Assembly: GCA_001774945.1 (NCBI GenBank)
Contig: MFBL01000015.1
Location: 529 to 64,528 of the forward strand
Reading direction: 5' to 3'
Length of the DNA stretch: 64,000 nt
Source of the DNA: Candidatus Curtissbacteria bacterium RIFCSPHIGHO2_12_FULL_41_17
Lineage (GTDB): Bacteria > Patescibacteriota > Microgenomatia > Curtissbacterales > GWA2-41-24
The translations under genes and the position numbers were made by a program. Of the stretch, positions 1-64,000 are shown in pieces. Every line of letters starts with the position of its first letter. Within the stretch, counting starts at the first letter, position 1. The notes under the pieces were generated by a model. The model was given only the letters and a program-made list of their open reading frames with translations, was not told the origin of the DNA and ran no database searches.

Positions 1-2
1 AA

Positions 3-452
3 AAGGCCAAACAGATCATTGAGAAAATTCTTTATATAACTCTTGCTACCATTTCCAAAGACGGTCAGCCTTGGAATTCACCCGTCTACTGCGCTTTTGA
101 TGAAAACTATAATTTCTACTGGATTTCTTGGAGAGAAAACCAACATTCTAAAAACATAAGAGATAACAATCGGGTATTTATAGTAATTTATGACAGCACT
201 GTTTCCGAAGGCCAAGGACAAGGCGTCTACATACAAGCCAAGGCGTACGAACTAAATGACGAGAAAAACATTAACAATGCCCTTAAATATCTTGACGGGA
301 GGATTGGTAAACAAGACCGACACAAAGCTTCTCAATTTCAAGGTAATATGCCAAGGAGGATTTACAAAGCAGTCCCAGAAAAAGCATGGGTAAACGTGGA
401 CAGCAGAATAAATGGTGAATTTGTAGATAAAAGAGTCGAGATAAAATTATGA
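3..452 (+). CDS. PNPOx-like FMN-binding split-barrel protein (5' end outside window)
   Basis: Frame 3 is open from the window edge to TGA at 450-452. It is absent from the ORF track because no start lies in the window. The translation ...ILYITLATISKDGQPWNSPVYCAFDENYNFYWISWRENQHSKNIRDNNRVFIVIYDS... resembles pyridoxamine-phosphate-oxidase-like proteins by eye. Confidence 0.5.
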   Translation, partial: KAKQIIEKILYITLATISKDGQPWNSPVYCAFDENYNFYWISWRENQHSKNIRDNNRVFIVIYDSTVSEGQGQGVYIQAKAYELNDEKNINNALKYLDGRIGKQDRHKASQFQGNMPRRIYKAVPEKAWVNVDSRINGEFVDKRVEIKL

Positions 453-525
453 AGGTAATTCTTTATATGGCAATTTGCGCAAATGCTCTTACTTCTTTAA
501 TTTTGTTTTTCCTAAAAAGTTCTTT

Positions 526-720
526 TCAGCAGGGAGAGCAGAGCCTAAAAATGGTGGTTAGAAGGCTGATGGCAACGGCCAGGACAAGCAGTAAAAGAGA
601 TACTAAAATGGCCATTTTAAGGCCAAATTTTCTTTTTACAAACAGAAACCCTTTAACTATGCCAAATGCGATTAAGGCAATTGCCGCAAAACCGATGATG
701 GTATAGAGTGAATCTTCCAT
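526..720 (-). CDS. small hydrophobic membrane protein (hypothetical)
   Basis: 64-aa ORF with two clearly hydrophobic segments. Its ATG is formed by the last bases of the upstream repeat element (..GGAAGTTTATG). Confidence 0.35.
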   Translation of the reverse strand: MEDSLYTIIGFAAIALIAFGIVKGFLFVKRKFGLKMAILVSLLLLVLAVAISLLTTIFRLCSPC

Positions 721-865
721 AAACTTCCGAGGACTAAGAGTCCTCGGTATTCTCCTTAAAGTTTACATGAGCGAGCAGATACCTTAGTCCTCGCAAGTAT
801 GTATTCGCTTTCGCATTCATCCGTCGAGTCAGACTCGACGGTGTTCTGCGAGCGAATATAAAATT
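719..865 (-). repeat. ~150-nt multi-hairpin intergenic repeat, copy A
   Basis: The reverse complement is about nine-tenths identical to 11532-11680. It contains hairpins CCGTCGAGTC..GACTCGACGG and CCGAGGACT-CTT-AGTCCTCGG. It starts on the stop codon of the upstream co-oriented CDS. Confidence 0.85.
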
Positions 866-2703
866 TAAGAAGAAGTGCGTCTGCCGGAGTATGAACCTTG
901 ACAGTTAAGGCTGAAACTTTGTCCTTCAACCGCACCCCCCCCACTGACCGTGATATTGCCTTTGACTTGTGCTTGGCCGCCCGATTGGTAAAAAGCATAA
1001 CTTTGAACAGCTTGGACACTAATGCCGCTGGCATTAACGTTTATGACCATTCGAGCTTGCCCCGAAGAATCAATTGGATAGCTGCCTCCTTGGGCATCAA
1101 ACACCCGATTCCCCTTGACAGTGAAATTGGTTGCCGACGGCAACAGTCCCGATGAGTAGATACCCGGGATGTTACAGCCCACATTGGCATTAACACTGTA
1201 GGTTCCGTCCCATGTTGCTTGCGGCTTCTGAGTCGGTTGGACCTGAGAAGTCGGCTTGGGGCCTGATCCATCAGAAGGCTCAGGTTCTTTTTGGACAATT
1301 CTTGGAACTAATCCCCGCTCGGGGCAGCCGGGATTGCCGCCCATGTACCTGCCGCCGGAATAGGTTAGCATATCCCAGCAGGCGCCATTTTGGTATTTGC
1401 AGGTCCTGCCATCTTCCGTTGTCGGCAGTCTTTCTTTGACTCCGCCCGTTCCCCCGACAATCCCGCCTTTGCTAGTACATTCGTTGAAAAATGCTTGAAC
1501 GGCTGGCGGGTATTGCGGTTGATTCTTATCACCTTGAGTAATACCAACTCCTCCCATCGAGTAGCCGGAAGCGTCAATTAGCGGTTCTGCATCTTTCCAG
1601 GCATTGTCCCAACTTGTGCCTGCGTCTTTTTCTCCTACCACGTATCCAAGCGCGGACATGTAGACCCCCTGGGCCATTTTTTTGACATCGCCAGCGCAGA
1701 CGGTTTTTGAAATACAGGGGTTACGTCTTTTTAGAGTACCTACCGGAATTTTGCGCCCAAGGGCGTAAACGGGACTTATTTCAAGCGAGAGGAAAGAAGG
1801 ATTTGTTGACTGATCAATACCATCAATCCAGTAGCTTTGTACTTGCAGCTTGGCGGCGATATAGCGCATTGCTTGTTTATCTGTACGGGAAATAGCGTCA
1901 TCGCCGTAGTCTTTTAGGCTGGCGATTTGCTCAACGCTGGATTTAAGCAGGCCCTGTGCTTGGGGATTCGTCAACTTTAAAGTGAAGGGACCCGGATCTT
2001 GTCCTAAAGTGTCCCAGTTTTTTTGGTCTTTTGAGAATGTGACCATGGCGTCTGCCCAATCATTGGCGGCCAGTTGATAATCACTAAGCCTTGATGGACT
2101 ATTAAGGGCTGTTAATCTTTCGGAAACGGTTTGGGCATTTTCGCCAACTTTTTGGAGTGAATAAGGCGCAGATTTACCGGCGGCTATTGCATCACCAACT
2201 GATTTGTTGACAAACAGTTCGGTTAAGTTATCCTGGATAAGGTCAAGATTTGGTTTTATCTGTTTGTATTTAAAGTCGCTAATTTTCATGCCGAAAACAA
2301 CTATTAAAATAAGCAAAATCGCCAAAAAACCGATTGCATATTTGGGTTTCTTAACAAAAAAGCTAAAAATTTTGCCAAAGATATTGCCAGTTCCCCCTAA
2401 GGATTTAAAAAATACACGGGCTAGTTCATATAAAAGAAAAAGCCAGAGAATCCCGGCCCCAACGCCGAAAATTATGGCTATACTTTTATTTGATGGATCG
2501 GAACTTTCTGCCGCAAATGCACTCAAGAGGGAAAAAATAATTATTAAGATTATGTAGCTGGCAATTTTTCTGCCCCTCGAAGGCGGTTTTTTCTCTGTTT
2601 TTGGAGCCTCGCTAACTTTCGAGTCGAGATCAGCTACTTCTCCGCAGTAGGTGCAGAACTTAGCTTTTTCTGGTATTTTCTTTCCGCAGCTTGCGCAGTA
2701 CAT
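865..2703 (-). CDS. zinc-ribbon / transmembrane protein with large extracytoplasmic domain (hypothetical)
   Basis: 612-aa ORF. The N-terminus MYCASCGKKIPEKAKFCTYCG is a zinc-ribbon motif, followed by hydrophobic helices and a Gly/Ser/Gln-rich C-terminal region. No family recognised. Confidence 0.7.
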   Translation of the reverse strand: MYCASCGKKIPEKAKFCTYCGEVADLDSKVSEAPKTEKKPPSRGRKIASYIILIIIFSLLSAFAAESSDPSNKSIAIIFGVGAGILWLFLLYELARVFFKSLGGTGNIFGKIFSFFVKKPKYAIGFLAILLILIVVFGMKISDFKYKQIKPNLDLIQDNLTELFVNKSVGDAIAAGKSAPYSLQKVGENAQTVSERLTALNSPSRLSDYQLAANDWADAMVTFSKDQKNWDTLGQDPGPFTLKLTNPQAQGLLKSSVEQIASLKDYGDDAISRTDKQAMRYIAAKLQVQSYWIDGIDQSTNPSFLSLEISPVYALGRKIPVGTLKRRNPCISKTVCAGDVKKMAQGVYMSALGYVVGEKDAGTSWDNAWKDAEPLIDASGYSMGGVGITQGDKNQPQYPPAVQAFFNECTSKGGIVGGTGGVKERLPTTEDGRTCKYQNGACWDMLTYSGGRYMGGNPGCPERGLVPRIVQKEPEPSDGSGPKPTSQVQPTQKPQATWDGTYSVNANVGCNIPGIYSSGLLPSATNFTVKGNRVFDAQGGSYPIDSSGQARMVINVNASGISVQAVQSYAFYQSGGQAQVKGNITVSGGGAVEGQSFSLNCQGSYSGRRTSS

Positions 2704-2946
2704 TTACTTAGTAATCTGATTCTAACACTACAAACAAAATTATTACACTTTTGATTTAGTAGCGTTACTTGCGCTTGGTTGACTGCCCGTAGTAATTTTG
2801 TTAGAATTCGCATAGATTTTTTAGCTCTAGTATCTAAATTGAGGAGGGGCGCCAAGTGCGCCTTTTTTAATAATAGTTCTGGGTTCATAGATCATAAACT
2901 ATGAACTGTGAACTCAAAACTAAGAACTAAATTCCAGAGGAATTTC

Positions 2947-4266
2947 ATGGCAATACAGGCAAGAACAGAATTTGCGTCAGCTTTAAATCAGGTTTGCTCC
3001 GAACGGGGAGTCGAACCGGAAGTGGTAATTGATTCTATAAAACAGGCGATTTTAGCGGCTTACCGAAAAGATTATGGCGATCCTGAAGGGATCGATGTCG
3101 ATCTTAATTCGGAAACAGGCGAAGTTGCTCTTTCAAAAGGCAAGAAAAAAATCACGCCTTCAGGTTTTGGTAGAATCGCCGCTCAAACTGCCAAGCAGGT
3201 TATTTTGCAAAGAATTAGGGAAGCCGAAAAAAATGCCATCCTTTCCGAATATTCCTCAAAAATTAATACAGTTGTTTCGGGCATTATCCAGCGAATTTCC
3301 GGCCCCATTATTACTGTTAATTTAGGTAAAACAGAAGGAATTATGCCGCCGCAAGAGCAAGCCCACAACGAAAAGTATGTCCTCAATCAAAGGATGAAAT
3401 TTTACGTTGTGGGTATTAAAGAAGGCGCAAGAGGTGAAGAAATAATAGTTTCAAGAAGCGCCCCCGGGCTTTTAGAGGGACTTTTCAGACAAGAAGTTCC
3501 TGAAATTTCAGCAGGTAGCGTCGAAATCAAGGTAGTGGCCAGAGAAGCCGGTTCCAGATCAAAAATCGCCGTTTATTCTTCTCAACTGGGGGTGGATCCG
3601 GTTGGATCTTGCGTTGGGCAAAAAGGGGTTAGAGTACAAGCGGTAATTAACGAACTTTCAGATGAGAAAATTGACGTTATTGCTTACCAGGAAGACCCAG
3701 TTGAATTTATAAAGGCAGCCCTTTCACCGGCGAAAGAATTAAATGTCACAATAAATGAGAAAGAAAAAACAGCCCTTGTCATTGCCCCTGATGATCAACT
3801 TTCACTGGCAATCGGTAAAGAAGGCCAGAATGTCAGGCTGGCCGCAAAGTTAACAGGTTGCAAAATTGATATTCGGGGTAAAAGCGGAACCCCGAAAGAA
3901 GTTGAGGCTAAAGAAAAAGCGGCACAAGAAGAAGCAAAGAAAGCCTTAGGGGTGATCGAAAAAATTGAGGCCAAGGAAGCGAAAACTCAGCCTGAAGACA
4001 AACAGGCCCAAATCCCAGGTCAACAGCCTCAAACTCCCGTTGATGATCAAGCCAAAGCTAAAGGAAGTAAAGTGGAAGACTCAGACGATGAAAAGGTTAC
4101 CAAGCAGGAAACACCTCAGGGCCAGATTAAAGAAGAATCAGTTACTAAGCCGATCAAAAAAAAGGCAACAGCCAGTCAATCTGAGACAGAAAACCCCACT
4201 CCAGAGCAAAAGGTCAATCCGCCCCGCCAGCTAGCGAACCAGACGGCGAAAAAACTACTTAAATGA
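2947..4266 (+). CDS. nusA: transcription termination/antitermination factor NusA with long K/E/Q-rich C-terminal tail
   Basis: MAIQARTEFASALNQVCSERGV.. N-terminus, with S1 and KH regions (GSCVGQKGVRVQAV, LAIGKEGQNVRLAAKLTG). The ATG at 2947 follows AGAGG. The ORF-track start at 2908 lies inside the upstream repeat array. Confidence 0.9.
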   Translation: MAIQARTEFASALNQVCSERGVEPEVVIDSIKQAILAAYRKDYGDPEGIDVDLNSETGEVALSKGKKKITPSGFGRIAAQTAKQVILQRIREAEKNAILSEYSSKINTVVSGIIQRISGPIITVNLGKTEGIMPPQEQAHNEKYVLNQRMKFYVVGIKEGARGEEIIVSRSAPGLLEGLFRQEVPEISAGSVEIKVVAREAGSRSKIAVYSSQLGVDPVGSCVGQKGVRVQAVINELSDEKIDVIAYQEDPVEFIKAALSPAKELNVTINEKEKTALVIAPDDQLSLAIGKEGQNVRLAAKLTGCKIDIRGKSGTPKEVEAKEKAAQEEAKKALGVIEKIEAKEAKTQPEDKQAQIPGQQPQTPVDDQAKAKGSKVEDSDDEKVTKQETPQGQIKEESVTKPIKKKATASQSETENPTPEQKVNPPRQLANQTAKKLLK

Positions 4267-4296
4267 GAGTTTGGCAGCCGTCAAAATTATTAATTT

Positions 4297-5733
4297 ATGG
4301 ACAAGAAGAAACAAGAAAATTTTCGACCGCCTATTGTTACCCTTATGGGTCACGTGGATCATGGAAAAACCACCTTACTTGATGCAATCCGCAAGTCAAA
4401 TGTAGTTGCCAAAGAGCACGGCGGTATTACCCAGCATATCGGGGCATATCAAATAACTTTTAATAGTAACCCCATTACTTTTGTTGATACTCCGGGACAC
4501 GCGGCCTTCGAAAAGATGCGTTCCCGCGGCGCAGAAGTTGCCGACATTGTTGTTTTGACGGTGGCGGCTACAGAAGGAGTAAAACCGCAAACCCAAGAGG
4601 CAATTAAACATATAAAATCAGCAAAAAAACCCACAATTGTCGCACTCACAAAAATAGACCTCCCAAACATAAATTTAGAAAAAGTTAAGAAAGAATTGCA
4701 AAAAGAAAATATTGTTATCGAAGAATTTGGCGGTGACGTACCCTTAGTTAAGGTGGCAGCCCCAAAGGGTAAGGGTATTGAAGAATTATTAGAGGTAATC
4801 CAGTTGGTCTGGCAACTTTCACCTGCTGTTTGCGAGCCAAATGCCCCTTTAGAGGCGGTAGTTGTTGAATCATTTTTGGATAAAAACCGAGGTTCAGTTG
4901 TAACAGTAATAGTTAAAAAAGGGACACTTAAAATTGGACAAAAAATAATTGTCGATAGTGAAACAATCACAGTTAAGGCTCTTGTAGATGACAGAAATCA
5001 AAGGCAAATGATTGCCGAGCCGTCAAAGCCGGTTGAAATTTTAGGTTTTAAAAGGATACTTGATGTTGGCAGTGTTGTCAAAGATCGGAATATAGTTAAC
5101 TTATCATCTTTTAAAAAGCCAGCAACTCTTTCAGAAATAATTGCCAAATCGCAGCAAGCTAAAGATAAATTTAAAGTAGTAATTAAAGCGGATGTTGCTG
5201 GAAGTCTGGAGGCTATTGAAGCGAATTTACCCCAAAAGGTTCTCGTTGTATTATCCGGCGTCGGAGAGGTTTCACCGGCCGATGTTTCATTTTCTAAGGC
5301 AGCCAGCGCACCGATATTGGCGTTTAATGTCAAGACATCACCTTCTGTAAAAAATCATGCCGAAAGGGAAGGTGTAGTTATTAAAGAATATAAAGTTATT
5401 TATGATCTTATTGCCGACCTGAAAGAAGTTGTTGCCAATTTTGAAGAGGCTAAGCATGAATCTAAAATTGCCGGTCGCGCAAAAGTTGTCGCAATTTTTG
5501 AAATTGAAGGCAAAAAAATAGCTGGTGCAGTCGTAACAGATGGGAAAATAAAAATTGGAGAGAAAATTATTATTAATCATAAAAACAACCGAAGAAGCGA
5601 CAATATACAGGTCTTGTCACTGAAGAGATTTAAAAAGGATGTTAACGTAGTAAGTAAAGGGCAAGAATTTGGCATAGGATTTGTTCAAAGTGTTGACTTT
5701 GAAGAAGGAGATATAATAGAATCTTTGGGTTAA
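4297..5733 (+). CDS. infB: translation initiation factor IF-2, short form lacking the N-terminal region
   Basis: G-domain motifs [21 protein letters not shown]. Follows nusA as in the canonical operon. 478 aa. Confidence 0.9.
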   Translation: MDKKKQENFRPPIVTLMGHVDHGKTTLLDAIRKSNVVAKEHGGITQHIGAYQITFNSNPITFVDTPGHAAFEKMRSRGAEVADIVVLTVAATEGVKPQTQEAIKHIKSAKKPTIVALTKIDLPNINLEKVKKELQKENIVIEEFGGDVPLVKVAAPKGKGIEELLEVIQLVWQLSPAVCEPNAPLEAVVVESFLDKNRGSVVTVIVKKGTLKIGQKIIVDSETITVKALVDDRNQRQMIAEPSKPVEILGFKRILDVGSVVKDRNIVNLSSFKKPATLSEIIAKSQQAKDKFKVVIKADVAGSLEAIEANLPQKVLVVLSGVGEVSPADVSFSKAASAPILAFNVKTSPSVKNHAEREGVVIKEYKVIYDLIADLKEVVANFEEAKHESKIAGRAKVVAIFEIEGKKIAGAVVTDGKIKIGEKIIINHKNNRRSDNIQVLSLKRFKKDVNVVSKGQEFGIGFVQSVDFEEGDIIESLG

Positions 5734-5814
5734 AAATTTATTCACCCCCGTCAAAATGACTTAGAGTCAGTTGATTTTCGAAAACTAAGGTTACTCGGGG
5801 TTCTGTAAATTAAA

Positions 5815-6738
5815 ATGGATCCAATTTCTAAAGAGAAAACTCTAGAGAGATTAACCAAGGCCCAGAGTGTTTCTATAATTATTTCAGACAATTCTGGGTT
5901 TGACGGACTAGCCTCAGGTTTAGGCTTATATCTTTCACTGACCAAAATTGGTAAAAATATCTCTGTTTATGCCAAACATCCAACTGTTAGTGATGCTTCA
6001 AAACTTTACGCAGTAGACAAAATCGGCAGATCTGGCGAGGGAAAAAATTTAGTTATCAATATCGATAATGCAGTTAACACAGTTGATAAAGTTACTTATT
6101 TTTTAAATCACGATAAATTAAAAATAGTTATTCATCCACTGACCGGGACAAACGGGGCTTCAACTGAACAAATTTCATTTGAGCATGCACCTTCAAAATC
6201 GGATTTACGTTTTGTCATCGGGTTCAAAACGGCAGAAGAATTGAATAAAGAATTTGTTCATGAGCAAACTTTTAGTTCAGATTCATGGACAGTCAGCATT
6301 TCATTAGAAGAAATGAATCAAAAATTTGCTCATGCAAGCGTTGGCAACCCTCAAGCGACTAGTTTAAGCGAGTTAACAGCAAACCTCTTAAGAGATTTAG
6401 CCTTGCCTCTCGATGAGGATACAGCCTACAATTTATATACCGGTATCGCTCATTCTACCAATAATTTTGATGTTGCCAAATCAACACCGGCGACCCTCGA
6501 AATTGCCTCTTGGCTAATCAAATTTGGAGCAGGTAGAGCCAGTTTTGCGCAAAAATCACAACCCGCATACGAAACACCACTCTCTTCTCCCGTTGGCTCA
6601 TTTCCAGCAACCTCCGACAGCTTTAAGCAGGTAGACGAGGTTTCTATCGATCAGGTCGAATTTGAAAAATCTCAAAAAGAGTGGCTTAAACCGCCAAAAA
6701 TTTACAAGGGCTCTAAATCTTTTGACACTGAGCATTAG
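5815..6738 (+). CDS. DHH/NrnA-like protein with degenerate motifs (hypothetical)
   Basis: 307-aa ORF in the position often held by a DHH phosphoesterase after infB. SIIISDNSGFDGLASGLGLYLSL resembles DHH motifs I/II, but the catalytic Asp/His residues are not obvious. Confidence 0.4.
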   Translation: MDPISKEKTLERLTKAQSVSIIISDNSGFDGLASGLGLYLSLTKIGKNISVYAKHPTVSDASKLYAVDKIGRSGEGKNLVINIDNAVNTVDKVTYFLNHDKLKIVIHPLTGTNGASTEQISFEHAPSKSDLRFVIGFKTAEELNKEFVHEQTFSSDSWTVSISLEEMNQKFAHASVGNPQATSLSELTANLLRDLALPLDEDTAYNLYTGIAHSTNNFDVAKSTPATLEIASWLIKFGAGRASFAQKSQPAYETPLSSPVGSFPATSDSFKQVDEVSIDQVEFEKSQKEWLKPPKIYKGSKSFDTEH

Positions 6739-6759
6739 ATTAGATATACTGATTTTCTC

Positions 6760-7023
6760 ATGAGCGATACATCAAAAAAGCAAGTAATAGATAAATTTAA
6801 AACGCACGAGGGCGATACAGGATCTCCGGAAGTCCAGATTGCCTTACTTTCCCAAAGAATCGAGAAGGTTAAGGATCATTTAAAATCACACGGACATGAT
6901 AATCATTCACGAAGGGGTTTGCTTTCTATGATAAATAAACGTAGAAGACTTCTCCACTATTTAACGAGAAAGGCAGAGGATAGATATAAGGATATTATCG
7001 GTAAGCTTGGCTTACCCCAATAA
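6760..7023 (+). CDS. rpsO: 30S ribosomal protein S15
   Basis: GDTGSPEVQIALLSQRIEKVKDHLKSHGHDNHSRRGLLSMINKRRRLLHYL is a typical S15 sequence. Immediately upstream of pnp. Confidence 0.95.
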   Translation: MSDTSKKQVIDKFKTHEGDTGSPEVQIALLSQRIEKVKDHLKSHGHDNHSRRGLLSMINKRRRLLHYLTRKAEDRYKDIIGKLGLPQ

Positions 7024-7245
7024 TATCCTTGCGGTGCTCGCTCAGTAACACTGAGCTGCGCGCCTAAAAGATATTATTGGTAAGTTAGGACTGCCAAAAT
7101 AGAAATAAGCAGCGCTTGCTATTTATCTATTATTGACTTAAAATATAACAGGGAATTGGGTTGTTGGAAGTTGAATAGTTCGAATCAATTTTTTTGATTC
7201 TCACTATCCGATTTCTAACTCCCGTAAATTCTCCAAGAATTTATA

Positions 7246-9432
7246 ATGCAAAAAACAGTCCGTAAAGAAATTGATCTTGCTGGAAAGAAACTCATTTTAG
7301 AAAGCGGCGAACTTGCAACTCAGGCAAATGCCTCCGTTTTAGCAAGCTACGGAGAAACCGTACTTTTAGCTACTGCTGTTTCCAAAAAAGCACCACCTGA
7401 TATGGACTTTTTTCCGCTTGCCGTTGATTATGAGGAGAGGCTATATGCTGGCGGAAAAATATCCACCTCAAGATTTATCAAAAGAGAAGGAAGACCATCC
7501 GAGAAAGCTATTTTAACAGCAAGGTTGATAGACAGGTCTATAAGACCTCTTTTCCCAAAAGACTACCAAGCCGAGGTTCAGGTTGTAATAACCGTATTAT
7601 CATTCGATCAGGAAAACGATCCCGATATTGTTGCCCTAATTGCCGCTTCCTGTGCCCTTTCACTTTCCGACATTCCCTGGAACGGTCCGATATCTGGTCT
7701 TAGAATAGGCAGACAAAACGGAGGTTATATTTTAAACCCGACAGATGCTGAAAAAGATTTTTCCAGTCTTGATCTGATTTTGGCATCCAATAAAGAAGAA
7801 GTGGTAATGATTGAAGCCGGGGCAAATGAAGTCGATGAAGAGTCTGTTATTGGAGCAATTAAGTTTGGAATTGATCATGGAAAAAACGTTATTAAACTGA
7901 TTGAAGATTTAACCAAAGAAGCCGGGAGAGAAAAACAGAAATACGAAAGAGTAAGTCTTGGAGAAAATAAGGATAAAATAATTAGGGAATTTATCGCAAA
8001 AAACATTATTAGTGGTCTTGAAAAACCGGAAGTTTCTCAAGACGAAAATTGGTTTAGCTATCAATTAACAAAACTTGAAGAAGAATTTATCAAAGAAGAA
8101 GAGAAACAAATTACTTCAAAATGGCTAGCAGGCATTTTAGACGAGGCAGTTTCCGACTTCTTAAGGAAACGCATCTTGCAAGACAAAAAACGAATTGATG
8201 GCAGATCTCCGGACGATATCAGGCCAATAACCGCAAGAGTCGGTATTCTGCCAAGAACTCATGGATCCGGGCTTTTCCAAAGAGGTGATACTCAAGTCTT
8301 ATCGATTGTTACCTTAGCATCTCCCGCCTTGGAACAACTGATTGAAGGGATGACCGGCGAGGGGACCAAGAAGTATATGCATCATTACAATTTTCCGCCG
8401 TTTTCAACCGGCGAAGTAAGACGTCTTGGCCCGCCGGGAAGAAGAGAGATTGGCCACGGAGCTTTAGCGGAAAGGGCTCTCTTACCCGTTTTGCCTTCAC
8501 AAGAAGACTTTCCATACACACTGCGGGTAGTTTCAGAAGTCTTATCTTCTGCAGGTTCAACATCAATGGCTTCCGCTTGTGGTTCTACTTTGGCGTTAAT
8601 GGATGCTGGTGTTCCCATAAAAGAACCGGTGGCAGGAATTTCAATCGGCTTAATTTGCGACAAGAAAGACAGGTCAAAATATGTAACATTGGTAGACATA
8701 GCTTACCAGGAAGATTCCCAGGGAGATATGGATTTTAAAGTAGCCGGCACCAAAAACGGCATTACCGCTATTCAAATGGATATTAAGTTGGATGGAATTC
8801 CAACCAGTATTGCAAAAGAAGCGCTAATGAAGGCTAAAAAAGCAAGACTTTCTATTCTTGAAACTATCATAAAAACGATCCCTGCCGCTAGAGAAAAAAT
8901 TTCACCTCATGCTCCCACTGTTATTTTAATAAAGATAGACCCTGCAAAAATTGGCGCTGTTATTGGTTCCGGTGGGCGAACAATTAATAAAATCATCGCC
9001 GAGACGGGTGCGGCTATAGATATTGACGACCAGGGTATTGTAACGGTAAGCGGGAAAGACGTCCAAGCATGTCAGACTGCAGCCAAAATTATTGAAGGAA
9101 TTGTAAAAGAAGCCGAGGTCGGTGAAATTTATGAGGGTGCAGTCAAAAGAATTCTTCCATTTGGCGCCATGGTCGAAATATTGCCCGGCAAAGAAGGTCT
9201 AGTTCACATTTCCCAAATTGCCAACTATCGAGTTGCCAAAGTCGAAGACGAGTTGAAGATAGGACAAAAGGTAAAAGTTAGGGTAGCGGAAATTGATGAT
9301 CAGGGTAGGGTAAATCTCTCCATGAAGTTTCAAGACGAGAGGCAGGGTTTAGGAACCAAAAGCGATGATTTTCCCAAAAGGAATTTTAGAAAAAAATTCG
9401 ACTATGGACCAGGCAGAAAACATAAAAAGTAA
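7246..9432 (+). CDS. pnp: polyribonucleotide nucleotidyltransferase (PNPase)
   Basis: 728 aa with two RNase PH-like regions, a KH domain (GAVIGSGGRTINKI) and an S1 domain (GEIYEGAVKRILPFGAMVEILPGKEGLVHISQI). Confidence 0.95.
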   Translation: MQKTVRKEIDLAGKKLILESGELATQANASVLASYGETVLLATAVSKKAPPDMDFFPLAVDYEERLYAGGKISTSRFIKREGRPSEKAILTARLIDRSIRPLFPKDYQAEVQVVITVLSFDQENDPDIVALIAASCALSLSDIPWNGPISGLRIGRQNGGYILNPTDAEKDFSSLDLILASNKEEVVMIEAGANEVDEESVIGAIKFGIDHGKNVIKLIEDLTKEAGREKQKYERVSLGENKDKIIREFIAKNIISGLEKPEVSQDENWFSYQLTKLEEEFIKEEEKQITSKWLAGILDEAVSDFLRKRILQDKKRIDGRSPDDIRPITARVGILPRTHGSGLFQRGDTQVLSIVTLASPALEQLIEGMTGEGTKKYMHHYNFPPFSTGEVRRLGPPGRREIGHGALAERALLPVLPSQEDFPYTLRVVSEVLSSAGSTSMASACGSTLALMDAGVPIKEPVAGISIGLICDKKDRSKYVTLVDIAYQEDSQGDMDFKVAGTKNGITAIQMDIKLDGIPTSIAKEALMKAKKARLSILETIIKTIPAAREKISPHAPTVILIKIDPAKIGAVIGSGGRTINKIIAETGAAIDIDDQGIVTVSGKDVQACQTAAKIIEGIVKEAEVGEIYEGAVKRILPFGAMVEILPGKEGLVHISQIANYRVAKVEDELKIGQKVKVRVAEIDDQGRVNLSMKFQDERQGLGTKSDDFPKRNFRKKFDYGPGRKHKK

Positions 9433-9441
9433 GAAATTCAA

Positions 9442-10455
9442 ATGATTGGGACCCCACGCCCAGAAGCTTACCGCAAGTTAAAACAATTTCCTATATTTGA
9501 AAATAAGTGGTTGATTTTAACGATATTTGTTATCCTTCTTTTAGTAATTTTTGTTATTTCTTCCAAATTCACAAATGCCGGCACAGGTTTAGAAATTACG
9601 CCAATTGGTAATAAATTTAGGCTCAATTTTCAAATACCCAAAAATGATCAAGAAAACTTTTCCCGCACACTATCCCAACTCAATCTGCCTCAAGAGGTAA
9701 AGGAAGGGGTCGAGTTTGAACTTGACGCAACCTCATCTGCCGCGCTTGCTTTTGCTTCACCAATAAATGCCAAATTAAATTTTAAAACGAAGCAAGTTAA
9801 AATCAAAGGTTTGACAAATTCAACCTCGCCAGTTTTATTTTTACCCGAAAGCTTTAAGCTGCCTCAATCAACAAAATTGGCTATTTTTGCGCCAGATATA
9901 AAGAATTTCCTTGATAGTCAGGTGAATATCCCGCCGGAACTTACCAGTTTTATAAATAATCTATTTTCCCAGAGAGGTCAGCTGCTTGCATTTTATAATG
10001 ACAATGATTTTCTTATGATTACAAAAGCAAACCAAGTCAATTTTGATGATCTTAGCAATTTAAAGATTCCCAAGGAAGAAGAATTTTATAAAAGAGAGCA
10101 GATTGAAGAATCTTTTGAAACTCACCTTTTAAAACTTCCCCAAAAAACAGAAAGTCAAAAATCTACACTGTCTATTTTCCAATTAGGGCAATGGATTTTT
10201 ATTGCGTCCTCGCAAGAGGCGGCACGCAAGTTTATTCAGGTACAAAAATTTGAAAAAGGCGCGATAGAATTTCCCAAAAGCAAACAAGCTACTTTAGTAG
10301 TTTTAATAAAAAATCCAGATATTGATACCGCAAGTTCTCTTGGGCAAATTTTACTAAGCTCAAAAAAAGATTGGCTGAATATATTCTCAAACATACAGGA
10401 ATTGGAATTTGTTTTGAAGGGCAATGTGTTTTCTGGTTTAATTAATCTAAAGTGA
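9442..10455 (+). CDS. N-terminally anchored hypothetical protein
   Basis: 337-aa ORF with one N-terminal hydrophobic helix (WLILTIFVILLLVIFVISS). No family recognised. Confidence 0.6.
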   Translation: MIGTPRPEAYRKLKQFPIFENKWLILTIFVILLLVIFVISSKFTNAGTGLEITPIGNKFRLNFQIPKNDQENFSRTLSQLNLPQEVKEGVEFELDATSSAALAFASPINAKLNFKTKQVKIKGLTNSTSPVLFLPESFKLPQSTKLAIFAPDIKNFLDSQVNIPPELTSFINNLFSQRGQLLAFYNDNDFLMITKANQVNFDDLSNLKIPKEEEFYKREQIEESFETHLLKLPQKTESQKSTLSIFQLGQWIFIASSQEAARKFIQVQKFEKGAIEFPKSKQATLVVLIKNPDIDTASSLGQILLSSKKDWLNIFSNIQELEFVLKGNVFSGLINLK

Positions 10456-11513
10456 ATTCAACTACTGCCCAATTCGAGGACATAAAACTTCTTGAGGATA
10501 AACTCAAATCAGCCAAAATCCCGCTGGATTTATACCAAAAAACGCAAGTAACGATCGAGCGGCTTACCAGGCTCGCGAAAACATCTTCTTATTCTCAAGA
10601 ATATGATCTTGTCACAAGATATTTGGAATGGATTGTTTCCTTACCATGGGATAAAAAAAGCGATGATATCCTATCGCTTGATAAAGCCCGCCAGGTTCTA
10701 AACGCCAATCATTACGGTCTTGACCAAATCAAGGAGAGGATACTCGAATATATTGCGGTTGCAATGTTAAAAAAGGATCAACCTGAAAGTACATCAAAAA
10801 ACAATAAAGCCCCCGCTCTTCTTTTAGTAGGGTTAGTTGGAACCGGTAAGACTACTATGGCTTATTCGATTGCCCAAACATTGGGCCGGCAGTTTGGAAG
10901 AATCCCGATGGGCGGTATGGGGGATGCATTACAGCTTAGAGGGAGATCACGCACCTTTCCGGATGCAGAACCAGGTCTTATAATGAAGGTACTTAGAAGA
11001 GTAGGCACCAAGAATCCTGTAATACTTCTTGACGAAATTGATCGGGTAACAGAAGAGGCCAGAGCAGACATCATGGGAGTGCTGGTGGAACTATTAGACC
11101 CTGAACAAAATAGTAAATTTCTTGACCATTTTATCGATTACCCGTTTGACCTATCCCAGGTACTCTTTATTGCAACTGCTAACAACACGGCAGGGATAGC
11201 GACAGCTGTACTGGACCGATTGGAGCTATTAGAAATGCCGTCTTATACTGATGAGCAGAAAACAATAATAGGCAAAAATTATCTTCTGCCGCGAGCCCTT
11301 GCAGCTTCTGGGCTTTCAAAAGAAGACCTAGTCTTGGAAGAGAATATTTGGCATCAAATTGTAAGACCATTGGGTTTTGATGCTGGTATGAGAACATTGG
11401 ACAGGACAATTAATGGTATTTGCCGAAAAATCGCCAAATTAAAAGTAGAAGAGAAAGTAGAAAGAGTTAATATAACAGGCGATAATCTCAAAGAATTTTT
11501 GCCCTCATGGTAA
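10452..11513 (+). CDS. Lon-like AAA+ ATPase module without a protease domain
   Basis: The Lon-type pre-AAA segment (LEWIVSLPWDKKSDD...NHYGLDQIKERILEYIAV), Walker A (GLVGTGKTT) and Walker B (VILLDEIDR) are present. The ORF stops where the Lon protease domain would begin. The GTG start overlaps the previous stop. Confidence 0.75.
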   Translation: MNSTTAQFEDIKLLEDKLKSAKIPLDLYQKTQVTIERLTRLAKTSSYSQEYDLVTRYLEWIVSLPWDKKSDDILSLDKARQVLNANHYGLDQIKERILEYIAVAMLKKDQPESTSKNNKAPALLLVGLVGTGKTTMAYSIAQTLGRQFGRIPMGGMGDALQLRGRSRTFPDAEPGLIMKVLRRVGTKNPVILLDEIDRVTEEARADIMGVLVELLDPEQNSKFLDHFIDYPFDLSQVLFIATANNTAGIATAVLDRLELLEMPSYTDEQKTIIGKNYLLPRALAASGLSKEDLVLEENIWHQIVRPLGFDAGMRTLDRTINGICRKIAKLKVEEKVERVNITGDNLKEFLPSW

Positions 11514-11531
11514 AGTGACCTATTCGGAGGA

Positions 11532-11680
11532 GAGTTTATATTCGCTCGCAGAATACCATCGAGTCAGACTCGACGGATGAATGCGAGAGCGAATACATAC
11601 TTCCGAGGATTGGAAGTATTCTGCTCGCTCATGTAAACTTGAAGAACAATACCGAGGACTCTTAGTCCTCGGAAGTTTAT
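11532..11680 (+). repeat. ~150-nt multi-hairpin intergenic repeat, copy B
   Basis: Same element as 719-865 in inverted orientation. Hairpins lie at 11556-11576, 11598-11618 and 11652-11672, with enclosing stems TATTCGCTCGC/GCGAGAGCGAATA and TAAACTT/AAGTTTA. Confidence 0.85.
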
Positions 11681-11778
11681 AATTTTCTAAAACTCTCCGG
11701 AGAAAGGGTTAGTTAAAACTAACCCTATAGCATTTATAGTCCGCTTGATGTAAAATAAAATTAGCTTCTGGAAAAATT

Positions 11779-13860
11779 ATGAGAAGGTATCGCAGAAACA
11801 AAATTGTATCGCCTCTAAATTTAGAAAAAAAGACAATAATGTCTATTTTAGGGGTTGTGACTTTAGCTTTTTCTGTACTGCTGCTCCTCTCATTTTTTAC
11901 CCAGGCGGGTATTTTGCTTTCTCTTAGAGCGTCACTATTTAGGGTATTTGGCGTAAGTATAGTTAGTATTCCGCTTTTTGGATTAATTTTCAGCCTGATA
12001 CTCTTTTCTATAAAATCAAGATTTACTAAAATTAATATTATACTTGGTAGTGTTTCACTGGTACTTTCAGCAAATGGACTTCTTGCGCCCTTTTCAACTA
12101 ATCTGGCTGGAGTTTTAGGAGTAACTCTTTATACGACTATTAAATCAATTGTTTCTCCAGTTGGAGCATTTTTTGTTCTAGGTTTTACTTTTCTGGTTTC
12201 AATAATAATTGTTGCAAATACCAGTCTGGATCAGGCACTGACAACCATTACTAATTTTTATAAGTTCATAAGCAGTTTTACTAGAATCACCAAAAGATTT
12301 TTTAAAGTCCATCAACCCAGAATAGTCACAAAGAACCAACAAGAAATTTCTCCTGCGCGCGCAAATCTTCCTAAAAATCTTGACACAACTCTTTCGTCTA
12401 CTTTAGTTGCCAATAGTCCTGCTGATACCAGGGTTTGGGAATATCCTCCATTATCGCTCCTTGCCGATCCCAGAGGCAGTTCGGCAAATAGGGGAAATAT
12501 AAAACAAAATGCCCAGATAATTGAAAAAACTCTTGAAAGTTTTGGTATTGTTGCCCAGGTAGTCGAGGTTAATCCTGGTCCTACAGTCACCCAATATGCC
12601 CTGAAGATTCCAATGGGAACTAAACTTTCTAAAATTCTGACTTTGCAAAATGACCTGGCGCTGGCACTGGCTACTTCTACCGGTAATGTCCGTATCGAAG
12701 CACCTATTCCGGGGAAATCCTTGGTAGGAATTGAAATACCTAATATTTCACCGGACATAGTTTCACTCAAGAGCATTCTTTCAAGCGATGTAATGAGGGG
12801 TACTAAATCAAAACTGGCAGTTGGACTTGGTCCTGATGTTTCTGGAAGCACCGTTATTGCCGATATCGGTAAAATGCCCCATGTTTTAATCGCCGGAACA
12901 ACCGGTTCCGGTAAGTCGGTACTTTTAAATTCGATTATTGCAACTCTTCTTTTTAGAGCAAGCCCCCAGGAAGTCAAATTAATATTGGCCGATCCCAAAA
13001 GAGTGGAACTTACAGAGTATCAGGATATTCCCCACTTACTTACGCCGGTCATAGTTGATGCGGATAAAATTTTATCTAGCCTTAAGTGGGCGATGGCTGA
13101 AATGGAGAGGCGCTATAAATTATTCCATGAAGCTCAGGTGAAAAATATCTCGGGTTATAATGAGTTATCCGGATTTCAGGTTTTACCTTATATTGTCATC
13201 GTCGTAGACGAATTGCATAGCTTAATGGAATTTGCCCCGGTTGAAGTTGAAGATGCAATTTGCCGTATTGCTGCTATGGCTAGGGCAACCGGTATTCATC
13301 TTGTAGTGGCAACCCAAAGGCCATCTGTTGATGTAATAACCGGCCTTATAAAAGCAAACATTCCGTGTAGAATTGCTTTCAATGTTTCTTCAATGGTCGA
13401 TTCGCGTGTAATTATTGACCAGCCTGGAGCAGAAAAATTGCTTGGAAAAGGTGATATGCTCTATGTTCCTCCGGATGCTTCAAAACCGATGAGAATTCAA
13501 GGGGTTTTTGTTTCTGATACGGAGATTAGAAACCTTATCGGTTTTCTTAAAAGGTCTGGAATTACCCCAGAATATGCCCAGGAGGTTACCCAAATGCCTG
13601 TCGGTAAAATTGCTGGAATGGTTGGCGGTGAAATCGACGAGCTCTTTGAGGAAGCGGTAAGGACTATAGTTCAGTACGATCGTGCCTCTGCTTCACTTTT
13701 GCAGCGCAGATTGCGCATCGGCTACGCCCGGGCGGCAAGGCTCTTAGACGAACTCGAGATGGCCGGTATTGTCGGTCCGGGGGAGGGTTCAAAGCCCAGA
13801 GACGTTTTAGTAAAAAATGCAGATGAATACTTTCAAAGTCAAGTTCAAAATTCCTCCTAA
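11779..13860 (+). CDS. ftsK: DNA translocase FtsK
   Basis: N-terminal transmembrane helices, motor domain with GTTGSGKS and VVDELH, and a C-terminal winged-helix gamma domain (ASASLLQRRLRIGYARAARLLDELE). Confidence 0.92.
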   Translation: MRRYRRNKIVSPLNLEKKTIMSILGVVTLAFSVLLLLSFFTQAGILLSLRASLFRVFGVSIVSIPLFGLIFSLILFSIKSRFTKINIILGSVSLVLSANGLLAPFSTNLAGVLGVTLYTTIKSIVSPVGAFFVLGFTFLVSIIIVANTSLDQALTTITNFYKFISSFTRITKRFFKVHQPRIVTKNQQEISPARANLPKNLDTTLSSTLVANSPADTRVWEYPPLSLLADPRGSSANRGNIKQNAQIIEKTLESFGIVAQVVEVNPGPTVTQYALKIPMGTKLSKILTLQNDLALALATSTGNVRIEAPIPGKSLVGIEIPNISPDIVSLKSILSSDVMRGTKSKLAVGLGPDVSGSTVIADIGKMPHVLIAGTTGSGKSVLLNSIIATLLFRASPQEVKLILADPKRVELTEYQDIPHLLTPVIVDADKILSSLKWAMAEMERRYKLFHEAQVKNISGYNELSGFQVLPYIVIVVDELHSLMEFAPVEVEDAICRIAAMARATGIHLVVATQRPSVDVITGLIKANIPCRIAFNVSSMVDSRVIIDQPGAEKLLGKGDMLYVPPDASKPMRIQGVFVSDTEIRNLIGFLKRSGITPEYAQEVTQMPVGKIAGMVGGEIDELFEEAVRTIVQYDRASASLLQRRLRIGYARAARLLDELEMAGIVGPGEGSKPRDVLVKNADEYFQSQVQNSS

Positions 13861-13866
13861 AACTGT

Positions 13867-14493
13867 ATGAGTGCAGTTGGTGAACTTTTTTCCCAGAAGA
13901 GAAAAGCAAAAAAGATATCACTTGCCAAAGTGTCGCATGATCTTTTAGTCAAACAAGAACACCTGGATGCAATAGAAAAAGGCCAGTGGGCCAATTTGCC
14001 GGAACCTACTTTCGCCAAAGGATTTATTAAAATTTATGCTCAGTATCTAGGCTTAGACACATCAAAAATCCTGCCTCTTTACCGACGGGAGTATGACGAA
14101 ACAAAATATCCTCACAAACAATCTCCCCTTCAGATTAAAAAGCGCCTAATGATTACTCCTAATAAATTTGCCTTATTACTTTTTATTGTTACGATTGCAA
14201 TTTTTGCCTCCTATTTACTTATTCAATATTTTTCTATTCTTTCAGCTCCCAAACTTGAAATTATTTCTCCACCTGACGATTTGACAACATCAGTTCCAGC
14301 TATCACGATTGATGGTCGCAGTGAAAAAGAGGCTATGGTTTCTGTAAATGGTCAGTTTATTCCAATTGATGATCAAGGAAAATTTTCTTATCAGTACAAA
14401 CTCACCCAGGGCAAAAATACAATTGAAATAATCGCCTCGAAGCGCCTTTCGCCAAAATCAAAAGTTACAAGGTTGGTGCGACTATCCAAGTAA
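13867..14493 (+). CDS. RodZ-like helix-turn-helix membrane protein
   Basis: The N-terminal HTH-like segment with ...LDAIEKGQWANLPEPTFAKGFIKIYAQYLGLD is typical of RodZ. A single transmembrane helix follows. Confidence 0.65.
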   Translation: MSAVGELFSQKRKAKKISLAKVSHDLLVKQEHLDAIEKGQWANLPEPTFAKGFIKIYAQYLGLDTSKILPLYRREYDETKYPHKQSPLQIKKRLMITPNKFALLLFIVTIAIFASYLLIQYFSILSAPKLEIISPPDDLTTSVPAITIDGRSEKEAMVSVNGQFIPIDDQGKFSYQYKLTQGKNTIEIIASKRLSPKSKVTRLVRLSK

Positions 14494-14512
14494 AAAAGTT
14501 ACCAATTATTAT

Positions 14513-14541
14513 TTGACAAAAGTGGGGGATTGAAGTAATCT
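14513..14541 (+). promoter_or_regulatory. candidate sigma70-type promoter (TTGACA-17-TAATCT)
   Basis: TTGACA at 14513-14518, a 17-nt spacer, and TAATCT at 14536-14541, just upstream of the shared leader element. Confidence 0.3.
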
Positions 14542-14565
14542 CAATTGGAAATTAAAAATTAAATT

Positions 14566-14657
14566 CCCAAATTTCAAAGAAATTTGGAAAGGAAAAATGC
14601 GAGTGCGCTAAAAGTCCACAATTGTGGACGATTAACAGCACGAGCAATTTTGACGCT
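14566..14657 (+). repeat. conserved structured 5' leader element, copy 1 (shared with tuf)
   Basis: Aligns with 40232-40320. Hairpin CCAAATTTCAAAGAAATTTGG is identical, the second hairpin covaries (GTCCACAATTGTGGAC versus GTTCTCAATAGAAC), and the tail AGCACGAGCAATTTTGACG is identical and abuts the ATG. Confidence 0.8.
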
Positions 14658-14939
14658 ATGCTGCCCTTAGAACTTTCGCAAATTGTGCTTCTTACTGTTA
14701 TTATCATCCTGACAATATTCTTAGTGGTTTTGGGCTTCCAGGTTTTTTTTGTCCTGAAAGATCTAAGACTTACCCTCAAAAGAATGAATCATCTGTTTGA
14801 TGATGCCAATGAACTTGTATCGGAAGTGAAAAAACCTATCGAAAAGGCTGGCAATTTCTTTACAGCATTGACTGCAGGTGCAGGTATTATGCACTTACTT
14901 AAAAAGGGGTCAAAAAATGAGCGATCACGAGAAAAATAA
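14658..14939 (+). CDS. DUF948-like small membrane protein
   Basis: MLPLELSQIVLLTVIIILTIFLVVLGFQVFFVLKDLRLTLKRMNHLFDDANELV shows a transmembrane helix followed by a coiled-coil segment. The start is placed at the ATG that follows the shared leader; the ORF-track TTG at 14622 lies inside the leader hairpin. Confidence 0.6.
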   Translation: MLPLELSQIVLLTVIIILTIFLVVLGFQVFFVLKDLRLTLKRMNHLFDDANELVSEVKKPIEKAGNFFTALTAGAGIMHLLKKGSKNERSREK

Positions 14940-15285
14940 CCTGCCTGCCGGCAGGCAAGGTAATATTTCATCTTTAATTGTAGGCATCGTTATCGGCGCT
15001 GCCGTAACTTACTTGTTTACCAATAAAGAAGGCCAAAAGTTAAAAAATAAACTTCTTGCTGAAGGTGAAAAGCTCCTGTCTAGTTTGAGGGAGAGTTTAG
15101 AAGAAGTCGAAGAAGAGACAAAAGAAGCCAGGGAAGAAATCGGTCAGAAGTTATCTTCGGGCGTCGAAGAAGTTAAAGAAAAAGTCGAAGAGGAAGTTAC
15201 TGAAATTCCAAAGCATATAGAACAAATTCAAAAAAAAGGCCGCCGTTTCTTCTTCCGAAGAAGTCATACTTCTCAGGAAAGTTAG
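14917..15285 (+). CDS. YtxH-like protein
   Basis: A transmembrane helix (LIVGIVIGAAVTYLF) followed by TNKEGQKLKNKLLAEGEKLL and an E/K-rich helix is typical of the YtxH family. It contains an in-frame copy of the CTGCCTGCCGGCAGGCA palindrome, encoding LPAGRQG. Confidence 0.65.
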   Translation: MSDHEKNNLPAGRQGNISSLIVGIVIGAAVTYLFTNKEGQKLKNKLLAEGEKLLSSLRESLEEVEEETKEAREEIGQKLSSGVEEVKEKVEEEVTEIPKHIEQIQKKGRRFFFRRSHTSQES

Positions 15286-15397
15286 ACCAAGTCAGACTTG
15301 GTTAGACTTTCCGCTGCCACGTTTCCAAATCATAACAGAAATTTTCGTTTGCAATCAGTATTATTTTAATAACGATAGTTAGTTATAATTAGGAGAA

Positions 15398-17167
15398 GTG
15401 AAATCAGGTGAGCTTCGGCAAAAATTCTTGAAGTTTTTTGAGGACCGCGGGCATAAAATTATTCCTTCAGCTTCCCTTGTTCCACCCGAATCTGTCGAGC
15501 TTGCACCAACCCAGAGAGTTCTATTTACTACAGCCGGGATGCATCCACTGGTGCCATATCTTTTGGGTCACCCTCACCCAGAAGGTAAACGTCTGGTTAA
15601 TGTCCAGAGGTGTCTTAGAACAGATGATATTGACGATGTTGGCGATGCCGTCCACAATACCTTTTTTGAAATGCTTGGCAACTGGTCTTTGGGCGACTAC
15701 TGGAAAAAAGAGGCAATTAGTTGGTCTTATCAATTTTTGGTTGATGTCCTCAAGCTTGATCCTAAAAGAATTTACGTTTCAGTTTTTGTCGGTGATGCCG
15801 ATGCCCCTTTTGACGAGGAATCGTATGAAATCTGGAAAAAGCTGGGGATGCCTCAAGACCATATTTTCCGTTACGGCAAAAATCAAAACTGGTGGGGACC
15901 AGTCGGCCCAGTTGGTCCGTGTGGTCCTGATACGGAAATGTTTTATGATCTTTCTCCTCAAAAATCAGGCAAGATTGATCCAACCGCCGACCCCAACCGC
16001 TTCGTCGAAATCTGGAACGATGTTTTTATGCAGTATGACAAGCAAGCTGATGGAACATTTAAATCTCTAAAACAAAAAAATGTCGACACAGGGATGGGCC
16101 TTGAGCGAATACTTGCGGTTCTAGCACTTGCACCGACGGTTTATGAGACGGATGTTTTTTTGCCATTAATGAAATTGATTGAGGATAAAGCGGCTAATTT
16201 TAATATTAAATCCGCAAGAATCATTGCCGACCACTTGCGGGCAAGTGTATTTTTGGCATCAGATGGAGTTATTCCTTCCAATGTTGAGAGAGGTTATGTT
16301 TTAAGACGCCTGATAAGAAGGGCTATTCGTCATGCTTATCTTGTTCAAATTGAAGGAGATTTTCTTAAGGATTGTACCAAGACCGTTGTCAAAATTTATG
16401 GGTCTTTTTATCCAAAACTTGTCGAGTTTGAAAAGTCGATTATTGATACCTTAACAATCGAAGAAAAAAAGTTTAAAAAAGCCTTAGCTTTCGGAATCAG
16501 ACAGTTTGAGAAAATTAAAGGAAATATTTCCGCAACAAACGCTTTTGATCTGTACCAAAATTACGGGTTTCCTATCGAGCTTACTGTTGAACTGGCGAAG
16601 GAAAGAAATAAAAAGGTAGACGTTTTAGGATTTGAAAAAGAGCTTAAAAAGCATCAAGAACTTTCAAAAAAAGCCGGCATCAAGACAAAAGGTGGCCTTG
16701 CTGTTCAATCAGATCGAGCCGCAAAACTCCATACAGCTACCCACCTTTTACATCAGGCTTTGCGAGATGTTTTAGGTAAACACGTTCATCAAACAGGATC
16801 ACATATCACAGAAGAAAGACTAAGATTTGATTTTTCCCACTTCGAAAAATTAACCGATGAACAAATAAGAAGAGCTGAAAATATCGTTAATGAAAAAATT
16901 AAAGAAAATCTTAAGGTCAATAAAAAAACGATGCCTAAAGAAGCGGCGGATGAACTTGGCGCAATCGGCCTTTTTGCCGAGAAATATAAAGACCTGGTAA
17001 ATGTTTACTATATTGGATCATCCAACGATATCAATAACGCATATTCTAAAGAGTTTTGTGGCGGTCCGCACGCCGTTTTAACCGGAGTACTTGGTTCATT
17101 TAAGATAATAAAAGAAGAGTCTGCAGGCGCAAACATTCGCCGAATTTATGCTACAATTAGTGGGTAA
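15398..17167 (+). CDS. alaS: alanine--tRNA ligase, short form (no C-Ala domain)
   Basis: The N-terminus LRQKFLKFFEDRGHKIIPSASLVP, then FTTAGM, WGP.GPCGPDTE, and the editing motifs HTATHLLH / CGGPH. 589 aa. Confidence 0.9.
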   Translation: MKSGELRQKFLKFFEDRGHKIIPSASLVPPESVELAPTQRVLFTTAGMHPLVPYLLGHPHPEGKRLVNVQRCLRTDDIDDVGDAVHNTFFEMLGNWSLGDYWKKEAISWSYQFLVDVLKLDPKRIYVSVFVGDADAPFDEESYEIWKKLGMPQDHIFRYGKNQNWWGPVGPVGPCGPDTEMFYDLSPQKSGKIDPTADPNRFVEIWNDVFMQYDKQADGTFKSLKQKNVDTGMGLERILAVLALAPTVYETDVFLPLMKLIEDKAANFNIKSARIIADHLRASVFLASDGVIPSNVERGYVLRRLIRRAIRHAYLVQIEGDFLKDCTKTVVKIYGSFYPKLVEFEKSIIDTLTIEEKKFKKALAFGIRQFEKIKGNISATNAFDLYQNYGFPIELTVELAKERNKKVDVLGFEKELKKHQELSKKAGIKTKGGLAVQSDRAAKLHTATHLLHQALRDVLGKHVHQTGSHITEERLRFDFSHFEKLTDEQIRRAENIVNEKIKENLKVNKKTMPKEAADELGAIGLFAEKYKDLVNVYYIGSSNDINNAYSKEFCGGPHAVLTGVLGSFKIIKEESAGANIRRIYATISG

Positions 17168-17169
17168 TT

Positions 17170-17871
17170 ATGGATCCAACTGCCCTCAACGATGATCCCA
17201 AAATAGGTGATAAAACACCAGATCCATCTGGTGACTCTCACACAAGTCCGATTCAGCCAGGGCAATTTGTAGTTGCGCAGGAAGAACCCGAAAGCGCAGC
17301 CGCAAATATTGGGTCGCCCCCGCAAAATCAGCCAGATTCAAATATATCAGGTCCAGTCCAAACCCAAACAGAGCCGCAAAATATACCCCCAAGTACTCCT
17401 CTGCCTTCGTCGGTTGCACCTACCCCGCCCGAAACTGCAGATCACTCACTGGCAAGTTCTCTCTCTACACCTCTTGCCGAAAGTACGAAGGTACAAACTC
17501 CACCGCCCCCAGAAAATGCGCCTAGCCAGCCGGATCCTACGCCATTTGTATCCCCACAACAGTCGCAAGATCCAGCTCAAATGGGCGGCGCGGATCAAAC
17601 CTCTAAAATTGAAAAATTTAAACTCGTACTGCTTGTAGGGGCTGCTTTAGTTTTAATTTTAATTATTGCTGCCCTTGTTTGGTTTTTCATTTTGAATAAA
17701 AAAGAAAAGGAGCCCGCCAAAACACAACTTCAGGAACAGGTTGAAGAGCCGCAGCTGCCTCCAAAAAGAACCACTGGCGGTTTTGGAGAACTGCCGCCGG
17801 CAACACCCGAGGCAACAGAATCTGCTAGTCCTTCGCCAGAATCGCAACCAACGGCTTCTCCAACGCAGTAG
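17170..17871 (+). CDS. proline-rich membrane-anchored protein (hypothetical)
   Basis: 233-aa ORF with P/Q/S-rich low complexity and one transmembrane helix (LVLLVGAALVLILIIAALVWFFIL). Confidence 0.55.
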   Translation: MDPTALNDDPKIGDKTPDPSGDSHTSPIQPGQFVVAQEEPESAAANIGSPPQNQPDSNISGPVQTQTEPQNIPPSTPLPSSVAPTPPETADHSLASSLSTPLAESTKVQTPPPPENAPSQPDPTPFVSPQQSQDPAQMGGADQTSKIEKFKLVLLVGAALVLILIIAALVWFFILNKKEKEPAKTQLQEQVEEPQLPPKRTTGGFGELPPATPEATESASPSPESQPTASPTQ

Positions 17872-17890
17872 TCACAAAGACTTGATATAA

Positions 17891-20146
17891 TTGGAATCGC
17901 TTGTGAAGCTACCGAACTTATTTGGCAATTTTTTTAAAAAAACTCAAGAGGAAGAAACAAATTACTTATCTCTGATTTTAACGCCCGCAGAAATCTTAGC
18001 ATCAATCTGGGAATTTGAAGTGGAAAATCCCAAGATAATCGGATTTGAAAAAAGATCTTTTACCACAATTGACAACTTAGTCCATCAGGCAGCAGTGACT
18101 ATTGATAAAGCAGCAAGTCTTGCCCAAAGTGACGTTTCGAAAGTCACATTTGGACTTAGTCACTTTTGGCTGGAAAATGGCCAACTAACTAAGGAAACTG
18201 CCAAAATTCTAAAAACTCTTTCGGAAGATTTAGAACTTGAAGCACAAGCTTATATTTCTCTAGCCTCTGCCATCAATCATTTATTGAAATTTGAGGATTC
18301 AATCACCCCCCAGGCAATTTTAATAGGCAACTTCGAGGATTTTTGTGAGGTTCATTTATTGGAGAAGAATCAAGTGATTGAGACAAAAATAGCCAAAGGA
18401 AAAGTCAACAGTGAAAAGTTAACTGCTCTTATCAGTCAATTTAAAAAAGAGGACAAGGATCTGCCTTCCCGGCTGATTTTTTATGGCAAAGAGCTCGCAG
18501 GCGAGTTTAAGGAAGATGCTTGGCAAAACTTATTCCAAGCGAAAAACTCCGACATTGATGCCCAAGATGAAAAGAGTTTTGAAGCGAGGAAGAGAGAACC
18601 ACGGCCGAAAGAATACGGGAATCTATTTATACATGAGCCCAAAATTGAATTCCTTCAAGATTCCCAACTGACCAAAGCAGTTGCCTTGTCTCAGGCACAA
18701 GACATATTAGGTCATGAGCCGATTTCAAAAGCTGCTTTGACCAATACAACTAAAATTCCAAAAACTGAACAGTTCGATTTTGTTGAAGGAGAAGACGTCT
18801 TATTGACCAGGGGCGCGAAAGACCCACAAACCGAAGAAAAAATTTCAGTTGACAAAGAAGAGGAAAAAGAGCAGCTGCCGATTGAAAGGGCTCATCCGTT
18901 CGAAAAAGAAAACTATGCTATTGAGCAAGAAGCACAAAATAAGGAAGATGTGCCCAGAGAAAATTTTATCGAAGTTGCCACTACTGTAGGCTGGATTCCT
19001 AAATTATTGAATATTTTTAAAAATAGACCATCCGCTAAAGTAATAGCGATTATATTGGGGGCCTTAATCGTCTTGGCGATCGCAGCAAGCTTTATTGTCG
19101 GTCAGTTTCTAACTACAGCCGATATTACTATTAAGGTCCAGTCAAAAAGCCTTGAAGATGATTTTAAAACCCAAGTTATTGCCCAAAATGCCAACTCATC
19201 CCAAATAAATGGCGAGGAAATTACGGCTGTAACGAATGGTGTTCAAAAAGCAGTGGCTACAGGAAAGAAAAAGATTGGTCAGGCGGCCAAAGGTGAGGCG
19301 ACAATTTTTAATATCACGTCTACCCCTAAGACTTTCCCAAAAGGGACTGTAATAATTACAAATAGTGGACTCAAGTTTACTTTAGACGAGGAAGTAGAAG
19401 CTACGTCAGCGGGTAAACCAGGACAGCCAAGCACAATAAAAGCGCATATCACCGCCAGTGAGGTAGGGCCGCAATATAATTTAGATCTCGGACAACAACT
19501 TTCTTTCACACAATTTGACGAATATTCTTATTGGGCACAGAATGACGCACCGTTTTCCGGTGGTGAAGAAAAAGAGGTGACTGTTGTTTCTAAAGACGAT
19601 CTGGATGGACTTTCTAAATCTCTAAAGGATACATTGACCGAGAAAGCAAAATCGCTTCTTAAAGAAAAGGCAACAAACAAAAATTTTGATGATCAGGCCC
19701 TTATTATTAAAGTTCTAAAATCAGAATTCGACAAAAAGCCGGACGAAGAAGCTTCTCTTGTCAATTTATCAATGGAAATTGAAGCCTCAGTGATTGTCTA
19801 TGACCAGATAAAACTTAAAGAAAATTTAGCCCAGTCTCTAAAAGACCAAGTGCCCGAAAATTCACAAATTAGAGCCCAAGACATTGAAATACTGGATTTA
19901 TCAACAACGAGAAATGATAACAGCCTTACTCTTGGCGGAAAATTTAAAGCATTATTGGTACCCAAATTTAATGAGGAAGAATTGAAAGGGAAAATTACCG
20001 GAAAAAGCCAAAAGACAGCAAGGTCAATTATTAAAGAAATACAGGAAGTTACGGATGTCGAATTTAAATATAGCCCGAATTTATCAATCACAAGTTCTAT
20101 CCCGCGAAATAGGTCAAAAATTAAATTCAATATCGAAGCGATATAA
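17891..20146 (+). CDS. large hypothetical membrane protein
   Basis: 751-aa ORF with a central transmembrane helix (VIAIILGALIVLAIAASFIVG). The N-terminal ~200 aa are loosely reminiscent of a PilM/FtsA-like fold, but this is not verifiable here. Confidence 0.6.
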   Translation: MESLVKLPNLFGNFFKKTQEEETNYLSLILTPAEILASIWEFEVENPKIIGFEKRSFTTIDNLVHQAAVTIDKAASLAQSDVSKVTFGLSHFWLENGQLTKETAKILKTLSEDLELEAQAYISLASAINHLLKFEDSITPQAILIGNFEDFCEVHLLEKNQVIETKIAKGKVNSEKLTALISQFKKEDKDLPSRLIFYGKELAGEFKEDAWQNLFQAKNSDIDAQDEKSFEARKREPRPKEYGNLFIHEPKIEFLQDSQLTKAVALSQAQDILGHEPISKAALTNTTKIPKTEQFDFVEGEDVLLTRGAKDPQTEEKISVDKEEEKEQLPIERAHPFEKENYAIEQEAQNKEDVPRENFIEVATTVGWIPKLLNIFKNRPSAKVIAIILGALIVLAIAASFIVGQFLTTADITIKVQSKSLEDDFKTQVIAQNANSSQINGEEITAVTNGVQKAVATGKKKIGQAAKGEATIFNITSTPKTFPKGTVIITNSGLKFTLDEEVEATSAGKPGQPSTIKAHITASEVGPQYNLDLGQQLSFTQFDEYSYWAQNDAPFSGGEEKEVTVVSKDDLDGLSKSLKDTLTEKAKSLLKEKATNKNFDDQALIIKVLKSEFDKKPDEEASLVNLSMEIEASVIVYDQIKLKENLAQSLKDQVPENSQIRAQDIEILDLSTTRNDNSLTLGGKFKALLVPKFNEEELKGKITGKSQKTARSIIKEIQEVTDVEFKYSPNLSITSSIPRNRSKIKFNIEAI

Positions 20147-20871
20147 TGGTGCAAGCAGTTTACGTTAAAGCAAAACCCAAGATTTTAGGACAAGCAAAAG
20201 ACACGAGACGGGATAGATATTTTTTTGCGCTAGTAAGTCTTATCGGGTTGTCTGCGATTATTTTTGCCGCCTGGCCCATACTGATTTGGCAAATAACAAC
20301 ACTCCCTAGATTAACAGCAGGAGTTAATAGGTTGCCGATCCCCAAAAGTGAAGTTCTTTCGGCAAAATCAACCTTGGAATCAAACGTTCAGGTTGTCAAA
20401 GATCCTGACGGTTTTTCCTATTTCGTACCGACGAATTTAGTAATAGAAGAAAAGGACAGACCAACGGAATTTTATCTTTCCATTCCCAAACTTAAAATTT
20501 TTAAGGCGAAAGTAAAGGTAGATAATCTTAATTTTTATAGCTCGCTTTCCCATTTTCCAAATTCAGCGCTTCCCGGGGAAGTAGGCAATAGCTTTATAAC
20601 AGGACATTCTGTCCTTCCTCAATTTTATGACCCAACTAATTACCTGACCATTTTTTCTAAACTTTCTGATTTAGAAATCGGAGATGATGTGATTGCCGAA
20701 CTTGGTGGAAATAAATTTCAGTATACAGTTGGCTATTCAAAAATTGTTGACCCCCATGATCTTTCAGTACTTTCTAAAATATCTCCAAATGGACGCAACT
20801 TAACATTAATGACATGCGTTCCTCCGGGAGCAAATACCAAAAGATTAGTTGTAGTGACTTCTCTCTTATGA
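20146..20871 (+). CDS. sortase-family transpeptidase
   Basis: N-terminal transmembrane helix, catalytic His context (SFITGHS), the TLMTCVPPG (TLxTC) motif, and a downstream Arg (KRLVVV). Confidence 0.8.
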   Translation: MVQAVYVKAKPKILGQAKDTRRDRYFFALVSLIGLSAIIFAAWPILIWQITTLPRLTAGVNRLPIPKSEVLSAKSTLESNVQVVKDPDGFSYFVPTNLVIEEKDRPTEFYLSIPKLKIFKAKVKVDNLNFYSSLSHFPNSALPGEVGNSFITGHSVLPQFYDPTNYLTIFSKLSDLEIGDDVIAELGGNKFQYTVGYSKIVDPHDLSVLSKISPNGRNLTLMTCVPPGANTKRLVVVTSLL

Positions 20872-21257
20872 GATTTATTGGTATTGATTTAGGAAGAAGG
20901 TCAACAGGAATTGCGGTCTCGGAGGGTAAGTTTGCACAGCCGTACACAACAATAACTCATGCAAATACTAAAGAGGCACAAGAAAAGGTTGCCAAATTAA
21001 TTAAAAGTCTAAATGGTCAAAAAGTGGTAATTGGTTATGTTGAGGGCAAAATCGCCAAATTATTTGGGAATTTTGCAAGTGGCCTTAAGAAGAAAATGCC
21101 CAATATCGATATAATTTTGCACGATGAAACATTAACCTCTAGACAAGCGCAAGATACTATGATTAAACTTGGAATCGGTAAATTTCGCCGAAGAAAAAAA
21201 GAACATGAAATAGCTGCTGCAATTATTCTGCAAAGCTATTTACAAAGTAATGATTAA
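20868..21257 (+). CDS. ruvX: putative pre-16S rRNA nuclease / Holliday junction resolvase-like YqgF
   Basis: MRFIGIDLGRRSTGIAVSEG is the YqgF N-terminal signature. The ATG overlaps the sortase stop (ATGA). The ORF-track start at 20814 is an upstream extension inside the sortase gene. Confidence 0.8.
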   Translation: MRFIGIDLGRRSTGIAVSEGKFAQPYTTITHANTKEAQEKVAKLIKSLNGQKVVIGYVEGKIAKLFGNFASGLKKKMPNIDIILHDETLTSRQAQDTMIKLGIGKFRRRKKEHEIAAAIILQSYLQSND

Positions 21258-21456
21258 AAGACTTCTTGCTCCAGTTCAGGCTTGGATACTCCTGCAGGGT
21301 AAATGCCCGGGCTGTGGTAAACATTTATCATTAGGTCGAAAGTTTGAAAGATCAGACAATAGCCAAAAAATTATTTGTTCCTGCGGAAGGATTTATATTT
21401 TTGACAAACGCAAAGGAAAATATAGAAGAGCGGCTTTTACGGAGGCAGGAAATTGA
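21250..21456 (+). CDS. small zinc-ribbon protein (hypothetical)
   Basis: 68 aa with CPGCG ... CSCG cysteine pairs. Tightly coupled to its neighbours through overlapping stop/start codons. Confidence 0.5.
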   Translation: MIKRLLAPVQAWILLQGKCPGCGKHLSLGRKFERSDNSQKIICSCGRIYIFDKRKGKYRRAAFTEAGN

Positions 21457-22445
21457 TCAAAAAAAGATTTTTCGCATTTGCGATACTTTTTGTTTTATTA
21501 ATTATCGCGCCAATAGCACTTAGCCAGTATTACAATTATCTGCTTAAATCGAAATCGCAGGACCAAACACCTAAAATTTTTGTAGTCACACCCGGCCAGC
21601 CAGTTTCACAAATAGCTAAAAATTTACAAGAAGAAGGATTGGTTAAGAACGCTTTTGCCTTCAGATTACTAGTTTCGCAAATGGGAATTGGTAAGAATAT
21701 TCAGGCTGGCGATTTTAGGCTATCGAGCAGTCTTTCTTCAAGAGAAATTGCCACTCTTTTAACGCATGGGGCAATTGACGTTTGGGTGACAATTCCCGAA
21801 GGTATGAGGGTCGAGGAACAGGCTCAAAAAATTGAACAAGTTTTAAAATTCGGCTCAAATGACAAATACCAGTTTGATAAAAGCAAGTACATAAAAACAG
21901 CCGAAGAAGGGTATATGTTTCCCGATACTTACCTGATTCCCAAAGATGCAACTGCCCATGATGTAGCTGCCAAGCTCAAGAATACTTTTGATCAAAAAGT
22001 TCCAATAGCTGTTCTTGACAAAGGAACTGAAATTAATTTGACACCAAAAGAGGTCGTCATTTTAGCATCTTTGGTTGAAAGGGAAGCAAAAAATAATGAG
22101 GAAAGGCAACTGATTGCCGGCGTACTTGTCAATAGACTGAAAGCAGGTATTGCTCTTCAGGTTGATGCTACTGTCCAGTACGCCAAAGGTTATGATAGCG
22201 CCAAAAACACATGGTGGCCTTTTATAAATTCGAGTGATTACCAAACTGTTCAATCTCCCTACAATACCTATCTTTTCGCAGGTTTACCGCCTTTGCCAAT
22301 TGCCAGTCCGGGTTTGGAGTCAATTAGGGCTGCAGCAAATCCTGCTCAAACAGAATATTTTTATTATCTCCATGATAGTGACGGCAATATCCACTTTGCA
22401 AAAACAATAGAAGAACATAATCAAAATATCCAAAAGTTTCTCTAA
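21453..22445 (+). CDS. mltG: endolytic murein transglycosylase MltG (YceG-like)
   Basis: N-terminal transmembrane helix, then ILASLVEREAK, VLVNRLKAGIALQVDATVQY and SPYNTYLFAGLPPLPIASPG, which are YceG family signatures. Confidence 0.88.
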   Translation: MIKKRFFAFAILFVLLIIAPIALSQYYNYLLKSKSQDQTPKIFVVTPGQPVSQIAKNLQEEGLVKNAFAFRLLVSQMGIGKNIQAGDFRLSSSLSSREIATLLTHGAIDVWVTIPEGMRVEEQAQKIEQVLKFGSNDKYQFDKSKYIKTAEEGYMFPDTYLIPKDATAHDVAAKLKNTFDQKVPIAVLDKGTEINLTPKEVVILASLVEREAKNNEERQLIAGVLVNRLKAGIALQVDATVQYAKGYDSAKNTWWPFINSSDYQTVQSPYNTYLFAGLPPLPIASPGLESIRAAANPAQTEYFYYLHDSDGNIHFAKTIEEHNQNIQKFL

Positions 22446-22760
22446 GCAGTCCGAATCCCGAAGGTCCTAAGGAACACAGTGACGAAGGGCGCCCCAAACC
22501 TCCCTAATCTTGCCACCATCTCTTTCTCCCAGCTAATCCACTTCTGGAGTGGATGTAACAGAATAAACTGCTATTTTGGATTGCAAGTCATATCCTTCGA
22601 GGACTATTCCCGAGATACGAGATATAAATCCAATGACCTTAAAAACCCGGTAGATTATCTAATTACGAGAGGGGGAATGTCTAAAATGACTATACTCTAT
22701 ACAAAAACTTGATTTTTGCTCCCTTTTATGCTACAAGTTTACATCCGAAAAGGAAGCTGA

Positions 22761-23264
22761 ATGCCGGAACTAAAAGGTACGACATTTACTGCAGAAGAAA
22801 GCAGAGGCGTTGCTCTTGAAGCCCTGGCTAAAGCAGAGGCCATATCTTTAAGTGGAGAACCTGATAGAGCACAAGGTGAATACGAAGATATAATACGGTT
22901 TTGTGAAGACAATCGAATTACAGCAACCCATCCTTATTTGAAAGCAGTATTTAATTTGGCCGGTCTTTTTGTAAGCGGAGGGAGATTAGAAGAAGCAAGG
23001 GATTTGCTTCATGGTAAAGGCAAGATTGAACCGGTATTGGGAGAACAGTTTGAACTTCACGAAACCTTAGGTAAAATCGAGCAAGGACTTGGCAATATGG
23101 AAGCCGCAAAATCTTCTTATCGAAAGGCAATTGATCTTGGGAAACAAAAGGGAAGGAGCCTTTCCTCGGTTGTTTTGCCACTTTGTGATATCTTAAGCCA
23201 AGAAGAAGAATTTGAAGAAGCCTATTTGGCGCTCCGAAATAACTTACCTTATATATCTGAATAA
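22761..23264 (+). CDS. TPR-like repeat protein (hypothetical)
   Basis: 167 aa of helical-repeat sequence (GNMEAAKSSYRKAIDLGKQKG, EEFEEAYLALRN). Confidence 0.55.
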   Translation: MPELKGTTFTAEESRGVALEALAKAEAISLSGEPDRAQGEYEDIIRFCEDNRITATHPYLKAVFNLAGLFVSGGRLEEARDLLHGKGKIEPVLGEQFELHETLGKIEQGLGNMEAAKSSYRKAIDLGKQKGRSLSSVVLPLCDILSQEEEFEEAYLALRNNLPYISE

Positions 23265-23403
23265 GTTTCAATCCCCTCCTGATTTTTGGACAATTATTGA
23301 ACCTAATTTTCCTGGTTCCAATTGAACTTCAATTTAAATGACTCTGTGTTCAAAAATCACCCCGTAGTTTGATTTTTTAGCTTCGAGTAGTATAATTCTC
23401 CCT

Positions 23404-23712
23404 ATGTCTGAACAAGAACCAATAGAATACAAATCTAAAGAGTTTGAGATATTAGGAGAGCGTTTTACCGGTGTTTGCGATAGCTACGGCTTAGAACCCA
23501 GGCATTCAGCACTAATTGATGCTGTTTTGACTGAATTTTCAGGCAGGCCAGCAGAAATTGTCGGGAAACTGAATGCTTTGGTAGAAAAAATTGGCGATGA
23601 TCCACAGAAGAAGGATATTGCTGCTGCCTTGGTTGAGATTAGTCATGCTTACATAGAAAGACACCCTATTTCTCCGATGGGAAGGTTCGCCAGACGTTCG
23701 GGTTCAAATTAA
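23404..23712 (+). CDS. hypothetical protein
   Basis: 102-aa ORF. No recognisable motif. Confidence 0.45.
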   Translation: MSEQEPIEYKSKEFEILGERFTGVCDSYGLEPRHSALIDAVLTEFSGRPAEIVGKLNALVEKIGDDPQKKDIAAALVEISHAYIERHPISPMGRFARRSGSN

Positions 23713-23817
23713 AGAGAATGTTTTGTCCGACAAGCGCCCCGTCACAAAAACACCGGCTCAAACTCTTCTTCCGTTTCTAGAAAATACGTCCGAAGTGAGC
23801 TAATATTCGGGAGCCAA

Positions 23818-24390
23818 ATGAAATTAGATCAAAAAAGCAGATTAAAACAGCTTCAAGATGCCTCAGAACTTTTATCTGATTCCCTCGAAAAGATTGAGTC
23901 TGGTGATTCTAAGTACTTAGTTGTTTTAGGCACTCAGTTGAGAGCGTTAATTTGCACAGGGGGGAGAACCTTTAACCCACTCCTGTTAGATCTTTCCGAG
24001 GAACTGAATAAACCAATAGAATGTTTTGGACCACCAGACAAAAATCCCAATGACCCTTTGTTTAATGGCTTAGTTTTAGGTTTTCCTGGGCGATTAATTG
24101 GCTTCGAGCCATATTCTCCGGCTCAACGAAAATATCTATTAAAGGATTGGTTAAATGCTAATGTTTTAGTGGTAGGTGGTTTATTCTATACTCCAAACGA
24201 AGTTCTGAGATCATTTGCTGATAAAGAAGCCAGTCATTACGATCCTAAGTCAGACTCCAGGATGGATAAGCTTAGGGGTATCATACATCACAACTATTTC
24301 CAGGGAAGAAACATAAACGAGATAGATAGATTTCTTATTCAAACAGCAGAATTTGTAGTTGGAAGCACAAAGGAATTACTAACACTCTAA
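23818..24390 (+). CDS. hypothetical protein
   Basis: 190-aa ORF. No recognisable motif. Confidence 0.5.
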   Translation: MKLDQKSRLKQLQDASELLSDSLEKIESGDSKYLVVLGTQLRALICTGGRTFNPLLLDLSEELNKPIECFGPPDKNPNDPLFNGLVLGFPGRLIGFEPYSPAQRKYLLKDWLNANVLVVGGLFYTPNEVLRSFADKEASHYDPKSDSRMDKLRGIIHHNYFQGRNINEIDRFLIQTAEFVVGSTKELLTL

Positions 24391-24569
24391 TAATAGGTTC
24401 GATGTTGTCTATTAGGTAGAGCTAAGTTGTTCTTAATATAACCTCAAATTTCAGCAAAAAGAGGGTGTGCCAAGCTAGGTCACATTGAAGGTGGTTTAGA
24501 TGGTTTAGAGGTTTAGAGTTTTTTTATGATGGCTGCAAATTATAAAGTGTAGTTCGAAAATCGTCTTGT

Positions 24570-24578
24570 TGCTATAAT
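24570..24578 (+). promoter_or_regulatory. extended -10 promoter element (TGCTATAAT) for the EEP gene
   Basis: TGnTATAAT at 24570-24578, 15 nt upstream of the ATG at 24593. There is no obvious SD, which suggests a very short leader. Confidence 0.4.
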
Positions 24579-24592
24579 TACACATAATTGAT

Positions 24593-25282
24593 ATGCAACT
24601 TAAGGTTTTGTCTTGGAACATCTGGATAAAAGGGTACTTTGACCAAATTGCGGATTTTTTGAAAGGTTCAGGGGCAGACATTATTGGTTTACAGGAAGTA
24701 TCGCCCGATGATCCTACAAGAGATGTTGTAGATTTTCTTGACAAGTTAGGTTATCAACATGCTTTTGCTCCGTTTAAACATACTTGGAGAGGCAAAGTAT
24801 TTAACGACGGCCCGGCGATCTTTAGTAAATACAAAATTCGCAAAACCCAAACTTATATATTATCTAAGAAAAATGGCAGGGTTGCGGTCAGAGCTGACAT
24901 TCTGGTCGGTGAGGAAACATTACACGTATTTAGCACCCACCTTATCCATACCCATCAGAAGCCATCTAAAGTGCAAGATGAGCAAGCAATGACTCTTATC
25001 AGTAAGTTGCCGAAAGAGCATGTCATTGTAATAGGAGATTTTAATGCTACAGGGGAAAGCTCAGTCATTAAGAATATGCGAAAAGTTCTTTTAGACTGCG
25101 ATCCGGCTTCTAAACCAACTTGGAGCATGTATAAAGAGGGATGTTTGGTATGTTACCCCGGCGGAGTGAAAATTCGCCTCGATTACATCTTTACTACGAA
25201 AGATATTAAGGCAAATTCATTCAAAGTTGAAGATTCAAAAGCTTCTGATCATTTGCCCATTTCAGTTATGATTGAGGTATAA
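24593..25282 (+). CDS. endonuclease/exonuclease/phosphatase (EEP) family protein
   Basis: Motifs LKVLSWNIW, IIGLQEV, FSTHL, VIGDFNA and SDHLPI occur in the canonical EEP order. Confidence 0.85.
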   Translation: MQLKVLSWNIWIKGYFDQIADFLKGSGADIIGLQEVSPDDPTRDVVDFLDKLGYQHAFAPFKHTWRGKVFNDGPAIFSKYKIRKTQTYILSKKNGRVAVRADILVGEETLHVFSTHLIHTHQKPSKVQDEQAMTLISKLPKEHVIVIGDFNATGESSVIKNMRKVLLDCDPASKPTWSMYKEGCLVCYPGGVKIRLDYIFTTKDIKANSFKVEDSKASDHLPISVMIEV

Positions 25283-25373
25283 AACAAGTTCTAACTTCGT
25301 CGCGTCGTCCTCGAAACTTTAGCGAAGCGGACCACGAGGCGGAACTTAGTAGTTCTTACTCGAACCCCGCAGA

Positions 25374-25430
25374 TGGTATAATTTCTTCAAAATATAATAT
25401 CTTGTAATTTGTATTACATTGTAATATAAT
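25374..25430 (+). promoter_or_regulatory. putative brnTA promoter/operator
   Basis: TGGTATAAT (extended -10) at 25374-25382, direct TTGTAAT repeats at 25402 and 25419, and the palindrome TATTACA-T-TGTAATA at 25412-25426, directly before the ATG. Confidence 0.4.
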
Positions 25431-25718
25431 ATGACTCGAATAGTAATTAAGGAACTAATTTGGAATAAGCGGAACCTTGAGCATATCAAGAAGCATAATG
25501 TCACCGTTGATGAGGTAGAAAGTATAGCTAGAAAAATAGTAGTTCACAAAAAAGCCAAGCAAGGAAGATACTCAATTGTTGGTAGAGTTGGTTCAAGAAT
25601 TATAACAGTGATTATTAACAGAATCGGGCCAGGGATTTATTATCCAGTGACAGCAAGAGATGCAGCTAAGAAAGAAAGGAAGCGCATATATGAAAAAGAA
25701 AAAAAGCAAATTTCCTGA
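25431..25718 (+). CDS. brnT: BrnT-like (DUF497) type II toxin
   Basis: 95 aa. ELIWNKRNLEHIKKHNVTVDEVESI ... ITVIINRIG...YPVTARDAAKKERKRY matches the BrnT pattern. Overlaps the downstream antitoxin gene. Confidence 0.7.
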   Translation: MTRIVIKELIWNKRNLEHIKKHNVTVDEVESIARKIVVHKKAKQGRYSIVGRVGSRIITVIINRIGPGIYYPVTARDAAKKERKRIYEKEKKQIS

Positions 25719-25971
25719 TTTTAATAAGATGACATATGAAAAAGAGGCAAAGTGGTGGGATACCCACGATTTGGGAGACTATTGGGACGAAATGGAGGAT
25801 GTTGAGATAGTGTTCGATCTCAAAAAGCCTCGCGATGAGACTCTTATTGTGCGTCTTCAAAAAGAACTCAAGGATAGACTAGAACGTGTAGCAAGAAGTC
25901 GAGGGTTAAACATGTCCACCCTAGCCCGCATGTGGCTGATTGAGAAACTTCGTCAGACTCAATCCAAATAA
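25690..25971 (+). CDS. brnA: BrnA-like CopG/RHH antitoxin
   Basis: EAKWWDTHDLGDYWDEMEDVEIVF, plus a C-terminal RHH-like segment IVRLQKELKDRLERVARSRGLNMSTLARMWLIEKL. The ATG at 25690 is preceded by AAGGAAG. Confidence 0.7.
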   Translation: MKKKKSKFPDFNKMTYEKEAKWWDTHDLGDYWDEMEDVEIVFDLKKPRDETLIVRLQKELKDRLERVARSRGLNMSTLARMWLIEKLRQTQSK

Positions 25972-26135
25972 GCAGAGCTTGCGGTCCTTGATTAAAGTCT
26001 GTGGGCCTAAAGTTCGAAAATCGTCGTTCGTCTTCGTAGCTTCCAGCGGAGTGGACCCAAACTATAGAAACTACTGATAGGCTAAGAACTTAGTTATTAG
26101 TTATAGGAATTCATTTTCAAAGATAGTATTATTAA

Positions 26136-27239
26136 TTGAATATCCCAGTGAATAAAATACTCCAAATCGGTCCACCCTTTATTATTATCGCCGCACTACT
26201 TTGGAGTCTTGACGGACTTTTAAGAAGAAGCCTTTTTGTGTTACCCCCGGCTCTTATTGTGTTTTGGGAACATGTTTTAGGTGCAGTTATATTAATACCA
26301 TTTGTCCTTTTTTTAGGTCTGAAACTAGGCAAAATGACCAAGAAAGAATGGCTGGCAATTGTTTTTGTAAGCCTTTTCTCTGGAGCCCTCGGAACTATTT
26401 TTTATACGGCGGCTCTTGGTAAAGTTAATTATATCCAGTTTTCGGTTGTAGCTATGCTGCAGCAGCTTCAGCCAATCTGGACCATTACAACCGCAGCTAT
26501 TATCCTAAAAGAAAAATTGACAGGCAATTTTTTAAGGTGGGCAGCATTGGCACTTATTGCTTCTTATTTTGTTACCTTTAGGGATTTAAAAGTTAATCTT
26601 GAAAGCGGCAGCCAAACAATAGTTGCTGCAGGATTTGCTCTTGCGGCTGGGATGATGTGGGGTTCATCAACCGCATTTTCCAAAGTGGTCTTAAAGCAAG
26701 TTTCGTTTATAACGGCCACTTTTTTAAGGTTTATGGCATTGGCACTTATTGCTTCTTATTTTGTTACCTTTAGGGATTTAAAAGTTAATCTTGAAAGCGG
26801 CAGCCAAACAATAGTTGCTGCAGGATTTGCTCTTGCGGCTGGGATGATGTGGGGTTCATCAACCGCATTTTCCAAAGTGGTCTTAAAGCAAGTTTCGTTT
26901 ATAACGGCCACTTTTTTAAGGTTTATGATAGCACCTATATTTGCCCTGCTTTTTTTAGTTGGTTCAAATAAGGGCAGCAGTCTTTTTGCAATCACATTGC
27001 CTCAGGCATTTACACTGCTTGTTATTACTCTCACAACCGGAATGGTTGCTCTTCTTATTTATTATTTTGGCTTAAAAAAAACACCGGCTAGAGTTAGCAC
27101 AATTTTAGAACTTGTCTGGCCTGCTTCGGCAATTTTTATTGACTATGTTTATTTCAAAAAAACTTTATCGACGACTCAGCTGTTGGGGGTTTTTGTATTA
27201 CTTTTTGCAATTTACCAAGTGTCTAAATTCAAAAAGTGA
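26136..27239 (+). CDS. EamA/DMT-family transporter carrying an internal 64-aa tandem duplication
   Basis: Polytopic membrane protein with EamA-like repeats. The segment ALALIASYFVTF...ATFLRFM occurs twice, identically. Confidence 0.8.
   Translation: MNIPVNKILQIGPPFIIIAALLWSLDGLLRRSLFVLPPALIVFWEHVLGAVILIPFVLFLGLKLGKMTKKEWLAIVFVSLFSGALGTIFYTAALGKVNYIQFSVVAMLQQLQPIWTITTAAIILKEKLTGNFLRWAALALIASYFVTFRDLKVNLESGSQTIVAAGFALAAGMMWGSSTAFSKVVLKQVSFITATFLRFMALALIASYFVTFRDLKVNLESGSQTIVAAGFALAAGMMWGSSTAFSKVVLKQVSFITATFLRFMIAPIFALLFLVGSNKGSSLFAITLPQAFTLLVITLTTGMVALLIYYFGLKKTPARVSTILELVWPASAIFIDYVYFKKTLSTTQLLGVFVLLFAIYQVSKFKK
26544..26927 (+). repeat. perfect 2 x 192-bp in-frame tandem duplication inside the DMT gene
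   Basis: 26544-26735 equals 26736-26927 base for base. The junctions share the microhomology TTTTTTAAGGT (26528, 26720, 26912). Confidence 0.9.
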
Positions 27240-27619
27240 TAAATAGGTGGTTTAGGGAGAAAGTAGTAAAAGGAGACGGCTCCGGTAAAAAAATCGGTTT
27301 TCCAACCTTAAACCTTGATAAGCAAAAGCTCGAAGGGAAAATTAAAGAGGGAATTTATGCCTGCTTGGTTCGTTATAAAAAAAAAGTTTATCCAGGTGTT
27401 CTTTTTTATGGCCCCAGATTGGTCAAGCGAGAATCTCATAATGTCTTGGAAATATATGTAATTGATTTCGATAAGAACATATACGGTCGCAAGATTGAGT
27501 ATAAGGTCAAAAATTTTATACGCAAGGTTAAAAACTTTAAGGGCACAAAAGAACTAAGGGAGGAAATTGCCAAAGACGTTGCCAAAACCTTGAAGTTGTT
27601 GACAAATACTAAAGTCTGA
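27236..27619 (+). CDS. riboflavin kinase domain protein (RibF C-terminal-type)
   Basis: GSGKKIGFPTLNL, GIYACLV...YPGVLFYGPR and LEIYVIDFDKNIYGRKIEYKV are the riboflavin-kinase pattern. No FAD synthetase domain is present. Confidence 0.75.
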   Translation: MINRWFREKVVKGDGSGKKIGFPTLNLDKQKLEGKIKEGIYACLVRYKKKVYPGVLFYGPRLVKRESHNVLEIYVIDFDKNIYGRKIEYKVKNFIRKVKNFKGTKELREEIAKDVAKTLKLLTNTKV

Positions 27620-27786
27620 TATAAAATCTAAAAAGATACATCCCTAATAGGGGGTACTTTTTGTACCTTCTTATTTTTGTTGTGTCAAGTTTATATTCCT
27701 GTGGATCATCCCAAGACAAATTAGCATATTCGGTTGCATTCGTATTTTCTTAGGGCCTGATCCTCAAAATTAGAAAGAAAACACCA

Positions 27787-30700
27787 GTGGCAAAACGAAT
27801 TTTTTGGGGCCAGCACAAAAATATCGATTTACCCCATCTTGATTTAGTCCAAGTTCAGAGGGAATCTTTTCAAGATTTTCTTGAGAACGGAATTAAAGAG
27901 ATACTGGAAGAAATTTCGCCAGTTTCTGATTTTACAGAAAAGAATTTCTCCCTCTCATTTGGTCAGTATAGCTTTGGTAAATCCAAATATACTCCAGAGG
28001 AAGCCATTGAAAAAGGAGTAACCTATGATGTTCCTCTAAAAATCCAAGCAGAAGTTGTTAATAAACAAACCGGAGCCAAAAACTCTCAGGAAGTTTTTTT
28101 GTGTGATCTTCCTTTAATGCTTGAAAAGGGCTCTTTTATTATTAATGGAATAGAAAGAGCAGTAGTCAGTCAGCTGGTGCGGGCACCGGGTGCTTATTAT
28201 TCTGCGGAAATTGATCCTTCGACTGGAAAAGTTCTTTACAGTTGTGAGATTAGACCATTGAGAGGTTCCTGGCTCGAATTTGCCATCACAAAAAATGACA
28301 TCATAACCGTTAAAATCGATAGACGCAGAAAATTTCCTGTTACTACTTTCTTGCGAGCAATCGGGTTTTCAGATGATCAATCAATCGAGAGTCTTTTTGC
28401 CTTTGTCACAGATGAAACAGCAAAAGAATTTCTTAAAAATACTTTTAGCAAAGACCCGACAAGCAATCAACAGGAAGCACTATTGGAAATTTATCGAAGG
28501 ATGCGTCCCGGGGATCATGTAATTTTGGATAATGCTAAATCGTTGATTGAAAATATGTTTTTCAATGATCGTAGATATTCCCTTGGAAAAGTAGGCAGAT
28601 ACAAAATTGAAAAGCGTCTCGGTCATATCAAAGGAAAGATAAAGTATGCTAAAGAAGAAACTGCCGCAAGCCAGATTTTAACTCCATCAGATTTTGTTGC
28701 CGCAATCTACTATTTGTTTGAACTAATATCGGGTAAAGGCAGGGTAGATGACATCGACCATTTAGGCAATAGAAGAGTAAGAAGAGTTGGAGAATTAGTA
28801 GCGCAGAATGCTTTTAGAGTCGGAATTTTAAGACTTGAAAGGGTTATCAAAGAAAGAATGAGTTTAACCCCGACTGATACCGTACCTGCGCCTGCATCAC
28901 TTATCAATGCCAGACCAATTATTTCGGCAATCAACGAGTTTTTCCGATCTTCGCAACTCTCCACAATACTAGACCAAACTAATTCTCTTTCGGAACTGGA
29001 CAATTTGAGGCGCTTGACAGTCATGGGCACCGGAGGTATCGCCAGAGAGCGTGCTGCTTTTTCTATTCGCGACATTAATCATTCCCAGTATTCAAGAATC
29101 TGCCCTATTCGCTCACCGGAAGGACCAAATATTGGTTTAGTTACTTATTTGGCACTGTACTGCAAAGTTAATGAATATGGTTTTTTGGAAGCACCTTACA
29201 GAAAAGTAATTCAGGACAAAAACGATAAAGCTAAGGTTTCTGATGAAATCGTCTATCTTGCTGCCGACGATGAAGAAAATTACTACATAACTCATGCTCA
29301 AATTCCCGTAGACGATAAAGGTTATATTTTAGATGAAGTCGTACCTGTCCGGTACATAGGGGAGTTTACAACTGCTCATAAAAGTATGGTTAATTTTATC
29401 GATGTAGTTCCAAGACAGGTCGTTGGAACATCGGCTTCCCTTATACCGTTTTTGGCCCACGATGAAGCAAATCGTGCCCTAATGGGAACCCATATGCAGT
29501 GTCAGGCAGTTCCACTTTTGACACCCGAAGAACCAATTGTCGGTACAGGAATGGAAGAAGTTGTCGGTAATAATTTAAAGGATGTAACTCGGGCTCAAAC
29601 AGAAGGGAAAGTAATTTATGTGGATAGTAAAAAAATCATTATCAAGACTAAAACCAAGGATGGATCGGCTCACGAACTTACAATTCCAATTAATAAATTC
29701 ACTAGGTCCCCTCAAAGCACATGCCATTCACAAAGGCCCAAAGTTTTAACAGGACAGGCTGTTAAAAAGGGGGACATTTTAGTCGATGGTTCATCCACCG
29801 ATGATGGCGAACTAGCTCTTGGTAGAAACTTACTAATTGCTTATATGAGTTTTGACGGACTTGGTTATGAGGACGCAATTGTAATTTCTGACAGATTATT
29901 CAAAGAAGACGTATTAACCTCTATTCATATAGAGGAATACGATACATCTGTTGTTGAGACAAAACTCGGACCGGAAGAAACTACAAGAGATATCCCGAAC
30001 GTATCAGAAGAGGATTTGGCAAGTCTTGATGAAGAGGGAATTGTTGTGGTTGGCGCAGGGGTAGGACCTAATGATATTCTTGTTGGCAAAATTGCCCCAA
30101 AAGGTGAAACAGAACTTAGCGCAGAAGAAAGACTCCTAAGAACCATTTTTGGCGAGAAGGCAAGGGAAGTAAGGGATACATCACTGCGAATGCCTCATGG
30201 TGAAAAAGGCACGGTTATAGATGTAAAAATTTTATCCCGCGACAAGGGAGATGAGTTAGAACATGGAGCGTTGACTAAAATTTTCGTGAAGGTTGCCCAA
30301 GTTAGAAAAGTTGTTGTTGGTGACAAGCTGGCTGGTCGACATGGAAACAAGGGAGTCATTTCTAAAATTGTATCATCTGCCGATATGCCTTATCTTCCGG
30401 ATGGTACTCCTGTTGATATCATAATTAGCCCGCTTTCCGTATTATCACGTATGAATTTGGGGCAGCTCTTGGAAACTCATCTTGGCTGGGCTGCACACAA
30501 ACTTGATTACAAAATCGCCTTACCAGTATTTGAAAGCGGTTCAGAGACTCGAATTGTCGAAGAACTTAAAAAAGCAAACCTTCCGGTTGACGGACGTACT
30601 AACCTTTACGACGGAAGAACCGGATTACCTTTTGATAGACCGATTGTCGTTGGCTACGGTTATATTATGAAGTTAATTCATATGGTCGAAGATAAAACTC

Positions 30701-31146
30701 ATGCTAGATCTACCGGACCATATTCGCTAATTACCCAACAGCCTCTTGGAGGAAAAGCCCAAATGGGTGGGCAAAGACTCGGTGAAATGGAAGTATGGGC
30801 TCTTGAGGCATACGGAGCTGCTTATAGCCTGCAGGAGATGCTAACCATAAAGTCTGACGATGTAATTGGTAGGGCCAAAGCTTTTGAAGCCATTATTAAA
30901 GGAACAGAAATTCCGCAAGCATTAATACCTGAATCATTTAAGGTTTTGGTTAAAGAATTAAACAGTTTAAATCTCAATGTTGCTACAATTGGTGCCAAAA
31001 CGCAAGAGGAGGCAAAAGTTGTTCCCCAAACCGAAGAAGAGGCTCGCGCCGCGCAGGAATTTACTCAGGTAGCGGGAGCGCAGAACATAATCTCACCCGC
31101 CGACATCACCGGACCCAATAGCGCTATTAAGATAGAAAGTCACTAG
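27787..31146 (+). CDS. rpoB: DNA-directed RNA polymerase subunit beta
   Basis: 1119 aa. Contains canonical blocks such as GSFIINGIERAVVSQLVRAPG, DDIDHLGNRRVR, GRHGNKGV and GGQRLGEMEVWALEAYGAA. Confidence 0.97.
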   Translation: MAKRIFWGQHKNIDLPHLDLVQVQRESFQDFLENGIKEILEEISPVSDFTEKNFSLSFGQYSFGKSKYTPEEAIEKGVTYDVPLKIQAEVVNKQTGAKNSQEVFLCDLPLMLEKGSFIINGIERAVVSQLVRAPGAYYSAEIDPSTGKVLYSCEIRPLRGSWLEFAITKNDIITVKIDRRRKFPVTTFLRAIGFSDDQSIESLFAFVTDETAKEFLKNTFSKDPTSNQQEALLEIYRRMRPGDHVILDNAKSLIENMFFNDRRYSLGKVGRYKIEKRLGHIKGKIKYAKEETAASQILTPSDFVAAIYYLFELISGKGRVDDIDHLGNRRVRRVGELVAQNAFRVGILRLERVIKERMSLTPTDTVPAPASLINARPIISAINEFFRSSQLSTILDQTNSLSELDNLRRLTVMGTGGIARERAAFSIRDINHSQYSRICPIRSPEGPNIGLVTYLALYCKVNEYGFLEAPYRKVIQDKNDKAKVSDEIVYLAADDEENYYITHAQIPVDDKGYILDEVVPVRYIGEFTTAHKSMVNFIDVVPRQVVGTSASLIPFLAHDEANRALMGTHMQCQAVPLLTPEEPIVGTGMEEVVGNNLKDVTRAQTEGKVIYVDSKKIIIKTKTKDGSAHELTIPINKFTRSPQSTCHSQRPKVLTGQAVKKGDILVDGSSTDDGELALGRNLLIAYMSFDGLGYEDAIVISDRLFKEDVLTSIHIEEYDTSVVETKLGPEETTRDIPNVSEEDLASLDEEGIVVVGAGVGPNDILVGKIAPKGETELSAEERLLRTIFGEKAREVRDTSLRMPHGEKGTVIDVKILSRDKGDELEHGALTKIFVKVAQVRKVVVGDKLAGRHGNKGVISKIVSSADMPYLPDGTPVDIIISPLSVLSRMNLGQLLETHLGWAAHKLDYKIALPVFESGSETRIVEELKKANLPVDGRTNLYDGRTGLPFDRPIVVGYGYIMKLIHMVEDKTHARSTGPYSLITQQPLGGKAQMGGQRLGEMEVWALEAYGAAYSLQEMLTIKSDDVIGRAKAFEAIIKGTEIPQALIPESFKVLVKELNSLNLNVATIGAKTQEEAKVVPQTEEEARAAQEFTQVAGAQNIISPADITGPNSAIKIESH

Positions 31147-31149
31147 CCA

Positions 31150-34100
31150 ATGAACGAGCTAATCGATTTTGAATCATTAAAACTGTCGCTTGCTTCACCG
31201 GATGATGTGAAAACCTGGTCATTTGGCGAAGTTACTAAACCTGAAACAATCAATTATAGAACTCTCAAACCGGAAAAGGATGGTCTTTTTGATGAAAGAA
31301 TTTTCGGCCCGACCAAAGATTGGGAATGTTACTGTGGTAAATATAAAAGGATTAGATATCGTGGAATAATTTGTGACAAGTGTGGAGTTGAGGTTACGCA
31401 ATCAAGAGTTCGAAGAGAAAGAATGGGGCATATAACACTTGCTGCTCCAGTAGTCCACAACTGGTTTTTTAAAGGTAGTCCCTCAAAATTGGGACTTCTT
31501 TTAGAAATTTCTCCAAGAAATTTAGATGCTGTTGTTTATTTTGCTTCATATTTAGTAATTGATGTTGATGAGGATAAAAGAAAGCAGGTCGTAAAAAAAC
31601 TCGAAGAAGAGCAAGACAGAAAGAGAAAAGAACAACAAAATATTTTAAAAAGAAAACTTGAAGATGAAGAAAAAGGAGCAAAAAAAGAAGTTGCGGCCAT
31701 TAAATCAAAAGGAAAAGTAAAAGAACATGCCGATCTTAAAATAGAAGAAATCCAACTTACAATGCGTGCTCGACAGGCAAAGATGCGCGAAGAACATGCC
31801 GTTGAAGTTTCTAGACTTGAAGAAATCTACAAGAACATTACAGATATGGTGGCCGCAATTAAGGTAAGAGATCTTTTATCCGAAGAGGAATATTTTAAGC
31901 TTATCGACTATGATGCTGCCGATTTTATAAAAGTTGGAATGGGAGCAGAAGCACTTATGCAAGTTTTGGAGAAAATTGATCTGGCGAAGTTGGCAGTTTC
32001 ACTTAGAGAGGAAATTACCAAAACGACGGGCCAAAGGCACCTGAAAGCGACAAGGAAACTGCGGGTTGTCGAAAGTATGCGCAAGGCCACGATCAGTCCC
32101 AATTGGATGATAATCAGGATATTGCCTGTTTTACCGCCAGATTTAAGACCAATGGTTCAGCTTTCGGGCGGCAGGTTTGCGACCTCAGATTTAAATGATC
32201 TTTACAGAAGGGTGATTAACAGAAATAACAGGTTAAAAAAATTAATTGAATTGGGTGCGCCTGAGATTATTTTAAGGAATGAAAAAAGAATGCTTCAGGA
32301 GTCTGTTGACGCGCTAATTGATTCACAAAGAGTTAAATCAACAAGAGCATCGCAAGAACTGCGGTCACTTTCCGATATGCTTAGAGGTAAACAGGGTAGG
32401 TTTAGACAGAATTTACTTGGAAAACGTGTCGATTATTCTGGAAGATCGGTAATTGTGGTCGGGCCTGAATTAAATTTGAATCAAGCTGGAATCCCCAAGG
32501 AAATGGCCCTGGAGATGTTCAAACCCTTCGTTCTAAGAGAGGTTATAGCCAGAGGATATGCCCCTAACGTGAAAAGCGCTAAACATTTTTTGGAAAGAAG
32601 GAGCGGCGAGGTTTGGGATATTTTAGAAGAAATAACCAAAGGACACCCTATCCTTTTAAACAGGGCTCCAACGCTTCATCGGCTGGGAATTCAAGCTTTC
32701 TACCCGATTCTTATTGAGGGAGATGCTATCAGAATTCATCCGTGCATATGCGCCGGCTTCAACGCGGATTTTGATGGAGATCAGATGGCTGTTCACGTCC
32801 CCCTTTCGGTTAAGGCACAAGAGGAAGCTATTGGTCTTATGATGTCAGCCAGGAATTTACTGCGACCAGCAGACGGTTCTCCAATTACTTTACCAAACAA
32901 AGAAATGGCTTTAGGTATTTATTATTTAACATCCCCTGATCCTAACATCTCGCCTCACGAAGGCATTTTTAAAAGCGAGGATGAAGTGCTGCTTGCCCTA
33001 AAATCCGGCAAGATTTCACAAAGACAGCAGACAAAAGTGATAGTTGGAAAACAAGTAATGGAAACAACCCCCGGCAGAGTTCTATTTAATATCCAAATCC
33101 CCCTTTCAATGCGTTTTATCAATGAGACAATCTCAGCTTCAATTATAAAAAGAATAATATCGAAAGCTATTGATGAAATTGCCGAAGAGCAAGTTGTAGA
33201 GCTGATAGATAGACTAAAAAGCCTTGGGTTTGATGGAGCAACCGCATCGGGTCTTTCAGTTTCGGTTTTTGATTGTGTAATTGTTGATAACAAGCCTCAA
33301 ATTATCCAAAGAGCGGAAAAAGAAGTTGCTCAAATTGAGAAAAATTTTAGTATGGGCCTTATAACAAAAGAAGAATCTAAACGCCTTTCACAGGAAATAT
33401 GGCTTTCAACGACCAATGAACTTGCTGATTTAACTTGGAAAAATTTACCTAAAGATAATTCGATCAAAATTATTTCCGATTCTGGCGGGTCTAGGGCGAC
33501 TGCCGAGCAAATTAAACAGCTTGCGGCAATTAGAGGTCTTGTGACCGATCCTTCGGGGAGAATCGTATCTCTTCCAATTAAATCCAACTTTAGAGAAGGA
33601 CTTTCTGCGTTTGAGTATTTCACCAGTGCCAGAGGAGCAAGAAAAGGTTTGGCAGATCGGGCAATAAAAACTGCCGAATCCGGATATTTGACAAGACGTC
33701 TGGTTGATGTAGCTCATGATGCCATTATAAGAACCGAAGATTGCGAAACGAAAGAAGGAATCGTTATCGCTAAGGAAGACAAGCGACAAGCGGCATTTAT
33801 CATGCGGATTCAGGGGCGGGTGACAACGGAAGACATAACTGCGCAAAAAAGCAAAAAGCAAATAGTTAAAAAAAATACAATAATCACAGAGGAAATTGCC
33901 CGTGAAATAGAAAAAAACGCAATTGTCCAAGTAAAAGTAAGGAGTGTTCTTGCATGTGAGGCTAAATACGGACTCTGCAGTATGTGCTACGGAGTCGACT
34001 TAGTTACCAGGAAGTTGGTAACAGTTGGAACACCGGCTGGAGTGATTGCAGCCCAGTCAATCGGAGAGCCGGGAACACAGCTTACAATGAGGACATTTCA

Positions 34101-34833
34101 CACAGGCGGAATTGTCGGATTAGATATTACCCAAGGTCTGCCGAGGGTAGAGGAACTTTTTGAAGCGCGTACCCCTAAATTTTCAGCTCAAATCACAGAA
34201 ATTGCCGGCAAGGTTAAAATTGAAGAAACGTCAGATGGTAGTGTCGTCAAAGTTAAAAATGCAAACCTTAAACCGCTGGTCGAAAAGGAGTATCTTATTC
34301 CACCTACTTCTGAATTGAAGGTAACAGATGGACAACTTATCGCTGCGGGAGCGCCGCTTTCTGCAGGCTATCTTGATATTAAAGAGATTCTAGCTGTTTC
34401 CGGACTAAGAGAAGCCCAAAAATACCTTATAAGTGAGGCTCAGGAAGTATATGAAACTCAAGGTGTAGCCATTAATGACAAGCATTTTGAGGTTATAGCC
34501 AGAAAAATGAGCGAAAAAGTACGAGTAGAATCATCCGGCGATACAGTTCTATTACCAGGTGAGCTTATAGACAGAAACAGGTTTACGGAAGAGAATGCCA
34601 AGGTTTTAGCCGAAGGAGGAGAACCGGCAACAGCCCAAGTAATAATTTTGGGAATCACCAAGGCCGCACTTTATACCGAAAGTTTCTTATCGGCAGCCTC
34701 ATTTCAAGAAACCACTAGGGTTTTGACTGACGCAGCGATTGAGGGTAAAGTAGACAGGTTGTTAGGATTAAAGGAAAATGTCATAATTGGACGCCTAATT
34801 CCAACTAGTCCTGAAAGAGCAAGGATACAATAG
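31150..34833 (+). CDS. rpoC: DNA-directed RNA polymerase subunit beta'
   Basis: 1227 aa. Zinc motif [23 protein letters not shown], the catalytic [14 protein letters not shown], and the trigger-loop/bridge-helix blocks. Confidence 0.97.
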
Positions 34834-34861
34834 GCGGACAATTATATCAGAGGAGCGTACT

Positions 34862-35344
34862 ATGCCTACTATTAACCAACTTATCAGAAAAGGCAGAAAA
34901 CCAAAAATTAAAAGAGTGAGGGCCACGGCGCTTAGACGTGCCTTTAATTCTCTTAAAAACCGATACGTATACTATCCGGCAAGCCAGAAAAGAGGGGTGT
35001 GTGTGGTTGTCAAAACCATGACTCCCAAAAAACCTAATTCTGCTCTAAGAAAAGTAGCTAGAGTCCGTCTTTCCAATAAGCAGGAAATTACCGCTTATAT
35101 TCCGGGCATTGGTCATGAACTTGCAGAACACTCAGTTGTTTTAATACGGGGTGGTCGCGTCAGAGATCTGCCCGGAGTAAAATATCATGTTATTCGCGGG
35201 AAATATGATACTACTGGAGTAGTTGGCCGAAAGCAAGCAAGATCGCTGTATGGAACCAAAAAATCAGGTGCGGTTACCGGTGCCCAGGCAGCAGCTACAG
35301 TTGGTGCCACCGCAGCCGCAGCGCAGCCACCACCAGAAACTTAA
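34862..35344 (+). CDS. rpsL: 30S ribosomal protein S12 with Ala/Pro-rich C-terminal tail
   Basis: [51 protein letters not shown]. About 25 extra C-terminal residues ([25 protein letters not shown]). Confidence 0.95.
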
Positions 35345-35352
35345 GTATGAAA

Positions 35353-35405
35353 ACTTATCACTTATCACTCATCACTTATCACTTATCACTGCGACCGAAG
35401 GGAGC
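35353..35405 (+). repeat. heptamer array (ACTTATC x5) plus conserved CGACCGAAGGGAGC box upstream of rpsG
   Basis: Units lie at 35353, 35360, 35367 (ACTCATC), 35374 and 35381. The box at 35392-35405 contains the SD. The same architecture occurs upstream of rpsC. Confidence 0.85.
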
Positions 35406-35408
35406 ATC

Positions 35409-35906
35409 ATGCCCAGAGCAGGAAAGGTAGAAAAAAAACAAATTGCTCCGGATCCCCTTTACCAAAGTTCGCTTGTTGCTAAACTAATCAATAAAGTAAT
35501 GGTCAGCGGCAATAAGTCTCTCGCCCAGAGAGTAGTTTATGATGCGCTCGAAAGTTTAAAATCTGGCGGGCAAGATCCAGTCAAAACCCTAGATAAGGCA
35601 GTTGAGAATATTACGCCAAGAATGGAGGTTAGACCAAGAAGGGTTGGCGGTGCATCTTATATGGTTCCCATGGAAGTCAGGGGATCAAGACGGCTTTCAT
35701 TGGCAATTTCATGGCTGGTTAATGCCGCCAGAAGCAGGAAAGCTTCGGACATTACTCCCAAACCTAAGAATAAGCCCTTAATTATTGCCAAGTTGTCCCA
35801 AGAAATACTGCAAGCATCAGAGAATACCGGCAAGGCAGTCGCCAAAAAAGACGAAATGCACCGCATAGCCGAAGCGAACAAAGCTTTCGCCCATTTCAGA
35901 TGGTAA
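35409..35906 (+). CDS. rpsG: 30S ribosomal protein S7
   Basis: MPRAGKVEKKQIAPDPLYQS.LVAKLINKVM..GNKS and ...ANKAFAHFRW. The ATG at 35409 is preceded by AAGGGAGC. The ORF-track start at 35223 lies inside rpsL. Confidence 0.95.
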   Translation: MPRAGKVEKKQIAPDPLYQSSLVAKLINKVMVSGNKSLAQRVVYDALESLKSGGQDPVKTLDKAVENITPRMEVRPRRVGGASYMVPMEVRGSRRLSLAISWLVNAARSRKASDITPKPKNKPLIIAKLSQEILQASENTGKAVAKKDEMHRIAEANKAFAHFRW

Positions 35907-36117
35907 GCCGGAGTTTACACTGAGCTTGTCGAAGTGCGCATTCCCGCTGGTAATGTGCTCAGCCTTGCGGTCCTCGTCCTTCGTTAAACTCAGGACTGCG
36001 GGCCTAAAAGCTTTCGCCCACTTCCGCTGGTAGCGAAATGTGGTTTGCCGCCTTGCGATAGCTCCGCACTACGCGCGTAGTAGCTATCTAAAGGCGTTTG
36101 CACATTTCCGGTGGTAA
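35907..36117 (+). repeat. array of displaced rpsG 3'-end copies separated by GC-rich palindromic inserts
   Basis: KAFAHFRW-stop is re-encoded at 36007-36033 and 36091-36117 with synonymous differences only. A degenerate copy (AHSRW-stop) lies at 35936-35953. Confidence 0.85.
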
Positions 36118-36122
36118 TTTCC

Positions 36123-37067
36123 CTACAACGAGAATAAATCTAGCACTTGCTTTTTTCCTGTCATGGCTAAATCAAATATCTTTTCCCGATCTTGGGAAAT
36201 TCTTGAGATGGGCATCTCGGAAGGAGCAATAATCCCAATATTTATTGAATCTCCATGCAATCCAATTAGCTCTGCCGCTCGCGAATATTGTTTATGTCTT
36301 GCTAACATAGCAGTTCTAAATTCGGAGGAAAACTTACGCATATATACACTTGTAAGTAAACGTTCTAATAAACTGGCCCCATTTGCTCGCTCGCCTACAG
36401 TATTATTCAAAACCACCAATATATCTGTACACCCTTCCTGTATTGCTAAATCGATTGGAATACCATTCCCTATAGAACCATCACTGTACTTTTTTCCATT
36501 AATACTTATGGTACGGTTATAAACAATAGGAAATGCCGAGGAAGCGATGACTACTTTGACAATATCACACTCCTCTTTCACATCTATAAACTCACTTTTG
36601 CCCGTTTGGGCATCCGTAACGACAATAAAAAAACTCGAACGGGATGACCTAATTGTTTCCTGATCAAGCGGTTTTGTCTTTCGCATTATGTGTTCAGCAT
36701 AATCAAGGTCTAAAACACGCCTTAGACGCCTAACATCGATGAATCTTCTGTCCACTAAATCTTCATGCCAAAGCGAAGCTCCTAACTCTGTCTGTTTAGC
36801 AAGAAAATAAGCAAGGTCAGCAGCCCCAGACGAAACACCGACAACAACATCAAAAGTGTCATGGAAACCCAATTGTTCTAGGCCAACAAGTACTCCGGCA
36901 CCAAATGCTCCACGCACCCCACCGCCACCCATTACTAATGCGGTTTTAATCCTCTCGTGTGTATTGTCACCTTGATCAAGCAGTCTCTTTTTCTCAAGTA
37001 AATTTCTCACGAGCGTTGAATTTCTCGCTGATTCACCTTCTAAAACTTTGGAGCGTAATCTTTCCAT
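36123..37067 (-). CDS. patatin-like phospholipase
   Basis: Oxyanion motif GGGGVRGAFGAGVL, nucleophile elbow GVSSGA (GxSxG), and the catalytic Asp context DGSIGNGIP. Confidence 0.85.
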   Translation of the reverse strand: MERLRSKVLEGESARNSTLVRNLLEKKRLLDQGDNTHERIKTALVMGGGGVRGAFGAGVLVGLEQLGFHDTFDVVVGVSSGAADLAYFLAKQTELGASLWHEDLVDRRFIDVRRLRRVLDLDYAEHIMRKTKPLDQETIRSSRSSFFIVVTDAQTGKSEFIDVKEECDIVKVVIASSAFPIVYNRTISINGKKYSDGSIGNGIPIDLAIQEGCTDILVVLNNTVGERANGASLLERLLTSVYMRKFSSEFRTAMLARHKQYSRAAELIGLHGDSINIGIIAPSEMPISRISQDREKIFDLAMTGKKQVLDLFSL

Positions 37068-37287
37068 GGCTAAAATTGTAGCAAAAATAGTTCTTTAAGA
37101 GAAAAATCTTCTCTCTTGCATACTCATTTAACTTAAGATATAATTCCCGACTAGTTTGTACTTATCTGCCGGTCTTCGACCCTGAGGGCTCAGACCCGAA
37201 TGGGCAGGCAGGCGCCTGTCAAACGCCTAATTTAGCTTCCGCCTGGCTAAATCCAAAGAAGAATTTTTATATTTGGGAAATGATATA

Positions 37288-37316
37288 TTGACTTTTGGCA
37301 GGGTTTTATTGATAAA
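37288..37316 (+). promoter_or_regulatory. candidate promoter TTGACT-17-GATAAA
   Basis: TTGACT at 37288-37293, a 17-nt spacer, and GATAAA at 37311-37316, upstream of the ORF at 37328. Confidence 0.3.
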
Positions 37317-37327
37317 AGAGTAAGATC

Positions 37328-37606
37328 ATGAAAATAATTTCATTATCAAAGGCACAAAAACTGAAAAGCCTTAGAAAAAAACTCACGGAGCTTGAGGAAG
37401 TTAAGCTAAAAGAGGCTTTGGCTAAGTATGGGGAAGCCTACCAGGAGTCAGGAGCGGCCTGGCAGGAAAATGCCGCCTGGGAGCTGGCAGACGAAGAAGT
37501 GTCGGTTATTCGGGCAATGATTTCGGAAATAAAAAGAGAAATCACCGGTTTGGAACATCCTCTTCCTACTACTTCCATCCCGCTCACTATTAAAAAACAA
37601 AAATAA
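37328..37606 (+). CDS. small coiled-coil protein (hypothetical)
   Basis: 92-aa ORF of helical, charged sequence. No family recognised. Confidence 0.45.
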   Translation: MKIISLSKAQKLKSLRKKLTELEEVKLKEALAKYGEAYQESGAAWQENAAWELADEEVSVIRAMISEIKREITGLEHPLPTTSIPLTIKKQK

Positions 37607-37642
37607 TCCAAATTAGAAAAATATATGACGCAAACTGCTGAT

Positions 37643-37791
37643 CAATTTATTTTCGCTTCGCGAAAACCGTGGATTATTAATCCTCGGATGAAGCGAAGGG
37701 AAAACATACTTCCAAGGAAGTTTGGAGCCTAGACCAAAGACGAATGATATGATAGGTGAAAACCGAGGGTTCTTAACTCTCGGAAGTTTAT
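37643..37791 (+). repeat. ~150-nt multi-hairpin intergenic repeat, diverged copy C
   Basis: Collinear with copy B, with the same stem positions but different stem sequences (TTCGCTTC/GAAGCGAA, CCGTGGATT/AATCCTCGG, ACTTCC/GGAAGT, CCGAGGGTT/AACTCTCGG). The terminal CGGAAGTTTAT is identical. Confidence 0.7.
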
Positions 37792-37833
37792 TTTGCAACA
37801 CAAAAAGACATATTTAGCTTGGAGGAAAAAATA

Positions 37834-39975
37834 ATGGCCGAAAAACAAGCCAGACTTTATTCGCTGGACAGAATAAGAAATATAGGCATCATTGCTCATA
37901 TCGACGCGGGAAAAACGACCACTACCGAGAGAATCCTTTTTTACACAGGTAGGACCTATAAACTCGGAAATATCGATGAAGGCACCACCGTTACCGACTG
38001 GATGGCTCAGGAAAAAGAAAGGGGAATTACGATTGTATCGGCTGCCGTAACAACATTTTGGAAACCCAAAGATGGCCCGTTTGCCAACATTGACACACGT
38101 ATAAACATTATTGACACCCCGGGGCATGTCGATTTTACTGCCGAGGTTGAAAGATCACTGCGTGTTCTAGATGGAGGAGTCACCGTTCTTGATGCAGAAG
38201 AGGGGGTCCAGTCACAATCGGAAACAGTCTGGCGCCAAGCCGACAAATATAAAGTTCCCCGTATTTGTTTCGTTAATAAGATGGATAAAATCGGCGCAGA
38301 TTTTTTCGCAACGCTCTCCTCGATCCGCAAAAAATTACAGGCACCGGCAGTTGCCTACAATTTACCAATCGGCAAGGAAAATGATTTTAAGGGAGTTATC
38401 GATTTACTAACACAAAAGGCCTATATTTGGGAAGAAGAGGCTGTCAAAAAAGGAGGAATGGATTTTGTCAAGGTACCCATCCCAAGTGAATTGCTTGCTG
38501 AAACCGAAAAACATAGAGCCCACTTAATTGAAAAAATTGCAGAATGTGACGATAGTCTTGTGGAAAAATACCTTAAGGGTGAAGAATTGGGAATAGACGA
38601 ACTTAAATCAGCACTTCGACGTGCAGTCATCGAATATAAAATAGTTCCCGTGCTTGCAGGTTCCAGTCTACGCAATAAAGGTGTTCAAATGCTTCTTGAC
38701 GCAACTGTAGAATACTTACCTTCTCCTTTAGATATAGAAACGGTAGAGGGTATTAATCCTAAAACAGGTGAGAAGGAGATCCGCAAACAAGTAGTCGAAG
38801 CTCCATTTTGTGCCTTGGCATTTAAAGTCCAGATCGATCCGCATGTCGGTAAATTAAATTTCATCAGAATTTATTCGGGAACACTAAAATCCGGTACTTC
38901 TGTTTTGAATACGACAAAAAGGGAACATGAAAGAGTCGGCAGAATTTTACTAATGCATGCCAATACCAGAGAAGAGATTGCCGAAGCATACGCAGGAGAA
39001 ATTGTGGCAGTTGTCGGACTTAAATCAACCACCACAGGAGACACGCTCTGCGCTGAAAATTCTCCGATTATTTTAGAATCGATTTCGTTTCCGGACCCGG
39101 TCATTTCACTGGCAATTGAGCCAAGTACAAAGGCTGATCAGGAGAAACTTGGTTACGCTTTGGGCCGGCTTTCCGAGGAAGATCCGACGTTTAAGATTAA
39201 AGGTGATCCGGAAACCGGGCAAACAATTATTTCCGGAATGGGAGAACTGCATCTGGAAATCCTGGTTGACAGAATGAAGAGAGAGTTTGCAGTCGCTGCC
39301 AAAGTCGGCAGTCCGCAAGTTGCTTACAAGGAAACCATTAGAGAAACAGGCAGAGGTGAAGGTAAATATATTCGGCAGTCCGGTGGCAGAGGCCAATACG
39401 GGCACTGTTTTTTGAGGGTTGAGCCTAATCCTCGCGGTGAGGGTTATCAATTCGTTTCCGAGATTAGAGGTGGCGCTATTCCGCAAGAGTTTATTTCCTC
39501 AGTAGAAAAAGGAGTTCGCGAAAAAATGGAAACCGGGGTTTTAGCTGGATATCCGATGGTCGATATAAAGGTAGCAGTTTATGATGGTACTTATCATGAC
39601 GTTGACTCTTCCGATATTGCTTTTAAAATCGCCGGCTCTCTTGCTTTGGAAGAAGCCGTCAAAAATGCCAGTCTTGCGCTTTTGGAACCGATCATGAAAG
39701 TGGAAGTGACCATTCCCGAAGAATTCATGGGTGATGTAATTGGGGATTTATCTGCCAAGCGTGCTCAAATACTTTCAAGCGAACATCGGGCAAACAGCGT
39801 GATTATTACAGCCCTTGTGCCGCTTGCAGAGATGTCCGGCTATGTTACAACTCTTAGGTCTATGACTCAAGGGAGAGGATCAGCATATATGGAACCGTCA
39901 CATTACGAAGAAGTTCCCCAGAGTATAGCAGACAAAATCGTAGCAAGGGCCAAAGGTGAGGTAAAAGAAAGTTAG
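37834..39975 (+). CDS. fusA: elongation factor G
   Basis: [40 protein letters not shown]. The ATG at 37834 is preceded by GGAGG. The ORF-track TTG at 37819 would include the SD. Confidence 0.95.
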
Positions 39976-40024
39976 TAAAGAGTTTACCATGAACGAAGTC
40001 GCGTCAGACGCGACGAAGTGAAGG

Positions 40025-40072
40025 GCCGATAAAATAGTCGCAAAGGTTAAGGGTGAAACTAACCAAAGCTGA
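40025..40072 (+). repeat. displaced second copy of the fusA 3' end
   Basis: Encodes ADKIVAKVKGETNQS-stop, compared with the genuine end [15 protein letters not shown]-stop at 39928-39975. Confidence 0.8.
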
Positions 40073-40089
40073 CAATGTGATTTAGTCAA

Positions 40090-40150
40090 TGCAAGAAGTA
40101 TTAGAAGCTTTTGGTACCTGTGGTACTTTTAAATCTTCCTCTTGCATTTT
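40090..40150 (+). terminator. candidate intrinsic terminator after fusA
   Basis: A long imperfect hairpin TGCAAGA...(GTACC-TGT-GGTAC)...TCTTGCA, followed by TTTT. Confidence 0.35.
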
Positions 40151-40231
40151 GTTGTCAGAATAATATAAACTATTCCAACTAATATCAGCCTGTCAGGTTT
40201 TAACTTGGCAAAAAGCCTGATATTATTTTTA

Positions 40232-40320
40232 CCCAAATTTCAAAGAAATTTGGAGAGGAAAAATTTGAGTGCGTTTAATGTTCTCAATAGAACATGAATA
40301 GCACGAGCAATTTTGACGAC
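40232..40320 (+). repeat. conserved structured 5' leader element, copy 2 (tuf)
   Basis: See 14566-14657. An SD-like GGAGAGG is followed by a short uORF whose TGA overlaps an in-frame ATG at 40294. Confidence 0.8.
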
Positions 40321-41505
40321 ATGGCAGCAGAAAAATTTGAACGAACAAAACCACACGTAAATATTGGCACGATTGGCCATGTTGATCATGGTAAAACTAC
40401 GCTGACCAGTGCTATTACTCAGGTCCTATCCAAAAAAGGTCTGGCTCAGGCGAAATCCTTTGATCAGATAGATAATGCCCCGGAAGAGAAACAAAGAGGA
40501 ATTACTATTAATATTACTCATGTGGAGTACGAAACGGAAAAGCGTCACTATGCCCACATTGATGCCCCCGGCCATGCCGACTACATCAAAAACATGATTA
40601 CAGGTGCCGCCCAAATGGACGGTGCAATTCTGGTTGTAAGCGCTCCGGACGGGCCGATGCCGCAGACGAGAGAGCATGTTCTTTTGGCCAGACAGGTAAA
40701 CGTTCCGGCAATCGTAGTTTTTCTAAACAAAACGGATATGGTTCAGGATGCAGAACTTTTGGATCTTGTGGAACTTGAGGTGCGCGAACTTCTGGATAAA
40801 TATCAGTTTGATGGAAAAAATGCGACAATCATTCGCGGTTCGGCACTTAAAGCGATTGAAGGAGATGCACAAGCCGTTAAAGCGATTGAAGACTTAATGG
40901 CCGCAGTTGATGAAAAAATCCCCACTCCCGCAAGGGATTTAGACAAACCTTTCCTGATGCCGGTTGAAGATGTCTTTTCCATAAAAGGCCGAGGGACTGT
41001 TGTTACAGGCAGAGTTGAACGGGGCGTTATAAAAGTCAATGAGGAGATCGAAATTGTCGGAATTAGACCTACAAAAAAAACTATTGTAACAGGAGTAGAA
41101 ATGTTTAGAAAAGAGCTAGACCAGGGACAAGCCGGTGACAATATCGGCGTACTACTTCGAGGGATTGAAAAAGATGACGTTGAAAGAGGGCAGGTTTTGG
41201 CAAAGCCCGGCTCGACAACACCGCATACCGAATTCGAGGCAGAGGTGTATATCCTAACTAAAGAAGAAGGCGGACGACACACCCCCTTCTTTACCGGTTA
41301 TAGACCCCAGTTTTATATAAGAACGACCGATGTTACCGGAGAAGCAACTCTTCCCGAAGGAACAGAAATGGTTATGCCGGGAGACAATATTAAAATGAAA
41401 GTTAAACTTATCGAGCCGGTTGCTATGGAAGAAGGACTTAGATTTGCCATCCGCGAGGGTGGCCACACAGTAGGCGCCGGCGTAGTCAGCAAGATAATTG
41501 CGTAA
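40321..41505 (+). CDS. tuf: elongation factor Tu
   Basis: [41 protein letters not shown]. The start is placed at the canonical EF-Tu N-terminus. The alternative ATG at 40294 would add MNSTSNFDD. Confidence 0.95.
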
Positions 41506-41545
41506 GAGATTTGGGTCTCCTCAGAGCTTGCCAGAAGGCCGTAGG

Positions 41546-41576
41546 CCCTGAGCTTGCGAAGGGGGGATTTTTTTTG
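41546..41576 (+). terminator. candidate intrinsic terminator after tuf, built from a CCTGAGC..CGAAGGGG repeat
   Basis: CCCT..AGGGG stem followed by a T8 run (GGGGGGATTTTTTTT). Confidence 0.35.
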
Positions 41577-41936
41577 CTAGAATACCTTACTTTTGTCATT
41601 CTCGCGAAAGCGAGAATCCAGATTCTCAGTCAAGTCTTCGACCGTGAGTCCCAAAGAGACTCCGCTCAGACCGAATCGGCTGAGAATGACATGAGGGGGT
41701 CTTGGCGAAGGATTGTTCGAGCGAAGTCGAGAACTATTAAAGTATGTCAATAATAAGATTTTACTTCAAGCCTAACCGCTTAAGAATCTAACTTCTCAAC
41801 TCGACAATTCCGCTCGAAGATTATCAATTGCTGTCCGAAAGGAATTGTGATTTTGAATTTTGCCTGCCTGCCGGCAGGCAGGCACTTTAAATTTTACTTC
41901 TTGCGAAGCAAAACCTCGTAAGATCATTAAACGTCA

Positions 41937-42245
41937 ATGCCAAAAGGAAGAATCAGAGTCAAAATTAAAGCATATGATGCACGGGTAATCGATGCGGCCT
42001 GTCGTGACATAATCAATACCGCGCTTTCAACAGGCGCGAAGATTTCCGGTCCAATACCGCTACCGACCAAGATTGAAAGATTTATAGTCCTTACCAGTCC
42101 GCACACCGATAAAGACGCCCGTGAACAGTTTGAAATGAGAATTCATAAGCGTCTGATAGACATAATCGAACCAACGAATAAGACAATTGATAGTTTGACT
42201 CATTTGGACTTACCTGCCGGTGTGGATATAGAACTCAAGATGTAG
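41937..42245 (+). CDS. rpsJ: 30S ribosomal protein S10
   Basis: [40 protein letters not shown]...[12 protein letters not shown]. Confidence 0.95.
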
Positions 42246-42253
42246 GTTAATTT

Positions 42254-42289
42254 CTAATTGTCCTAATTAACCTAATTGACCTAAATAAT
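42254..42289 (+). repeat. 9-bp tandem array (CTAATTNNC x4) after rpsJ
   Basis: CTAATTGTC CTAATTAAC CTAATTGAC CTAAATAAT. Confidence 0.7.
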
Positions 42290-42497
42290 TTAAAATTAGG
42301 AAATTGGGATTTGTTTAGAAATTATAAATTGTCAAAATGGAGGTATTAAAAACTAACAACTAAATATACAATTTAACGATTAACCACAAGCGATTTGCGT
42401 TAATCGGTGGGACACCTGAAAATCCTGAGCTCGTCGAAGGAATAATTTTAAGGTATCCTACTTTTTTAGTATTTATTTGGTGAATGAAGGAGTAAAG

Positions 42498-43310
42498 ATG
42501 ATAAATAGCCTAATGGGTTTAAAACTGAATATGACAGCAAGATTTGATAAGTGGGAACATCGTGTTCCGGTTACTTTAATCAAAGCTGATCCTAACGTCA
42601 TTCTGTCGCAAAAAGATGGAAAGGTTGAGCTCGGCTTCGGTCGAAGAAAGAAGGTAAAAAAAACCCAGAATGCGCATGTTTCGGTTGCCGGGTTTGCTCC
42701 GAGATTTATTAAAGAAGTGACAACTGGCGAATCCAATTTTGCTTCCGGAGACAAAGTTACAGTTTCAGTTTTTGAGCCGGGAGATTTAGTTAAAGTCACC
42801 GGGATCACCAAAGGTAAAGGTTTTGCCGGTGGTGTTAAGAGATGGGGTTTTGCTGGAGGACCCAAAACCCACGGTCAGTCCGACCGCCATCGTGCGCCAG
42901 GTTCCATCGGCCAAACAACAACACCGGGCAGAGTTTTTAAAGGTAAAAAAATGGCCGGTCACTTGGGTGCTTCAAAAAAAACAATAAATAATTTGGAAGT
43001 CCTTGAAGTAGACAGTGAGAACAACTTATTAGTCATCAAAGGTTCCGTGCCTGGTGCCAGAATGGGGCTTTTGCTAATCACCAAAACTGGTAAGGCAAAA
43101 GCCGTGCCTGCCGGCCCGCCTCGCGAGGCGAGCAGACAGGGATACACGCTGCCACCTTCACCAAAAGAAGATGAAAAGCAAGATAGACAAACAACAAAAA
43201 AAGAAACAAGCAAGCAAGATGAGAACCAGCAAGTAACCACAAAAGAAAATCGAAAAGGTGATAGAAAATCAGAGGAAAAGGAGAAAGAAAATGCCACAGA
43301 AAATCAGTAA
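42498..43310 (+). CDS. rplC: 50S ribosomal protein L3 with ~60-aa K/E/Q-rich C-terminal extension
   Basis: MINSLMGLKLNMT..., GITKGKGFAGGVKRWGF.GGPKTHGQSDRHRAPGSIG. The ATG at 42498 is preceded by AAGGAG. Confidence 0.92.
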   Translation: MINSLMGLKLNMTARFDKWEHRVPVTLIKADPNVILSQKDGKVELGFGRRKKVKKTQNAHVSVAGFAPRFIKEVTTGESNFASGDKVTVSVFEPGDLVKVTGITKGKGFAGGVKRWGFAGGPKTHGQSDRHRAPGSIGQTTTPGRVFKGKKMAGHLGASKKTINNLEVLEVDSENNLLVIKGSVPGARMGLLLITKTGKAKAVPAGPPREASRQGYTLPPSPKEDEKQDRQTTKKETSKQDENQQVTTKENRKGDRKSEEKEKENATENQ

Positions 43311-44046
43311 AAAGATACGCCAAAAAATATCAATTAAAAAGACACAAATAAGTCAAGAAATGCATTCAAAAAAAATAGAAAGTAACAAAATAACCAAACC
43401 AATTTCTAAAAAATTAACACAGAAAGTTAAGGTAACGACCAACTTTCCCGTTTTTGATATTAATGGTGCAAAACAAGGTGTAATAAATTTACCGAAAGAA
43501 ATTTTTGGACAAGAGCCCAATAAATTATTACTGGCACAAGCAGTAAGGGTTTATCTGGCGAATATGTCAACCCATAAATCATCGACTAAAACTCGTGCAG
43601 AAGTTCGTGGTGGAGGGACTAAACCCTGGCGGCAAAAAGGAACAGGTAGGGCAAGGGCCGGATCTATCAGATCACCACTTTGGGTTGGTGGAGGTGTAGT
43701 TTTTGGACCAAAACCTAGAAATACCAAGCTAATACTTTCTAAAAAAATGAAGAAAAGGGCCCTAATAAGCGCCCTTTCTTTTAAAAACGCCGACGGCGCA
43801 GTCAAGGTAATTTCAAATTTTGAAAAGTTGGAACCAAAAACAAAGCAGGCGCAGCAACTTCTTAACAAACTCGAAATTCATGGCAGAACATTAATAATCC
43901 TGGAAGATACAAAACCGAATGTAAAGCTTGCAACCAGAAATATTCCCGGCCTTTCTGTCGATTTGACGGCAAACCTCAATGCTTATGAAGTTCTAGCCCA
44001 CAATAATTTACTCTTTTCTAAAAGTGCAATCGAGGACATAAAATGA
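43291..44046 (+). CDS. rplD: 50S ribosomal protein L4 with lysine-rich N-terminal extension
   Basis: [43 protein letters not shown]. The ATG at 43291 is preceded by AAGGAG and overlaps the rplC tail. The exact start is uncertain. Confidence 0.88.
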
Positions 44047-44417
44047 AACAAGCAAGTTTAATTGAAAAAGCTCTGCAATCCGAAAAAGCCTACAAACAGA
44101 TGACCAGCGGCATCTATACATTTGTGGTTGCGCAGTCTGCTAAAAAAAAGCAAATAAAAAAACTTATTGAAAATCAGTTTTCCGTAAAGGTTAAAAAGGT
44201 AAATATGGCCAAATTTGCCCCAAAGAGGAAAAGAATTGCCAAAAGTCGAAAAACAACAGCAGTTGGCGGAGGCAAAAAGGCCATTGTCTATCTTAGGGAA
44301 GGTCAGGAAATTGCCATGTTTATGCCCAAAAGGACAGAAAAAAATAAAAAACAGCAGTTAAAAGGCGTTAAAGAAAAAGAAACCGAGCAAGTTTCTGCAG
44401 AAGGGAAAGAACTATAG
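44043..44417 (+). CDS. rplW: 50S ribosomal protein L23 with K/E-rich C-terminal tail
   Basis: YTFVVAQSAKKKQIKKLIENQFSVKVKKVN... Correct operon position between rplD and rplB. Confidence 0.88.
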   Translation: MKQASLIEKALQSEKAYKQMTSGIYTFVVAQSAKKKQIKKLIENQFSVKVKKVNMAKFAPKRKRIAKSRKTTAVGGGKKAIVYLREGQEIAMFMPKRTEKNKKQQLKGVKEKETEQVSAEGKEL

Positions 44418-44540
44418 TGGTAGTCCAAATTTTTAAAAAAACTAAAATTAAATTTGAATCTGGCTTTGCCAGTTCAAATTTGTCCATTGGAGAAAGAGGA
44501 ATACCAAGGGGAAACCTTGGTTTTCCCTTGGAGTAAATAC

Positions 44541-45362
44541 ATGTCTCTTAGGGTTTTTAAACCGCAAACACCAGGACAAAGATTTAAATCAATTCTGGAA
44601 AATAAAGTAATTACTAAATCTAAACCTGAAAAGACTTTATTGATTCCTCTTCCTAAATCTTCTGGAAGATCTCATGGAAGAGTAACAGCAAAGGGTCGGG
44701 GCGGAAGACATAAAAGAAATCTAAGGTTAATCGATTTTAAGCGAGATAAAAGGGAGATTCCTGCGGTAGTTGCCGCTATCGAGTATGATCCGAATAGAAG
44801 CGCCTCAATTGCCCTTTTACACTACAAGGACGGGGAAAAAAGATATATTCTATCCCCAGTCGATCTTAAAGTCGGTGATGAGGTCGTCGCCGGCCAGAAG
44901 GTAGAGATAAAACCAGGCAATGCTCTTGAGATTGGCAAAATCCCGATTGGGACTGTTGTCCATAATCTTGAACTTATTCCCGGTCGCGGCGCACAAATTG
45001 TCAGAAGCGCAGGCACAGGCGCGATTATATCCGCAAAAGAAGGCCAGTGGGTACATGTAAAATTGCCTTCAAAAGAAATCCGCAAGATTCACGGCAAATG
45101 TTATGCAGCCATTGGTCAAATAGGCAATGAAGATTGGAAAAATATCACTTTCGGAAAGGCTGGCAAATCACGTCATTTCGGAATTAAACCCCATGTTAGA
45201 GGTGTAGCAATGGATCCAAGATCACACCCCCATGGCGGTGGTGAAGGAAAATCAGGAACAGGTATGAACCCGAAGACTCCAAGCGGAAAACGAGCTTTTG
45301 GAAAGACCAGAAAGAAAACTAAACTATCTACGAAGTTCATACTGCAAAGAAGGAGAATTTAA
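44541..45362 (+). CDS. rplB: 50S ribosomal protein L2
   Basis: [15 protein letters not shown]..., [22 protein letters not shown]. The ATG at 44541 is preceded by GGAG. The ORF-track start at 44454 lies in the structured spacer. Confidence 0.95.
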
Positions 45363-45366
45363 AAAA

Positions 45367-45651
45367 ATGAGCAGATCAATCAAAAAAGGTCCATATATTG
45401 ACAAGAAGCTTATTAAAAAGGTTTTAGCCCAAAAAGAATCCGCTAAAAAAGAACCGATTAAAACCTGGGCAAGGGCAAGTCAAATTCCGCCTGAATTTGT
45501 TGGGCATACATTTGCTGTTCACAACGGACGAATTTTTATTAATGTATTTGTCTCGGAACCCATGGTAGGTCATAGATTGGGGGAATTTGCCCCTACCAGA
45601 ACTTTTAGAGGTCATGGCAAGATAACAGAAAAATCATCTGCTAAAAAATAA
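45367..45651 (+). CDS. rpsS: 30S ribosomal protein S19
   Basis: [12 protein letters not shown]..., [31 protein letters not shown]. Confidence 0.95.
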
Positions 45652-45653
45652 GT

Positions 45654-46070
45654 ATGAATCAAATTACAGCTTACGCAAAAAATATCAGAATATCCGGGCA
45701 AAAGATCTTTCTTGTGGTAAATCAAATTAAAAAAATGAAACCGACTGATGCGGTAAAAATTTTGGACTTCGTCCCTAACAAGTCGTCAAAGATTATTAAA
45801 AAAGTATTGCTCTCTGCAATGGCCAATGCCCGTAACAATTTTGGGCATAAAGATGAGTCTTTACTTATTAAAGAGATAATAATCTCAAAAGGACCGGTGT
45901 TTAAGAGGTCCCGGGCTGTTGCCAGAGGAAGGGTTCACCCTATTTTAAAAAGAACAACCCACATCAAAGTCATACTTGAGGCAGAAGAGACTAAAGAAGT
46001 ACCAAAGGCACCAGAAGTATCAAAAGGCGAAGACCCGAAATCAAATATTAAAAATCAAAAATCAAAATGA
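45654..46070 (+). CDS. rplV: 50S ribosomal protein L22 with C-terminal tail
   Basis: AKNIRISGQKIFLVVNQIKKMKPTDAVKILDF...ARGRVHPILKRTTHIKVIL. Confidence 0.92.
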   Translation: MNQITAYAKNIRISGQKIFLVVNQIKKMKPTDAVKILDFVPNKSSKIIKKVLLSAMANARNNFGHKDESLLIKEIIISKGPVFKRSRAVARGRVHPILKRTTHIKVILEAEETKEVPKAPEVSKGEDPKSNIKNQKSK

Positions 46071-46100
46071 CAAATCAAAATTCAAAAATATTTTTAAATA

Positions 46101-46147
46101 ACTATTCACTATTCACTATTCACTATTCACTACCGACCGAAGGGAGC
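46101..46147 (+). repeat. heptamer array (ACTATTC x4) plus CGACCGAAGGGAGC box upstream of rpsC
   Basis: Units lie at 46101, 46108, 46115 and 46122. The 14-nt box at 46134-46147 is identical to 35392-35405. Confidence 0.85.
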
Positions 46148-46151
46148 TGTC

Positions 46152-46790
46152 GTGGGCCAAAAGGTTAATCCAATTGGATTTAGATTAGGAAACGTCTATA
46201 CTTGGAGCTCTAGATGGTTTGCTTCTGGTAAAATCTACTCCCAGTATCTTTTAGAAGATCGCCAACTTCGTCAGTTTCTAATGTTAAGACTAAAAAGTGC
46301 TGGTATTGCAAAAGTCGAAATTGAACGATCATTTGACAAAAGAACAATTATTGTTCATGTTTCCCGTCCCGGAATTGCTATTGGTCGCGGCGGAACAGGG
46401 ATCGAGCAGTTAAAAGAAGAATTGATTAAAAAATTTAAAATCCAAGACCCCAAAAAATTAGAAATAAAATTTGAAGAAATTAAAAATCCAGACTTGGATG
46501 CTTATCTTATTGCTGCAAACGTTGCAGACCAGCTGGAGAGAAGAATCCCATTTAGAAGAGTAATCAATCAAGCCTTAGAAAGGATAAAAAGATCCGGAGC
46601 AAAAGGAGCCAGAATATCAGTTTCAGGCAGGCTTGGCGGTTCAGAAATTGCCAGAACCGAAACTTTAAAATTTGGGGCGATTCCACTCCATACGATTCGG
46701 GCAAATATTGATTTTGCCAAAATAGATGCAAAAGTGCCCAAATCAGGAGTAGTAGGAGTTAAATCCTGGATTTATAAGGGCGAAACATAG
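46152..46790 (+). CDS. rpsC: 30S ribosomal protein S3
   Basis: GTG start. MGQKVNPIGFRLG..., KH-like IAIGRGGTGIEQLK, SGRLGGSEIARTE. Confidence 0.95.
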   Translation: MGQKVNPIGFRLGNVYTWSSRWFASGKIYSQYLLEDRQLRQFLMLRLKSAGIAKVEIERSFDKRTIIVHVSRPGIAIGRGGTGIEQLKEELIKKFKIQDPKKLEIKFEEIKNPDLDAYLIAANVADQLERRIPFRRVINQALERIKRSGAKGARISVSGRLGGSEIARTETLKFGAIPLHTIRANIDFAKIDAKVPKSGVVGVKSWIYKGET

Positions 46791-46958
46791 TTTCGTCCTT
46801 GCGAGAATTTCGCTTCTATTGAAATAGCTTTTTCAATAGAGCTCCATTCTTTAAAAAGCAACTATTATGAGAAGTAATAATTGGAAATTGGAAATTACTC
46901 GCCGCAAGCGAGTTTCGAGTCGAAATGGAAATTGGAAATTCCTCCGAAGGAGGGTTAT

Positions 46959-47363
46959 ATGCTAGCGCCAAAACGAGCAAAATATCGAAAGCAATTCAGA
47001 AACAACATAAAAGGTTTATCAAGATCCAGAACTTCTCTTGTATTTGGGTCTTGGGGTTTAAAGAGTTTAGAGCTTGGATGGATTACTGCAAGGCAGATTG
47101 AGGCCGCACGAAGAGCTATGACTCATTATACAAAAAGAGGAGGTAGAATTTGGATTAGAGTTTTTCCGGATAAACCCGTGACAAAAAAGCCATCAGAAAC
47201 AAGAATGGGTTCCGGAAAAGGTGATGTTGATCATTATGTAGCTGTAGTAAAACCCGGAACTATAATTTTTGAAATGGGAGCTGTTACAAATGAGACAGCA
47301 AATGAGGCAATGAGACTCGCATCTCATAAATTACCCATTAAAACATTAATTATCTCAAAATGA
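46959..47363 (+). CDS. rplP: 50S ribosomal protein L16
   Basis: [15 protein letters not shown]..., [42 protein letters not shown]. The ATG at 46959 is preceded by GGAGGG. Confidence 0.95.
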
Positions 47364-47608
47364 AAAAAAAGGATTTAATGGAACTTAAAAATAAAAATAT
47401 TGAAGAGATCCAGAAAAAAATTGATCAGTTGGTAAGTGAAATCGTAGTCAACAAGCTCGAATTAAAAATGGGAAAGTTAAAGAATGTACATCTAATAAGT
47501 AAAAAAAAGAAGGATCTGGCACGTCTCGAAACTATTTTAAAACTTAAATATTTTGCGATAAAACCTAACATATCTGAAAAGAAAGTAAAGAAAAATGTCA
47601 CAAGTTAA
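47360..47608 (+). CDS. rpmC: 50S ribosomal protein L29
   Basis: Position between rplP and rpsQ. Helical, lysine-rich, 82 aa, with [16 protein letters not shown]... Confidence 0.85.
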
Positions 47609-47825
47609 AACGGGAACTGTAATTTCCAACAAAATGCCAAAAACTGTGGTGGTAAAGGTTTTGGTAAAGACAAAACACCCTCTTTATAAAAAGATGATTA
47701 CTAAAACTAAAAATTTTAATGCTTATAATGATCGCCAGTTGGCAATCGGTCAAAAAGTCAAAATAATTGAAACCAGACCACTTGCCAAACAAGTACATTT
47801 TAAAATCCTGGAGGTTTTAGACTAA
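47595..47825 (+). CDS. rpsQ: 30S ribosomal protein S17
   Basis: [18 protein letters not shown]....HPLYKK...KTKNF.AYND....[12 protein letters not shown]. Confidence 0.92.
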
Positions 47826-47826
47826 T

Positions 47827-48198
47827 ATGCTTTCGGTAAGATCAAAACTGACAGCAGCAGATAATAGCGGTGCAAAAATCCTAGTGATTATAGGAATCGG
47901 TAAAGGTACCAAAAGACGATTTGCGAAACTGGCAGATGTTGTAACCTGTACTGTTAGAGGGGCAATTCCTACTGGTACAGTCAAAGATCACGAGATAGTC
48001 AAAGCAGTTGTTGTTAGAACTAAAAAGGAAACTAGACGTAAAGACGGTTCATATATCAGGTTTTCCGATAATGCAGCGGTTATAATTGATTCTCCGTCAA
48101 ATGCCCCTCGCGGGACAAGAATATTTGGCCCTGTGGCGGTTGAAGTTAAAGAAAATGGTTTTACGAAAATCGCATCACTGGCAAAGGAGGTTGTTTGA
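47827..48198 (+). CDS. rplN: 50S ribosomal protein L14
   Basis: [10 protein letters not shown]....IG.G...RFA.L.DVV...V..A.P.G.VK...[23 protein letters not shown]. Confidence 0.95.
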
Positions 48199-48199
48199 A

Positions 48200-48508
48200 A
48201 TGTTCAAATTCAAAGTTGGTGATGAAGTTTTGGTAAGTGCGGGAAAGGATAAAGGTAAAAAGGGAAAGATCGGCAAAATTTTTCCAAAAGAAAGTAAGGT
48301 ATTAATAGAATCAATTAATATAATTAAAAAACATAAAAAGGTTTCAAAAGGTCAGTCTAGCGGAATTTATGAAATTTCCAGGTCAGTTTCAGTTGCCAAA
48401 GTATCATTAATTTGTCCAAAATGCGGCAAACAAACACGAATAGGTTTTTTAATTGAAGCGGGCAAAAAAAATCGAATCTGTAAAAAATGTAAAGGAATAC
48501 TCAAATGA
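48200..48508 (+). CDS. rplX: 50S ribosomal protein L24 (with CxxC..CxxC zinc ribbon)
   Basis: MFKFKVGDEVLVSAGKDKGKKGKI. CPKCGK ... CKKCKG. The ATG at 48200 is preceded by AAGGAGG. Confidence 0.92.
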   Translation: MFKFKVGDEVLVSAGKDKGKKGKIGKIFPKESKVLIESINIIKKHKKVSKGQSSGIYEISRSVSVAKVSLICPKCGKQTRIGFLIEAGKKNRICKKCKGILK

Positions 48509-49047
48509 CCAATCTATATTCGAAATTTCAGACAGAAGTCACACCAAAACTAAAAGAGGAATTTGGTCTAAAAAATGATTTATCAGTGCCTATAATTGAA
48601 AAAATTACTGTTAACGTGGGAGTAGCTGATGCTTTAATTAATAAAGATGTAATCGGGAAAGTGACTGAACAGATTTCTCTTATTTCTGGGCAAAAACCTA
48701 AATGGACAAAAGCCAAAAAGGCAATCGCCGGTTTTAAATTAAGACAAGGAGATGTTATCGGTGTAAAGGTGACTTTAAGAGGCAAGAAAGCCTGGCAATT
48801 TTTAGAGAGGCTGATCAGAGTAGCAATCCCCAGAATTCGAGATTTTAGGGGTATCTCCCAATCAAAATTTGATAAGGATGGTAATTATACACTTGGGTTA
48901 ACAGAACAGATAATTTTTCCCGAAATAGAGTATTCAAAAATAGATAAAATTAGAGGTTTGTCAGTAACAATTTCGATAAAAAATACAAACCCTGAAAAAT
49001 CGAAAAGAGTACTTGAGCTTTTAGGATTACCATTTAAAAACGAATAA
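48505..49047 (+). CDS. rplE: 50S ribosomal protein L5
   Basis: [11 protein letters not shown]....[50 protein letters not shown]. Confidence 0.95.
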
Positions 49048-49052
49048 ATTTT

Positions 49053-49238
49053 ATGGCGAAAAAATCAAAAATAATTAAAAATGACAAGAAGCAAAAATTT
49101 TACGTACGATATGTTAATAGATGTAAAATTTGCGGTCGACCTCGCGCTTATATGAGAAAATTCGGACTTTGTAGGCTATGTTTTAGAGAATTAGTTCACA
49201 AAGGAGAAATTCCGGGAGTCAAAAAAGCTTCCTGGTAA
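49053..49238 (+). CDS. rpsN: 30S ribosomal protein S14, zinc-binding type Z
   Basis: 61 aa. [38 protein letters not shown]. Confidence 0.95.
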
Positions 49239-49247
49239 AAGAGATAT

Positions 49248-49622
49248 ATGGATCCAGTTTCAGATATGCTTGTTGCCATTAAAAATGGCTATATGGCAAA
49301 AAAATCTAGCGTTGCTGTTCCCTTTTCTAAATTCAAACAAGAAATAGCAAAATTATTAGAGAGAGAAAATATTGTAGGTAAAACTACTAAAGAAAATTCA
49401 CATATAATGATTGAACTTCAATATGAAAATCAAAAACCTAAAATAACTCAAATTGAAAGAATTTCTAAACTTGGATTGCGGGTATATAAAAAAAGCAAAA
49501 ATATTAAAAGAGTAAAGGGAGGTAAAGGTATATCAATCGTTTCCACATCAAAAGGGTTGATGACCGGTGACCAAGCAAAAGCTAAAAAATTGGGAGGCGA
49601 AATAATTTGCCGGATTTGGTAA
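49248..49622 (+). CDS. rpsH: 30S ribosomal protein S8
   Basis: DPVSDMLVAIKNGYMAKK..V.VPFSK....A.LL..E..., GISIVSTSKGLMT...AKKLGGEIICRIW. Confidence 0.95.
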   Translation: MDPVSDMLVAIKNGYMAKKSSVAVPFSKFKQEIAKLLERENIVGKTTKENSHIMIELQYENQKPKITQIERISKLGLRVYKKSKNIKRVKGGKGISIVSTSKGLMTGDQAKAKKLGGEIICRIW

Positions 49623-49627
49623 AAAAT

Positions 49628-50179
49628 ATGTCTAAAATAGGAAAGCTACCGATAATAATTCCAAAAGACGTAAGAGTAAGTATTATAGATTCTCAGGTTA
49701 AAGTTGTGGGCCCAAAGGGAGAACTGGTGTTTGGATTTCATGGGCAAATAAAAGTAGAAATTTCAGAAGATAAAGTGGTAATTTCCCGTAAAGATGAAAC
49801 TAAATTTACCAAATCATTGCACGGTTTAACCCGAAGTATTATTGCTAACATGATTAAGGGAGTAACAGTTGGGCACCAAAAGACTCTCGAATTAATTGGA
49901 GTTGGTTATCGGGCTGCAAAACAGGGTGATGATTTAGTTTTAAATGTAGGTTATTCTCATCCGGTAATTATTCCAAAGACCCCGGGAGTAGATATGGAAA
50001 CTCAAGAAAATAAAATAATTGTTTCCGGTTCTGATAAAGCAGTTGTCGGTGAAATTGCAGCGAGAATCAGAAAAGTAAGGCCACCGGAGCCATACAAAGG
50101 AAAAGGTATCAAATATTTCGGTGAAATCATAAGAAAAAAAGCCGGAAAAACTGTTAAAGCAGTAGGGGGTAGTATTTGA
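49628..50179 (+). CDS. rplF: 50S ribosomal protein L6
   Basis: [17 protein letters not shown]......[16 protein letters not shown]...[22 protein letters not shown]. Confidence 0.93.
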
Positions 50180-50562
50180 AAGTCACAAAATCAAACGGCA
50201 AAAACCATTGGCAAAGAAGGTTAATAAGACATGCGCAAGTCCGCAAAAAAGTTATTGGGACTTCTTCTGTGCCTAGACTTGCAGTTTTCCGTTCGAATAA
50301 ACATATTTATGCACAGATCATAGATGATGCGGCTAGTCACACCATTATTTCTTTATCTGACCTAAAATTTCCAAGAGCAAAATCAAAAGAAATATCTAAA
50401 ACTAGCAAAATAAAACAGGCTTATGAGGTAGGTCTAAATCTTGCAAAAACTGCACTTTCCAAAAAAATAAAAAAGACTGTATTTGACCGTGGTGGTTACA
50501 AATATCACGGCCGAATAAAATCTTTAGCCGAAGGAGCAAGAAAAGGAGGATTGATTTTCTGA
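50176..50562 (+). CDS. rplR: 50S ribosomal protein L18
   Basis: [33 protein letters not shown]......, [29 protein letters not shown] start. Confidence 0.92.
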
Positions 50563-51023
50563 TGGCACAAATTGCCCAAAAATACATAGAAACGGCAAAG
50601 GATTTCGAAGAAAAAGTTGTCCAAATTAATCGTGTTTCAAAAAAAACTCAAGGGGGCAACAGAATTGGATTTTCAGCATTATTAGTAGTTGGAGACAGAA
50701 AAGGAAAAGTAGGTGTAGGTAAAGGTAAATCAAGAGACGTGGCTTCCGCTATTAGAAAAGGAATAGCCTATGCCAAGAAACATTTAATAGACGTGTCGAT
50801 TATAAAAGGATCGATTCCTGCCGATATCTACATAAAAAGAGGTGCGGCCAAGATTTTACTAAAGCCAGCACCAGAAGGGACTGGCGTTATTGCCGGAGGT
50901 GCAGTCAGAGCCGTAGTTGAAGCCGCAGGTATCAGAAATATTTCAAGTAAGATTCTAGGGACTAAAAATAAAGCCTCAAATGTCTATGCTACCCTTGAGG
51001 CATTAAAAGAATTATCAAAATGA
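50562..51023 (+). CDS. rpsE: 30S ribosomal protein S5
   Basis: [69 protein letters not shown]. Confidence 0.95.
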
Positions 51024-51466
51024 AACTAAGTAATTTACCAAAAATAAATAAAAAAAGAAAAAAAATAATTGGACGAGGATTGGGATCCGGTAAGGGTAAA
51101 ACGGGGGGAAAAGGTACGAAAGGACAAAATGTCAGAGGAAAAATTCCTATAACCCATCCTCATTATGAAGGTGGTCAAAGGCCGATTTTTAAAAGACTTC
51201 CATACAAGAGAGGTAAGGGAAATAGTAAGATTTCCAAAAAACCGATTGTAATAAATTTAAAAGTTTTAAACCTTTTGCCAAAAGGATCCATCGTGGACCT
51301 TGAATCTTTAATTAAATTCGGAATTGTTGACAAGGAAGATGCGGTACGTTTCGGGGTGAAAGTATTAGGAGATGGTCAATTAAACTTTCCTCTTGAAATA
51401 AAATTACCAATGTCCAAGAGGGCATTACAAAAAGTGGCAAAAATAAAAGACAAATCCAATAGCTAA
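51020..51466 (+). CDS. rplO: 50S ribosomal protein L15
   Basis: [24 protein letters not shown]-like [15 protein letters not shown]. Follows rpsE directly, with no rpmD between them. Confidence 0.93.
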
Positions 51467-51471
51467 GTCTT

Positions 51472-52773
51472 ATGAATCAATTGCAGAAGTTACTGGAAAC
51501 AATAGTTAAAATCTTCAATGTTAAGGAATTAAGGGGAAAGATTCTTTTTACTGCTTTTGTTTTTTTCGTCTTCAGGGTTTTTGTTTTTGTCCCTGTCCCC
51601 GGTGTTGATTTGGAATCCATTAAGAGATTATTTGGCGAAAATCAGCTTCTTTCCCTTTTAGATATTTTTTCTGGAGGAACGCTTGCAAATTTTTCTGTTA
51701 TGTCTTTGGGGTTAAACCCATATATCAATGCCAGTATTATTATGCAGCTTTTACAAATGGTTTTTCCCAAACTGGAAGAACTTGCCAAAGAAGGAGAATC
51801 CGGAAGGGAGAAAATAAATCAGTATACCAGATACTTGACGGTTCCGCTTACGGTTATCCAAGCATTTGGAATGTATATTCTTCTTCTCAATGCCAAGATT
51901 ATTGAAAGACTTGATCCAATTACATTAATTTCACTTGTTTTTACAATGACTACGGGAACCATACTTTTGATGTGGCTTGGTGAGTTAATTTCGCAAAGAG
52001 GTGTCGGCAATGGTATCTCCATGATAATTTTCGCAGGCATTGTAGGCAGATTACCAATAGGATTTGCCCAACAGGTTTCTGTTTTTGATCCCTCCCAAAT
52101 TAGAAACCTGGTTATCTTTGTAGCAATGGCACTACTGGTTGTAGTTTCAATAGTAATTGTAACTGAGGCAAGAAGACCTATTAAGGTGCACTATTCAAGA
52201 AGGGCGCAAGAAGGTGCTCCTTCTGCGGTATCAAGTTATATTCCCCTTAGGGTCAATCAGGCGGGGGTTATTCCAATCATTTTTGCTGTCTCATTGATTC
52301 TTTTGCCCACAACCTTCGCCAGATTTTTCGAAAGGTCACCTAATGTAGTAATTGCCAATTTTGCCCAAAGCCTCCAAAGGCTTTTTAGCCCAGACCAAAT
52401 TGTATATAACGTCACGTATTTTTTATTGGTAGTTGCCTTCACTTACTTTTACACAACAGTAGCATTCAATACCAAGCAAATATCCGAAATGCTAATGAAG
52501 CAGGGAGGGTTTTTGCCAGGGATCCGGCCCGGTTCTCCGACTAAATCATATTTAGACTTTGTTTCTTTAAGAATTACTCTCTTTGGTGCCATATTTTTGG
52601 GTTTAATCGCAATACTGCCTTCAATTGGGCAATCTTTGACAGGAATACAGACACTCCTAATCGGGGGAACTGGTCTTTTAATAGTTGTGGCAGTCATTTT
52701 GGAAACGTCTAAAAATATAGAATCTCAACTGGTAATGAGAGACTACGACACATTCCTAAGGAGGGGTATATGA
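51472..52773 (+). CDS. secY: preprotein translocase subunit SecY
   Basis: 433 aa, 10 transmembrane helices. [29 protein letters not shown]. Canonical position. Confidence 0.95.
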
Positions 52774-53312
52774 AATTGCTATTTTTAGGAAGTCAGGGAA
52801 GTGGTAAGTCGACGCAGGCGAAATTACTGGCCGGAAAATTGGACTTGCCCTATATTGAAATGGGCCAACTTTTTAGGGATAAGTCTAAATCGCAAAGTCA
52901 GGGTGGTGCCGATATTAAAAGAGCTCTTGACGTGGGTAATCTGGTCCCTGATCATTTGGCGACTAAAACCTTGCATGAGCGTCTTTTGCAACCGGATTGC
53001 AAAAGAGGCTATGTCCTTGACGGCTACCCTCGAAATTACGCTCAACTTGAGGGGTTGGATCAAGATATAGACAGAGTATTTTACATTAAAGTCTCTGACC
53101 AGGAAGCAATTAGAAGATTACTTGCAAGAGCAAGAACCGATGACAATCTCAAAGTACTAACCAGAAGACTGGAAATTTATCATAAAGAGACTGAACCTTT
53201 ACTTGGATATTTCAGAGAAAGGGGGATATTGGAAGAGATAGACGGGGAAAGACCGGTTGAAATGATTGCAAAAGAAATCAGCCAAAAAATTGCCAATGAA
53301 AACTATAGATAA
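52770..53312 (+). CDS. adk: adenylate kinase (short, no zinc lid)
   Basis: P-loop [25 protein letters not shown]. Confidence 0.9.
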
Positions 53313-54066
53313 TCGCAAAAGTTTACAAAAAACAAGAAGAGAAATAGAGCTTATGGAAACTTCGGGCAAAATCTGCTCTCTCGTTTTAAAAAAATTAACT
53401 GAGATGGTAAAAGCCGGAGAGTCTTGCAGCAATTTGAATGATATTGCCAGAGCTGAAATGGAAAAAAGAGGAGCTGGTCCTTCATTTATGACTGTTGATG
53501 ACTATAAGTGGACAATTTGTACAACAATAAATGAGGAAGTTGTTCATGGAATCCCTAAAAGACGTCTGCTTAAAGACGGCGATATTTTGGGTATCGATAT
53601 TGGTGTTTTGTACAAGGGGTATCATAGCGATATGGCCGTTTCTCTTTGTGTAGGAAAGATTACAGAAGACAAAAAAAAATTTCTTGACGTAGGCAAAAAA
53701 ACATTAAAGCGCGCAATAGAAAGGGCAAGAATCGGCAATCGTATTGGAGATATATCAGCAACCATTCAGGACGGAATTGAAAGTAATGGCTATTCAGTTG
53801 TTAGAAATTTGACAGGGCACGGAATTGGCAAGAATCTTCATGAGGATCCTGTCATTCCTTGCTTTGGGAAAAGACAAACAGGTCCTAAAATTTTAGAAAA
53901 TATGGTTCTTGCAATAGAAGTAATTTACACCCAAGGATCAGGTGAGGTAAAGCTTGAGCAAGACGGATGGACGATTACTACAAGCGACGGGTCGCTGGGA
54001 GGACTTTTTGAACAAACAGTCGTAATCTCAAAAGATGGCCCTATAGTATTGACACCTTATTTATGA
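53296..54066 (+). CDS. map: type I methionine aminopeptidase
   Basis: VVHGIP, DILGIDIGV.YKGYHSDMA, GHGIG..LHEDP, AIEV/FEQT metal-ligand contexts. The start could be 53266 or 53296. Confidence 0.9.
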   Translation: MKTIDNRKSLQKTRREIELMETSGKICSLVLKKLTEMVKAGESCSNLNDIARAEMEKRGAGPSFMTVDDYKWTICTTINEEVVHGIPKRRLLKDGDILGIDIGVLYKGYHSDMAVSLCVGKITEDKKKFLDVGKKTLKRAIERARIGNRIGDISATIQDGIESNGYSVVRNLTGHGIGKNLHEDPVIPCFGKRQTGPKILENMVLAIEVIYTQGSGEVKLEQDGWTITTSDGSLGGLFEQTVVISKDGPIVLTPYL

Positions 54067-54102
54067 AACTGGTAAAATTTAAATTTAATATAATTTTTTA
54101 AC

Positions 54103-54345
54103 ATGGCAAAACCAGGTATTATTGAAATTGAAGGTGAGGTAACCGAAGCTTTGCCCAACACGATGTTTAGGGTGATGGTAAAAACTGGACAAATTCCATC
54201 TGTCACCGAGGACAAAATTGTTTTATGTCATCTTTCCGGGAAAATGAGAATTCATTATGTGCGTATTTTACCGGGAGATAAAGTAAAACTGGAGATAACT
54301 CCCTATGATTTAACAAAAGGAAGGATAATTTTTAGATACAGATGA
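54103..54345 (+). CDS. infA: translation initiation factor IF-1
   Basis: [18 protein letters not shown]......[38 protein letters not shown]. Confidence 0.95.
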
Positions 54346-54455
54346 AAGTACAAGCAAGTATTAAAAAAAGATGTATTAGTTGCAAAATCGTAAAACGCAA
54401 GGGAAGACTTTACGTAATTTGTCCAAACCCGCGTCATAAGCAACGTCAAGGATAA
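54342..54455 (+). CDS. rpmJ: 50S ribosomal protein L36
   Basis: Not in the ORF track (37 aa). Hand translation gives [37 protein letters not shown]. The ATG overlaps the infA stop (ATGA). Confidence 0.93.
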
Positions 54456-54460
54456 TTAAG

Positions 54461-54868
54461 ATGACGAGAATTTCAGGGATAGATTTACCAAACGACAAAA
54501 GAATCGAAGCGGCCTTACCGTATATTTATGGAATAGGTCCGACCTTGACAAAACAGATACTTGCTGTCTGTCAAATTGATCCCAATACTAGAACAAAAAA
54601 TTTGAAAGAAGAGGAAATCGCAAAACTTCAAAAAGAAATTGAAAAGTACAAAATTGAGGGAGATTTAAGAAGAGAGATACAAAGCAGCATTAAAAGACTG
54701 CAAGAAATTGGTTCATATAGAGGAATAAGACATAGTAAAAATTTACCAGTAAGAGGTCAAAGAACCCGGGTAAATGCAAGAACAAAAAGGGGTAAAAGAG
54801 TGACTATTGGTACTGTTAGGAAGGAAGTTGCAGTCCGTATGGAAAAGACAACGCAACAAGGTAAATAA
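54461..54868 (+). CDS. rpsM: 30S ribosomal protein S13
   Basis: [49 protein letters not shown]. Confidence 0.95.
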
Positions 54869-54871
54869 TAT

Positions 54872-55261
54872 ATGGCAAAAGAACCAAAAGAATCAAAAAA
54901 AATAATTGCTAAAAATATAAGCCATGCAAAGGCTTATGTGACAGCCACTTTTAATAATACCATCATCACTCTTACCGATCAGAATGGTCAAACACTAGTA
55001 TGGGGTTCTGCAGGTGCCTCCGGCTTCAAGGGTGCGAGAAAGTCTACACCATATGCTGCCACAACAGCTGTTGAAGATGTAGCTAAAAAAGCTAGAGAAC
55101 TTGGTATAAGAAGTGTCGAAATTTTTGTAAAAGGACCGGGACCGGGGAGGGATGGAGCAATCAGAGCATTTAAATCGCAAGGATTAAATATAACTATGAT
55201 TGCTGATGTTACTCCCATTCCGCACAACGGACCGCGTCCATCAAAAAGGAGAAGAGTTTAA
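54872..55261 (+). CDS. rpsK: 30S ribosomal protein S11
   Basis: [59 protein letters not shown]. Confidence 0.95.
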
Positions 55262-55265
55262 GAAA

Positions 55266-55874
55266 ATGGCTAGATATACTGGACCAAAACATCGACTATG
55301 TAGGGCAGAAGGTGTTGCTTTATGTGGACAAGCCAAGTGCCCGGTGATAAAAAGAAATGCAGCACCTCCTGGGCAACATGGAGGCAGAATTCGTAAAAAA
55401 TCCTCTGAATTTGCGATCCAGCTGCGAGAAAAACAAAAAGTCAAAAGAATTTACCAAGTACTTGAGAGACAATTTAAAAGGTATTTTGAAATTGCTTCAA
55501 GGAAAAAAACTACAACCGGTCAAGCACTCCTGGCTCTTTTGGAAACGCGCCTTGACAACGTTGTTTACAGACTTAATTTGGCAAAAACCAGGTATCAGGC
55601 AAGACAGCTTGTATCTCATGGTCACGTAAAAGTGAATGACAGAAGAGTGACTATTCCTTCATACAATGTTAAAATCGGCGATGTAATATCTCTTTCTACA
55701 AAAGCCGCAAATTTTGATTTTATTAAAAAACTGTCTGAGGAAACTAAAGATTTAAAAATACCGTCATGGCTTACAAAAAAGGCTATAGTAGGAAAAGTTG
55801 TTTCAGAACCTGAAAGAGAAGATATTGATGCGCAAGTAGATGAAACGCTTATAGTTGAATATTATTCTCGATAG
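55266..55874 (+). CDS. rpsD: 30S ribosomal protein S4
   Basis: MARYTGPKHRLCR.EG, LE.RLDNVVYRL.LA.TR.QARQLVSHGHV.VN.RRV.IPSY. Confidence 0.95.
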   Translation: MARYTGPKHRLCRAEGVALCGQAKCPVIKRNAAPPGQHGGRIRKKSSEFAIQLREKQKVKRIYQVLERQFKRYFEIASRKKTTTGQALLALLETRLDNVVYRLNLAKTRYQARQLVSHGHVKVNDRRVTIPSYNVKIGDVISLSTKAANFDFIKKLSEETKDLKIPSWLTKKAIVGKVVSEPEREDIDAQVDETLIVEYYSR

Positions 55875-55927
55875 AGAACAAGATGCTAGTCAGCTTATTC
55901 AAGATAAAAGTTAAGGAGGTGAATTAA

Positions 55928-56848
55928 ATGTTGGACTTATCACAAATAGAAGTAGTTACAGAAAAAGAAACCACAGAATTTGGAAAATTTATAATCGAGC
56001 CGCTGGATCAAGGTTATGGTCACACTATCGGGAATTCGCTTCGTCGAGTACTTTTAAGTTCTCTTGCTGGGGCGGCAATAACTCAAGTAAAAATTTCACA
56101 GGCTAAGCATCAATTTTCATCTTTGCCTGGGATGACAGAGGATGTTGTCGAATTTATATTAAACTTAAAAAAAGTTAAACTCAAAATCTCAGGAGAGAAA
56201 CCAGTTAAATTAACCTTAGACTTAAGGGGGCCTAAAGAAGTTAAAGCCAAAGATATCGAAAAGGCTGCTGGGGTGGAAATTACAAATGGGGATTTAGTTT
56301 TAGCCCACCTTTCTGATTCAAAAGCAAGATTGACCGTCCAAATGGTTGCGGAAAATGGCAGAGGATACTCACTTGCCACAGAGAGGGCCGCAGCCGAAAT
56401 TGGAGTAATTCCAATTGATGCGAATTTCTCCCCAATTTCCAGTGTTAATTATAGCGTGGATTCTACCCGTGTTGGTCGAATAACCAATTATGATAAATTG
56501 ACAATCGAATTAAAAACCGACGGCACAATTAAACCATCAGAGGCTTTAAAACAGGCTTCAAAAATATTGCAAGATCTCTTTATGATAATTTATCAACCAC
56601 CGGCAAGTACAAAGAAAACAAAGCATGAAGAAACAGTTGCTTTAACTTCTGAAGTATTGAATACATCACTGGAGGAACTGGATTTACCAGTAAGACTTAC
56701 CAACAGTCTTAAAGCAGGTAAAGTAGAAACAATTGGAGATTTTTTAACTAAAGACAGAAAAGAGCTTACCAAAATGAAGAATGTCGGACCTAAATCAATC
56801 GAGCTAGTTGAAGAGAAACTGAGAGAAAGAAGTATTGAGAAAAAGTGA
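55928..56848 (+). CDS. rpoA: DNA-directed RNA polymerase subunit alpha
   Basis: GKFIIEPLDQGYGHTIGNSLRRVLLSSL.GAA, and the C-terminal domain LELPVRLTNSLKAGKVETIGDF....ELTKMKNVGPKSI.E. Confidence 0.95.
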   Translation: MLDLSQIEVVTEKETTEFGKFIIEPLDQGYGHTIGNSLRRVLLSSLAGAAITQVKISQAKHQFSSLPGMTEDVVEFILNLKKVKLKISGEKPVKLTLDLRGPKEVKAKDIEKAAGVEITNGDLVLAHLSDSKARLTVQMVAENGRGYSLATERAAAEIGVIPIDANFSPISSVNYSVDSTRVGRITNYDKLTIELKTDGTIKPSEALKQASKILQDLFMIIYQPPASTKKTKHEETVALTSEVLNTSLEELDLPVRLTNSLKAGKVETIGDFLTKDRKELTKMKNVGPKSIELVEEKLRERSIEKK

Positions 56849-57306
56849 GACATTTGGTATTCGGTAAAAGACTCTCAAGAGATACTGCAAGCAGAAAGGC
56901 TCTACTTGCAAATCTGGCAAATTCGCTAATTGAAGAAGGCAGGGTGACTACTACCCTTGCTAAGGCGAAGTTTGCAAGACCGTTTGTGGAAAAATTGGTA
57001 ACTTATATTAAAAGCAATAAGTTATATAAAAAAAGAGAGCTGGCAGCTTTTTTAACTAAAAAAGCTTTTAGAAGGCTGCTTTTGGATATTACTCCAAAAT
57101 TAAATGATAGAACTAGTGGTTACACCAGAATTATTAAATTAGGTCCCAGAAGGGGCGACTCTGCCCCGATGGCTAGAATTGAATTTCTTAACTGGGAGAA
57201 ATCGAAAGCTTCACAAACTACACCTTCAAAAAAGAAAAATGGAAGACGTGTTAAAAATTTAAAAATTAATACAAAAAATAAGGAAGGGAACAAAGATGAA
57301 AAATGA
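56845..57306 (+). CDS. rplQ: 50S ribosomal protein L17 with lysine-rich tail
   Basis: GTG start. MRHLVFGKRLSRDTASRKALLANLANSLIEEGRV.TT..KAK, GGYTRI-like SGYTRIIKLGPRRGD.A. Confidence 0.92.
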   Translation: MRHLVFGKRLSRDTASRKALLANLANSLIEEGRVTTTLAKAKFARPFVEKLVTYIKSNKLYKKRELAAFLTKKAFRRLLLDITPKLNDRTSGYTRIIKLGPRRGDSAPMARIEFLNWEKSKASQTTPSKKKNGRRVKNLKINTKNKEGNKDEK

Positions 57307-57754
57307 CCAAATAAATAGAAACTGGCATCTTATCGATGCAAAAAGAAAAGTTTTGGGAAGACTTGCCAGTGAAGCCGCTTATCTTTTAATGGGCAAAAAT
57401 AAATCATCATATGTGCCATATCTTGATTCTGGAGATTATGTAGTGGTCATAAATGCCAAAGATGTTGTTCTGTCTGGAAAAAAAGAATTTCATAAAAAAT
57501 ACTATCATCATTCGCATTTTCCCGGAGGATTAAAAATAAAGACTGCCGCACAAATTAGGGAAGAAAATCCCCAAAAATTAATAAGAAATGCCATTACCGG
57601 AATGATGCCAAAAACAAAACTTGGCAAAATGATGCTTAAAAAACTTTTTGTCTATTCAGATAATAATTATCCTTATGCGAGCAAGTTTATAGCCACTGTC
57701 AGCACTACGCCTCAGCAACTAAAACATACCAGCTTGAAAGTTGCCAGAAAATGA
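57296..57754 (+). CDS. rplM: 50S ribosomal protein L13
   Basis: RNWHLIDAKRKVLGRLASEAAYLLMGKNK, GDYVVVINA..V..SGKK...K.YY.HS.FPGG. Confidence 0.93.
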   Translation: MKNDQINRNWHLIDAKRKVLGRLASEAAYLLMGKNKSSYVPYLDSGDYVVVINAKDVVLSGKKEFHKKYYHHSHFPGGLKIKTAAQIREENPQKLIRNAITGMMPKTKLGKMMLKKLFVYSDNNYPYASKFIATVSTTPQQLKHTSLKVARK

Positions 57755-58161
57755 AAAAGGAAAATCAAAAATCGGAGATTATTTCGGCGCATGGGCGCAG
57801 AAAAGAAGCCGTGGCCAGAGTAATGCTTTATAAGGGAGATGGGCAAATTTTGGTAAATGGACAGGCAATTAATCAATATTTCCCAAGTAAAGTTGCCAAG
57901 AGTTTATGGCAAAAGCCTTTTGTTCTGACAAAATCCCAAAATGATTACTGGGCAACCATTAAAGTTTCAGGTTCTGGAAAGAGCGGGCAACTGCTAGCGG
58001 TGGTTCATGGTTTGTCGCGGGCATTATCTAAAGCTAACTTGGAATTTAGACCGATTCTTAAAAGAGCTGGACTTTTAACAAGAGATCCCCGGGTTAAGGA
58101 AAGACGTAAATACGGCCTTGCCCAGAAGGCTAGAAAAGGTAAGCAATCACCTAGGAGGTGA
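57751..58161 (+). CDS. rpsI: 30S ribosomal protein S9
   Basis: GRRKEAVARV.L..G.G.I.VNG, V.GSGKSGQ..A...GLSRAL, LTRDPR.KERRKYG...ARK..Q.SPRR. Confidence 0.95.
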   Translation: MKKENQKSEIISAHGRRKEAVARVMLYKGDGQILVNGQAINQYFPSKVAKSLWQKPFVLTKSQNDYWATIKVSGSGKSGQLLAVVHGLSRALSKANLEFRPILKRAGLLTRDPRVKERRKYGLAQKARKGKQSPRR

Positions 58162-58180
58162 TTGCCCTGAGTCTATCGAA

Positions 58181-58201
58181 GGGCAGTCGCCCAGGCGGTA
58201 G
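58181..58201 (+). repeat. displaced second copy of the rpsI 3' end
   Basis: GGGCAGTCGCCCAGGCGGTAG encodes GQSPRR-stop. The genuine end at 58138-58161 encodes GKQSPRR-stop. The two are separated by the hairpin GCCCTGAGTCTATCGAAGGGC. Confidence 0.75.
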
Positions 58202-58258
58202 CAAGTCCTCCCAAATTCGCACCTCGAACCGTGTACGAATAGTACTGAAATTTTCCTA

Positions 58259-58432
58259 TTATTGTTGAGGTTCCGATGGCGGCGTTTGGTTTTGGCTATT
58301 AGCCGGATTTTGAGGATTCATAAATTGGCCATCACCAGATTGCGTTGGTTGATTAGCTGATTCGCTAGGTGATGTTGGCGGCGGTTGCTCTTTTTTCCCA
58401 AAAAGATTTTTGACAAGATCCAGAAAACCCAT
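58259..58432 (-). CDS. small P/Q-rich hypothetical protein
   Basis: 57-aa ORF below the track threshold, MGFLDLVKNLFGKKEQPPPTSPSESANQPTQSGDGQFMNPQNPANSQNQTPPSEPQQ. Low complexity, so coding status is uncertain. Confidence 0.3.
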   Translation of the reverse strand: MGFLDLVKNLFGKKEQPPPTSPSESANQPTQSGDGQFMNPQNPANSQNQTPPSEPQQ

Positions 58433-58480
58433 TTATTATATCTAAACCTTTTTATTCCCCGTTGTCAAATTTTTATTTTG

Positions 58481-58554
58481 TCGGGGTGGCCGGACTTGAA
58501 CCGGCGACTTCCAGACCCCCAGCCTGGCGTTCTAGCCAACTGAACTACACCCCG
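58481..58554 (-). tRNA. tRNA-Pro (anticodon GGG)
   Basis: Hand-folded cloverleaf of CGGGGTGTAGTTCAGTTGGCTAGAACGCCAGGCTGGGGGTCTGGAAGTCGCCGGTTCAAGTCCGGCCACCCCGA. It has a 7-bp acceptor stem, D stem GTTC/GAAC, anticodon loop CTGGGGG and T arm GCCGG-TTCAAGT-CCGGC. No CCA is encoded. Confidence 0.9.
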
Positions 58555-58835
58555 TAAGTATTCGGTAATACATCAGACAAAGTGCTGATATACTCCGTTC
58601 GTCGAAATAAGCAAAGCTTGCGATCCTCGACTTCGTCCACGGGTCTAGGACTTCGCTTTAACGTTAACATACCATTTGGTACACGACTTTTTCGCTTAGT
58701 CATTCCTCCTCTTCAAATGCTAAAGCATTTGATTATAACTCCACAGAAAATTCTTGAATATTTTATCACCTCTTGTAATTTTGGCAAATCTGTAGTAAAA
58801 CTAGTCGTGAAAATAACTGCTTTAAACAAAGTTTG

Positions 58836-59909
58836 ATGAGTACCTCCGACGCCAAAAAACAAGCAATTTTAACTGCAATTTCCCAGATAGAAAAAGCCTA
58901 CGGCAAAGGGGCCATCATGAAAATGGGGGAAGCGGTTGGTAAACTGGAGGCAGAAATTATTTCCACCGGATCTATTCCTGTAGATTTAGCTCTTGGAATC
59001 GGCGGTTTTCCAAGAGGAAGAATTATTGAAATATTCGGACCGGAAGCGTCAGGTAAAACTACACTGGCACTAGCAGTAATTGCCCAAGCCCAAAAAAATG
59101 GAGGATCGGCGGCACTTATTGATGTTGAGCATGCTCTTGACCCGTCTTGGGCTCAAACTGTTGGTGTTAATCTGGATGATTTACTAATTTCCCAGCCGGA
59201 TACCGGAGAACAAGCTTTAGAAATAACAGAGACATTGATTCGATCCGGTGCAATTGATGTAATAGTTGTTGATTCTGTTGCAGCTTTAGTACCCCGGGCA
59301 GAAATAGAAGGAGAGATGGGAGATTCCATTATGGGGGTTCAGGCAAGATTAATGTCGCAGGCCTTAAGAAAACTAACTGGTGCGATTTCAAAATCAAAAA
59401 CTGCGGCCGTTTTTACAAATCAATTACGGGAGAAAATTGGCGTGATGTTCGGCAATCCGGAAGTAACCCCCGGAGGCAGAGCGCTTAAATTTTACTCCTC
59501 AATCAGGTTGGATGTCAGAAAAATTGAAAATATTAAAGAAGGAGAAAAAGTAATTGGAACAAGACATAGGGTTAAGGTAGTTAAAAATAAATTAGCGCCG
59601 CCATTTCGGGTAGCCGAATTTGACATTATGTCAGATGAAGGGATTTCCAAAGAAGGCGGAATTTTGGATGTAGCATTGGAGCTTGGTTTAGTAACAAAGT
59701 CAGGGGCATTTTTTAGATGGAGTACAAAACTAATCGGTCAAGGTAGGGAAAGTGCCAAAGCCTACTTCAATGAACATAAAAAGGATTATACTGCTCTTGA
59801 AAAAGAAATTTGGAACAAAGTAAAAAAAGGAATTCCACAAAAGTCCAAAAAAGTTACTGATTCAGAAAGCGAAAGCGACGAAATCTTAGAAGAAATAGCT
59901 GTTGCTTAA
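58836..59909 (+). CDS. recA: recombinase RecA
   Basis: [22 protein letters not shown], Walker [60 protein letters not shown]. Confidence 0.96.
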
Positions 59910-60566
59910 GTGCCCCTTATTACTTCGATAGAACCCCAGAAAAAGAAAGTTAACCGCTTCAATATTTATTTGGATGGGGTTTTTGGTATTGGAATTGATG
60001 CCGAAATTCTTCTAAAAAACAATTTAAAAGTTGGCCAGAACTTATCAGAAAAACAGATAAGTGAATTAATCTCAAAAGAAGAATTATCAAAACTTACGGA
60101 TAAAACTCTGCATTTTTTATCTTTTAGGCCGCGTAGTGAAAGAGAAACATTCCAGTATTTATCTAAAAAAATCGCAAAATCTCAAAATATCACTTTTAGG
60201 CAAGCACAGGAAAGCCATATCGTTAAAAGTATTGTTGAAAAACTAAAAAAATATAATTATTTAGATGATAGTGAATTTGCAAAATGGTGGGTGCACTCTC
60301 GAATAAGATCAAATCCTAAGGGAACCATCGTCCTTAAAAGAGAACTAATAAATAGGGGAATCACAAAAGAAATCATAGATCTTGTTTTGTCAAAATATCA
60401 AAATCAAACTGCAATTGCCCAAAAAGCCCTTCAAAAGAAATTAAAATCGTGGAAAAATCTTTCTGAGCAAGATTTTAAAAAAAAGGTCTATTCTTATCTT
60501 ATAACTCGCGGTTTCGACTTTGAAACAATTAAAGAAGTGTTTGCAAATTTTGCAAAAAAGCGATAA
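59910..60566 (+). CDS. recX: recombination regulator RecX
   Basis: GTG start directly after recA. NRFNIYLDGVFGIGIDAEILLKNNLKVGQNLSEKQI, and helical repeats with YLDD.EFA..W. Confidence 0.8.
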   Translation: MPLITSIEPQKKKVNRFNIYLDGVFGIGIDAEILLKNNLKVGQNLSEKQISELISKEELSKLTDKTLHFLSFRPRSERETFQYLSKKIAKSQNITFRQAQESHIVKSIVEKLKKYNYLDDSEFAKWWVHSRIRSNPKGTIVLKRELINRGITKEIIDLVLSKYQNQTAIAQKALQKKLKSWKNLSEQDFKKKVYSYLITRGFDFETIKEVFANFAKKR

Positions 60567-60662
60567 AATTGTTTCTTGAAAGTAGCCAAATAGAGGGTTG
60601 TTTACTTAAAGTGTTATGGAGTATTTTGCAAACTCTTGCTTCTTAAAACTTAACAAATAACC

Positions 60663-60689
60663 GCTTGCCAAAACGGCAAGCCTTCTTTT
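60663..60689 (+). terminator. candidate intrinsic terminator after recX
   Basis: GCTTGCC-AAAAC-GGCAAGC hairpin followed by CTTCTTTT. Confidence 0.5.
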
Positions 60690-60710
60690 GGCACACTTTC
60701 CACAATATAA

Positions 60711-62171
60711 ATGGCTAATTTTGACAAATCACCTAAAAAAGTTGTTGTGTCCGTGGGCGGGCAGGCTCATACAGATGATGTTAGATCAACAGCCAGAGAA
60801 ATCATTCAGGATGCCAGAGATGAAGCTTTTAGGATTAAAAAGTCTGCAGAGGAAGAAACAAGAAAAATTCGCCAAGAGTCTCTTGATATTGAGAAAAGAA
60901 TCGTCCAAAAAGCAGAACTTTTAGAATCAAGACTTTCGCAGGTAGAAAAGTCTGAAAAAGATACAGGATCTTTAAGAGAAGCGCTCACAAGACAAGAACA
61001 AGAACTTTCTAAGATCAGATCAGAGTTAATCAGTAAACTTGAAAAAATCACCTCCCTAACGGCCGAAGAAGCCAAAAAAATCATTCTGGAAAACCTCGAG
61101 GAACAGCTTAAAAATGAGATTGCTAAAAAAATTAAGGAAGCGGAAGAAAAAGTTAGGGTACAGAAAGATATTAAATCACGGGAAATATTAGTTAACGCCA
61201 TGGCAGCCGGTGCTACTGACTGGGTCGCCGAATATACAGTTTCTACAATCAAATTAGAGTCAGATGAAATTAAAGGCAGAATTATTGGTAAGGAAGGAAG
61301 AAACATTCGTGCCTTTGAACTGGCAACCGGGGTTGACGTTGAACTGGACAGTGACACGCCTAATGAAGTAAGGCTTTCATCCTTTGATTCTGTAAGGCGT
61401 GAGATTGCCAGAATTGCTTTGGAGGATTTAGTTAAAGATGCCAGAATTCAGCCGACCAGAATCGAACAGTTGGTAGAAAAAGCAAAGAACCAGGTTGCTT
61501 TGGACATGTCCGAAACCGGCAGACGTGCGGCTTATTCCTTGGGATTATACAACCTGCCGCAGGAGGCGATGGATGCCTTAGGAAGGTTAAAGTTTAGGTA
61601 TTCTTATGGACAAAACCAGCTGATTGCTGCCATCGAAACAGGAAAAATTGCCAAGAAAATAGCTCAAGAGATTGGAGCCAACGACGTAGTTTGTGCTACC
61701 GGAGGCCTTTTTCATGATATTGGTAAAACCCAAATTGAAAAAGAAGGGACTCACGTACAACTTGGTGTAGAACTGGCTAAAAAATGGAATTTCCCCAAAG
61801 AAGTCGTAAACTGTATTGCCCAGCACCATGAGGATGAACCATTCACCTCGCAAGAATCAGTAATAGTTCACGTCGCAGATGCTGTTTCAGGTGCAAGACC
61901 AGGTGCAAGACATGAACCGGTTGAAGATTACGTTAAAAGATTAACAGACATTGAGAAAATTGCTAATAGTTTTAGCGGTGTTGATAAGGCATTTGCTATT
62001 CAAGCGGGACGGGAAATTCGGGTCATAGTTAACCCAAGTGCGGTAGATGATGCCGGTATAGTTAAACTCTCACACGATATCAGCTCGCGCCTGGAAAAGG
62101 AGCTGACCTACCCCGGCCAGATTACCGTAACGGTTATTAGAGAAACTAGGGCAGTTGATATTGCCAAATAA
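60711..62171 (+). CDS. rny: ribonuclease Y (no obvious N-terminal membrane helix)
   Basis: Long E/K coiled coil, KH domain (IKGRIIGKEGRNIRAFE.ATGV), HD domain (GGLFHDIGK...AQHHED), and C-terminal YPGQITVTVIRETRAV. Confidence 0.92.
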   Translation: MANFDKSPKKVVVSVGGQAHTDDVRSTAREIIQDARDEAFRIKKSAEEETRKIRQESLDIEKRIVQKAELLESRLSQVEKSEKDTGSLREALTRQEQELSKIRSELISKLEKITSLTAEEAKKIILENLEEQLKNEIAKKIKEAEEKVRVQKDIKSREILVNAMAAGATDWVAEYTVSTIKLESDEIKGRIIGKEGRNIRAFELATGVDVELDSDTPNEVRLSSFDSVRREIARIALEDLVKDARIQPTRIEQLVEKAKNQVALDMSETGRRAAYSLGLYNLPQEAMDALGRLKFRYSYGQNQLIAAIETGKIAKKIAQEIGANDVVCATGGLFHDIGKTQIEKEGTHVQLGVELAKKWNFPKEVVNCIAQHHEDEPFTSQESVIVHVADAVSGARPGARHEPVEDYVKRLTDIEKIANSFSGVDKAFAIQAGREIRVIVNPSAVDDAGIVKLSHDISSRLEKELTYPGQITVTVIRETRAVDIAK

Positions 62172-62246
62172 AGTTTGGGTTCCACACCCAACTTCATCCT
62201 GAGCAAACAAAGTGAGTCGAAGGATTTCGCATAGATTAATTCGCAT

Positions 62247-62275
62247 TTGACCAATTGAGTTGTATTGGATATAAT
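62247..62275 (+). promoter_or_regulatory. sigma70-type promoter for hup (TTGACC-17-TATAAT)
   Basis: TTGACC at 62247-62252, a 17-nt spacer, and TATAAT at 62270-62275, about 29 nt upstream of the hup ATG. Confidence 0.55.
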
Positions 62276-62303
62276 CCATTTCGTCGGAATACTTTAGAAA
62301 TCA

Positions 62304-62576
62304 ATGACCAAAAACGAACTAGTTGAAAGGGTAGCCAAAAAAGTCGGGCTTACCAAAAAGGCAGCATTTGAAACTGTCAATGCAGTTTTTGGAAATATTC
62401 GCGATGCATTGGCCAAAGGTGATAAGGTAGTAGTTTCAGGTTTCGGGACATTTAAAATTAGACAAAGAGCAACCCGTACCGGCAGAAATCCTCAAACAGG
62501 TTCCTCAATTAAAATAGCCGGGCATAAACTTCCCGGTTTCACCGCAGGCAAAGCCCTCAAAAGATTTATTAAATAA
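62304..62576 (+). CDS. hup: HU-family DNA-binding protein
   Basis: MTKNELVERVAKKVGLTKK.A...V.AVF..I...L.KGDKV...GFGTF.IR.RA.R.GRNPQTG..I.I. Confidence 0.95.
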   Translation: MTKNELVERVAKKVGLTKKAAFETVNAVFGNIRDALAKGDKVVVSGFGTFKIRQRATRTGRNPQTGSSIKIAGHKLPGFTAGKALKRFIK

Positions 62577-62592
62577 TGGAGAAAAGTGACAA

Positions 62593-62892
62593 TTAGCGGC
62601 TTTTCTTCCTAACTCGCCCCGCAAGAATCCTAAGTCCGGTTGCCGAATAGGCAACATCTAAATTTTCGGCAGACACTTCTTGATTTTCAGAACTATTGCT
62701 CACAGCACTCTGGGAAATATTGTCACTGACCAGTATTGGGCCTAAGATGTCCTCATCAGAAACGTCAACAACCGTTCCAGTTGCCTCGGTTGCTCGACGC
62801 AGAGAGTCGAGAGTCGATGCGATATACTCGTCAGAGCTGGTGGTAACTTCCGATTTTCCCGGAAGTATTTCTTTCTCTTTCTGCTCAGGCAT
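62593..62892 (-). CDS. acidic hypothetical protein
   Basis: 99-aa ORF, S/E/D-rich, convergent with hup. Confidence 0.4.
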   Translation of the reverse strand: MPEQKEKEILPGKSEVTTSSDEYIASTLDSLRRATEATGTVVDVSDEDILGPILVSDNISQSAVSNSSENQEVSAENLDVAYSATGLRILAGRVRKKSR

Positions 62893-62988
62893 AAAAAAGG
62901 CCCTTTCAGGTGTCTAGAATATACTTCTTTTATGGGTAAAAGTCAACCGAGTCTGACTCGGTTAAGGAAAGTTACAATCGGGGTCAAT

Positions 62989-63396
62989 TTAATCTATTTC
63001 AAGTCTTATTCTTACAATTTGGCCAATAGATTGCAAAATCGTCGCAAACCTATTAAAAGGCGTATCAAATTTTCCAAGGTCCAAATCACCATCTACATAT
63101 TTTGGATATCTTAAAGAAGCGACTATTGCTTGTTTTGATATTGACTCAACTACATGCTGGTCAGCAACACTTTTAGCTTCCCGCAAGCATTCCAAAGCCG
63201 CTGTCATGTGAGGAAAACTTTGCTTCAGTCTGGCAAGGCCGGCAAGAACAATAGCTTCTTCGACTGCCAATTCCAAACTTGCTTCAATTTTATCTGGATC
63301 TGTTCGCCAGTTTTTCGGCTGTTGAATCTGATCAAGCTGATTAATTATCAGACGATGAGCGCACTCTAGCCTCCCTACCTGTGCCTCTTTACTCAT
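62989..63396 (-). CDS. hypothetical helical protein
   Basis: 135-aa ORF. No motif recognised. Confidence 0.5.
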   Translation of the reverse strand: MSKEAQVGRLECAHRLIINQLDQIQQPKNWRTDPDKIEASLELAVEEAIVLAGLARLKQSFPHMTAALECLREAKSVADQHVVESISKQAIVASLRYPKYVDGDLDLGKFDTPFNRFATILQSIGQIVRIRLEID

Positions 63397-63472
63397 AGAC
63401 CGATAGTTTATATAAATACTAAAAATAAATCAAATCAGTACACTTCCAATTTAGTCGTGATAAGATATTTTT

Positions 63473-63844
63473 GTGGAAAAACGTGACAGTTTTATTAAGC
63501 ATCAACTGGTAAGTTTTTCGTATGCAATCGAAGGCATTGTTTATAGCTACAAAAAAGGAACACACTTTAAAATCCACATAATTGCAGCAGTCATTGTTGT
63601 TATTTTAGGTTTTGTTTACTCAATCAGCTCGTTAGAATGGTTAATAGTCGTATTGATTTCCTCGTCCGTTATTGCTGCAGAGGCTATCAATACTGCTATT
63701 GAAGAAACTTGTGATGTTCTTCACCCAGAACATCATCCAGGAGCAAAACTTGCCAAACACTGTGCAGCCGGTGGGGTTCTGATACTATCAATAGCCGCGT
63801 TATTGATAGGAATTATTATTTTTACCCCAAAAATTTTAGGTTAA
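63473..63844 (+). CDS. dgkA: diacylglycerol/undecaprenol kinase DgkA family
   Basis: GTG start. FSYAIEGIVY.....HF.IH, three transmembrane helices, and EAINTAIEETCD.. followed by AK..AAGGVL. Confidence 0.85.
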   Translation: MEKRDSFIKHQLVSFSYAIEGIVYSYKKGTHFKIHIIAAVIVVILGFVYSISSLEWLIVVLISSSVIAAEAINTAIEETCDVLHPEHHPGAKLAKHCAAGGVLILSIAALLIGIIIFTPKILG

Positions 63845-63873
63845 TTTTCTTCTTGTGTTAAAATTCCATACTG

Positions 63874-64000
63874 ATGCAGGACAGTTTCTTTATTAAGACC
63901 TTCGGTTGCCAGCAAAATTTAGCAGATAGCCAGCGTATCGCGAGCTATTATTTAGCTCGCGGTTTTAAGATAGCAAAGAGCATAAAGTCTGCCTCAGAAA
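63874..64000 (+). CDS. MiaB/RimO-like radical-SAM methylthiotransferase, N-terminus only (runs off the window)
   Basis: Hand translation gives MQDSFFIKTFGCQQNLADSQRIASYYLARGFKIA. This is the UPF0004 N-terminal signature (F.I.TFGCQ.N..DS). Confidence 0.7.
   Translation, partial: MQDSFFIKTFGCQQNLADSQRIASYYLARGFKIAKSIKSASE

Follow-up and report, generated by a model that had tools for sequence, protein, structure and literature searches.

Leader Element in the Window

The DNA analyzed here, referred to as the window, comprised 64,000 nt of contig MFBL01000015.1 from Candidatus Curtissbacteria bacterium RIFCSPHIGHO2_12_FULL_41_17. It contained two copies of a ~92-nt element, each placed in front of a start codon. 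Copy A preceded a gene at 14658 that encodes a membrane protein of 93 residues, and copy B preceded tuf. A preliminary description of this DNA had named the first locus a DUF948/YtxH operon. The YtxH part of the name was confirmed by Pfam for the downstream gene, whereas DUF948 was a UniRef name only, and a Pfam scan of the first gene at E ≤ 0.01 gave no match; this gene is called DUF948-like below.

14566..14657, + strand: leader element, copy A, flanked 5′ by the native A/T-rich leader and 3′ by ATG 14658 (114 bits)
40232..40320, + strand: copy B of the leader element, which stops 2 nt short of the tuf ATG 40321 (97 bits)

The two copies were aligned end to end, as the preliminary description had it, with 79–83% identity across ~92 nt. 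Exact matches to the 23-nt head CCCAAATTTCAAAGAAATTTGGA numbered two in the window, as did those to the 19-nt tail AGCACGAGCAATTTTGACG, with a chance expectation of ~0.01–0.02 for either. The identical tail was located 2 nt before the ATG in both cases (14658 of the DUF948-like gene and 40321 of tuf), and an SD-like box and inner hairpins that differed in sequence yet paired were likewise present in both copies, as had been described. An unfiltered search of the 64 kb with a covariance model of four copies recovered copies A and B with the scores given above, and no others. The sequence TTTGACGNNATG was not enriched outside the two copies, and no copies of the apical-stem sequences were found among the other repeats of the window.

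The element was composed of, from 5′ to 3′, a hairpin (H1), a GGARAGGA box, a long hairpin (P2, 55–60 nt), an unpaired GACGNN spacer, and the AUG.

14567..14587, + strand: H1 of copy A, CCAAAUUUC-AAA-GAAAUUUGG, 9 bp, −8.2 kcal/mol
14586..14593, + strand: SD-like box GGAAAGGA of copy A, in the H1–P2 linker
14594..14651, + strand: P2 of copy A, with the apical stem GUCCAC/GUGGAC at 14614–14629
14652..14660, + strand: spacer GACGCT, single-stranded, and the start codon of the DUF948-like gene
40233..40253, + strand: H1 of copy B, from the predicted fold
40252..40259, + strand: SD-like box GGAGAGGA of copy B, mostly unpaired in the prediction
40260..40314, + strand: P2 of copy B, with the apical stem AUGUUCU/AGAACAU at 40278–40295, −13.9 kcal/mol
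40315..40323, + strand: spacer GACGAC and the canonical tuf start codon, from the sequence and the predicted fold

The GGARAGGA box was made up of the 6-nt linker and the last GG of H1, and a single position (A/G) varied in it among all copies. The base of P2 was formed by pairing of AAAAU-GC-GA-GUGC with GCAC-GA-GC-(A)-AUUUU, which included a tandem G·A/A·G. The earlier picture of two hairpins was correct in that both were present, but they were not equal partners. The supposed second hairpin was only the tip of a P2 of 55–58 nt, and the 19-nt tail was the 3′ strand of the same P2.

Copies in Related Curtissbacteria

The covariance search proposed in the preliminary description was run on the window and on related loci. 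Further copies of the element occurred in tuf orthologues, in an RmlA-like operon, and in a lon leader of related Curtissbacteria (CPR, Microgenomates). A long copy was located 2 nt before the ATG in the orthologous tuf leader of L013, and a second one, also 2 nt before the ATG, in the tuf leader of L055–60, which are six independent assemblies whose contigs were reached via EF-Tu homologues. Genome and metagenome scans returned one and the same further copy (L004 = L009 = L012), with its end 1 nt upstream of the start codon (ATG) of an RmlA-like NTP_transferase gene. This gene was the first of an rmlB/C/D-like operon in another member of the Curtissbacteria. A decayed copy was found in the lon leader of L011, farther upstream of the start. 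In the tuf leaders of L015–17, the element had a short form in which H1 was followed directly by GGA-TTTGACGGC-ATG (in RNA, GGA-UUUGACGGC-AUG) and P2 was absent, and the tuf orthologues of L014, L018–21, L028–30, and L031–33 contained no element. Both hairpins, whose retention in orthologous tuf leaders the preliminary description had proposed to check, were thus kept in L013 and L055–60 but not in L015–17, with H1 only, nor in the others, with neither.

A covariance search of the related loci (~378 kb, ~181 kb non-redundant) gave no further copies, and two pattern scans of viral contigs gave chance matches only. In an exact-pattern scan of genome contigs for the H1 palindrome, seven of the eight matches were chance hits in other phyla, and the corresponding metagenome scan produced one chance match, L010. 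The protein database was also searched with the peptides encoded by the element in six frames, and no copy was found inside mis-called ORFs. In the sequences covered, the element occurs in low copy number and is bound to start codons. Every complete copy stopped 1–2 nt upstream of an ATG and was read in the sense direction. Copies scattered at random positions, the outcome envisaged for a plain repeat, were not seen, since every additional copy lay at a gene start and in the same orientation.

Predicted Fold and Covariation

The five distinct long copies supported the same fold. Standard pairs occupied 97.8% of the cells, compared with 26–50% when the 3′ partners were slid, in a structural alignment that was registered by hand with N filler and is biased towards the structure in its pair counts. 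In the apical part of P2, all seven pairs showed two-sided changes, and four different stems were formed (GUCCAC/GUGGAC, AUGUUCU/AGAACAU, GUUCGCC/GGCGAAC, and AUCUCUC/GAGAGAU), as counted over the five long copies, out of five to six distinct copies available, in an alignment fitted to the structure. With MAFFT and the covariance model, the apical stems of copy B and L055 were placed one column out of register. Neither the nine H1 pairs nor the 11 pairs in the lower P2 showed two-sided changes among the five long copies. The tandem G·A/A·G of the lower P2 was kept in all long copies except L055, which had A·A/A·G. With copy A left out because its stand-alone sequence was mis-trimmed, the stability of P2 ranged from −14 to −22 kcal/mol in the other four long copies.

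One-sided stem changes were found in H1 of L055 and L011 and in the P2 base of L004 and copy B. Because each of these changes creates a sense-strand G·U and never an A·C, the wobble pattern points to folding of the sense transcript and not to a DNA palindrome. With P2 closed, most of the SD box and of the AUG was left unpaired in the folds predicted for copy B, L055, and L004. When H1 or the 5′ strand of P2 was forced open, no alternative fold common to all copies was obtained.

Promoters and Empty Sites at the DUF948-like Locus

The DUF948-like/YtxH operon was preceded by its own promoter, located outside the repeat.

14513..14541, + strand: native promoter of the DUF948-like/YtxH operon, TTGACA, 17 nt, TAATCT

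The TTGACA-17-TAATCT promoter and the start of the coding sequence were common to the window, L022, and L054 (TATACA in L054). The protein of L022 was 89% identical with the same synteny, and that of L054 was 99% identical with a fourfold-site divergence of 8/41. Both loci lacked the element, and their leaders read ...AAAAATTAAGGT|ATG and ...GCAAATTAAAT|ATG, respectively, compared with ...AAAAATTAAATT|element|ATG in the window. The element filled precisely the junction between leader and ATG. The promoter is native to the DUF948-like locus, because L022 and L054 keep it without the element. The association of the repeat with start codons, considered in the preliminary description, fitted this pattern, since a relative with the same promoter was empty exactly at the ATG junction. 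In L054 (760–830), a different palindrome with a 12-bp stem, CTAACGACTAAcG...CTTAGTCGTTAG, replaced the element. The DUF948-like leader is a hot spot for hairpin-module exchange.

Conservation of the tuf Leader

The leader of tuf contained a conserved promoter and a further hairpin upstream of copy B.

40142..40169, + strand: conserved tuf promoter, TTGCAT, 16 nt, TATAAA(CT), ~60 nt upstream of the element
40182..40223, + strand: upstream tuf-leader hairpin ATATCAG...CTGATAT with a 28-nt insert, in the conserved tuf 5′ UTR and outside the repeat

The promoter hexamers were kept in L015, L018, L028, and L055, with a varying spacer. The suggestion that the element itself was promoter-proximal was not upheld, as the conserved tuf promoter lay ~60 nt upstream and the promoters were native to each locus. 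The hairpin at 40182–40223 was nearly identical in L055 at saturated synonymous divergence. Simpler ATCAG/CTGAT hairpins were also seen at the matching place of the tuf leaders in L015, L018, L028, and L013, and the 40182–40223 hairpin may be a second conserved structure of the tuf leader.

When the window was compared with L055, the elements were identical at 81 of 89 positions (~91%) and the remaining tuf leader at 80 of 90, with the differences confined to the promoter spacer, loops, and positions that preserved pairing. The fourfold sites of tuf were saturated (120/174 differing), and third positions differed at 26/50 in the first 150 nt of tuf and at 28/50 in the last 150 nt of fusA. A recombination tract was rejected as the source of the leader identity, as it would not end exactly at both coding edges. 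Judged from this comparison, purifying selection acts on the tuf leader, element included, because the leader is ~90% identical while the synonymous sites of tuf are saturated.

The spacer between tuf and rpsJ (41506–41936) was unusually long, with 431 nt and several palindromes. At this tuf–rpsJ position, relatives contained an ORF of 88–119 residues with no Pfam match (L014 2003–2362, L015 11495–11806, L028 5231–5497, and L055 6594–6887). In L055 (2698–4928), fusA was present as two ORFs of 211 and 505 residues separated by a 77-nt gap, which could represent a frameshift, an assembly error, or an insertion.

Proposed Role in Translation Initiation

Neither of the two ATGs (14658 and 40321) had an SD within 20 nt, in line with the earlier observation. 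The GGARAGGA box was placed 61–69 nt upstream of the AUG, the final 20 nt before the AUG contained no purine box, and the spacing between P2 and the AUG was constant at 5–6 nt. The box matched the SDs of other genes in the window, where AAGGAGG-type sequences preceded rpoA (AAGGAGG), rpsE, rplP, rpsD, and fusA (GGAGGA); rpsJ, rpoB/C, infA, secY, pnp, and tuf were without an SD. Loss of the anti-SD in CPR bacteria is limited to one Parcubacteria subgroup (PMC9297842).

The reading that we favor, with a probability of about 0.4, is that the element acts in cis as a leader cassette, a portable translation-initiation unit that would supply ribosome-binding signals to an AUG without its own SD. The cassette would sit between the promoter and leader of the gene and its start codon. 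Folding of P2 would bring the SD box and the AUG, far apart in the linear sequence, to within ~6–7 nt across the base of the helix, and the folded P2 would thus form a split ribosome-binding site in which the SD box serves the main AUG across P2. H1 may insulate or stabilize the 5′ side. The short form of L015–17, with GGA, 9 nt, and AUG, had the linear order of the long form minus P2. The preliminary description had proposed a portable high-expression module; a portable 5′ UTR or translation module fitted the data, whereas the promoter-proximal part did not.

The tuf orthologues without the element (L014, L018, L020, L028, and L031) had no SD or only a weak AAGGGA. Since these orthologues are also SD-poor, the element is dispensable. 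A mere spacer hairpin would leave the invariant lower stem, the tandem G·A/A·G, and the 19-nt tail unaccounted for, and some other constraint acts on them. In addition, an AUG was located 3–7 nt after the box in four of the six copies, and the SD may serve that AUG.

Upstream Reading Frames and Alternative Readings

Short upstream ORFs were found in both copies of the window.

14597..14611, + strand: uORF ATG CGA GTG CGC TAA (MRVR*) of copy A, located inside the P2 base and beginning 3 nt downstream of AAGGA in the box
40265..40297, + strand: TTG-initiated 10-codon uORF of copy B, with a TGA that overlaps the in-frame ATG 40294; judged incidental

The TTG uORF at 40265–40297, the in-frame ATG 40294, and the NSTSNFD peptide encoded in frame in both copies had been pointed out before, and all of them were present; NSTSNFD is in frame because the 2-nt spacer sets the register. 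These features would be explained if the SD box directed translation of a short uORF (MRVR...) and this translation opened P2, so that termination and reinitiation feed the main AUG and, in tuf, initiation at ATG 40294 adds MNSTSNFDD to EF-Tu. The box-to-AUG spacing was suitable in copy A, L004, L013, and L011, which shared ATG CGA GTG CG after the box, and the stop overlapped the rmlA ATG (ATGA) in L004, was 3 nt short of the lon start codon in L011, and overlapped ATG 40294 in copy B. EF-Tu was also called with 403 residues in the window and L055. However, the uORFs varied between 4, 5, 10 (with the TTG start), 21, and 46 codons, and those of 4 and 5 codons, in copy A and L013, ended ~50 nt short of the main AUG. 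The shared ATG was absent from copy B, where TTG was the only possible start, and from L055, where TTG was changed to TCA and no uORF was left. The NSTSNFD frame met a TGA in L004, with a spacer of 1 nt instead of 2, and the NSTSNFDD extension was limited to gene calls of the element-bearing clade of the window and L055. Other extended EF-Tu homologues showed unrelated sequences, and most were annotated with 393–394 residues. ATG 40294 was buried inside the apical stem without an SD. Coupling by a uORF may occur in individual copies and is not a conserved feature; as a general account of the element it has little in its favor, and the extended EF-Tu proposed earlier is unlikely.

Control in trans is a more serious competitor, albeit one that we consider rather doubtful. 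Here an RNA-binding protein, an RNase, or a small ligand would read H1, the lower P2, and the tail and thereby co-control how tuf, the YtxH pair, the rml operon, and lon are translated or how stable their transcripts are. Regulation would then act on the SD box and the AUG, which would not themselves be the purpose of the element, and such control may be a layer added to the split ribosome-binding site. A factor of this kind, or a second constraint, is suggested because the sequence of H1, the lower P2, and the tail does not vary. The free covariation of the apical stem next to invariant H1 and lower P2 stems, the tandem G·A/A·G conserved in four of five long copies, the strong conservation of the element despite saturated synonymous sites, and the presence of stress-type genes (YtxH by Pfam, and Lon) all agreed with it. 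It was opposed by the lack of a match to an Rfam family, by the lack of a conserved alternative fold on forced opening of H1 or P2, and by the SD and AUG, which were not sequestered as in a simple thermometer or OFF switch. Moreover, it had no candidate factor, and the gene set was small and heterogeneous.

A selfish or neutral mobile palindromic element (MITE-, REP-, or PATE-like), spreading as DNA, without host function, and tolerated only at sites to which it brings ribosome-binding signals itself, would account for the presence or absence at orthologous sites (L022 and L054, with the same promoter and start of the coding sequence but no element), for the patchy distribution among tuf orthologues, and for its occurrence in a genome with abundant other small palindromic repeats. 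It is nevertheless improbable, as no terminal inverted repeats, target-site duplication, or shared flanking target were found. The ends of the element, CCCAAATTT... and ...TTTTGACGNN, were not inverted repeats. The copy number was very low (two in 64 kb, with a single gene context in each related locus set), orientation and position were strict with a wobble pattern that fits the sense strand only, and the ~91% identity of the tuf copy at saturated divergence is inexplicable by recent transposition. H1 was also considered as a 9-3-9 palindromic operator for a dimeric transcription factor, being a perfect inverted repeat that was invariant in most copies and located downstream of promoter-like hexamers. 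This is extremely improbable, because the L013 loop is one nucleotide longer (4 versus 3 nt), the arm changes in L055 and L011 were C to U opposite G, which breaks the DNA symmetry and keeps the RNA pairing, and H1 of tuf was ~60 nt downstream of the conserved promoter. A bolder combination, in which a self-propagating 'mobile ribosome-binding site' is copied to position −1/−2 of ORFs by a start-codon-directed mechanism and puts them under a shared CPR-specific trans-acting regulator that reads the invariant surface of H1, lower P2, and tail, is a long shot. If true, it would define a new class of dispersed elements for post-transcriptional control.

Comparison with Known Systems

At the gathering score, Rfam returned tRNA only in the window and placed the element in no family. 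In a permissive scan of the element, the best sub-threshold matches had E values of 0.035–10, far below gathering. The element is a real, selectively maintained, Curtissbacteria-specific leader outside the catalogued RNA families.

The closest likeness to the split ribosome-binding site proposed here is in phage T4. Split ('accommodated') ribosome-binding sites have reportedly been described for T4 genes 38 and 25 by Nivinskas et al. in 1999 and by Malys and Nivinskas in 2009. In T4 gene 38 a hairpin shortens the SD–AUG distance from 22 nt to 5 nt, and in gene 25 from 27 nt to 11 nt (PMC3014915). As in these genes, the SD of the element was too distant in the linear sequence and the intervening hairpin closed the gap, here in silico. 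The element differed from the T4 sites in a hairpin two to three times longer, so that the ~60 nt bridged were more than twice those of T4, and in its invariant base and tail, its extra 5′ hairpin, and the repetition of the whole unit before unrelated cellular genes.

Putative mobile promoters are upstream repeats of 50–100 nt with at least 80% identity in front of non-homologous genes (Matus-Garcia, Nijveen and van Passel 2012, PMC3488235). In length and identity the element corresponded to them, both within and between genomes (PMC3488235). Unlike them, it had the promoter outside the repeat, kept at the empty sites of L022 and L054 and in tuf orthologues devoid of the element, and it was the 5′ UTR and ribosome-binding region that was shared.

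The Leaders Compared with Dispersed Repeats and Regulatory RNAs

The Correia/CREE, ERIC, and REP/BIME families are dispersed hairpin repeats that may sit in 5′ UTRs, alter mRNA processing or expression, and show insertion polymorphism between strains. In contrast to these families, the element had no terminal inverted repeats or target-site duplication, was low-copy and in a single orientation, abutted start codons, and was under purifying selection as judged above. Palindrome-associated elements derived from IS200/IS605 have subterminal hairpins, a fixed target of 4–5 nt next to one end, and a cognate TnpA. Set beside these, the element had hairpins and neither terminal inverted repeats nor a target-site duplication; its left flanks differed between copies (AAATT, TTTTA, CTAAA, TTAAT, and AATTA), and the opposite strand shared CAT only. 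Like riboswitches, ribosomal-protein leaders, and thermometers, it had a covarying 5′-UTR structure close to where initiation takes place on genes that are highly expressed or stress-related. Unlike those leaders, it had no Rfam match, its conserved nucleotides were located in stems and not in junctions, its SD and AUG were free, and its genes had no common metabolite or autoregulator.

Several other candidates were considered and rejected. An RNA thermometer of the fourU or ROSE type did not fit, as the SD and AUG were unpaired and the U4 run paired with A4 and not with the SD. Control by a leader peptide or uORF lacked a conserved start, length, or peptide. By eye, the GAGTGC/GCAC arms had the wrong order and spacing for CIRCE, the second repeat matched a CtsR box at 3/7 only, and the R″/R′ boxes of an integron attC site were in the wrong order with 5–6/7 matches. 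Also by eye, a K-turn was excluded by the lack of a 3-nt bulge beside G·A pairs, a bypass of the T4 gene 60 type by the absence of matching in-frame take-off and landing codons, and an intrinsic terminator on either strand by an inconsistent U tract.

Other Features of the Window and Related Loci

Hairpin-forming repeats crowded the intergenic regions, and the short intergenic repeats included the palindrome families ACCGAGGACTCTTAGTCCTCGG, CCGTCGAGTCAGACTCGACGG, and GTCATTCTCGCGAAAGCGAGAATCC. Short palindromes were located at 723–755, 11648–11680, 37663–37695, and 37759–37791; at 821–852 and 11556–11587; at 39995–40020; and at 41596–41620. A GC-rich palindrome, CCTGCCTGCCGGCAGGCAGG, occurred twice, at 14940–14959 in the N-terminal coding region of YtxH, where it was read as LPAGRQG, and at 41861–41884 in the tuf–rpsJ spacer. 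In-frame palindromic insertions are known from other small genomes, and the YtxH copy of CCTGCCTGCCGGCAGGCAGG resembles them. A tandem duplication in perfect register was found at 26520–26903, with two copies of 192 nt that were 96% identical.

Two further leaders contained features of their own. A hairpin, AAATTCT-CCA-AGAATTT (7228–7245), was located 3 nt before the pnp ATG and was not conserved in L022, L023, and L026. The block GGAATTGGGTTGTTGGAAGTTGA...CCGATTTCTAACTCCC upstream of this hairpin was conserved in the window and these three loci, and from its sequence it may be a pnp/rpsO leader element. In the lon promoter of L011 (660–700), a CIRCE-like repeat, TTAGCACTC-N10-GTCTGCTAA, overlapped TTGACA-17-TATTCT, and this sequence match suggests HrcA-type heat-shock control of lon in the L011 Curtissbacteria.

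Implications for Translation Control in CPR Bacteria

CPR bacteria are uncultivated, and to our knowledge almost nothing is known of their translation control. An uncatalogued, covarying leader with its own SD at stress genes, envelope genes, and tuf, which encodes the most abundant protein, is a testable handle on initiation and on post-transcriptional control in CPR bacteria. If the element does act as a leader cassette, ribosome-binding regions, and not only promoters, would be reused between genes.

Follow-up and report, generated by a model that had tools for sequence, protein, structure and literature searches.

Recoded copies of conserved gene ends accompany short hairpins in Candidatus Curtissbacteria

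Analysis of a 64,000-nt stretch of Candidatus Curtissbacteria DNA (the window) and of related loci uncovered short hairpins that separate the functional end of a conserved gene from further copies of the same end spelled in other codons. The duplication is real and non-random, and one element type is found at two different genes. With a probability that we put at roughly 0.55, we read these structures as hairpin cassettes without open reading frames (ORFs) that carry a recoded gene end and have been inserted or exchanged horizontally, the second tail at rpsI and the other stranded tails being decaying relics.

The duplicated end of rpsI

The rpsI gene for ribosomal protein S9 (57751..58161, + strand; a 136-aa ORF, with PF00380 Ribosomal_S9 recorded for an identical protein) is the last gene in the run rpsK-rpsD-rpoA-rplQ-rplM-rpsI. 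Its in-frame end, GGT AAG CAA TCA CCT AGG AGG TGA (GKQSPRR-TGA; 58138-58161), is followed by a 19-nt spacer, TTGCCCTGAGTCTATCGAA (58162-58180), that holds a CCTGAG..TCGAAGG hairpin, and then by a second tail, GGG CAG TCG CCC AGG CGG TAG (GQSPRR-stop; 58181..58201, + strand), which lies in the +1 frame relative to rpsI. Inspection of the sequence agrees exactly with the original prediction of a stop region duplicated around such a spacer, and codon comparison likewise bears out the four predicted nucleotide differences over QSPRR, all of them synonymous (CAA/CAG, TCA/TCG, CCT/CCC and AGG/CGG), together with the differing stop (TGA/TAG). All six codons of tail 2 end in G or C, which is the minor class in this genome (GC3 34%), and its spelling is therefore not host-like. 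Tail 2 is interpreted as a stranded, untranslated relic of an S9 tail.

Tail 1 contains a palindrome, GCAATCACCT-AGG-AGGTGATTGC (58143..58165, + strand; 10/10 complementary, 58143-58152 vs 58156-58165), that spans the functional last codons QSPRR and the TGA, with the stop located within the 3′ arm. Read on the minus strand, the palindrome is followed by a T-rich run and gives a terminator-like site of 12 pairs (58167-58141), which looks like a putative terminator for a convergent small ORF and tRNA-Pro. No T-run, the U-tract expected directly behind the G+C-rich stem of an intrinsic terminator, follows the rpsI hairpin on the plus strand, and the minus-strand palindrome is the sole terminator-like site. 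The hairpin itself, assigned to a family here called Type A, is GCCC-TGAG-TCTAT-CGAA-GGGC (58164..58184, + strand), with a possible tandem G.A/A.G beside the closing stem. The one small GCCC..GGGC hairpin proposed originally is thus present, but the structure is larger than supposed: a 12-position stem joins arms 58157-58168 and 58180-58191 (83% Watson-Crick, the remaining two pairs being G-U as read by eye). As a consequence of this extended stem, segment 58157-58165 has two alternative pairing partners, tail 1 on its upstream side and tail 2 on its downstream side.

Beyond tail 2 lie the 5′ two-thirds of a second element, Type B (58203..58250, + strand; nhmmer E=1.8e-12 and alignment). The piece lacks both the 3′ part of the element and the tail copy that comes after Type B in other genomes, and we interpret it as the remnant of another cassette layer. 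A convergent 57-aa ORF conserved in relatives comes after it (58259..58432, − strand; ORF list and relatives' loci), and in the closest module-free relative (L001) a short spacer alone lies between the rpsI stop and this ORF. Our reading of the order in the window is functional tail 1, Type A hairpin, tail 2 with its foreign-looking codons, truncated Type B and a further tail since lost.

In two sister lineages (L105 and L106) a different tail occupies the position of tail 2. Across this trio tail 1 is conserved (21/21 and 20/21) and three distinct tail 2 sequences follow the same hairpin; between the window and L105, 6/18 positions of tail 2 differ, all synonymously. In all three of these close relatives the gene body runs on into tail 1, and tail 2 is variable. 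These observations fit stack-and-delete, exchange of the distal unit and proximal insertion alike, and they fit an insert composed of tail 1 plus hairpin as well as one composed of hairpin plus tail 2.

Recurrence at other genes and in relatives

Besides rpsI, the window shows extra tails at rpsO (one) and rpsG (three). The functional S15 tail of rpsO, KDIIGKLGLPQ-TAA (6988..7023, + strand; tail scan), takes part in a 14-nt inverted repeat with sequence overlapping and following the stop (6988-7001 vs 7017-7030). A 43-nt insert made of the tail complement and the hairpin GCTCAG-TAACA-CTGAGC (7024..7066, + strand; palindrome analysis) leads to the tail copy KDIIGKLGLPK-TAG (7067..7102, + strand), which carries 6 synonymous and 1 nonsynonymous codon differences. 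This copy is AT-rich with host-like codons, and the same sequence occurs in 3 other assemblies.

At rpsG, the functional S7 tail KAFAHFRW-TAA (35880..35906, + strand; tail scan) is followed by a Type A hairpin (CACTGAGCTTGTCGAAGTG) that runs directly into a degenerate S7 tail (35918..35953, + strand; hairpin and tail scans), whose best frame (35933-35953) reads SAHSRW-TAA and which, by eye, has lost one base relative to intact tails. Next come an inverted Type A hairpin (CCTGAGTTTAACGAAGG on the minus strand; 35976..35996, − strand; hairpin scan) and the copy KAFAHFRW-TAG (36007..36033, + strand), with 2 synonymous codon differences from the functional tail. The long palindrome beyond (36035..36108, + strand; pairs 36049-63/36082-96 and 36035-42/36101-08) combines the reverse complement of the following tail (36035-36063) with a Type D hairpin core and the first part of the final copy. 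That most distal copy, KAFAHFRW-TAA (36091..36117, + strand), shows 5 synonymous codon differences from the functional tail and stops 5 nt short of a convergent patatin-like gene; by analogy with L073-L075, it would mark the original position of the gene end. The rpoC-rpsL spacer of the window, GCGGACAATTATATCAGAGGAGCGTACT (34834..34861, + strand), holds no tail copy and comprises the rpoC-tail complement and the 5′ half of a Type E hairpin, a type that separates rpoC tail copies in relatives.

Permuted-tail controls rule out chance re-encoding. An exact copy of the last 5 aa plus stop, ≤400 nt downstream of an ORF, was found 12 times in 505 kb of relatives plus the window (a count that leaves out one unrelated perfect tandem repeat at 26756-26995), vs 0.25 for permuted tails, while a scan for 6/8 aa plus stop over 929 kb gave ~60 matches, with redundant loci counted, vs 0.1 expected. 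Nine contigs of the species, drawn from differing samples and sources, share an identical rpsI module. With nine identical contigs for rpsI and three for rpsO in independent assemblies, an assembly artefact is rejected; comparison of the nine assemblies revealed no empty-versus-filled polymorphism within the species.

Across ~0.93 Mb of Candidatus Curtissbacteria DNA the pattern recurs at rpsI, rpsG, rpoC, fusA and rpsJ, the relatives contributing 10 of 31 rpsI loci, ~11 non-redundant rpsG loci, 6 rpoC, 2-3 fusA and 1 rpsJ. It is found in 25-35% of genomes, with up to 4-5 tails per stack, and spans at least 5 hairpin types, extending beyond Type A and beyond rpsI. A mirror-image form occurs at one gene's 5′ end. 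Arrays both grow and shrink, as seen in L015 vs L018 and among L073, L074 and L075.

The original description of CCTGAG..TCGAAGG as a widespread repeat type holds in the window, where 2 exact and 6 looser copies occur vs 0 and 0.67 expected. Type A gave 38 core matches in the de-duplicated loci and the window, 35 of them outside long same-strand ORFs, and its closing stems co-vary (TCC/GGA 10, CCC/GGG 9, CAC/GTG 3). The check proposed with the prediction, for re-encoding beyond such hairpins, was run and found the tail re-encoded after 6 of the 14 Type A hairpins within 40 nt of a stop. Type A also follows stops without a tail copy, and is accompanied by T8 after tuf. Type B is found only beside S9 and S7 tails, in a single orientation, joined at the boundary of ...GGAGG and G(C/G)NAA, and its two target genes have a common 10-nt junction sequence. 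The reverse complement of the tail is consistently present around or just 3′ of each stop.

The 39 tail/copy pairs contain 114 unchanged codons, 205 with synonymous and 22 with nonsynonymous differences, for a nucleotide divergence of 28%; since detection by amino-acid sequence misses part of the decayed copies, this synonymous:nonsynonymous ratio is inflated. Codon switches include Ser TCN/AGY, Arg AGR/CGN and Leu TTA/CTC, and the stop codon differs in 29 of the 39 pairs. The similarity between tail and copy is at the protein level, not the DNA level. Distal copies decay: nonsense or missense changes are confined to them, with GAA changed to TAA in L043 (the otherwise identical L045 lacks this), W changed to a stop in L074, and QSSKC in L106.

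The cassette is shared horizontally with sharp edges, the evidence coming from one rpoC module and not from rpsI. Between L043 and L072, rpoC bodies are 76-82% identical, the proximal tail and hairpin match at 81/85 positions (95%), and the distal tails match at 36/49. The module, comprising new tail, stop, complement and hairpin, is thus 95% identical between genomes whose flanks are 73-82% identical. The distal tail of L043 matches the only tail of its sister L069 at 44/49 positions, vs 34/52 for the L043 proximal tail, and the distal tail is orthologous to the sister lineage's only tail. On these alignments, the comparison shows the gene-proximal tail to be the newcomer, with the resident tail pushed downstream. 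At rpsG, L043 and L069 are ~98-99% identical over ~110-140 nt directly 5′ of the tail, 8/33 positions of the tail itself differ, all synonymously, and the L069 proximal tail resembles the L043 middle tail; the gene end was here likely restored by incoming DNA and the resident end displaced.

Proposed origin and alternative explanations

Under our preferred reading, highly conserved genes of Candidatus Curtissbacteria would time and again receive or exchange, at their very ends, ORF-less hairpin cassettes of 20-130 nt, each attached to a full copy of the final 5-20 codons and the stop. The tail copy of the cassette would derive from a diverged lineage, hence its differing synonymous codon spelling, and since the cassette brings a complete gene end, the gene would remain intact and another tail would be left stranded beside it. 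Freed of selection, stranded tails would gain missense, nonsense and frameshift changes and would be lost through deletions between repeated hairpins or tails, so that the visible stack would be young and fast-turning-over. As to the route of entry, our best guess is that incoming DNA from a related lineage recombines at short shared sequence at the tail edge (AGGCAARCAA for Type B). Breaks at the palindromic gene end, or a trans-acting nuclease, may stimulate this recombination, and a stranded tail could become a portable homology arm for further spread. The consistent reverse complement of the tail near stops is surplus to a pure insertion model and hints at a structural or template-switch component.

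The original prediction had raised an att scar at rpsI. One part of that idea stands, in that a stranded S9 end is present, as when foreign DNA joins the 3′ end of a gene; the scar of an integrase island is not supported, the tails having no common core and the ORFs scanned no integrase. Direct repeats at att sites typically share an identical crossover core of 6 bp or more, whereas the longest identical run between tail 1 (GCAATCACCTAGGAGGTGA) and tail 2 (GCAGTCGCCCAGGCGGTAG) is 3 nt, and a crossover core is thus absent. A classical scar would have begun with a kb-sized tyrosine- or serine-integrase element that entered at 3′ rpsI with a replacement end and later lost nearly all of its length, so that only a stub between attL/attR-like repeats remained. 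Such a scar has the same succession of functional end, insert and displaced end, the tail stacks resemble accretion, and streptococcal elements are known to target 3′ rpsI and to accrete there in tandem (PMC5357655). We nevertheless regard this origin as quite unlikely. The inserts belong to defined, recurrent hairpin families rather than being random stubs, with a mere 19 nt at rpsI; no large or integrase-bearing element lies between tails in ~90 related loci, where all inserts are <350 nt; the 30 non-ribosomal window ORFs scanned contain no integrase, transposase or homing-endonuclease domains; viral contigs contain neither the Type B core nor a Type A-plus-tail junction; and the same process acts at a 5′ gene end. 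That last point, with tails and a head both affected, would suit a process without any dedicated element, in which DNA of diverged relatives, taken up by natural transformation, undergoes template switching or homology-facilitated illegitimate recombination at the palindromic end of the gene. Occasional imprecise resolution would then leave conserved genes partly duplicated where they border on variable spacers, and the hairpins would be each lineage's terminators. Short similarities between hairpin 3′ ends and gene junctions (GGAGG/TGAGG, CGAAGG/AAAAGG and CTGATATAAT/GTCATAAT) agree with this, as do the Type A hairpins that follow stops without a tail copy or with the T-run after tuf, the complement with which every tail travels, and the recA gene adjoining in the window. 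Such a process would not, however, predict the sharp edges, with no co-conversion tract within the gene body, nor the high frequency (25-35% of genomes), the stacks of up to 4-5 tails, or the limitation of Type B to two genes with a common 10-nt junction sequence. Given the edges, the frequency and the Type B restriction, the process looks more site-directed than random, and we hold the absence of a dedicated element to be rather unlikely.

Alternative pairings exist at all three window loci, and a functional RNA device could be built from them, with tail 1, complement and tail 2 forming mutually exclusive hairpins (1:2 vs 2:3) that sense a terminating ribosome or act as a terminator or stabiliser, and with tail 2 conserved for pairing with the complement. 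For the rpsO region, folding is far stronger than in shuffled sequence (z=-5.3), whereas for the rpsI and rpsG regions it is no stronger (z=-1.45 and -1.83). A compensatory change of AAAGC/GCTTT to AAGGC/GCCTT between L073 and L074 and G-U-compatible transitions at two positions among the rpsI differences also favor pairing, but pairing leaves unexplained the Ser TCA/AGT, Arg CGC/AGG and Leu TTA/CTC switches and the retention of stops. Distal tails carry disruptive mutations, and a comparison with Rfam returned no family for the device, tRNA-Pro alone reaching the gathering score and nothing meaningful appearing at E up to 5. As the main explanation, a switch dependent on tail 2 is rejected, since the tail behind this hairpin in L105 is unable to make the 2:3 stem (pairing judged by eye), and an RNA device of any such kind appears very unlikely. 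Highly improbable, in turn, is a purely local duplication, whether a tandem inversion duplication (TID) or the long target-site duplication of a hairpin element, followed by divergence in place. The X - X′ (inverted) - hairpin - X layout agrees with the Salmonella TID model, in which template switching takes place twice at palindromes, and nested palindromes inside hairpin loops point the same way. Yet copies made in place begin identical, and 79% of random changes would be nonsynonymous, vs 205 synonymous to 22 nonsynonymous seen (a ratio inflated by the mode of detection). Tail 2 also differs at a third of positions between close relatives whose genes are 89-95% identical, and the rpoC module is common to distant genomes.

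Two further candidates were rejected. Programmed frameshifting or read-through into tail 2 is at odds with copy frames that vary (offsets mod 3 = 0, 1 or 2) and with spacers that contain stops. In diversity-generating retroelements, differences are confined to the adenines of the template repeat and a reverse transcriptase is encoded nearby; the differences here are A/G, A/G, T/C and A/C, the A's belong to the gene copy, and the ORFs scanned contain no reverse-transcriptase domain.

Implications and comparison with known systems

If the horizontal-cassette reading is true, the ends of the most conserved genes are active exchange sites in streamlined, uncultured bacteria, and tiny hairpin cassettes pass between lineages together with a respelled gene end. 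Stranded tails would then be a record of recent horizontal exchange in unculturable organisms, and the last codons of ribosomal marker genes may differ in history from the rest of the gene, which calls for caution in phylogenies and strain typing. Gene callers would face stacked pseudo-ends and spurious small ORFs in such regions. It also raises the question of what places a 40-130 nt hairpin and recoded tail so precisely without an on-board enzyme gene.

A motif search of the window returned no GIY-YIG or LAGLIDADG motif. In L105 only, a free-standing 84-aa GIY-YIG gene lies 1.5 kb away. The single S7-tail match on a viral contig (L107) was rejected as a carrier, being an ordinary rpsL-rpsG-fusA run without a tail copy. 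A full-text literature search, with most subscription-journal papers outside its coverage, turned up no bacterial description of the phenomenon, and searches on the hairpin sequence and on the phenomenon in CPR bacteria found nothing relevant.

Type A resembles REP/BIME, MITE and Correia-type repeats in being short, dispersed and mostly intergenic with covarying stems, and in often lying just 3′ of stops, sometimes with a T-run. A REP or MITE either inserts without any duplication or leaves a short one whose copies are identical and of fixed length, whereas the repeats here are 18-60 nt, variable in length, 28% diverged and end exactly at the stop; we know of no such insertion that yields a 19-60 nt synonymously recoded copy of the adjoining gene end. 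Type B differs further in being undispersed, found at S7 and S9 tails only. In the 'minimal mobile elements' of Neisseria, cassettes are exchanged between conserved flanking genes by transformation. These elements and homology-facilitated illegitimate recombination are similar to the present case in that variable inter-gene DNA is swapped among lineages with conserved coding sequence as the anchor. Minimal mobile elements, however, replace the spacer, normally without recoded partial copies of flanking gene ends, and to our knowledge their stacking is undescribed.

The closest analogues are att duplications at 3′ rpsI and the mobile-ORF gene hybrids of fungal mitochondria. In streptococci, the 3′ end of rpsI is a documented site of integration and accretion, and the elements found there share the target end, the restored gene end, the direct repeats flanking the insert and the piling up of arrivals (PMC5357655). 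Those elements are, in contrast, kb-long and integrase-encoding, with repeats that have an identical crossover core, and none of these three features is found here. The fungal hybrids, described for Allomyces atp6 and for Glomus atp6, atp9, cox2 and nad3, consist of a core gene with a foreign in-frame C-terminal, a mobile insert and, beyond it, the stranded native C-terminal; most differences between the two C-terminals are synonymous, and horizontal transfer is given as the source of the inserted one (PMC3630166). The proximal and distal rpoC tails described here take the same roles, foreign in-frame and native stranded. The fungal insert, however, is a LAGLIDADG or GIY-YIG endonuclease ORF of ~0.4-1 kb that drives homing, whereas the insert here is an ORF-less hairpin of 19-130 nt, located on a bacterial chromosome, with up to 4-5 stacked tails that each have a reverse complement. 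Tentatively, and as a possibility that we rate well below an even chance, the cassettes may be distinct bacterial mobile elements, that is, ORF-less homing modules for conserved gene ends, both 3′ and 5′, in Candidatus Curtissbacteria. The recoded end would keep the host gene alive and may make an occupied site immune to re-cutting, mobilisation would come from a nuclease or recombinase in trans or from breaks at palindromic gene ends, and the stranded end would serve as the portable homology arm. Such cassettes would parallel mitochondrial mobile-ORF homing on a miniature scale and in bacteria.

The rpsI locus and its counterparts in the window

The rpsK, rpsD, rpoA, rplQ, rplM and rpsI genes run along the + strand of the window, and rpsI (57751–58161, +) ends in GGT AAG CAA TCA CCT AGG AGG TGA (tail 1). 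The spacer TTGCCCTGAGTCTATCGAA (58162–58180) lies directly after this TGA and leads into a second gene end, GGG CAG TCG CCC AGG CGG TAG (tail 2; 58181–58201), in a frame that differs from that of rpsI. As the original prediction stated, the QSPRR codons of the two tails differ at four nucleotides, in every case synonymously, and the stop codons differ too; the locus is nevertheless more elaborate than that description. Tail 1 is a perfect 10-bp palindrome with the stop codon inside it (58143–52 against 58156–65), and an alternative pairing over 12 positions joins 58157–68 with 58180–91, a segment made up of the hairpin's 3′ side and the opening codons of tail 2. On the minus strand, the palindrome precedes a T-rich run and resembles a terminator for a convergent 57-aa ORF and tRNA-Pro. 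The codons of tail 2 are exclusively G/C-ending minor ones (genome GC3, 34%), and 3′ of it lie the 5′ two-thirds of a second hairpin element, Type B (58203–58250). The gap of ~280 nt between tRNA-Pro and recA (58556–58830) holds no convincing ORF and no Rfam match.

A mechanical scan, asking of any ORF whether the next few hundred bases encode its last residues and stop a second time, returned three ribosomal protein genes in the window: rpsI, rpsO and rpsG. The rpsO tails KDIIGKLGLPQ-TAA (6988–7023) and KDIIGKLGLPK-TAG (7067–7102) differ by six synonymous codons and one nonsynonymous codon. At rpsG, KAFAHFRW-stop occurs at 35880–35906, 36007–36033 and 36091–36117, along with a degenerate copy (35933–35953) that, judged by reading the sequence, has lost one base. 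A patatin-like phospholipase gene (36123–37067, −) between rpsG and fusA breaks the usual rpsL-rpsG-fusA-tuf order; relatives carry other genes in its place. Elsewhere in the window, an EamA-family transporter gene (26136–27239) contains a perfect 192-nt tandem duplication (26544–26927; 2.0 copies, 100% identical) that adds 64 in-frame codons and could reflect either duplication in the very recent past or a repeat created in assembly. Adjoining this gene are overlapping ORFs for a BrnT-like toxin and a CopG-family antitoxin (25431–25971).

Recoded gene ends and hairpins across the lineage

The rpsI duplication is one instance of a pattern seen at conserved gene ends across the lineage, Candidatus Curtissbacteria (Patescibacteria). 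Nine of 30 other species-level genomes carry one or two additional S9 tails, and one to four additional S7 tails are present at about a quarter of rpsG loci in metagenome contigs; tails are also duplicated at rpoC (15–16 codons), fusA and rpsJ (20 codons). An assembly artefact is ruled out, since the modules are identical in nine rpsI contigs and three rpsO contigs that belong to this species but differ in sample and source; the S9 protein of the window is identical to that of bin RIFCSPHIGHO2_02_FULL_40_17. Chance is excluded by permuted-tail controls, with 12 hits observed against 0.25 and ~60 against 0.1 (5 aa plus stop within 400 nt, 505 kb plus the window; 6/8 aa plus stop, 929 kb, redundant loci counted). 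A mirror image exists at the 5′ end of fusA in two related loci (L076, 6012–6090; L082, 929–1040), where an EF-G head complete with ATG (MPTVKTDRLYPLDRIRN) stands displaced upstream of a hairpin; this hairpin includes a Type A unit in inverted orientation and is followed by the functional start of fusA. The differences between the heads are nearly all synonymous. In contrast to these recoded copies, the nucleotide-identical partial 5′ duplication upstream of a NAD-dependent epimerase/dehydratase-like gene (MKILVTGGA..; L030, 10006–10096) is of the ordinary type.

The copies are alike at the protein level. Codons in 39 non-redundant tail/copy pairs comprise 114 identical, 205 synonymously different and 22 nonsynonymously different cases, where random change predicts 79% nonsynonymous, although detection by amino-acid match inflates the synonymous:nonsynonymous ratio. 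Nucleotide divergence is 28%, the stop codon differs in 29 of the 39 pairs, and codon families are switched (Ser TCN/AGY, Arg AGR/CGN, Leu TTA/CTC). Given this likeness, switches included, each copy was until recently a functional gene end. None of them works now: their frame relative to the gene is arbitrary, and damage is confined to distal copies. Examples are GAA to TAA in L043 (absent from the otherwise identical L045), W to stop in L074, QSSKC in L106, R to G in L008, and the single-base deletion at rpsG in the window.

A hairpin is always present between tail copies, and five families (Types A–E) were distinguished. A partial reverse complement of the tail usually lies around or just 3′ of each stop, so the layout is tail, stop, complement, hairpin, tail; nested palindromes are frequent in the loops. 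Of 38 core matches to Type A (CCTGAG-N4-5-(T)CGAAGG, closing stems covarying), 35 fall outside long same-strand ORFs, 30 are on the main-gene strand and 14 lie within 40 nt after a stop; the hairpin can also stand with no tail copy beside it. Downstream of tuf in the window (41540–41575 / 41590–41625), Type A (GGCCCTGAGCTTGCGAAGGGG) followed by T8 resembles a terminator, and a different, GNRA-type hairpin, GATTCTCGC-GAAA-GCGAGAATC, comes after it; Type A with a T-run recurs in L044 and L077. Type B (~72 nt) has a single orientation and is found exclusively between two S9 tails or two S7 tails; Types C and D occur at rpsG, and Type E at rpoC. CTGATATAAT, which forms the 3′ terminus of the Type E hairpin, is an extended −10-like box that recurs just 5′ of rpsL at many loci downstream of rpoC (e.g., L040, L047, L048); the rpoC coding sequence GTCATAATTGG, located where the duplicated tail has its edge, is similar to it.

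Direction, mobility and order of events

The clearest case for direction and mobility is rpoC. The gene bodies of L043 and its sister locus L069 are 89–92% identical, and the single tail of L069 matches the distal tail of L043 at 44/49 positions and its proximal tail at 34/52. The proximal tail, complement and Type E hairpin of L043 are identical to the module of a third locus, L072, at 81/85 positions, against 76–82% for the gene body and 36/49 for the distal tail. New tail, stop, complement and hairpin have thus been shared horizontally as one unit at rpoC, and its edges are sharp (GTCAT|TATCGG ... CTGATAT|AATTGG). The unit lies 5′ of the resident tail, which subsequently decays. In L056 (4188–4360) and L062 (4230–4390), two rpoC tail spellings (GGC CGC TTA ATT CCT.. 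and GGA AGG CTN ATA CCA..) stand in opposite order. Each spelling has its own complement after it, and a hairpin of the same type separates the two.

The same picture emerges at rpsG. Between L043 and L069, identity is ~98–99% over the ~110–140 nt immediately 5′ of the tail, while the tail itself differs at 8 of 33 positions, each synonymously, and the proximal tail of L069 resembles the middle tail of L043. Conserved downstream DNA always begins straight after the most distal stop in L073, L074 and L075. Arrays shrink as well: L018 resembles L015 with a single unit removed, and the short repeat CGAAGG-RCAA holds the junction.

At rpsI, two closer relatives (L105 and L106; 3′ parts 86–95% identical to that of the window) have in common with the window both tail 1 (21/21 and 20/21 identical) and the first part of the Type A hairpin. 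The second tails differ in all three: CAG TCG CCC AGG CGG TAG plus Type B in the window, CAG AGT CCA AGG CGA TAA in L105, and a decayed CAA AGT TCT AAA TGT TAA beyond further hairpins in L106. In L001 (75% protein identity), a short spacer alone separates the stop from the same convergent ORF. Our reading is that tail 2 probably came in as part of a Type B cassette donated by a relative richer in G+C, and that both this element and the tail behind it were truncated later; tail 1 and Type A would then be an additional layer. Alternatively, tail 1 could be the native one, the distal units having been replaced by exchange with the hairpin as left homology. L105 also carries a free-standing 84-aa GIY-YIG-domain gene (3924–4178, −) 1.5 kb 3′ of its rpsI module, with no counterpart in the window by motif search.

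Proposed mechanism and comparison with known systems

Sharp edges, high frequency and a 10-nt junction sequence, AGGCAARCAA, common to both Type B host genes speak for a directed process. Resemblance over short stretches between genes and the 3′ ends of hairpins, occurrence at both gene ends, and several terminator-like hairpins speak for incoming DNA recombined with imprecise resolution. Together these arguments lead us to favor, at a probability of roughly 0.55, the horizontal import or exchange of hairpin cassettes carrying a recoded gene end, with relic tails left behind. Catalysis might come from a nuclease or recombinase acting in trans, from breakage at the palindromic gene end with foreign DNA then used as the copying template, or from microhomology joining. 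Neither recombinase, transposase nor homing endonuclease was found in the inserts, in 30 scanned non-ribosomal ORFs of the window, or by motif, and no phage contigs carrying the elements were found.

A full-text literature search, with most subscription journals outside its coverage, found no description of the phenomenon in bacteria. REP/MITE elements have only a small hairpin in common with it. Streptococcal integrative elements at the 3′ end of rpsI share target and accretion, but they carry integrases, kilobases of cargo and identical cores (PMC5357655), all absent from the Curtissbacteria modules. The att-scar reading that the original prediction thought plausible is partly supported: the second tail is what remains of a displaced gene end, not an integrase scar. 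The nearest analogue is a fungal mitochondrial gene hybrid, in which a foreign C-terminal was inserted together with an endonuclease ORF ahead of the native C-terminal; divergence between the C-terminals is largely synonymous, and horizontal transfer was inferred (PMC3630166). The Curtissbacteria insert differs in being without an endonuclease ORF. For a cassette between two tails, the distal tail could act as the right-hand arm of homology in any genome with the conserved tail, which is the logic of mitochondrial mobile-ORF homing.
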